A DNA stretch of 25,788 nucleotides, from NCBI GenBank assembly GCA_040005235.1, contig JBDTZG010000072.1, positions 1-25,788 on the forward strand, read 5' to 3'. The notes below the pieces were generated by a model. It ran no database searches. It was given only the letters and a program-made list of their open reading frames with translations, and was not told the DNA's origin. The position numbers and the translations under genes were made by a program. This DNA comes from Acidobacteriota bacterium. Its GTDB lineage: Bacteria; Acidobacteriota; Thermoanaerobaculia; Multivoradales; UBA5704. Numbering within the stretch: position 1 is the stretch's first letter; each line of letters begins with the position of its first letter. Of the stretch, positions 1 through 25,788 are shown one piece after another.

Positions 1-234
1 ATCGCCGCCGGAGCCGATTACGTCAAGACCTCCACCGGCTTCGGCCCGGGCGGGGCGACGGTCGAAGACGTGGAGCTGCTCGCGAGGGTGGCCGCCGGCC
101 GGGCGCGGATCAAAGCCTCCGGCGGCATTCGCGACTTTCCGACCGCGAGCGCGATGATCGCGGCCGGCGCCGATCGGATCGGCACCTCGAACGGCGTCGC
201 GATTCTGGCCGAGTCCCGGGCCGCCGCCGGCTGA
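1..234 (+). CDS. deoC: Deoxyribose-phosphate aldolase, C-terminal part (gene starts upstream of window)
   Basis: Frame +1, not in the ORF track, reads [24 protein letters not shown]...IKASGGIRD...AGADRIGTS to TGA at 232-234; KTSTGF, KASGGIR and RIGTS are DeoC signatures. Confidence 0.95.
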
Positions 235-280
235 ATCAACGTCCACCCATTTCGCCATAGTTCCCCACGAAAGGCTTCGC

Positions 281-940
281 ATGGACACGCTGCACCTGCT
301 GCTCGACTATTTTCTTCACCTGGACAAGTACCTGAACCAGGCGGTGGCCGCGCTCGGCCCTTGGTTCTACGGGCTCTTGTTTACCATCGTGTTCAGCGAG
401 ACCGGCCTGGTGGTCATGCCTTTCCTGCCAGGCGACTCGCTGCTGTTCGCGGTCGGCGCGCTCGCCGCCTCGGAAGGTTCGCCGATCTCTCTCGTTCTGG
501 CGATCGTTCTGCTGATGATTGCCGCGGTTGCCGGCGACGCGGTCAATTACGCGGTCGGCAAGCGCCTGGGGCCGGCGGTCTTTCGTCGCGAGGATTCGCG
601 CTGGCTGAGCCGCAAGCATCTGGACCACGCGCAAGCGTTCTACGAGAAATACGGCGCCAAGACGATCGTCATCGCCCGATTCATTCCGATCGTGCGGACC
701 TTCGCGCCTTTCGTTGCGGGAATCGGCAAGATGTCCTACCGCCGCTTCGCGGCCTATAACGTGGTGGGCGGTGTCTCGTGGGTTCTCCTATTCACTCTCG
801 CTGGCTACTACTTCGGCAATTTCCCGCTGGTGAAGAACAATTTCCACTACGTGATCATCGCGATCATCGTCCTGTCGCTGATCCCGCCGGTGGTCGAGAT
901 CCTGCGCAATCGGCGCAGCCGCCGCAGCGGTCCGAAATGA
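281..940 (+). CDS. dedA: DedA family (SNARE-associated/VTT domain) membrane protein
   Basis: FSETGLVVMPFLPGDSLLF and ARFIPIVRTFAPFVAG motifs; hydrophobic 219 aa. Confidence 0.93.
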   Translation: MDTLHLLLDYFLHLDKYLNQAVAALGPWFYGLLFTIVFSETGLVVMPFLPGDSLLFAVGALAASEGSPISLVLAIVLLMIAAVAGDAVNYAVGKRLGPAVFRREDSRWLSRKHLDHAQAFYEKYGAKTIVIARFIPIVRTFAPFVAGIGKMSYRRFAAYNVVGGVSWVLLFTLAGYYFGNFPLVKNNFHYVIIAIIVLSLIPPVVEILRNRRSRRSGPK

Positions 941-969
941 AGGCTGCGAACCGGCTAAAATAGAACGCC

Positions 970-1329
970 ATGCGAGTCGCGCCCGAAGAGTTCGAAGCCC
1001 TGGTCGCCAAGGCGCTCGACGATCTGCCGGAGGAGTTCGCCAAACTGCTCGAAAACGTCGCGGTGGTGGTCGAAGAGGAGCCGACGGAAGAGGAGCTGGC
1101 ATCCGTCGATCTCGATCCGGAAGACGACCTGCTCGGCTTGTACCAAGGGGTGCCGCTCGCGGAGCGCGACTCGTTCTACGGCGGGTTGCCGGATCGGGTG
1201 GTGATCTACCGCGGGCCGATTCTGCGCCTCTGCTCGACCCGGCGCGAGGTGATCCGCGAAGTGCGCGACACGGTGGTCCACGAGCTGGGCCACCACTTCG
1301 GTCTCGACGAAGACGACATGCCGTATTGA
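970..1329 (+). CDS. Minimal zincin-like metallopeptidase (Zincin_1/DUF1025-like)
   Basis: LLGLYQGVPL, PDRVVIYRGPI and TVVHELGHHFGLDE (HExxH); acidic 119 aa. Confidence 0.88.
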   Translation: MRVAPEEFEALVAKALDDLPEEFAKLLENVAVVVEEEPTEEELASVDLDPEDDLLGLYQGVPLAERDSFYGGLPDRVVIYRGPILRLCSTRREVIREVRDTVVHELGHHFGLDEDDMPY

Positions 1330-1357
1330 GCCCCGCTTGTCGAGTCACTGAGCTTCA

Positions 1358-2989
1358 ATGCGCAAACCGCAAAAGCGCCTGATCCTGTTGATCGTCGTCG
1401 CGCCGACGATCCTGGTACTCGTCTCGGGCCTGCTCTACATGTCCGGCATGCGCCTGCTCGAAGGGCAGCCTCGCGGGTTTTGGGACAGCCTCTCGTGGGC
1501 GGCCGAGACGCTCACCACCACGGGCTATGGCGCCGATTCGCGCTGGCACCATCCGGCGATGGTGATTTTCGTCGCCCTGGTGCAGTTCGTCGGGGTGTTC
1601 CTGGTCTTCATGATTTTCCCCGTGTACTTGATCCCGGTGCTGGAGGAGCGGTTCCAGGCGCGCCTGCCGCGGCGGCTCGACAAGCCTTTGGAGGGTCACG
1701 TCGTGGTCTACCGCTACGGCCCAGCGGTCGAAAGCCTGCTCGGCGAGCTGGCGGCGGCGGGAATCGACAGCCTGGTACTCGAACCCGACGAAGCCCACGC
1801 GCGCGCGCTGTTCGAGGCCGGCCGCAAAGTGCTGCACCTCGGGCTCGGGGAAGGCGGTCTCGCCGCGGCGAATCTTGGCAAATCGCGGGCGTTGATCGCC
1901 AACGGCACGGACGCCGAAAACGCCACGGTGATCCTGGCCGCCCGCCAATCGGGCTACACCGGGCCGGTGCTCGCGATCGTCGAAGAGCCGTTCCACCGCC
2001 GACCGATCATGCTCGCCGGAGCGACGGCGACTTTTACCCCCCGACACATTCTCGGCGCCGCTCTCGCCGCGCGGGCGTCCGCCCGGATCGACCCGCGCGT
2101 CGCCGGCCTCCATGAGCTCGGCCGCCAGCTCGAAGTGGTCGAAATGCAGATCGGAGCCGAGAGCCCGCTGGTCGGCCAGACGCTCGAAACCGCCGAGGTG
2201 CGCACCCAAACCGGGGTGACCGTCCTCGGCCAGTGGATCGACGGCAAGCTCGTGGCGCCGCCGCCGCCGAACATGCAGCTGGTGGCCCAGGGGATTCTGG
2301 TCGTCATCGGCCCCGCCCCTGGCCTCGACCGGCTGACCGCGCTCGCCCGCGGGCCGGTCGCCCTGCGACGCAAGGGACCGTTTCTGATCGCGGGTTACGG
2401 CGAGGTCGGCCGAAAGGTGGCGGAGCTGCTGCGCGACGCCGGCGAAGAGGTCCACGTAGTCGATCGGGAACCGGGCTCAGGCGTGGACGAGGTCGGCTCC
2501 CTGCTCGATCCGAAGCTGCTCGACCGGTTGGACGTAAAGAACGCCCAAGCCGTCGTCCTGGCGCTGTCCAGCGACAGCGCCACGCTTTTTGCGACCGTGA
2601 TCTTGAAGGACCTGGCGCCCGAGGTGCCGGTGATCGCCCGGGTGAACGAAGCCGAAAACGTCGAGCGCATCCGCCGCGCGGGCGCCTATTTCTCGCTCTC
2701 GATCAGCCAGGTTTCGGGGCAGATGCTCGCCCGGAAGCTGCTCGGCCAAGAGGCCGTAGCGCTCGATCCCCGCTTGGAGATCTTGAAGGTTCCCGCCGAC
2801 GGCTTAGGGGGCCTTCGTCCCGGCGACCTCTCGATTCGAGAGCGGACCGGCTGCACGGTGGTCGCCGTCGAACGCGGCGAAGACGTGCTGGTCGAATTCG
2901 ACGCCGCGTTCCGCTTCGCCCCCAGCGACGGCGTCTACGTCTTCGGAACCACCCAAGACGTCCGCCGCTTCGAAGCGCGGATGGGGTAG
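1358..2989 (+). CDS. 2TM potassium channel-like protein with tandem RCK (TrkA_N/TrkA_C) domains
   Basis: TM-pore-TM with ETLTTTGYGAD filter; two RCK repeats, the second with the IAGYGEVG Rossmann motif. Confidence 0.88.
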   Translation: MRKPQKRLILLIVVAPTILVLVSGLLYMSGMRLLEGQPRGFWDSLSWAAETLTTTGYGADSRWHHPAMVIFVALVQFVGVFLVFMIFPVYLIPVLEERFQARLPRRLDKPLEGHVVVYRYGPAVESLLGELAAAGIDSLVLEPDEAHARALFEAGRKVLHLGLGEGGLAAANLGKSRALIANGTDAENATVILAARQSGYTGPVLAIVEEPFHRRPIMLAGATATFTPRHILGAALAARASARIDPRVAGLHELGRQLEVVEMQIGAESPLVGQTLETAEVRTQTGVTVLGQWIDGKLVAPPPPNMQLVAQGILVVIGPAPGLDRLTALARGPVALRRKGPFLIAGYGEVGRKVAELLRDAGEEVHVVDREPGSGVDEVGSLLDPKLLDRLDVKNAQAVVLALSSDSATLFATVILKDLAPEVPVIARVNEAENVERIRRAGAYFSLSISQVSGQMLARKLLGQEAVALDPRLEILKVPADGLGGLRPGDLSIRERTGCTVVAVERGEDVLVEFDAAFRFAPSDGVYVFGTTQDVRRFEARMG

Positions 2990-2998
2990 GGGCAGCCG

Positions 2999-3424
2999 TC
3001 AGCTCCAAGACCGCGGAGAGATCGTCGGGATCGTGCGCCTTCCCTGGCGGCGGTAGATCGAAAAATCCGCGTCGATCGTAACGACAACGCAATCTTCATA
3101 CAGTTCCGAAAGCCGGACCATGCAAGCGTCGGCAAACGACATCGGCCGATCTTGATAGCGAGTGATCAACCGCTGGAGCGCCGGAGCTTCCCGCCCGATC
3201 TCCAAGGGAAACGTGAGAACGCGGGCGGCGAAATCGAGCACGGCGATTGGACCTGCTTTGGTCTTCCGAAGGAGAAAGCAGGCTTCCGTGAGAACCGCTT
3301 CGCAGGAGATGAGCGGCGCCTCCAGGGTGGAGAATTTTTCCCGTGCCCACTCGTGGTGGCGGTCGCGAGGATTCAGGTAGGCGACGAGCGGCCCTGTGTC
3401 GAGAAGGATCTGTACCCGACTCAC
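2999..3424 (-). CDS. vapC: PIN-domain (VapC-like) toxin
   Basis: ILLDTGPLVA, EAVLTEA, MSFADAC and VTIDADF supply the acidic PIN residues; GTG start overlaps the antitoxin stop (GTGA). Confidence 0.88.
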   Translation of the reverse strand: MSRVQILLDTGPLVAYLNPRDRHHEWAREKFSTLEAPLISCEAVLTEACFLLRKTKAGPIAVLDFAARVLTFPLEIGREAPALQRLITRYQDRPMSFADACMVRLSELYEDCVVVTIDADFSIYRRQGRRTIPTISPRSWS

Positions 3425-3657
3425 TCCCCAAGGCCTTCGAGATAGACCGGGTTCGAGGACAGGTCCTCAGGTCCCGCCGCACAGCCCGCAAGGTCGAGGG
3501 TCTTGGCGAGCACCGACGAGCTTGGAGGGGCGTCGCTCGTCAAATACTCGGCGAGAGCTTCGCGGACGATCTCTGACCGGCTGACGTCTCGCCGCACCGC
3601 GAGATCTCCGATCTGTTCGTCGAGACTGTCAGGTACTTTGAGCGAGATGATCTTCAT
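3421..3657 (-). CDS. Ribbon-helix-helix (CopG-like) antitoxin
   Basis: MKIISLKVPDSLDEQIGDLAVRRDVSRSEIVREALAEYL RHH pattern; C-terminal GPEDLSSNPVYLEGLG; ATG at 3657 preferred to the ORF-track start at 3681. Confidence 0.85.
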   Translation of the reverse strand: MKIISLKVPDSLDEQIGDLAVRRDVSRSEIVREALAEYLTSDAPPSSSVLAKTLDLAGCAAGPEDLSSNPVYLEGLGE

Positions 3658-3661
3658 GACT

Positions 3662-3689
3662 TTGCCCTCTGGTATTACCAAGCTGGCAA
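3662..3689. promoter_or_regulatory. Candidate autoregulatory operator of the RHH/PIN operon
   Basis: TGGTA-T-TACCA palindrome (3670-3680) flanked by TTGCC...GGCAA, just upstream of the antitoxin start. Confidence 0.45.
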
Positions 3690-3715
3690 GAGTGTAAACC
3701 GGAGCCCCGAAATTT

Positions 3716-4024
3716 TCAAGCCTCGCCGCGCAGCTTCTCGATTTTGCTGTCGCGATTCTCTTCGATGCGCCGCCGTTCGCGGACGTAGTCCTCTTCTTCT
3801 TCGCGGCGGGCGTCGTGCTCGAAGAGGCCTTTGAGGCGGTCGCGGTGGAGGATTTCCAGCTCGGCGGTCTTCGCTTCGGCTTGGCTTCTGACCTCGGCGA
3901 TCTTTTCGCGTAGGGCGGTGGAGAATTCTTCGCCGCGCGGTCGTTCGATGCCCTGCTTTTCCATCCGTTCGAGCGCCAGCTCGTAGGCGGATTTCATTCC
4001 GACGGCCTTCTCTTTTTCGCTCAT
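3716..4024 (-). CDS. Small charged coiled-coil hypothetical protein (102 aa)
   Basis: C-terminal part of the 3716..5182 ORF from ATG 4024 (MSEKEKAVGMKSAYELALERM...); E/K/R-rich and helical, with no opposite-strand gene overlap. Confidence 0.75.
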   Translation of the reverse strand: MSEKEKAVGMKSAYELALERMEKQGIERPRGEEFSTALREKIAEVRSQAEAKTAELEILHRDRLKGLFEHDARREEEEDYVRERRRIEENRDSKIEKLRGEA

Positions 4025-4186
4025 GGCGCGAGCATAGCCCAACGGCGGGCCTCGGCTCGCGTCAAAATGGCGTACAAGAGAACCGTTGTAGGATGGAAAC
4101 CCTTTGATTTCAGGTATTTTGAGGCGGCACCCGTTTTGCTGCGCAGGGCGCGGGAGCATCCCGGTTTCATCTCCGAGGAGGGGTCG

Positions 4187-5242
4187 ATGATCGAAGCACA
4201 GAACCTGAGCCGTCGGTACGGCGACTTCACCGCCGTCGACGACGTCTCCTTCGCGGTCGGCGAGGGGGAAATTCTGGGGCTGCTGGGGCCGAACGGCGCC
4301 GGCAAGACCACCACGATCCGCATGATCACCGGGTTCCTGCCGCCCACCGGCGGGCGGGTCACCATCGGGGGGACGGACCTGTTCGAGGCTCCCGTCAAAG
4401 CTCGGCGGCAGATCGGCTACCTGCCGGAAAACGTCGCGCTCTACAGCGAAATGCGGGTCGGCGAGTACCTCGCCTACCGCGCGGGGCTCGAAGGGTTGAA
4501 GCGCGCCGAGGCCAAGCGGGCGTGCGAATCGGCGCAGGAGCGCTGCCTCCTCTCCGACGTGCGAAATCAGGTGATCGGCACCCTTTCCAAGGGCTATCGC
4601 CAGCGCGTCGGCCTCGCCACCGCGATCCTTCACGATCCGGAGGTTCTGGTTCTCGACGAGCCGACGGTCGGGCTCGATCCGAAACAGATCATCGCGATCC
4701 GCGAGCTGATCCGCGACCTCGGCCGCGAGCGGACTCTCATCCTTTCCACCCACATCCTGTCCGAGGTCGAGCTGCTCTGTAACCGGGTGCTGATCATCGA
4801 CAAGGGGCGGATCGTCGCCGAAGGTACCCCGGAGAGCCTGCGGCAAAGCTCGCGCGGCGCCTCCGAGATCCGCGTCGCGTTCGCCGGAGTCGCCGGAGTC
4901 GATGCCGCCGCCGCCGAGTCGGTGGCTTCGGTCGCCGAGATGTCCGCGGCCCTCGGAGCGCTGGCCGGCATCACCGCGGTGACACCGGGTGCGGAGGCGG
5001 GCGAATTCCGCCTCGCCGCGAGCGCCGAGGCCGATCCGCGGGCGGAGATCTTCCGCCTCGCGGTGGCCAAAGGCTGGACGCTGGTCGAGCTGGCGCAGAG
5101 CAAAGCGAGTCTTGAAGACGTCTTCGTCCGCCTGACCACGAACCGCCCGGTCGAGGCGGCGGAACCGATCGAAGACGATCATCCGGACCCTGCGAACGAT
5201 CGGGACGAGGCGGCCGAGCCGTCCGAGGAGGTGCCGTCGTGA
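4187..5242 (+). CDS. ABC transporter ATP-binding protein (GldA-like, ABC-2 type)
   Basis: Walker A GPNGAGKTT, signature LSKGYRQR, Walker B VLVLDEPT, H-loop LSTH; GAGGAG SD before ATG 4187. Confidence 0.93.
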   Translation: MIEAQNLSRRYGDFTAVDDVSFAVGEGEILGLLGPNGAGKTTTIRMITGFLPPTGGRVTIGGTDLFEAPVKARRQIGYLPENVALYSEMRVGEYLAYRAGLEGLKRAEAKRACESAQERCLLSDVRNQVIGTLSKGYRQRVGLATAILHDPEVLVLDEPTVGLDPKQIIAIRELIRDLGRERTLILSTHILSEVELLCNRVLIIDKGRIVAEGTPESLRQSSRGASEIRVAFAGVAGVDAAAAESVASVAEMSAALGALAGITAVTPGAEAGEFRLAASAEADPRAEIFRLAVAKGWTLVELAQSKASLEDVFVRLTTNRPVEAAEPIEDDHPDPANDRDEAAEPSEEVPS

Positions 5243-5970
5243 GAGCCGTCCTGGCGACCTATCTGCGCGAGCTGCGGGCGTATTTTCTTTCGCCGCTCGC
5301 CTACGTCGTGGCTTTTTTCTTCCTGGTGATCAACGGTGTGCTGTTCGGGATGATGATCACCCAGCTGGCCCAGCCCGGCGCGCCTTCCGGGCCGCCGATG
5401 GGCTACTTCTTCGGCTCGACCTGGTTGATCCTGATCGTGCTCGGCACGATCCTGCCGATGCGCCTGTTGTCCGAAGAGCTGCGCTCCGGCTCGATCGAGG
5501 TGCTGATGACCGCGCCGATCACCGAGGGCCAGGTGGTCGCCGGTAAGTACCTTGCCGCGCTCTCGTTTTTCGCCCTGCTCTGGCTGCCGACACTCGGCTA
5601 CGCCGGGATTCTCGCCCACTACGGCGAGGTCCAATGGGGGCCGATCGCCGCCGGCTACTTGAGCGTCCTCCTGGTCGGCGCGCTGTTCCTCTCCGTCGGC
5701 ACGTTCGCCTCGGCGATGACCAAGAGCCAATTGATCGCGGCGGTCATCACCTTTGCGATCCTGATCGTGCTGTTCCTGGTCGGCCTGCTCGAACAGCTCG
5801 CGAGCGGCGAAGTCTGGAAGAACGTTTTCGGCTATCTCGACATCAGCGCGGCGATGGACGAGCTGGGCAAAGGGGTGCTCGACACCCGGCGCCTCGTCTA
5901 TTACATCTCCACGAGTTGGTTCTTCCTGTTCTTGACCAGCCGGGCGCTCGAAGACCGGAAGTGGAGGTAA
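5239..5970 (+). CDS. ABC-2 permease (GldF-like)
   Basis: RELRAYFLSPLAYV, MRLLSEELRSGSIEVLMTAPI and GVLDTRRLVYY; about 6 TM helices; GTGA overlap with the ATPase gene. Confidence 0.9.
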   Translation: MRAVLATYLRELRAYFLSPLAYVVAFFFLVINGVLFGMMITQLAQPGAPSGPPMGYFFGSTWLILIVLGTILPMRLLSEELRSGSIEVLMTAPITEGQVVAGKYLAALSFFALLWLPTLGYAGILAHYGEVQWGPIAAGYLSVLLVGALFLSVGTFASAMTKSQLIAAVITFAILIVLFLVGLLEQLASGEVWKNVFGYLDISAAMDELGKGVLDTRRLVYYISTSWFFLFLTSRALEDRKWR

Positions 5971-5974
5971 CCGC

Positions 5975-7489
5975 ATGTCGGCCTCGAATCGTCAACTGAC
6001 CAAGACCGGTCTTCTCTCCGCGGGCATCCTGCTGGTTGCCGCCCTGCTCGGGATCGTCAACTACTTCGGCTGGAAGTACCACAAGCGCTTCGACTGGACC
6101 TCCACCGCGCTCTATTCGCTGTCGGAAAAGAGCGAGAAGGTGCTCAAGAGCCTCGACCGCGACGTCGAGATCGTCGTCCTCTTGTCGCCTCAAAAGCAGC
6201 AGGGACTCTTCGGTCCGACCAAAGAACTGCTCGATCGCTACGCCGCCGCTTCGCGACGCTTGAGGGTCCGCTACGTCGATCCGGAGCGCAATCCCGTCGA
6301 GGCACAGCAGCTCGCCCGCCAGTACGGGTTGGAGAACGCGAGCGTGGTGTTCATTTCCGGCGAAACCAAGAAGGTGGTCGATGCGGGCGACCTCGCCGAG
6401 TACGACTACTCCTCGATGGGCATGGGCGGCGGGCAGCCGACGATCGCGGCGTTTAAAGGCGAGCAGAAGTTCACCAATGCGCTGATTCAGCTCGGCCAGA
6501 CGCGGGAGCCCAAGGTTCTCTTCACCACCGGCCATGGCGAGGCGCAGCTCGACGGATTGGAAGAGCGAGGGTTGTCGTCGCTGCGCGAGCTGCTCAAGGG
6601 CGACGGCTATGCGGTCGAGCCCTGGGCTTCGCTCGGTCAGGCGGCGGTTCCCGTCGGCACCGACCTGGTGGTGATCGCCGGGCCGACGGCCAATTTCGTG
6701 CAGCCCGAGATCGACGCGATCGGCGCATATCTCGCGTCCGGCGGCCGGCTGCTCGCGCTGCTCGATCCCACCCTGTCCAAGACCTCTCCCGGTCTCGTCG
6801 CGACCGGCCTCGAACCGCTGCTGGCGAAATACGGCGTCCAGGTGGATAACGACATTCTCGTCGATCCCTCGAATCCGCTGCCGATGTTTGGCGCCGAGAC
6901 GCTGTTCTCGAATATTTACGGCCAGCATCCGATCGTCGAGCCGTTGTCGCGCCAGAGTCTGCCGATGCTGGTGAGCCTCGCGCGGTCGGTCCACGCGGTG
7001 TCCGGTCCGGCGGGCGCCCAGGTGTCCGAGCTGCTCAAGACCACCCCCGCCGGCTGGGGCGAGACGAATTTCGCCGCGCTCGACAAGGTGGGCAAGGACG
7101 ACTCCGATCTGCCGGGACCGCTCAGCTTAGGCGTCGCGGTCGGCGGCCCGAGCAAGCCGCCGGCTCCCGCCGACGACGACGCGCCGGCCCCGCCGCCGCC
7201 CGTCGACGATCCGTTGGCGCCGCGGCTGGTGGTGTTCGGCGACTCGGACCTTGCGACCAACCAATTCTGGAACGTCAACGTCGGCAACTCGACCGCGGTG
7301 GCCAACGCCGTCAACTGGCTGGTCGAGAGGAAGGACCTGATCGCGATCCCGCCGAAGAAGACCGAGCAGACCCATTTGACGCTCACCGGCAGCCAGCTGC
7401 GGAACATCTGGCTGATCATTCTCGGCCTGCTGCCGGGGCTCGCAATCGCGGCCGCGATCGGCGTCCGGATGCGTCGGCGGAGGCGGTAG
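5975..7489 (+). CDS. GldG-like ABC auxiliary component
   Basis: N-terminal TM, RFDWT..LYSLS, FTTGHGE, LVVIAGP, YLASGGRLL, RLVVFGDSD, NAVNWL, C-terminal TM with basic tail. Confidence 0.88.
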   Translation: MSASNRQLTKTGLLSAGILLVAALLGIVNYFGWKYHKRFDWTSTALYSLSEKSEKVLKSLDRDVEIVVLLSPQKQQGLFGPTKELLDRYAAASRRLRVRYVDPERNPVEAQQLARQYGLENASVVFISGETKKVVDAGDLAEYDYSSMGMGGGQPTIAAFKGEQKFTNALIQLGQTREPKVLFTTGHGEAQLDGLEERGLSSLRELLKGDGYAVEPWASLGQAAVPVGTDLVVIAGPTANFVQPEIDAIGAYLASGGRLLALLDPTLSKTSPGLVATGLEPLLAKYGVQVDNDILVDPSNPLPMFGAETLFSNIYGQHPIVEPLSRQSLPMLVSLARSVHAVSGPAGAQVSELLKTTPAGWGETNFAALDKVGKDDSDLPGPLSLGVAVGGPSKPPAPADDDAPAPPPPVDDPLAPRLVVFGDSDLATNQFWNVNVGNSTAVANAVNWLVERKDLIAIPPKKTEQTHLTLTGSQLRNIWLIILGLLPGLAIAAAIGVRMRRRRR

Positions 7490-7492
7490 ACG

Positions 7493-8947
7493 ATGAAGCC
7501 GCGCACTCTGCTGATTCTGCTGTTGCTGGTCGCCGGGCTCGGCTCGTTCATCGCGTTCTATGAGCGCAAAATGCCGTCCTCCGAGGAGCGGGACGCCCAA
7601 GCGAAGAAGATCTTCTCCTTCGGGCCCGGCGAGGTCCTGTCGCTCGCGATCGAACGGCAGGGCAGCCAGGGCGCGCCGCTCGCGTTCGAACGGATCGAGA
7701 AACCCGCCAAATCCGCCAAGCCTGAGGACAAGACGGGAGAGACCTCGGACGAGGCTCCGGCTCCGGCCGCGGAATCGATCACGGCCGCCGATTGGTCGTG
7801 GCGGATCGTCCATCCGCTCGCGGCGCGAGCCGATGCCGCGAGCGTCGGCCGGCTGGTCGACTCGCTCGTCGGACTCGAACGGAGCAGCACGATCGACGAC
7901 GTCGATCCCAAAGCGACCGGTCTCGACAAGCCAGAGGCGAAGATCCGCCTGAAGACGGCCGAAGGCACGACCGTGCTCGAAATCGGCGCCAAGGTGCCGG
8001 TCGGCGGCGAGCGGATCGTGCGGATCGAAGGAAAGTCCGAGGCGTATGCCGTCCCGGACGCTTTCTGGAACGACCTGCTGCGCGAGCCGGGCACCTGGCG
8101 CGACAAGCAGATCTTCTCGGGTGACCGCGAGGCGATCGAGCGGATCACCATCCGGCCGCCGCTGGCTCCAGGAGCTCCCGCCGCCTCCGAGGTCGTGCTC
8201 GCGAAGCATCCCGACGGCTACTGGCTCGAACGGCCGATCGCGGACCGGGCGGATCGCGACCTGGTGGAAGCTCTGCTCTCCGACCTCACCGGTTTGGCTG
8301 CCGACCGCTTCGTCGAGTCGCCGGCCTCCCCGGCCGAAATGGGGCTTGAACCGCCGAAAGGAACGATCGAAGTCGCGTCGAAGGGTCAGCCGCAGCCGTT
8401 CCACCTCGATCTCGGAGGCCTCGTCGGCGCCGCGGCGGACGGCGAGGCGCCTTCCACCTATGCCCGCGCCGGGGGCCAGTTGTTCACCACCAAGTCGCGA
8501 GTCGGCGAAGCGCTGATGCGTGGCGGCGAAGACTGGCGCTCCCGAGCGGTCTCCTCGATCGAGGTCTACCAGGTCGATTCGGTCCACGTCGAAGAAGACG
8601 GTGCGCCCCCGCTCGACGTGACACGCGCCGGTACCGACTGGCAGCGCGGCAAGGACACGATCTCGTACACCCCCGTCTCCGACCTGCTCTACGCGCTCTC
8701 CGAGCTGCGCGCCGAGAAGCTGATCGAAGGCCTCCCCAACGCCTTTGGCAAATCGAGTCTCATCATTACGCTCAAAGGGGCGGAGGGGAAGAAGGAGATC
8801 CTCCACTTCTACCCGGACGGGGCCGCCCGCCCCGACGACCGGCTCGTTTCGCTCGTGCTGGCCGCCGGCAAGCTCGCCGAGATCCAAGCCAAGGTGGCCG
8901 AGGTGCGCAAGGAGAAACCGATGGCGAAGGGGGCGGCGAAGCCGTAG
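7493..8947 (+). CDS. DUF4340-like membrane-anchored extracytoplasmic protein
   Basis: N-terminal anchor; repeated W.I..P...RAD...V..L...L..L and GL..P units; WRDKQIF; fourth gene of a Gld-like ABC operon. Confidence 0.78.
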   Translation: MKPRTLLILLLLVAGLGSFIAFYERKMPSSEERDAQAKKIFSFGPGEVLSLAIERQGSQGAPLAFERIEKPAKSAKPEDKTGETSDEAPAPAAESITAADWSWRIVHPLAARADAASVGRLVDSLVGLERSSTIDDVDPKATGLDKPEAKIRLKTAEGTTVLEIGAKVPVGGERIVRIEGKSEAYAVPDAFWNDLLREPGTWRDKQIFSGDREAIERITIRPPLAPGAPAASEVVLAKHPDGYWLERPIADRADRDLVEALLSDLTGLAADRFVESPASPAEMGLEPPKGTIEVASKGQPQPFHLDLGGLVGAAADGEAPSTYARAGGQLFTTKSRVGEALMRGGEDWRSRAVSSIEVYQVDSVHVEEDGAPPLDVTRAGTDWQRGKDTISYTPVSDLLYALSELRAEKLIEGLPNAFGKSSLIITLKGAEGKKEILHFYPDGAARPDDRLVSLVLAAGKLAEIQAKVAEVRKEKPMAKGAAKP

Positions 8948-8970
8948 GGGGTGGCTCGCCAGGCCGTTTG

Positions 8971-9003
8971 CCCAGGTTACCCAGGTTACCCAGGTTACCC
9001 AGG
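8971..9003. repeat. 9-bp tandem repeat CCCAGGTTA (about 3.7 copies)
   Basis: CCCAGGTTA at 8971, 8980 and 8989, plus partial CCCAGG at 8998. Confidence 0.9.
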
Positions 9004-9116
9004 CCGTTAGCCTGGGCTAACGTAACACGGCCCTTCAGGCCGTGGGAACGTGGGTGTGTGGAGGGGGCGGCCTGAAGGGCCGCGTCACGTTAGCCCAGGG
9101 CAACGCCCTGGGTAAC
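8994..9116. repeat. REP-like inverted doublet, family B (49-bp arms, each with an internal hairpin)
   Basis: 8994-9042 is an imperfect reverse complement of 9068-9116; internal hairpins CCCAGG-CCGTTAG-CCTGGG and CCCAGGG-CAACG-CCCTGGG; 25-nt loop. Confidence 0.8.
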
Positions 9117-9138
9117 GGAACGGGGTCGAACGGGATCA

Positions 9139-9255
9139 AACGGCCGGATGACCAACGGCCGGGATGACCAACGGCCGGATGACCAACGGCCGGGATGTCA
9201 AACGGCCGGGATGTCAAACGGCCGGGATGACAAACGGCCGGGATGACCAACGGCC
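9139..9255. repeat. 15/16-bp tandem repeat AACGGCCGG(G)ATG(A/T)C(C/A), 7 copies plus a partial
   Basis: Units start at 9139, 9154, 9170, 9185, 9201, 9217 and 9233, with a partial unit at 9249. Confidence 0.92.
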
Positions 9256-9279
9256 TGGAGGGCGAACCCCCCAGGCCGT
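9250..9279. terminator. GC-rich hairpin, possible terminator between convergent operons
   Basis: ACGGCCTGGAGGG-CGAA-CCCCCCAGGCCGT, 20 bp from the permease stop; only a TT follows on the minus strand, so the U-tract is weak. Confidence 0.4.
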
Positions 9280-9299
9280 CACGCTTCAAAACCGGACCC

Positions 9300-10802
9300 C
9301 TAGTGCCCTTCCGAACCGTGCTTCTCGATGTAGCCCTTCATCACGCTGTGTTTCTGGCCGTAGAGGAAGTAGATCACCAGGCCGATCGCGAGCCAGACGG
9401 CCAATCGCCACCAATTGCCGTAGGGGAGCGAGAACATCAGCAGCAGGCACATCAGGATGCCGAGGATCGGCACGACCGGAACCCAGGGGCAGCGGAACGG
9501 CCGTTCGGCGTCCGGGTACTTCTTGCGCATGATCAGCACCGCGGCGCAGACCACCACGAACGCGAACAGGGTGCCGATGTTGGTCAGGCGGAGCAGGAAG
9601 TCGATCGGCAGAAAGCCGGCGCCGAAGATCACGCAACTGCCGATCAGGATCGTCGAGAGCCACGGGGTCTTGAACCGGGGGTGAACGTTGCCGAAGAACT
9701 TCTTCGAGACCAAGCCGTCGCGCGCCATGGCGAGGAACACGCGCGGCGCCGAGAGCATCATGACCAACAGCACCGAGGTGATGCCCGCGACTCCGGCGGC
9801 GGCGATGATCCACTTGGCCCAGTCGAGGCCGCGTTGCGCGAACGCCTCGGAGACCGGCGCGTTGACGTCCAGATCCTTGTAGTTGACCATGCCGGTGAGC
9901 ACGGCGACCACCGCGATGTAGAGGACCGTGCAGAGGACCAGCGACACGATGATGCCGATCGGCACGTCGCGCTGCGGGTTCTTCGCCTCCTCGGTATGGG
10001 TCGAGACCGAGTCGAAGCCGATGTAGGCGAAGAAAATGATCGCGGCCCCTGCCAGCATGCCGAGCGGCGAGCCTTGCGGATCGGTCTGGCCGGTCAGGTG
10101 CTTGCCGAAGAAGTTGATCCCGGTCCAGCCGAAGGGCGCGAACGGATGCCAGTTGTTGGTGTTGACGTAGAAAACGCCGACGCCGATCACGAACAGCACC
10201 GCCGCGAGCTTGATGCCGACCATCGCGGCGTTGAAGCTCGCGCTCTCCGCGATGCCTTTGACCAGGATGACCGTGACGAGCGCGACGATCAGCACCGCCG
10301 GCAGGTTGATGAACGAGCCGGTCGAGACGAACAACCCGGTCGTGCCGTCGTATTTCCAGGGAGACTCGCGCAGCGCCAGAGGCAGCGCGTTGGCGCCGAG
10401 TAGGCTCTGGAGATAGCCGGACCAGCCGGTTGCGACCGTGGCACTACCGACAGCGTATTCGAGGATCAAATCCCAGCCGATGATCCAGGCGAACAGCTCG
10501 CCGAGCGTCGCGTAGGCGTAGGTGTAGGCCGAGCCGGCCACCGGCACCATCGAGGCGAACTCCGCGTAGCAGAGCGCGGCGAAGATGCAGGTGATGCCCG
10601 CCACGACGTAGGACATCATCAAGGCCGGGCCGGCCACGTTGTGCGCCGCGGCGCCGGTCGCGACGAAGATGCCGGCGCCGATGATCGCGCCGACGCCCAA
10701 GGCGCTCAGTTGGACCGGGCCGAGAATGCGGCGGAGCCGGTTGTCGCTCTTTACTTCGTCGAGCAGCAAGCTGAGCGGTTTGCGCGCGAACAGTTGGCTC
10801 AT
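9300..10802 (-). CDS. APC superfamily amino-acid permease (cationic amino-acid transporter-like)
   Basis: GVGAIIGAGIFV, CYAEFASMVPVAGSAYTY, FFAYIGFD, EEAKNPQRD and TNIGTLFAF. Confidence 0.93.
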   Translation of the reverse strand: MSQLFARKPLSLLLDEVKSDNRLRRILGPVQLSALGVGAIIGAGIFVATGAAAHNVAGPALMMSYVVAGITCIFAALCYAEFASMVPVAGSAYTYAYATLGELFAWIIGWDLILEYAVGSATVATGWSGYLQSLLGANALPLALRESPWKYDGTTGLFVSTGSFINLPAVLIVALVTVILVKGIAESASFNAAMVGIKLAAVLFVIGVGVFYVNTNNWHPFAPFGWTGINFFGKHLTGQTDPQGSPLGMLAGAAIIFFAYIGFDSVSTHTEEAKNPQRDVPIGIIVSLVLCTVLYIAVVAVLTGMVNYKDLDVNAPVSEAFAQRGLDWAKWIIAAAGVAGITSVLLVMMLSAPRVFLAMARDGLVSKKFFGNVHPRFKTPWLSTILIGSCVIFGAGFLPIDFLLRLTNIGTLFAFVVVCAAVLIMRKKYPDAERPFRCPWVPVVPILGILMCLLLMFSLPYGNWWRLAVWLAIGLVIYFLYGQKHSVMKGYIEKHGSEGH

Positions 10803-10881
10803 CGAGAGTCCTCCGGAAGGTGGTTCGTCATCCCTAATTCCTCCGAAAACGGTGGGTCGGGTTCAAAAGTTGTCGGGCATC

Positions 10882-12408
10882 CTATCTCGCGGCGGCCGTG
10901 GCGGAACGCCGCCAGAGCAGGTAGACGGGCACCCCGGTGAGCACGATCACCAGGCCGGGCCAGCTGGTCTGGGTCTTATAGAACAAGAGGATCAGCGTGA
11001 TCGCGCTCGCGGCGAGGATGTAGAGCGCGGGGACCAGCGGATAGCCGAAGGCGCGGTAGGGCCGCTCGGCGTTCGGTTGCGTGCGGCGGAGGCGGAACAG
11101 GCCGGCGATCGTCAGCACGTAGAAGATCAACACCGCGAACACCACGTAATCGAGCAGTGCGCCATAGAGGTTGCCGTACGACGGCTGGCCGGAGGAGTCG
11201 AGCAGCACGGCGCCCGCCGCATCGCGCAGGCGGGTCCGCGGCAGCACCAGAAAGCTCGCCCACACGCACTGGAGGATCAAGCCGACGGCGGGGACCGCGC
11301 GGGCGTTCAGCTTGCCGGTGGCGCGGAAGAACAGGCCGTCCTGCGCCATCGCATGGTAGACCCGAGCGCCCGCGAGAATCAGCCCGTTGTTGCAGCCGAA
11401 GGTCGAGATGACGATCGCGATCGCCATGATGATCGTGCCGGCGCCCGGGAAGATCGCGGAGAGCGCCGCGGTCGCCACCCGGTCGTCCGGCGCGGTCTGG
11501 ATCTGCGCCAGCGGCAGGACCGCGAGATAGGCGAAGTTCGCGAGCACGTAGAGCAGGGTGACCAGGCCGGTGCCGAGCGCCAACGAGAGCGGCAGGTTCC
11601 GTTTCGGGTTTTTCACCTCGCCCGCGGTGAACGTGATGTTGTTCCAGGCGTCGGACGAGAACAGCGAGCCCACCTGTGCCACGCCGAACGCCACGATCAG
11701 GGCGAGCACCCCGGCGCCGATCGGCGAGCCCCCCTCCGGCAGTTGCGGGGTCCAGGGATGGGCGAGATTCGCGCCCAGGTTGTGGCCGAAGAACAGGCCG
11801 ACCGCGATCAGCGCAAACAGAGCGAACGTCTTGGCCGAAGTGAACACGTTCTGGATCAGCTTGCCGAGGCGGATGCCGAGGGTGTTCAGCCAGGTGAGGG
11901 CGACGATCATCAGCACGCCCACCAGCTGCTGGGTGGAAAGCGAGATCGCGAAGCCCGACGAGACGTCGATCGGCGCCACCACCCAATTCGTCGGCGAGAT
12001 CCACGGCACCAGCACGCCGAGATAGCGGGCAAAGCCGACGGCCACCGCGGCGATCGTTCCGGTCTGGATCACCAGGAAGACCGTCCAGCCGTAGAGGAAG
12101 CCCCAGAGCGGCGACCAGGCCTCGCGCAGATAGACGTACTGCCCTCCCGCGTGCGGCATCATCGCGGCGAGCTCGCCGTAGGAGAGCGCCGCCCCCAGGG
12201 TGAGCAGGCCGGTGATGATCCAGGTGAGCAGCAGCCCGCCGGAAGTGCCCACCTGGCGGGAGATGTCGGCCGAGACGATGAAGATGCCCGAGCCGATCAT
12301 CGACCCGGCCACGATCATGGTCGAGTCGAGTAGGCCGAGCTCGCGGACGAAACCGGATTTCGCCTCGCGGGGGTCGTCGAGCGGTGCGGAGGTCGCGGAT
12401 CGGGCCAT
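10882..12408 (-). CDS. APC superfamily amino-acid permease (LAT/SteT-like), 508 aa
   Basis: GSMIGSGIF, YGELAAMMPHAGGQYVYLREA, AGEVKNPKRNLP and RPYRAFGYP; start at ATG 12408 after AAGGAGAAGGA; only the C-terminal part of the 1213-aa ORF is coding. Confidence 0.92.
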   Translation of the reverse strand: MARSATSAPLDDPREAKSGFVRELGLLDSTMIVAGSMIGSGIFIVSADISRQVGTSGGLLLTWIITGLLTLGAALSYGELAAMMPHAGGQYVYLREAWSPLWGFLYGWTVFLVIQTGTIAAVAVGFARYLGVLVPWISPTNWVVAPIDVSSGFAISLSTQQLVGVLMIVALTWLNTLGIRLGKLIQNVFTSAKTFALFALIAVGLFFGHNLGANLAHPWTPQLPEGGSPIGAGVLALIVAFGVAQVGSLFSSDAWNNITFTAGEVKNPKRNLPLSLALGTGLVTLLYVLANFAYLAVLPLAQIQTAPDDRVATAALSAIFPGAGTIIMAIAIVISTFGCNNGLILAGARVYHAMAQDGLFFRATGKLNARAVPAVGLILQCVWASFLVLPRTRLRDAAGAVLLDSSGQPSYGNLYGALLDYVVFAVLIFYVLTIAGLFRLRRTQPNAERPYRAFGYPLVPALYILAASAITLILLFYKTQTSWPGLVIVLTGVPVYLLWRRSATAAAR

Positions 12409-12470
12409 AAGGGTCCTTCTCCTTCCCAAGAGACGCCCCGAAACGGGTGTCGGAAACGGCGAACGGGGCT

Positions 12471-14249
12471 TTAGGAGGCGGATGCTATCTCGCGGAGAGC
12501 CGAAAGGGGACGGGGCGGGCTGATCCAATGTCCTTGGCCGTAGTCCACGCCGAGAGCGCGCAATTGATTGACCGCAGCAAGGCTGCCCACCGACTCGGCG
12601 ATCGTCTCCAATCCCATCACGTGGCCGACCTGGTTGATCGACTCGACCATCGCGCGGTCGAGCGGGTCGGTCACGATGTCCTGAATGAACTTGCCGTCGA
12701 TTTTGAGGAACGAAACGGGCAGCTCTTTCAAATAAGCGTACGAGGCCATGCCGCTGCCGAAGTCGTCGAGCGCGAAGCGCACGCCGCAGGCGCCCAGGCG
12801 GCCGAGCACGCGCACCGCCTGTTGCAGATTCTCGATCGCCGCCGTCTCGGTGATCTCGAAGCAGAGCTTCTCGGCGGGAAAACCGGTCGCGGCCAGGCGC
12901 TCCTCGATGAAATCGAAGAACGTCTCGTCGCCGATCGACACCGCCGAGAGGTTGATCGAGCAGAGCGCCAGCCCGTCCAGCCAGGCGGGCGATTCGGCGG
13001 CGAACGTTTCGAGCGAACGGCCGATCACCCAGCGGTCGATCGAGCGCATCAGGCCGTAGCGCTCGGCGGCGCGGATGAAGTCCGACGGCAGGTGGATCTG
13101 GCCCCCTTCCGAGATCATTCGCAGCAGCACCTCGAAGCGCAGACCCTGGCCCTCGCGCAGGGTGAGCGGCCGGATCTCCTGCGCGAACAGGCGGAACCGG
13201 TCGTGCTCCAGCGTTTCCTGAATGCGCAGCACCCAGTTCATATCGGCGTCCCGGCGCACGAACTCCGCCGTGTCGGGCCGGTAGACCTGAATGCGGTTGC
13301 GCCCCTTCTCTTTGGCCACGTAGCAGGCGTGGTCGGCGGCCGACATCAGGTGTGCGACCGAGGCGAAATCCTCGGTGATCGGCACCAGGCCGATGCTCAC
13401 GCCGACGGTGAACGTCTTGTCCTGCCAAGCGAAGCGGAAGCCCTGCAGCTCGCGGTGGAACTTGGCGATCTGCCGCTCCGCGGTCTCGAGCGGCGAATAG
13501 AGCGACAGCCAGCCGAACTCGTCGCCGCCCAACCGGGCCACGATGTCCGAGGCGCGCATGGCGGTCTGGAGCAACTCGGTCACCCGAAGGAGCAGCTCGT
13601 CGCCCGCGAGATGCCCGCAGGTGTCGTTGACCAGCTTGAACTGATCGAGGTCCATGTAGGCGAGAGCGTGCGGCACCCCGGTCCGCCGCGTCTCTTCGAG
13701 CGCGCGCTGCAAATGGCCGTCGAACGCCGAGCGGTTGAACAGCCCGGTCAAGCCATCGTGGGTCGCCTGGCGGGCGAGCTGCAGCGCCAGCAGGCGCTTT
13801 TCGGTCACGTCTTGGAACACCAGCACGGCGCCCACCTGCGCCCCATGGCGGTCGCGGATGGGAGAGCAGGTGCACTCGACCGCATGGCGCCGGCCGTCGC
13901 GGCGCTGGAGCGCGATCTTCTCGGTCAGGCGCAGGCTCTGGCCGGAGGCCAGGCAGCGCTCGATCGGGTGCTCGATCTCGCGGCCGTTGCTCTCGTCGAC
14001 CAGGGGCAGCACCTCGGCCGCAGGCAACCCCGCCGCCTCCCCGGCCGACCAGCCGGCCAGGGCTTCGGCCACCGGATTGAGCAGCTCCACTCTGCCGCGC
14101 GCGTTGGTCGCCAGCACGCCGTCGCCGATCGAGGCGAGGGTGACCTGCGCGATCTCCTTTTCCGCCGCGAGCGCCCCGAGCTGTTCGTCGTAGGCGCGCG
14201 TCGTCTGCATCAGCAGGTTGCGCAGGATCTCGCCTTCGAAACGGTTCAT
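12471..14249 (-). CDS. PAS-GGDEF-EAL c-di-GMP enzyme (592 aa)
   Basis: PAS (TLASIGDGV...NPVAEAL...VFQDVTE), HDGLTGLFNR, RASD I-site plus RLGGDEF, EVLLR, EITET, DDFGSG and KIDG; start at ATG 14249 overlaps the FIST stop (ATGA). Confidence 0.92.
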   Translation of the reverse strand: MNRFEGEILRNLLMQTTRAYDEQLGALAAEKEIAQVTLASIGDGVLATNARGRVELLNPVAEALAGWSAGEAAGLPAAEVLPLVDESNGREIEHPIERCLASGQSLRLTEKIALQRRDGRRHAVECTCSPIRDRHGAQVGAVLVFQDVTEKRLLALQLARQATHDGLTGLFNRSAFDGHLQRALEETRRTGVPHALAYMDLDQFKLVNDTCGHLAGDELLLRVTELLQTAMRASDIVARLGGDEFGWLSLYSPLETAERQIAKFHRELQGFRFAWQDKTFTVGVSIGLVPITEDFASVAHLMSAADHACYVAKEKGRNRIQVYRPDTAEFVRRDADMNWVLRIQETLEHDRFRLFAQEIRPLTLREGQGLRFEVLLRMISEGGQIHLPSDFIRAAERYGLMRSIDRWVIGRSLETFAAESPAWLDGLALCSINLSAVSIGDETFFDFIEERLAATGFPAEKLCFEITETAAIENLQQAVRVLGRLGACGVRFALDDFGSGMASYAYLKELPVSFLKIDGKFIQDIVTDPLDRAMVESINQVGHVMGLETIAESVGSLAAVNQLRALGVDYGQGHWISPPRPLSALREIASAS

Positions 14250-15382
14250 GAGGCCCCTTCGCGCAGCAGGGCCAGCACCGCGGTGTGGTTGTAGTAGGCC
14301 GGGGTCGCGTCGCCGCACGGCCCGATCTCGCCGAAAGTGAAGAAGCCCGACAACGGCACCTGCCCGAGCGCGCGATGGAGCGTCGCGATCTCTTCTCCCA
14401 TCCGCTCGCCCAACGTGTCCTGGCGATCGACGCACGAGTAGAGGATCGCCGCCTCGACCGGCGCGCCGCCGGTACGCATTCGCCCCGCGGCAGCCTCCAG
14501 GGATTCGAATCGGGACTCGACATCCCCCCCGTCGAACATCCCCATCCGTACCTGGTCGCCGGTTTCGAGCTCGCCCCAGAGAGTCACCGTGCCGGTCGAC
14601 CGATCGAACGCGCGCAGGCTGCGGTAGAGCCCTCGGCGCCGCGACGAGGGGCCGACGATGATCAGTGGGAAACCTTGCGACGCTTCGGGCAGGGGGGCCA
14701 GCTCGCCGCGGACGGTGAAGAAGCGGCGATACCAATCCGTCGCGGACTCGCCGTCGATCTCATAGAGGACCGGCCCCTCGGCGCGGGTGACGGTGTAGAT
14801 CGGGCTCGCGGCGGTCCAGCCGCGGAGAACCTCCACCTGCATGTCGACGCCATGAAGCAGGAGGGCGAGGCAAGCCGCGGGGTAGATCCGCCGATCGAGG
14901 AACACCCCGGTGCCGAGGCCGCCCGCGATCCGGATCTTCGAAGGCGCGAGGCGGCGGCCGATCTCTGCCAAGACCCGTTCGGCCGGAAAGCGCACGCCGT
15001 CGGCGAACAGCAGGACACCGTCCGCCCCGGCCAGGCGGCCGGCGAACGCGGCGATTTCGGCCTCGGCGGGCGGATGGTCGAAGCTGCCTTCGAGCACCAG
15101 AGCCTCCGGCGGTTTCGGCCGCTCGGGCCGATCGAACCAGAAGACCTGGACGCTGCCGTCGCCGGTCGACCGCGTATCGGAGATCTGGCCGGCGACCTCG
15201 CAGCCGCAGCGGAGCGTCGCGGGCCAGGCCGCGGCGAGGGCGTCGAGCGTCGGCCCGAGATCCGGAGTCGCGGGCAGGAACGCGAGCGCCAGATCCGGGT
15301 CGCGCCCCGCCGCGCGCGAAGCCTCCCCCAGCTCGCTCGGGGAAAGGCCTGCCGACGTCAAAGCTATCGTGCGGCTGCGCAT
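14246..15382 (-). CDS. FIST-domain sensor protein (FIST_N + FIST_C; NosP-like)
   Basis: GCEVAGQI, LFADG, IAGG, GW...S..YTVTRAEG..LYEIDG, YSCVDR and GFFTFGEIG...YYNHT. Confidence 0.88.
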   Translation of the reverse strand: MRSRTIALTSAGLSPSELGEASRAAGRDPDLALAFLPATPDLGPTLDALAAAWPATLRCGCEVAGQISDTRSTGDGSVQVFWFDRPERPKPPEALVLEGSFDHPPAEAEIAAFAGRLAGADGVLLFADGVRFPAERVLAEIGRRLAPSKIRIAGGLGTGVFLDRRIYPAACLALLLHGVDMQVEVLRGWTAASPIYTVTRAEGPVLYEIDGESATDWYRRFFTVRGELAPLPEASQGFPLIIVGPSSRRRGLYRSLRAFDRSTGTVTLWGELETGDQVRMGMFDGGDVESRFESLEAAAGRMRTGGAPVEAAILYSCVDRQDTLGERMGEEIATLHRALGQVPLSGFFTFGEIGPCGDATPAYYNHTAVLALLREGAS

Positions 15383-15559
15383 GGCTCGTCGCGCGGAATG
15401 TCTCGCAAATCTAGTTTGTGCGAACCCGGTCGCACCTCTCCAGAGCGCGCCTCGCGCTCCCGTTTTAGGAACCTTACGGCGATTCTATGCCGGTCTCCCG
15501 TTGCGAAGATACGTACCGGAGAGCCCTCGAATCCCGTCCTTGAAGGCTCTTGCAGTAGG

Positions 15560-15653
15560 GGCCTCTCCCTGGGACCGCCGAGCACCAGCTCGGCACGAGG
15601 CGGCGCAAACCCCAAGGCGGCCGATCAGGTGCCCGGCGATCCCGGGAAAGGCC
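15560..15653 (+). repeat. REP doublet (REPIN-like), family A copy 1, right arm degenerate
   Basis: GGGACCGCCGAGCACCAGCTCGGC (15571-15594), spacer ACGAGGCGGCGCAAAC..., right arm GCCGATCAGGTGCCCGGCGATCCCGGGAAAGGCC (15620-15653). Confidence 0.85.
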
Positions 15654-15697
15654 GCCGGATTGCGCAGCACCAGATCAAAGTCGCCGTGGCGTATTTC

Positions 15698-16117
15698 TCA
15701 GCGATCGGAAGTGGTTGTTTTCCAGGGATCGATCGTATCGACCTCGAAAACCGCGAAGTCGCGGATATTCCGCGTAACCACCACGAAATGATGCACGATC
15801 GCCGTGGCGGCGATCAGTGCGTCTTCCAGCAGGTGGTCGGATCGCCGGTGCATGAGCTTTGCCCAAGTTCGGAAAACCCGCCCATCGACCGGGACTACAT
15901 TCCAGGTCTCCGCTACCCGGTCGATCCACGCCTCGATCTCGGCGGCCTTCTCTGGGTCCTGTTCCCGGGTGATCTCCAGACCGGCTTGCAGCTCACCAAT
16001 CGTCGTGGCCGAAAGATGAAGGTCGTCGTCGGCGGTCTTCTTGACCCACGCCAACACCGCGCCGTGCGGTCGCGGCCGGCGCAACTCCGAGATGACATTC
16101 GTATCGAGGAGGTACAA
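15698..16117 (-). CDS. vapC: PIN-domain (VapC) toxin
   Basis: YLLDTNVISELRR, SATTIGEL, DALIAATA and VVTRNIRDF; TTG start. Confidence 0.93.
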   Translation of the reverse strand: MYLLDTNVISELRRPRPHGAVLAWVKKTADDDLHLSATTIGELQAGLEITREQDPEKAAEIEAWIDRVAETWNVVPVDGRVFRTWAKLMHRRSDHLLEDALIAATAIVHHFVVVTRNIRDFAVFEVDTIDPWKTTTSDR

Positions 16118-16123
16118 GGCCGT

Positions 16124-16399
16124 TCACTCCAACGGTGAGGGGGAGCGCCGACTCCTGCCTCGGCGAGGGGGTACCGAGATCTCAGCCCGCGCTCCCTCGG
16201 CGAGCAATAGATCCTTGAGAGTGGGCCGCGCCGCCTGTTCCAGCTGCCGCCACCGATCGACCGGCACTAGAACGGCCTCTTCCACCCCTCGCCGGGTGAC
16301 GATCTGCGGCCCTTCCGTGAGGCTTGCCTCTAAAAACTCGCTGAAGCGCGCCTTGGCATCTTGTACCGGCCACCTTTTTGTCGCTGTTTGCAGGGACAT
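16124..16399 (-). CDS. Phd/YefM family antitoxin
   Basis: WPVQDAKARFSEFL...EGPQIVTRRG..EAVLV; directly upstream of vapC. Confidence 0.92.
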   Translation of the reverse strand: MSLQTATKRWPVQDAKARFSEFLEASLTEGPQIVTRRGVEEAVLVPVDRWRQLEQAARPTLKDLLLAEGARAEISVPPRRGRSRRSPSPLE

Positions 16400-16433
16400 A
16401 TCAGGTTCCCCATATAAAGTGCGTCAACTTGCC

Positions 16434-16454
16434 CTAGTCATCTGACTAGTCAGA
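16434..16454. promoter_or_regulatory. Candidate Phd/VapC operator
   Basis: Perfect 14-bp palindrome TCTGACTAGTCAGA (16441-16454) overlapping CTAGTCA-TC-TGACTAG (16434-16449), 35-55 bp upstream of the antitoxin ATG. Confidence 0.65.
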
Positions 16455-16510
16455 GTGGATGCTAGCACAGGCACAGACGGCGGAGTTGGGCTAGAGCCTC
16501 CGCGCCTGGG

Positions 16511-16602
16511 GCCGTTCCCGGGACCGCCGAGCACCAGCTCGGCTGTTTTTAAGTTTGCGCCGCCTCGATGCCGAGCTGGTGCTCGGCGTACCCGGGAACG
16601 GC
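16511..16602 (-). repeat. REP doublet (REPIN-like), family A copy 2, opposite orientation
   Basis: 33-bp arms 16511-16543 and 16570-16602 with 2 mismatches; the spacer reverse complement ATCGAGGCGGCGCAAACTTAAAAACA matches the other copies. Confidence 0.9.
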
Positions 16603-16662
16603 TCTCTTGGCGCCTTGGCGTACTACTGCCGGCGAATTAGAGCCGCGATCACGGCCCTCGTC

Positions 16663-17189
16663 TCAGACCACCGCGCCGAAAAGATGGCCGACCAGGGCGC
16701 TGCAAGCCATCGCCACCGCTCCCCAGAAGGTCACTCTCGCGATCCCGCGCAGCAGCGGCGCACCGCCCAGTTGGGCCGCGAGGCCGCCGAGGACCGCGAG
16801 CAGGAGCAGGGAGGCGGCGACCACGAACGAGCTCAAGACGGACAACGGGATCAGCCAGACCAGCACGACCACCGGGATCGCTCCGAACGCGAAGGCGGCG
16901 GCGGAGGCCAGTGCGGCTTGGAGCGGCCGGGCGCGGGTCGATTCCGACATTCCCAGCTCGTCCCGCGCGTGGGCGCCGAGCGCGTCGTGCGCCATCAGCT
17001 GAACCGCCACCTGCTCGGCCAGCTCGGGGGTCAGTCCGCGCGACACGTAGATTCCCGCCAGCTCCGCCCGTTCGCTCTCCGGCTCGGTCGCCAGCTCGCG
17101 CCGCTCGCGGGCCAGGTCGGCCTTTTCGGAGTCGCCCTGCGAGCCGACCAGGCGGCATGGTCGGTTCGATGAAGCTCGGGATGGGCCAT
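16663..17189 (-). pseudogene. VIT1/CCC1 Fe/Mn transporter with internal deletion and frameshift
   Basis: ATG 17189 gives MAHPELHRTDHAAW, a VIT-like start; at ~17148 the homology jumps frame to VGSQGDSEKADLARE...ELAGIYVSRGL...AHARDELG...PLQAALASA; the LRAAVLGANDG...SMAAGEY segment is absent. Confidence 0.82.
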
Positions 17190-17480
17190 GGGTGGGACAG
17201 GTTACAAGAATTTCAAACGGCCCTGAGGTTGCGCGTATTTGTGACAACGTGCCGTCTCGCGCCTTGGTGACGCCAAGCTCGGCCGCGCGGAGGGGCAGGG
17301 GCTTCGCGAGCGGTGAGCTTTCGGGCTTCCTGCAGCCCGGCGAATCTGGCATGAAGTTCGCGTAAGGCTTGCGCGATTCATTCTCAATTACCGGCCGGGT
17401 GAGACCAGGTCTTTAGAGGACAGGCTCACTCCGGCGCCTTACAGTTGCGGCCGCTTCCGGCGGCCGGCGGAAAGGTCTAA

Positions 17481-18146
17481 ATGTCCGAAGTGCGGCCCCG
17501 CGTTCTTCTCGCCGATGACCATCCAATGATTCTCGCGGGCTTGTGCAAGCTGCTGGAGCCGGAGCTCGAAATCGTCGGGACGGCGAGCGACGGCTGTGCG
17601 CTCGTCGCCGCCGCGGAGCGCTTGAAGCCCGATCTCGTGATCACCGACGTCGCGATGCCGGGCCTCGACGGCATCGAGGCCACGCGCCGGCTCATGGCGA
17701 CCGGCCGCGACGTCAAGGTTCTGATCCTGAGCATCAGCGCCGAGCCTTCCTGCGTGCGGGCGGCGTTCGAAGCCGGCGCCCAGGGGTATCTCACCAAGAT
17801 CTCGGCTCCCGAGGAGATCGAGCGCGCCGTCCACACCGTGCTGGCGGACCGGTTCTACGTCGGTCCGGCGGTGGCTCGGGCGGTCGTCGAGCCGAACCCG
17901 TACGCGCCCGACAATCCGCCTCCCGCGTGCGAGGTCCTCACCCCGCGCGAGATAGAGATCCTCCGCCTGGTGGCCGCGGGCCTGGGCAACCAGCAGATCG
18001 CCTGGCGGCTCGGGCTGGCGGTGACCACGGTCCGTACCCACCTTTCCCGTTTGTACGAGAAGCTGCGGCTCAAGAGCCGAGTGGAGCTGGCGCTGTTCGC
18101 CGCGCAATCCGACGGCATGCGCGATCTGGGCGACATGGCGGCATGA
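17481..18146 (+). CDS. NarL/FixJ family response regulator (REC + LuxR HTH)
   Basis: LADDH, TDVAMPGLDG and GYLTK; LTPREIEILRLVAAGLGNQQIA..L.LAVTTVRTH. Confidence 0.95.
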   Translation: MSEVRPRVLLADDHPMILAGLCKLLEPELEIVGTASDGCALVAAAERLKPDLVITDVAMPGLDGIEATRRLMATGRDVKVLILSISAEPSCVRAAFEAGAQGYLTKISAPEEIERAVHTVLADRFYVGPAVARAVVEPNPYAPDNPPPACEVLTPREIEILRLVAAGLGNQQIAWRLGLAVTTVRTHLSRLYEKLRLKSRVELALFAAQSDGMRDLGDMAA

Positions 18147-20023
18147 AGCCGTCCGCGCGCCCCGGCGGTCCGGCCGATCGCGGGGCCGCCGCCGAGGAAG
18201 GGCGCCGACGGATCGCGCTCGAAATCCACGACGATTTCGGCCAACGGATCGCCGGCCTCGCCCTGTCGCTCCGGGCGGCGCGCAAGCGGCTCCCGAAGGA
18301 TCTCGACCCTTCCCGGCTCTCGGAGCTCGACGCCGTCGGGGGAGGCCTCGCCGAGCTGGGCGAGGACCTCCGCCGCCTGAGCCACGACCTGCACCCCGCG
18401 GCACTGGAGCGCCGCGGCCTGACCGAGGCGCTGCGCGACCACTGCGCCGAGGTCGAAAGGCGGCACGGCCTGCGGGTGGAGCTGAGTGTCGGCGGGAACA
18501 ACGGGATCGGCGGCACCTTCCCGCCGCCTCCTCCGGAGATCGCCCTCGGCCTGTACCGCATCGTCCAGGAAGCGCTGGCGAACGCCGTCCGCCATGCCGG
18601 CGCGCACGCCGTCCGGGTCACGCTGCGGGCCCGCTTCGGCATGGCGTTTCTGACCGTCGCCGACGATGGCAGCGGCTTCGATCCCGACACGGCCCGGCGC
18701 TTCGTCGGCGTCGGCCTCGCCGGCATCGAAGAGCGCGCCCATCTGCTCGGCGGCCGCTGCCGCATCGCGTCGTCCCCCGGCGCCGGCACCGAGATCGAAT
18801 GCGCCGTGCCGCTGCCGGGCGAAGGCGCGTTCTCCTCGCTGCGCGACCTGGTGCGCCGGCATAAGGGGTTCGTGGCCTCCGCGGCGCTGGTCATTCTCGC
18901 GCTCTCGGCGGGCCTCGTCACGACGCTCTTCCATGCGCGGCAGGCCCGGCAAGAGGCGGCGCGGGCCGACGCGGCGGTGCTCTTCCTCGAAGATCTGTTC
19001 AAGGCTTCGAGCCCCCGCCAGGCCCTCGGCGGACTGCCGGACGCCCGCCAGCTGCTGCGCCGCGGCCGGGAACGGCTCGCCCACGACCTCCGCGACCAGC
19101 CGCTCCTGCGCGCGCGGCTGCTCGACACCCTGGGCGGCATCCACACCGAGCTCGGCCTGTTCGACGACGCGCGGCCACTGCTCAACCAGGCCCTCTCCCT
19201 GCGCGAGCGGCTCCGCGGCGAACGCCACCCGGAAGTGGCGGACACCCTGATCCGTCTCGGCTCTCTCGCGCAGCTTTCCGGCCGGGGCGACGCCGTGGCC
19301 CTGTTCCGCCGCGCGCTCACTTTGCGCGAGGCCGCGCTCGGCCCCGAAGATCCGGCGGTGGCCGAGGCCCTCGACCGGTTGGGCGTGGCGCTCGCCGCGC
19401 GCGGCCTCTTCGACACGGCCGAGGTGACCCTGCGCCGTTCGCTGGCTCTTCAGGAACGGCTGTGGGGTCCCGACGACCTGCGGGTGGCCAAGGTGCTGCA
19501 CAACCTCTCGGGCATCGCCTACTACCGAGGCGACACGGCGAGCTACGAGCGGCTGGTCCTGCGAGCGCTCGCGATCCGCGAGAAGGCTCTGCCCGAGGAC
19601 GACCTCGACCTCGCCGGCAGCCGCGAGGCCCTGGCCCTGCTGCGCCAGAAGCAGAACCGGCCCGCCGAGGCCGCAAAGATCCTCGACCGCCTGGCGGCGA
19701 CCCACGAACGGGTATACGGCCCGGAGCACCCGCAGCTCGCGAAGACCCTTTTAAACCTCGGCCTCGTCCGCGCCGATCTCGGCCAGGACGAGGCTGCCCG
19801 CGGGCTCCTCGAACGCGCCCTGGCAATCACCGAGAAGGCATTGGCCCCCGATCACCCGCAGCGCGTACGGGCGCTCGCCACCCTCGCCAATTTCGAGCTC
19901 GAGCACGGGCGCGCCAGCCAAGCCGAGCCGCTCTACCGGCAGCTCCTGATCCTGCACGCGCAGGGAGCCGCCTACGACGACTGGGATCGCGTGCTCGCCA
20001 ACGCGGCGAAGCTCCATCCGTAA
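18143..20023 (+). CDS. Histidine kinase with N-terminal HisKA_3-HATPase_c, a single TM helix and C-terminal TPR repeats (626 aa)
   Basis: H-box RRIALEIHDDFGQ, N-box YRIVQEALANAVRHA, DDGSGFD, GVGLAGIEER; TM FVASAALVILALSAGLVTTLF; repeated RAL.LRE..LG..HP..A..L..LG TPR units; ATGA overlap with the regulator. Confidence 0.88.
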   Translation: MKPSARPGGPADRGAAAEEGRRRIALEIHDDFGQRIAGLALSLRAARKRLPKDLDPSRLSELDAVGGGLAELGEDLRRLSHDLHPAALERRGLTEALRDHCAEVERRHGLRVELSVGGNNGIGGTFPPPPPEIALGLYRIVQEALANAVRHAGAHAVRVTLRARFGMAFLTVADDGSGFDPDTARRFVGVGLAGIEERAHLLGGRCRIASSPGAGTEIECAVPLPGEGAFSSLRDLVRRHKGFVASAALVILALSAGLVTTLFHARQARQEAARADAAVLFLEDLFKASSPRQALGGLPDARQLLRRGRERLAHDLRDQPLLRARLLDTLGGIHTELGLFDDARPLLNQALSLRERLRGERHPEVADTLIRLGSLAQLSGRGDAVALFRRALTLREAALGPEDPAVAEALDRLGVALAARGLFDTAEVTLRRSLALQERLWGPDDLRVAKVLHNLSGIAYYRGDTASYERLVLRALAIREKALPEDDLDLAGSREALALLRQKQNRPAEAAKILDRLAATHERVYGPEHPQLAKTLLNLGLVRADLGQDEAARGLLERALAITEKALAPDHPQRVRALATLANFELEHGRASQAEPLYRQLLILHAQGAAYDDWDRVLANAAKLHP

Positions 20024-20139
20024 ATCCCTTCTCCCCCGGGGTTAGCGCTCAGTTCGAAGCCACAACGTCGCATCGAGCGGCGAACACGCCGGCGAGGTCC
20101 GCCTCCGCGGAAAGCGGCGCGGGCGCCGTGCCGGTCTGC

Positions 20140-20231
20140 GCTTTTCCCTGGGACCGCCGAGCACCAGCTCGGCACCGAGGCGGCGCCAACGGCAAGCCCA
20201 GCTGAGCTGGTGCTCGGTGGTCCAGCGAAGC
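20140..20231 (+). repeat. REP doublet (REPIN-like), family A copy 3, degenerate
   Basis: GGGACCGCCGAGCACCAGCTCGGC (20150-20173), spacer ACCGAGGCGGCGCCAAC..., right arm GCTGAGCTGGTGCTCGGTGGTCC (20201-20223). Confidence 0.87.
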
Positions 20232-20271
20232 ACGCCTAAACCGGGAAATTCAGCCTTTCGCACCCCAGGGC

Positions 20272-20300
20272 TTGATTTCTCGGCATCTGGACCCTATGGT
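20272..20300 (+). promoter_or_regulatory. Candidate sigma70 promoter of the replication-like operon
   Basis: TTGATT (20272-20277), 17-bp spacer, TATGGT (20295-20300). Confidence 0.4.
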
Positions 20301-20411
20301 ATCTATGGATTCGATATGGAATCACCGACAACATAATCATCCTGGCACGACCGAGCGACATTCACGGCATCCGGTAGGGCGGGAATCTTGACAGAGCGGG
20401 GGAGGTGTACC

Positions 20412-21278
20412 TTGACCCAGACGATGAAGTTGGCCGTGGGTGGACGGCTGCTCGACCAGCTGTTCGCGGCGGCGGCGGTGGATGAGGTTTCGACCTCCGA
20501 GGTGATCCGGCGGATCTTGTGGTGCCACTTCGAGGCCCGGAAGGGGACCGAACCGGGCCCGATCGGGGCCGAAGAGGGCCCCAACTCGGCCCCTCGCCCC
20601 GGGGATTCAGGGCACCGCTCCTCTTCCCTCCCCACACCCCTCCCATCACCTCCAGGTAGAGGTTACCCACAAGAGACAAAAGCAAAAGCAAAAGCAGAAG
20701 CAACAGCTTCTGCTCTCTTAGATCTTCTAAGTACAGACTCTACCGGGCGCGTACGCGAGGCGCCCGCGCACGTGAGGCCAGGGTCCGCCGGGGGGGCCGA
20801 CGCGGACCCCGTGCTCTGGCTTCCGTGCCGGGCGTCCCGCGCGGGGGACTCCGCCGCCTGGGGCCTGTCGCAGGGCCAGATCGAACGTTGGCAGGCGGTG
20901 TTCCCGGGCCTCGACGTGCTCGGCGAGGCCCGCAAAGCCCAGGCCTGGCTGGAGGCCAATCCCGGGCGCTGGAAGACCCCTCGCGGCATTGGCAGGTTTC
21001 TGTTCTCGTGGCTCGAACGGGCCAACGACGGCGGCCGGTTCGGTGGGCGCGAGGCTCCGGCCGGGCGCGGCGGCGGCGGCTGGAAACCTGGGATCCCGGG
21101 GATCGACAAGCCGGCGCCGCCGCCCAAAGGATCGCTCAAGGAGGCCTACGGCCGCGAATCGTTCGAGGAGTGGGAGGCGGAGCTGCGGGCCGGCATCCCC
21201 GAGCCGGAGGAGCTGGCGAAGTGCCTCCGCGACTTAGAGGCGATCCGCCTCGGTTGGGAGGCGCGGCATGGCGCGTGA
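20412..21278 (+). CDS. Phage-type replication initiator-like protein with an N-terminal RHH-like segment
   Basis: C-terminal WQAVFPGLDVLGEARKAQAWLEANPGRWKTPRGIGRFLFSWLERA resembles phage initiator C-termini; overlaps a DnaC-like gene; TTG 20412 follows GGAGGT (alternative starts 20388 and 20424). Confidence 0.65.
   Translation: MTQTMKLAVGGRLLDQLFAAAAVDEVSTSEVIRRILWCHFEARKGTEPGPIGAEEGPNSAPRPGDSGHRSSSLPTPLPSPPGRGYPQETKAKAKAEATASALLDLLSTDSTGRVREAPAHVRPGSAGGADADPVLWLPCRASRAGDSAAWGLSQGQIERWQAVFPGLDVLGEARKAQAWLEANPGRWKTPRGIGRFLFSWLERANDGGRFGGREAPAGRGGGGWKPGIPGIDKPAPPPKGSLKEAYGRESFEEWEAELRAGIPEPEELAKCLRDLEAIRLGWEARHGA
20655..20757. other. Candidate replication origin embedded in the initiator gene
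   Basis: AT-rich tract with CAAAAG x3 plus CAGAAG and CAACAG, hairpin AGCAGAAGC-AACA-GCTTCTGCT, CTTAGA-TCT-TCTAAG, outer GGTAGAG/CTCTACC and palindrome CGCGTACGCG. Confidence 0.45.
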
Positions 21279-22071
21279 TCTCGGCGGCCTGTTGGGAGGG
21301 GTCGAGCGGCGCCTGGCCGTCCTGCCGGCCGAAGAGCTGGCCGCCCGGGAGCGCCCGCGCTGCGCCTTGCCGCCCGGGCAGCACTGCTCGTCGGGCTGGC
21401 ACTGGCGGCAGGACGGCGGGCAGGGCACCGCGTTTTCCCGCTGCGGGCGAGCCACCGCGGCGCGGGCCGAAGCGGCGGCGGCGGAGATCCCGGGCGGGCA
21501 GACTTTCGAGAGCTTCGAGCGGCTGCGCGAGAACGACGCCTACCTCGCGGCCCGGCGGTGGGCGGACGCGGAGAGTGTCGGAGGGGAGGGAGGGATGGGA
21601 GGGGTGGGCCGCCGGACGCTCGCCCTTCTGCGGCCGGAGACCGTGGCCGAGACCACCGGCTGCGGCAAGACCCACCTGCTGCGCGCGGCGGCGCGCGCCC
21701 TGGTCCGGACCGGGCGCTGGGTCGAGTACGTGACGGCCCCCGACCTCACGCGGACGGTGCGCGGGCGGGCGCTGTTCGACGGCGCGGAGCGCGGCGCGGC
21801 CGAGATCGCGGTGCGCAAGTGGCACCGCTGCGATGCGCTGATCCTCGACGACCTAGGCCAGGAGGAGACCGCGGCGCCGATCACCGCCGCGTTCGTGGTG
21901 GGGCTGCTGGACGAGCGGGAGGGCGAGCGGCTCGCCTTCGCCACCAACGCGAGCGAGCGGGAGCTGGCGCTGCGCTTCGGCGTGCCCCTGGTCTCGCGGC
22001 TGCTCGGCGGCGCGGACGTTCCCTCGCTGCGCGGCACCGACTACCGACGGCTGTACCGGGAGGCGGTATGA
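21268..22071 (+). CDS. DnaC/IstB-like AAA+ ATPase (helicase loader-like)
   Basis: TFESF, Walker A variant ETTGCGKTHL, Walker B LILDDLGQE, ATN and RFG..LVSRL; N-terminal Cys/His cluster. Confidence 0.82.
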   Translation: MARDLGGLLGGVERRLAVLPAEELAARERPRCALPPGQHCSSGWHWRQDGGQGTAFSRCGRATAARAEAAAAEIPGGQTFESFERLRENDAYLAARRWADAESVGGEGGMGGVGRRTLALLRPETVAETTGCGKTHLLRAAARALVRTGRWVEYVTAPDLTRTVRGRALFDGAERGAAEIAVRKWHRCDALILDDLGQEETAAPITAAFVVGLLDEREGERLAFATNASERELALRFGVPLVSRLLGGADVPSLRGTDYRRLYREAV

Positions 22072-22219
22072 GCAAGGCCGGGACCCACGGCTGCGCGAGG
22101 GTATCGCCAAGGAATCTACGGATTCTATTTTTGAGTATGAGACGGACTGACCTGAGTTGAGTTAAGATTGATCCTGCACATCCCGTGCGGACTGGAGCGA
22201 AGCTCGGAGGTTGGCGTTC

Positions 22220-22468
22220 ATGGCTGCGAGAGTGCTGGCCTGGCGGTTTCCCTCGAAGGCAACTTCCCCCGAGCGGGAAGCCCTCGATACGCTCGTCGTC
22301 TGCTCGGTCATGGAAACGATGGAGCTGTATTTCGAAGAAGATCCGGTCCGGCCCGAGGACCCGACCAACCACCTCCTCGCGGGCCTGCTGCGCGCCGCCC
22401 GTTGGGAGATCGAGGCGCTTATCCTCAAAGCCCTCCGCGACGGGTCGGACGACGATGCGCAGAGCTGA
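22220..22468 (+). CDS. Hypothetical protein (82 aa)
   Basis: GGAGG SD before ATG 22220; plausible helical, acidic composition. Confidence 0.55.
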   Translation: MAARVLAWRFPSKATSPEREALDTLVVCSVMETMELYFEEDPVRPEDPTNHLLAGLLRAARWEIEALILKALRDGSDDDAQS

Positions 22469-22496
22469 CCCGCGGCTGTCGGCGGATTAAACCGCG

Positions 22497-23159
22497 TTAC
22501 GGAGTCAACGCGCGGCCTTTCAAGACGGCGCTCTCCGAGACTCGAAACACCATCTCCATCTGCGCCGCGTTGTCCAGGCTGCCGCTCAAGCGTTCGACAA
22601 ACGCCGCCGCGCTCTGGAAGATCGAGGATAGTTCTGCGGCGGAGGCGTCCTCGGCGAGGTTTTCGAGCGCGCGCAAGACTCCATCGCCTCCTCGGGCTTC
22701 GTTCCGCACCGCCTCGAAGGCTTCCGAGCGTGCCGCCCGGCTGACCCGCGCGAGGCGTTCCGTATTGGTCAACGACCGCGGCGCGGGGCTGGCCGGCCGG
22801 CTCGTCGGCGCCTCCTCCTGGGTGTAGCGCGCTCTGCGCAGGGCGCGGCGCAGCTCCAGGGCCGGAACCTCGAACAGCGCCGCCACATGCGCCGCGGAGC
22901 GGCAGTGGCTTTCGAGCGCCTGCTTGTTCGCGGGGGTCGGCGTGAAGGCGTCACAGCACGGCCGGTGCTCGTTCGCGGAGGGAAACCAGAGCCCCTGGCG
23001 CCACTCGCCCTCCGGCGCCTGCCCCCGCGACTCCCGGGCCAAGAAGGCCTCCAGGGCCAGGCGAAGGCGCCCCTCGTTCGCGGGCGGCCCTAGAGCCCCG
23101 TGCTCCGGCGTTTCCCCCAGGTCTTCGAGGTCGGATTCTTGGATGCGTACCAGATTCAT
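22497..23159 (-). CDS. Hypothetical protein with a putative Zn-binding CC...HCRxxxH motif
   Basis: AGGAGG SD; PEGEW..GLWFPS..E...CC....P.......LESHCRSAAHVA motif followed by a helical C-terminus. Confidence 0.72.
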   Translation of the reverse strand: MNLVRIQESDLEDLGETPEHGALGPPANEGRLRLALEAFLARESRGQAPEGEWRQGLWFPSANEHRPCCDAFTPTPANKQALESHCRSAAHVAALFEVPALELRRALRRARYTQEEAPTSRPASPAPRSLTNTERLARVSRAARSEAFEAVRNEARGGDGVLRALENLAEDASAAELSSIFQSAAAFVERLSGSLDNAAQMEMVFRVSESAVLKGRALTP

Positions 23160-23306
23160 CGGTCTATGTCCTCCTGCGGGGCAGCTGTTCTATTCCATAC
23201 AGTGCATCCCGGGCGCCAATGCGGGTCGAAATGGGGAGAGTGGTGGCGAATTCTCTCGCCTCTTCTCGCTTCGTCGCGTTCTCGACGTTCCCGAAGCATA
23301 CCCCAG

Positions 23307-23328
23307 AATGCCTACTAAAGTAGACATT
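23307..23328. promoter_or_regulatory. Imperfect 22-bp palindrome in an AT-richer divergent intergenic region
   Basis: AATGCCTACT-AA-AGTAGACATT, 1 mismatch between arms. Confidence 0.4.
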
Positions 23329-23487
23329 TCCCACCCAAGACGCGGAAGATGGAATCATGAAGGGCCTAATTTCAGGGAAAATACTGAACTTTCTCTCGAT
23401 TCCATAGACTTCTCGGATTAAGTCCTGTACAAGGGGTATGTGAGACGGCATTACGCCGTCGCGCCGACCGTAAAGGAGAAGCACAGC

Positions 23488-23844
23488 ATGGCCGCGAAGA
23501 AGTCGAGCCTCAATGCGCAACTCGCCGAGCAGCCCCCGACCCAGCTCAAAGCCGAGCGGATCCAGTTCGCCCTCGCCACCCTTCCCGGATGGGCCCTCGG
23601 CCCGCCGCGCCAGAGGGTGGAGCGCTTCTTCCGCCTGGCGGCGGAGGGAGAGGCGGATCGTTTCGTCCCGTTCGTCCTCGCCACCTGCCGCAAGGCGGGA
23701 GCCAACGTCGAGATGTCCGTGCAGGAAAGCCTTGTGGTCGTCCGCCTCGGCGGAGCCAACGGCGTGATGGCAGCCGATCTGTCGGCGGCGCAATCGCTCA
23801 GTGAGTCCCGCTGGGCGTACGCGGCCGCCGCCACGGCGGCGTGA
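23488..23844 (+). CDS. Degenerate pterin-4a-carbinolamine dehydratase (PCD/DCoH)-like protein
   Basis: AAGGAG SD before ATG 23488; LKAERIQ..LATLPGWAL...VERFF...A..FV..V...VVVRL...GV..AD...A..L follows the PCD pattern but lacks the HHP motif. Confidence 0.6.
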   Translation: MAAKKSSLNAQLAEQPPTQLKAERIQFALATLPGWALGPPRQRVERFFRLAAEGEADRFVPFVLATCRKAGANVEMSVQESLVVVRLGGANGVMAADLSAAQSLSESRWAYAAAATAA

Positions 23845-23849
23845 CCGTC

Positions 23850-24126
23850 GAAAGCGGCTTTCCGCCGCTGGATTCGGGCGTCCGGCGCGGAATCCGGGAT
23901 GCAGAAGGAAAAACGCGCGATTCCTTGACGTAGAGCGGCTATCCGAGACTGCTTGCCGCTCGCAGCCGCCGCAACGTCGCTCTTCGCGAGCGATAGCGGC
24001 TTTCGAGGAGCAATGCCAGCTATCCCGTTCTCGATAGCGGGGTTCCACGGGCGATGGCGGCATCCAGAGCTGGATAGCCGCTCTCGAAGACCGCAGAGCC
24101 GCCGTCGACAGTCGATAGCAGCTTTA
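23850..24126. repeat. Phased array of degenerate 13-bp palindromes (consensus GATAGC-N-GCTATC), 20-21 bp period
   Basis: Clear units at 23850, 23931, 23992, 24012, 24033, 24053, 24073, 24094 and 24114; weaker units at ~23871, 23890, 23911, 23951 and 23972. Confidence 0.75.
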
Positions 24127-24265
24127 CGGGGCCGTTCGGCGTCGTCTTCGGCGGATTTTCGCGGAATCCGCCGGAAGAACGATTGCCGCGCAGGAAAGTG
24201 AAGCTACAACCGGGCCGACCGTGATCGCGCCCGGAATCTGTCACCCAACTTGGAGGATATAAACG

Positions 24266-24655
24266 ATGAAAGCGAGCTCGTACTCCGACAAGATCGACGC
24301 CTTCCAGAACACGGTCAACAACCTCGAACCGGACCTCCCGAAGTATCCCGGGGCGGCTGACATCTTCGACGAGATGAAGGTGCTTCTCGCCGAACTGCGG
24401 CCCGCGCACGCTGCGGTGGAATCGCATCGCGGCAGCCAACGCGTCGCGGTTCAGATGCGTCGGGATCTGGCGGTCCGCGGCGTCCAGGTCCACCGCCGTC
24501 TGTCGGCGCTGGTCGCCGCTCATATCGGCTTCGCCAATCCGGTTCTCGCCACCTACGGGATCACCCCGGAAAACAACGCGAATCGGAGGGGCCGGCGCTC
24601 GAAGAAGGAGCTGGCAGCGAAGAAGGCGGCAGAGGCGCAGCTGGCCGCCGCCTGA
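24266..24655 (+). CDS. Small helical hypothetical protein with a basic C-terminal tail (129 aa)
   Basis: GGAGG SD; amphipathic helices, then G..NPVL..YGI.P and the RRGRRSKKELAAKK tail; followed by a terminator. Confidence 0.82.
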   Translation: MKASSYSDKIDAFQNTVNNLEPDLPKYPGAADIFDEMKVLLAELRPAHAAVESHRGSQRVAVQMRRDLAVRGVQVHRRLSALVAAHIGFANPVLATYGITPENNANRRGRRSKKELAAKKAAEAQLAAA

Positions 24656-24678
24656 TCCGTTGAAGTGAGTCCCGTCCC

Positions 24679-24711
24679 GGGGGCGGTCCGCAAGGGCCGC
24701 CCCCCTTTTTT
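24679..24711 (+). terminator. Rho-independent terminator
   Basis: GGGGGCGGTCC-GCAA-GGGCCGCCCCC stem with GNRA loop, followed by T7. Confidence 0.88.
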
Positions 24712-24736
24712 GGGGGGAGAACCACGCTTTCGCTTC

Positions 24737-24820
24737 TCCCCGGGACCGCCGAGCACCAGCTCGGCACCGAGGCGGCGCAAATGTAAAAGCAGCCGAGCTG
24801 GTGCTCGGCGGTCCCGGGGA
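24737..24820 (+). repeat. REP doublet (REPIN-like), family A copy 4, upstream of the RAYT
   Basis: Perfect 29-bp inverted arms 24737-24765 and 24792-24820; 26-nt spacer ACCGAGGCGGCGCAAATGTAAAAGCA. Confidence 0.93.
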
Positions 24821-24979
24821 AAAGCCTTTCTCCTTCGGACGGCGTCCTTGAATGCCTCAAGACTCGTGGACCAAGCCACCTCTAGCGAAGCAAACCGATT
24901 GCGAGAGGGCGGATTGGTCTAACGATTCGGCCGGTCCCGGGGAAAGCACGCTTGAGTCGTCGTAGAATCGGCGCAGAAT

Positions 24980-25645
24980 ATGTCGATGCAGAAAGAGTCC
25001 TTCGTAACGCCGTCACCGGACGCTGAGGCTTCCGATCCGCTGCCCGGCGTGCCCGTCCACCCCGGCTGGACTTCGCGAGGGTACCTCCCTCACTTCGACC
25101 AGCCGGGCCTTCTCCAATCCCTAACCTTCCGCCTCGCTGACTCATTACCCCAAGACCAACTCCGCCAGTTGGAACGCGAGCTGGAGCAACAGCCGAAAAC
25201 CGCCCAAGACCTTGCGCGCCGCAAACGCCTGGAGAGCTGGCTCGATGCGGGGATGGGCTGCTCGGCCCTTAGGCATCCCCAGGTGGCGGAGACGCTGGAA
25301 AACTCTCTGTTCCGCTTCGACGGCTCGCGCTACCGGCTGCTCGCCTGGTGCATCATGCCCAACCACGTCCACTCCCTGATCGAGCCGATCACGCCGCTCG
25401 CGGGCATCGTTCAATCCTGGAAGTCCTATACCGGCCGGTGGGCGCTCGCCCACAACGCCGAGCTTCGCCTTGGCATCTCCGGCAAAGCCTTCTGGATGCG
25501 CGATTATTGGGACCGCTTCATCCGCGACGGCAAGCACTACCACCAGGTGATCCATTACATCCACCAGAACCCGGTCAAAGCCGGTCTCTGCGCCACCCCG
25601 CCCGCTTGGCCTTGGTCGAGCGCCCGTTTCCCGCCCGAACCCTGA
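24980..25645 (+). mobile_element. rayT: REP-associated tyrosine transposase (RAYT/TnpA-REP, HUH Y1 family)
   Basis: SRGYLPHFD, TFRLADSLP, HUH motif IMPNHVH, FWMRDYWDRFIRD, catalytic YIHQNPVKAGL, WPWSS; flanked on both sides by REP doublets. Confidence 0.92.
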
Positions 25646-25675
25646 GTTGGGCTAAGAATTCGGCGGAGGGGGCCT

Positions 25676-25759
25676 TTCCCGGGACCGCCGAGCACCAGCT
25701 CGGCACCGAGGCGGCGCAAACGTAAAAGCAGCCGAGCTGGTGCTCGGCGGTCCCGGGAA
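25676..25759 (+). repeat. REP doublet (REPIN-like), family A copy 5, downstream of the RAYT
   Basis: Perfect 29-bp inverted arms 25676-25704 and 25731-25759; the 26-nt spacer differs from copy 4 by one base. Confidence 0.93.
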
Positions 25760-25788
25760 CTACCCTGCCGGCTTTACTCTGGGCGCCT

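Follow-up and report, generated by a model that had tools for sequence, protein, structure and literature searches.

A helically phased palindrome array upstream of a small helical-hairpin protein gene, a recurrent pairing in uncultured soil Acidobacteria

An Acidobacteriota genome (assembly GCA_040005235.1, contig JBDTZG010000072.1) carries a real, helically phased set of dyad-symmetric sites just upstream of a gene for a 129-aa protein, and this pairing of gene and array is recurrent in a group of uncultured soil Acidobacteria. The stretch that we analysed, called the window below, is 25,788 nt of the forward strand. On balance, we favour the reading in which the array makes up the cis half of a module that has two parts, often three, and includes the adjoining protein gene or genes, and in which the 129-aa protein is the candidate binder. 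Such a module would run from a DCoH/PCD-fold gene through the phased palindrome array to the gene for the small helical-hairpin protein. The features of the locus are collected in Table 1.

Table 1. Features of the array locus, with positions in the window, strand, and the evidence on which each is based.
Feature	Position	Strand	Basis
orf296, DnaC/IstB-like AAA+ ATPase (21268-22071), orf85	20388..22468	+	Family matches, synteny
Divergent 220-aa gene, no known family	22497..23159	-	Travels with module
PCD/DCoH-fold protein, upstream module gene	23488..23844	+	Pfam, PDB profile, AF2/Foldseek
Multi-copy ~0.5-kb element: 3' end of PCD-like gene, array and hairpin	23692..24212	.	Own-genome blastn, alignment, depth
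Phased array, eleven degenerate 13-mer palindromes on a 20/20/21-bp grid	23850..24126	.	Coordinates, spacing, autocorrelation, core versus linker identity
Strong hairpin between array and promoter region	24141..24183	+	Fold, alignments
Inverted repeat CCGGGC-N13-GCCCGG in leader	24210..24234	+	Sequence, sister-genome alignment
129-aa helical-hairpin protein, basic RRGRR tail, candidate array binder	24266..24655	+	ORF, GC3, AF2, family searches
Intrinsic terminator of 129-aa gene	24679..24712	+	Stem 24679-24704, 11 pairs (10 G-C), then T run

The first-pass annotation of this DNA had described eleven 13-mers approximating GATAGC-N-GCTATC in a non-coding gap that begins 5 bases past the stop of a PCD-like ORF. 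The gap and all eleven sites were found where it had placed them. From the site at 23931 onward the spacings are 20, 21, 20, 20, 21, 20, 20, 21, and 20 bp, and the outlying site at 23850 falls on the same grid (264 bp over 13 intervals, a mean of 20.3 bp), with three grid positions between 23870 and 23930 that hold no recognisable site. The array ends 140 bp before the 129-aa gene. Scored against the consensus, in which twelve bases are specified, the sites from 23931 to the end of the array match 10, 8, 6, 11, 9, 9, 8, 11, 8, and 10, and the site at 23850 matches 10; five of the eleven reach at least ten. Self-complementary pairs average 3.6 of 6 in the array sites, compared with 1.68 for all 13-mers of the window.

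Autocorrelation against shuffled sequence, a check that the annotation had proposed, bore the periodicity out. Across 23926-24130, with 500 dinucleotide shuffles as the control, lags 20 (z 3.4), 41 (z 4.6), and 61 (z 5.9) stood out, the only ones from 1 to 80 with a z above 3. The annotation had also said what would undo its reading, namely an array that is simply a decayed 61-bp tandem duplication. That explanation is ruled out, because identity at lag 61 sits in the cores (58 per cent, 53/91), whereas the linkers (31 per cent, 16/51) stay at the level found for linkers at every lag tested; the periodic signal comes from the 13-mers. Tandem Repeats Finder returned no repeat, as the units have diverged too far. 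The window array is a degenerate copy, and the orthologous arrays of sister genomes have 12-16 near-perfect units. It does not resemble a CRISPR (23-47-bp repeats, unique spacers of similar size, and cas genes), as its cores are 13 bp and its linkers 7-8 bp, and no cas family was found among the window ORFs scanned.

The annotation had tied the 129-aa gene to the array, and comparison of orthologues, paralogues, and family loci argues for that tie. Our first reading, from this genome on its own, was that the gene is unrelated to the arrays, since none of the thirty other arrays of this class has a paralogue beside it; the orthologous and paralogous loci overturned it. Periodicity upstream of homologues, which the annotation had suggested looking for, was found both in close orthologues and in the wider family. 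Close orthologues within the genus (at least 70 per cent identity) carry the same array just upstream in 9/9 loci, spread over seven genomes, each with 4-16 palindrome sites within 440 bp, where a site matches at least 10 of 12 consensus bases. The next paralogue class (four loci, 62-67 per cent identity) has no window-class site upstream, and three of the four have 20-bp arrays in which both half-sites of the palindrome have changed together. In this genome, 18 of the 28 family loci defined by HMM have an upstream array of their own with a period of 20, 21, or 42 bp (z > 5.5 at lags 20-22, 42, or 62 in the 700 bp upstream), against a background of 22/600 random 700-bp windows. The other ten fall below the threshold, including two with a PCD-like gene directly upstream (C10 and C123). 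The window's own locus reaches only z 4.7 in this test. Within a smaller set of twenty family loci, an array lies upstream in thirteen and downstream in none.

Core sequences differ between paralogues. The period is 20-21 bp, or 42 bp, for every core sequence and length seen, which fits a helical constraint of B-DNA. The genomes of the genus contain 23-36 paralogous modules each, every module with its own core. All seven genus genomes with arrays have a close orthologue of the 129-aa protein, and in G005 (85 per cent complete), the one genus genome without arrays, the best hit has only 28 per cent identity. Across other genera of the taxonomic family, the best loci are periodic upstream in 8/19 cases and downstream in 2/19. 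Because gene and array are co-inherited, their matched divergence could reflect common descent and concerted evolution rather than recognition.

The 129-aa ORF has a GC3 of 0.82 and a ribosome-binding site, GGAGGA, at 24252-24257. Its AF2 model (pLDDT 84) has helices at residues 6-26, 31-87, 92-97, and 113-128, the third of them short, and no N-terminal strand. The protein has 548 representative relatives, and its residues R65, R77, and R78 are conserved; Pfam, NCBIfam, and PHROG searches gave no family for it. Foldseek against the PDB returned nothing at E < 1 for the model, VIA-align returned only generic helical hairpins (Z < 7), the family profile found nothing meaningful among PDB sequences, and an Atlas search produced only generic helical proteins or unnamed Acidobacteriota clusters. 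No recognised DNA-binding fold emerged from these structure and profile searches. The annotation had supposed a dimeric protein, and structure prediction agrees: the homodimer model scores 0.63, compared with 0.00 for the best of three controls, and the runs agree in at least 90 per cent of contacts with a partner pLDDT of at least 83. The calibration mark of the dimer tool is reached by 20/30 proteins solved as pairs and by 1/23 solved as single chains, counts that hold only roughly here as the alignment for the 129-aa protein was self-built.

The PCD-like ORF is open from a GTG at 23440, and its likely start is the ATG at 23488, which is preceded by AAGGAG and corresponds to the nearly invariant Met17 of alignment A2. 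The protein scores 24.1 bits against Pfam Pterin_4a, under the 26-bit cut-off, and its profile finds 2ebb among PDB sequences (E 3.6e-6). Foldseek matches the AF2 model (pLDDT 75) to the same structure (E 2.8e-5, TM 0.83, rmsd 1.6 over 90 columns), with fourteen PCD/DCoH chains matching at E of at most 0.001, and the beta-beta-alpha-beta-beta-alpha fold of the family is present in the predicted structure. Catalysis in pterin-4a-carbinolamine dehydratase is defined by an HHP motif and a later His. In HMM alignments to 2ebb and 3jst, the profile has no histidine opposite the HHP residues or opposite the later His (3jst) or Trp (2ebb), and the protein, without the histidines of the solved dehydratases, is probably non-catalytic. 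The gene had been taken as a mere neighbour of the array. That did not hold up: it is a part of the module, upstream of the 129-like gene in 17/30 loci across the genus, and the window, C52, and C59/C127 have it immediately ahead of the array.

This placement raises the possibility that the array is bound by something else, either the DCoH/PCD-fold protein, a complex of both proteins, or an unlinked genus-specific regulator, and that the 129-aa gene is only a regulated target. A DCoH fold without catalytic histidines points to a non-enzymatic, binding role, and DCoH has been solved in complex with the helical dimerisation domain of HNF-1 (1f93, one of the fold matches); the 129-aa model, for its part, offers no classical DNA-binding fold. 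However, this genome has six full-length PCD-like genes for eighteen array-bearing 129-like loci, so most arrays have no PCD-like gene nearby, and a DCoH-like gene occurs in only three of its array-bearing modules. The PCD-like and 129-like pairs at C10 and C123 have no array at all, and one unlinked factor for each of about twenty cores would be unparsimonious. We consider a different binder unlikely.

The array is not confined to this locus. Its palindrome, a 13-mer whose centre is G or C, forms thirty-one arrays in this genome, thirty of which lie away from any gene of the 129-aa family. The class is present in six of the seven other genomes of the genus and in none of thirty-four genomes outside it, and per genome the two-unit pattern matches 6 to 65 times on one strand. 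The genes adjoining the arrays other than the window's are unrelated housekeeping genes, and an all-against-all blastp of the genes flanking the thirty-one arrays gave two small clusters only and no conserved neighbour family. Gene 3' ends and the gaps between convergent genes hold many of the arrays, and contigs end at arrays, which thus break the assemblies. Of the three IS1-like copies in this genome, one abuts an array, which says nothing for or against IS1-type targeting. The 13-mer is kept in near-perfect arrays and their linkers vary; over 194 grid units from this genome's arrays, the majority base is found in 57-94 per cent of units at core positions and in 33-64 per cent at linker positions. 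Higher-order 40/60-bp repeats were also seen, as were mixed arrays with two different half-sites.

Moreover, about 0.5 kb of the window locus is itself multi-copy. Own-genome blastn found about ten copies at 76-97 per cent identity (C18, C122, two on C118, C49, C94, C105, C79, C45, and C85), with a common right end at about 24212 and a left end that varies between copies from 23692 to 23830. Depth over the element is 4-15 times that of its flanks, and contigs break at 23702-23761 and at 24211 in two public DNA runs. The hairpin that follows the array is kept in these copies and is not kept in the G007 and G002 orthologues.

Repeats of this kind could be selfish or neutral minisatellites, prone to slippage, that expand and spread by themselves and that a fast-duplicating gene family tolerates in its leader, with palindromy kept by the amplification mechanism and not by a binding protein. 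The wide variation in copy and unit numbers, the positions at gene 3' ends and between convergent genes, the broken assemblies, the decay of the window copy, and the truncated module copies that hold an array and neither gene are all in keeping with this, and the higher-order repeats point to recent slippage. Yet slippage would homogenise whole units, and here cores are conserved while linkers differ within one array. Half-sites change together between classes, the 20-21-bp period is held across unrelated cores, and arrays lie upstream and never downstream of the family genes. We regard selfish or neutral minisatellites as quite improbable.

It is very unlikely that the array works as a single-stranded structure, either a string of RNA hairpins or DNA cruciforms, in termination, stability, or protein sequestration. 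The genes on either side of the array do run in the same direction, which would allow co-transcription, the array gives a better fold than shuffled sequence (-105 kcal/mol, z -4.0), and the 15-bp extended palindrome could give a 6-bp stem with a 3-nt loop. Good folding is, however, expected for any run of palindromes, and the predicted fold pairs distant units and contains no local hairpins. Some cores have two central bases only (the GGAA-NN-TTCC type), from which no stable hairpin is possible; mixed half-site arrays would break the stem and nevertheless persist; and a constant 20-21-bp period has no rationale in RNA. A gathering-threshold search of the whole window matched no Rfam family.

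The hairpin, the 129-aa gene, and the strong terminator that the annotation had placed after the array are all there. A stretch with the CCGGGC-N13-GCCCGG repeat also precedes the start codon of the orthologues in G003, G002, and G007, and this leader repeat may serve as an operator or promoter element or, in the 5' UTR, as a hairpin. Upstream, the 220-aa gene stands beside the module in 7/30 loci and has paralogues beside other modules on C10, C127, and C126; apart from it and the PCD-like gene, no conserved neighbours were found at paralogue loci. The block of orf296, DnaC-like gene, orf85, orf220, PCD-like gene, array, and 129-aa gene is kept in four other loci of the genus (L072-L075), which have different flanking contexts. 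Neither orf296 nor orf220 matched a PDB sequence, and orf296 has no family. Scans of the ORFs from 20388 to 25645 with Pfam, NCBIfam, and PHROGs matched only the DnaC/IstB-like AAA+ ATPase and a Y1 transposase. The window also holds a separate REP-like family with its own RAYT-type gene (24731-25757), in which the gene (24980-25645) is flanked by a repeat of ~90 nt that differs from the array.

Least probable of all is that an integrated element of plasmid or phage type has its origin or partition site in the array and its replication genes, orf296 and the DnaC-like loader, just upstream: the conserved block in different flanks and the match of the DnaC-like gene to phage helicase loaders (phrog_50, E 4.9e-17) speak for it, but this genome has one copy of each of the two genes and none at the other ~27 modules, a tblastn search detected neither of them at the syntenic G003:C40, where the array and both module genes remain, no Rep, ParA, ParM, or TubZ family occurs from 20388 to 25645 in the Pfam, NCBIfam, and PHROG scans, and the sites are dyad-symmetric, unlike direct iterons. 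The contig, syntenic with G003:C40 at this locus, carries ordinary chromosomal genes.

Plasmid centromeres such as parC/ParR (R1, pSK41), parH/ParG (TP228), and sopC/SopB (F) have small centromere-binding proteins, and the annotation had likened the array to parC-type centromeres and to iterons. The analogy stands for the architecture, a spaced array of sites beside a protein gene, and goes no further because the Pfam, NCBIfam, and PHROG scans found no partition NTPase and no Rep family alongside. As in plasmid centromeres, about ten sites with fixed, helically phased spacing lie beside the gene of a small protein, here predicted to be dimeric, that would coat them, and the position of the array at that gene's promoter leads one to expect autoregulation. 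Unlike centromeres, which have a ParA, ParM, or TubZ partner, the array locus has no such motor gene. The module was seen in an apparently chromosomal context and not on a plasmid or phage replicon, and there are 23-36 modules per genome, each with its own core, as well as about thirty orphan arrays of one class. Where centromere binders are ribbon-helix-helix or helix-turn-helix proteins, the 129-aa protein is modelled as a long helical hairpin. Iteron origins differ as well, having direct, asymmetric iterons of 17-22 bp; the array units are dyad-symmetric 13-15-mers, and in clean arrays they are mostly perfect palindromes.

The DCoH/HNF-1 complex (1f93) offers another parallel, in that the gene for a DCoH-fold protein adjoins one for a helical hairpin, which is predicted to dimerise into a four-helix bundle, and the candidate DNA sites are dyad-symmetric. 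That system is eukaryotic and reads DNA with a homeodomain; the present proteins have no recognisable DNA-binding domain. Like the arrays, mycobacterial MIRU-type minisatellites and BOX elements are tandem repeats in intergenic DNA that differ in copy number from one relative to the next. The arrays differ from them in conservation confined to a dyad core, free linkers, helical phase, and one protein paralogue per class. Operator OB of plasmid RK2, the site of the ParB-family protein KorB, is likewise a 13-bp palindrome with a G or C centre, and we take it to share its central nine bases with the window core. OB occurs as single sites, whereas the palindromes here are arrayed. This genome has two ParB_N homologues, both ordinary (C107 and C103) and neither near an array; the resemblance is probably a coincidence.

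REP/BIME and REPIN-RAYT systems are dispersed intergenic palindromes, often at gene 3' ends and sometimes clustered, and each repeat class goes with a single gene that has repeats of that class on its flanks (PMC3733652, PMC3184786). The arrays share the dispersed intergenic palindromes and the link of a repeat class to one gene. They are unlike the 20-40-bp imperfect hairpins of REP/BIME in being perfect 13-15-bp dyads in strict 20-21-bp tandem phase, and the linked gene encodes a 129-aa helical protein, not a Y1 transposase as in RAYT.

Under the favoured reading, in which the array and the adjoining genes form one module, the 129-aa protein would pair into an antiparallel four-helix bundle from which two flexible basic tails extend, and each dimer would read one dyad-symmetric core of 13-15 bp. 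With a core every 20-21 bp, or about two turns of the helix, the dimers would line up on one face of the DNA. A cooperative nucleoprotein filament could then form just upstream of the protein's own promoter, where it would probably autoregulate the 129-aa gene and act as a landing pad. Each paralogue has a core of its own. The window class has also spread to about thirty other intergenic sites, partly as homogeneous 20-bp arrays and partly as truncated module copies that kept the array and lost both genes. We infer from these patterns the cooperativity, the autoregulation, and the choice of the 129-aa protein over the DCoH-like protein or an unlinked factor as the binder.

One could go further, though here we are doubtful, and see a novel chromosomal address system. 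In such a system, many hairpin dimers of diverged specificity (23-36 per genome) would each sit on their own array as a discrete nucleoprotein block, a catalytically dead DCoH-like cofactor would in some modules clamp the four-helix-bundle dimer as DCoH does HNF-1, and one class would occupy about thirty further intergenic sites. These would be programmable, chromatin-like marks, for the use of the cell or of a selfish module.

Literature listings and abstracts hold no description of these arrays, whether as the core 13-mers or as repeats of Thermoanaerobaculia or Acidobacteria, and the pairing of gene and array is apparently undescribed. If the pairing is functional, the 129-aa protein would stand for a new family of proteins that bind specific DNA sequences and whose fold had no earlier link to DNA recognition, and the paralogues would offer protein variants with their matching sites, a natural series for working out a recognition code. 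In the DCoH-like partner, bacteria would have a counterpart of a eukaryotic transcription cofactor. A functional pairing would also mean that modules of array and binder, known from plasmid centromeres, can be multiplied into dozens of orthogonal chromosomal copies, and a large share of the unexplained intergenic repeats of Thermoanaerobaculia, which also fragment assemblies, would be explained.

The window holds eleven degenerate 13-mer palindromes (cores) joined by linkers of 7–8 bp, and the first-pass annotation had read them as phased sites suggestive of a dimeric protein, with the product of the downstream gene as the obvious but unproven binder. All eleven 13-mers were recovered, the spacings of 20, 21, 20, 20, 21, 20, 20, 21, and 20 bp were reproduced, and the outlying site at 23850 falls on the same grid. 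The hairpin, ribosome-binding site, 129-aa open reading frame, and terminator are also present, and the phased array is confirmed. Against 500 dinucleotide-preserving shuffles of 23926–24130, autocorrelation stands out only at lags 20, 41, and 61 (z = 3.4, 4.6, and 5.9, respectively). On average, 3.6 of the 6 possible pairs in an array site are self-complementary; the mean over every 13-mer in the window is 1.68. Tandem Repeats Finder reported nothing for the array, so the sites are phased but diverged and do not make up a clean tandem repeat. A decayed 61-bp duplication, raised earlier as a possible refutation, is ruled out because cores are conserved above linkers: at lag 61, core positions are 58 per cent identical and linker positions 31 per cent, the linker level at all lags tested.

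The suggested search for arrays beside homologues of the 129-aa protein was also positive. All nine loci (in seven genomes) with orthologues at least 70 per cent identical to the window protein carry the window palindrome upstream, as 4–16 sites in the interval from roughly −93 to −433 relative to the start codon. The next paralogue class (62–67 per cent identity, four loci) has no site of this palindrome; three of the four loci have 20-bp arrays of a related one, with both half-sites changed jointly. Using a family HMM, we found twenty-eight distinct loci in the host genome. Eighteen show strong periodicity in the 700 bp upstream (z > 5.5 at 20, 21, 22, 42, or 62 bp) and ten fall under the threshold, while 22 of 600 random 700-bp windows reach that level at such lags. 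In this test the degenerate array of the window reaches z = 4.5–4.7, and 5.9 when 500 bp are taken. Among the twenty family loci examined first, periodicity was found upstream in thirteen and downstream in none. Of thirty other genomes of the taxonomic family that were sampled, twenty-six contain the protein family (9/11 genera), and the best loci in other genera are periodic upstream in 8/19 cases and downstream in 2/19. The analysis thus shows the anatomy, the pattern of conservation, the linkage of array to gene with its direction, and the joint change of half-sites, though joint inheritance of the two can mimic co-evolution.

The 129-aa protein matched no Pfam, NCBIfam, or PHROG family. 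Among 1.84 billion proteins it has 548 representative relatives (E ≤ 0.001), nearly all of 110–165 residues; those named are hypothetical proteins of Thermoanaerobaculia/Acidobacteriota. AlphaFold predicts (pLDDT 84) a long hairpin of two helices, 6–26 and 31–87, followed by a short helix within a conserved G-F-x-N-P-x-L-x-x-Y-G motif and a low-confidence basic tail with RRGRR. Fold searches with this model gave generic helical matches only and no recognised DNA-binding fold. Modelling supports the dimer suggested in the first-pass annotation: the homodimer scored 0.63, whereas the highest-scoring of three controls gave 0.00. In the calibration of the tool, its mark was reached by 20/30 proteins solved as pairs and 1/23 solved as single chains, counts that hold only roughly here given the custom alignment. 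Runs agreed in at least 90 per cent of contacts (partner pLDDT at least 83), and the predicted interface is antiparallel along both helices, in the style of a four-helix bundle.

On the best-supported reading, a dimer of the 129-aa protein would read one dyad core. Cores two turns apart would place dimers on the same DNA face, where they could stack into a cooperative coat beside the promoter of the protein's own gene; core binding, cooperativity, and autoregulation are what we infer from these patterns. Alternatively, the binder could be the DCoH-like protein encoded upstream, or an unlinked factor. The upstream product has a pterin dehydratase/DCoH fold (Foldseek 2ebb, E = 2.8e-5, TM 0.83; DCoH entries including 1f93 are among the matches), with non-histidine residues at the HHP motif and later-histidine positions of two solved dehydratases. 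Such a PCD-like gene precedes 129-like genes in 17/30 genus loci, and the order PCD-like gene, array, 129-like gene is repeated on contig C52 and again where contigs C59 and C127 join. The host genome has just six full-length copies, so the PCD-like gene is accessory to the module; the constant partner of the arrays is the 129-aa-type gene.

The array might also be a selfish minisatellite. The host genome (a 6.2-Mb draft, 66 per cent G+C, of which the window is one entire 25.8-kb contig) contains 425 occurrences of the window palindrome at ≥10/12 bases, and chaining sites of ≥9/12 bases by spacing gave thirty-one arrays. Several are near perfect, with ten to thirteen units at an exact 20-bp step in which the 13-mer is unchanged and the 7-bp linker varies. 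Over 194 grid units the majority base is present in 57–94 per cent of units at core positions and 33–64 per cent at linker positions, a count partly biased because arrays were found via the core. These arrays occupy intergenic DNA, often directly 3′ of a stop codon or where two genes converge, and adjoin unrelated housekeeping genes. Thirty are orphans with no family gene beside them, and none of the many paralogues in this genome adjoins another window-class array. The first-pass interpretation is partly supported and considerably widened: orthologue and paralogue loci tie the array to the 129-aa gene, but the array is not unique. A two-unit pattern (up to two mismatches) is present in six of the seven other genus genomes, with 6–65 one-strand matches each; it has no match in the seventh (85 per cent complete) or in thirty-four genomes from other genera of the family and order. 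The reversed control gave a single match in one genome and none elsewhere. An exact search of one genome per species (185,579 species) returned six metagenome-assembled genomes only, labelled Thermoanaerobaculia or Holophagales.

Part of this dispersal involves a 0.5-kb element. In a blastn search of 23300–24900 against the host genome, ~23700–24212 recurs at ten other places (76–97 per cent identity), comprising the final ~50 codons of the upstream gene, the entire array, and the hairpin. The copies share their right end; the left ends vary, each cut elsewhere within the upstream gene. On C18 and C94 the element runs straight into the 3′ end of a 129-aa-type gene, lacking 24213–24546 and 24228–24615, respectively, which indicates duplicates of the whole module with internal deletions, in which the array survives and both genes are gone. 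Contigs from two public runs independently confirm the repeat, with 4–15x flanking depth over 23715–24209 and breaks at 23702–23761 and 24211. Besides the split module tabulated below, several arrays sit at the ends of contigs, so the assembly is fragmented by these repeats.

Action as an RNA or cruciform structure is a further alternative. Cores differ from paralogue to paralogue, yet the period remains close to two or four helical turns, as a B-DNA helix constraint predicts; this constancy across unrelated cores is hard to explain for RNA. Last, the array could serve an integrated element as its origin or partition site, and the block 5′ of the module may be a remnant of such an element. This block accompanies the module at four other loci (G001, G002, G003:C15, and G007) with differing flanks, but the host genome has one copy each of orf296 and the DnaC-like gene, both absent from its other modules, and tblastn found neither at the syntenic G003:C40.

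In architecture, the nearest known systems are plasmid centromeres with small centromere-binding proteins, or F sopC/SopB. The parC-type analogy drawn earlier holds to that extent, but the module has no motor gene, ribbon-helix-helix or helix-turn-helix fold, or plasmid context. The core resembles the RK2 KorB operator, probably by coincidence; the host genome has just two ordinary ParB homologues, neither near an array. REPIN-RAYT systems share dispersal and gene-specific repeat classes with the module, but differ in unit structure and protein. The window has a separate system of that type, distinct from the 20-bp arrays, yet truncated module copies often abut its elements. One of three IS1-like copies in the host genome adjoins an array.

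Coordinates of features in the window and, with contig prefixes, elsewhere in the host genome
Feature	Location	Remark
~90-nt REP-like palindromic element	24731-24826 and 25678-25757	flanks Y1/IS200-like (RAYT-type) transposase gene 24980-25645 on both sides; system spans 24731-25757; element also on >25 other contigs
Further window copies of this element	15561-15653, 16517-16596, 20139-20223	
Block 5′ of module	20388-23159	orf296, DnaC/IstB-like AAA+ ATPase, orf85, divergent 220-aa gene
Split module	C59:71528-71868 and C127:1-300	PCD-like gene, 21-bp array with GAGCTGGCCCAG-type core, 129-like gene
Hybrid arrays	C8:129729-130161, C59:35738-35910, C82:41315-41607, C83:100355-100787	one half-site of window class, other matching that of the sister paralogue class found in a different genome of this genus
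Strong 40/42-bp periodic tracts (examples, from random 700-bp windows)	C88:653, C134:23865, C12:25487, C39:4042	no HMM-detected family member adjacent
IS1-like transposase gene	C75:101-1199 and C113:6498-7370	one such gene lies 29 bp from a near-perfect array

A literature search at abstract level found no description of these arrays. We rate the module as a variant on a known type, in which a row of binding sites is paired with a small protein that binds them, the 129-aa protein being the candidate here; a chromosomal system of a categorically new sort is less likely. The window class of array has additionally spread to orphan sites. The hybrid arrays look like intermediates, or like targets of two proteins, and the host genome may contain additional array classes or other partner proteins.
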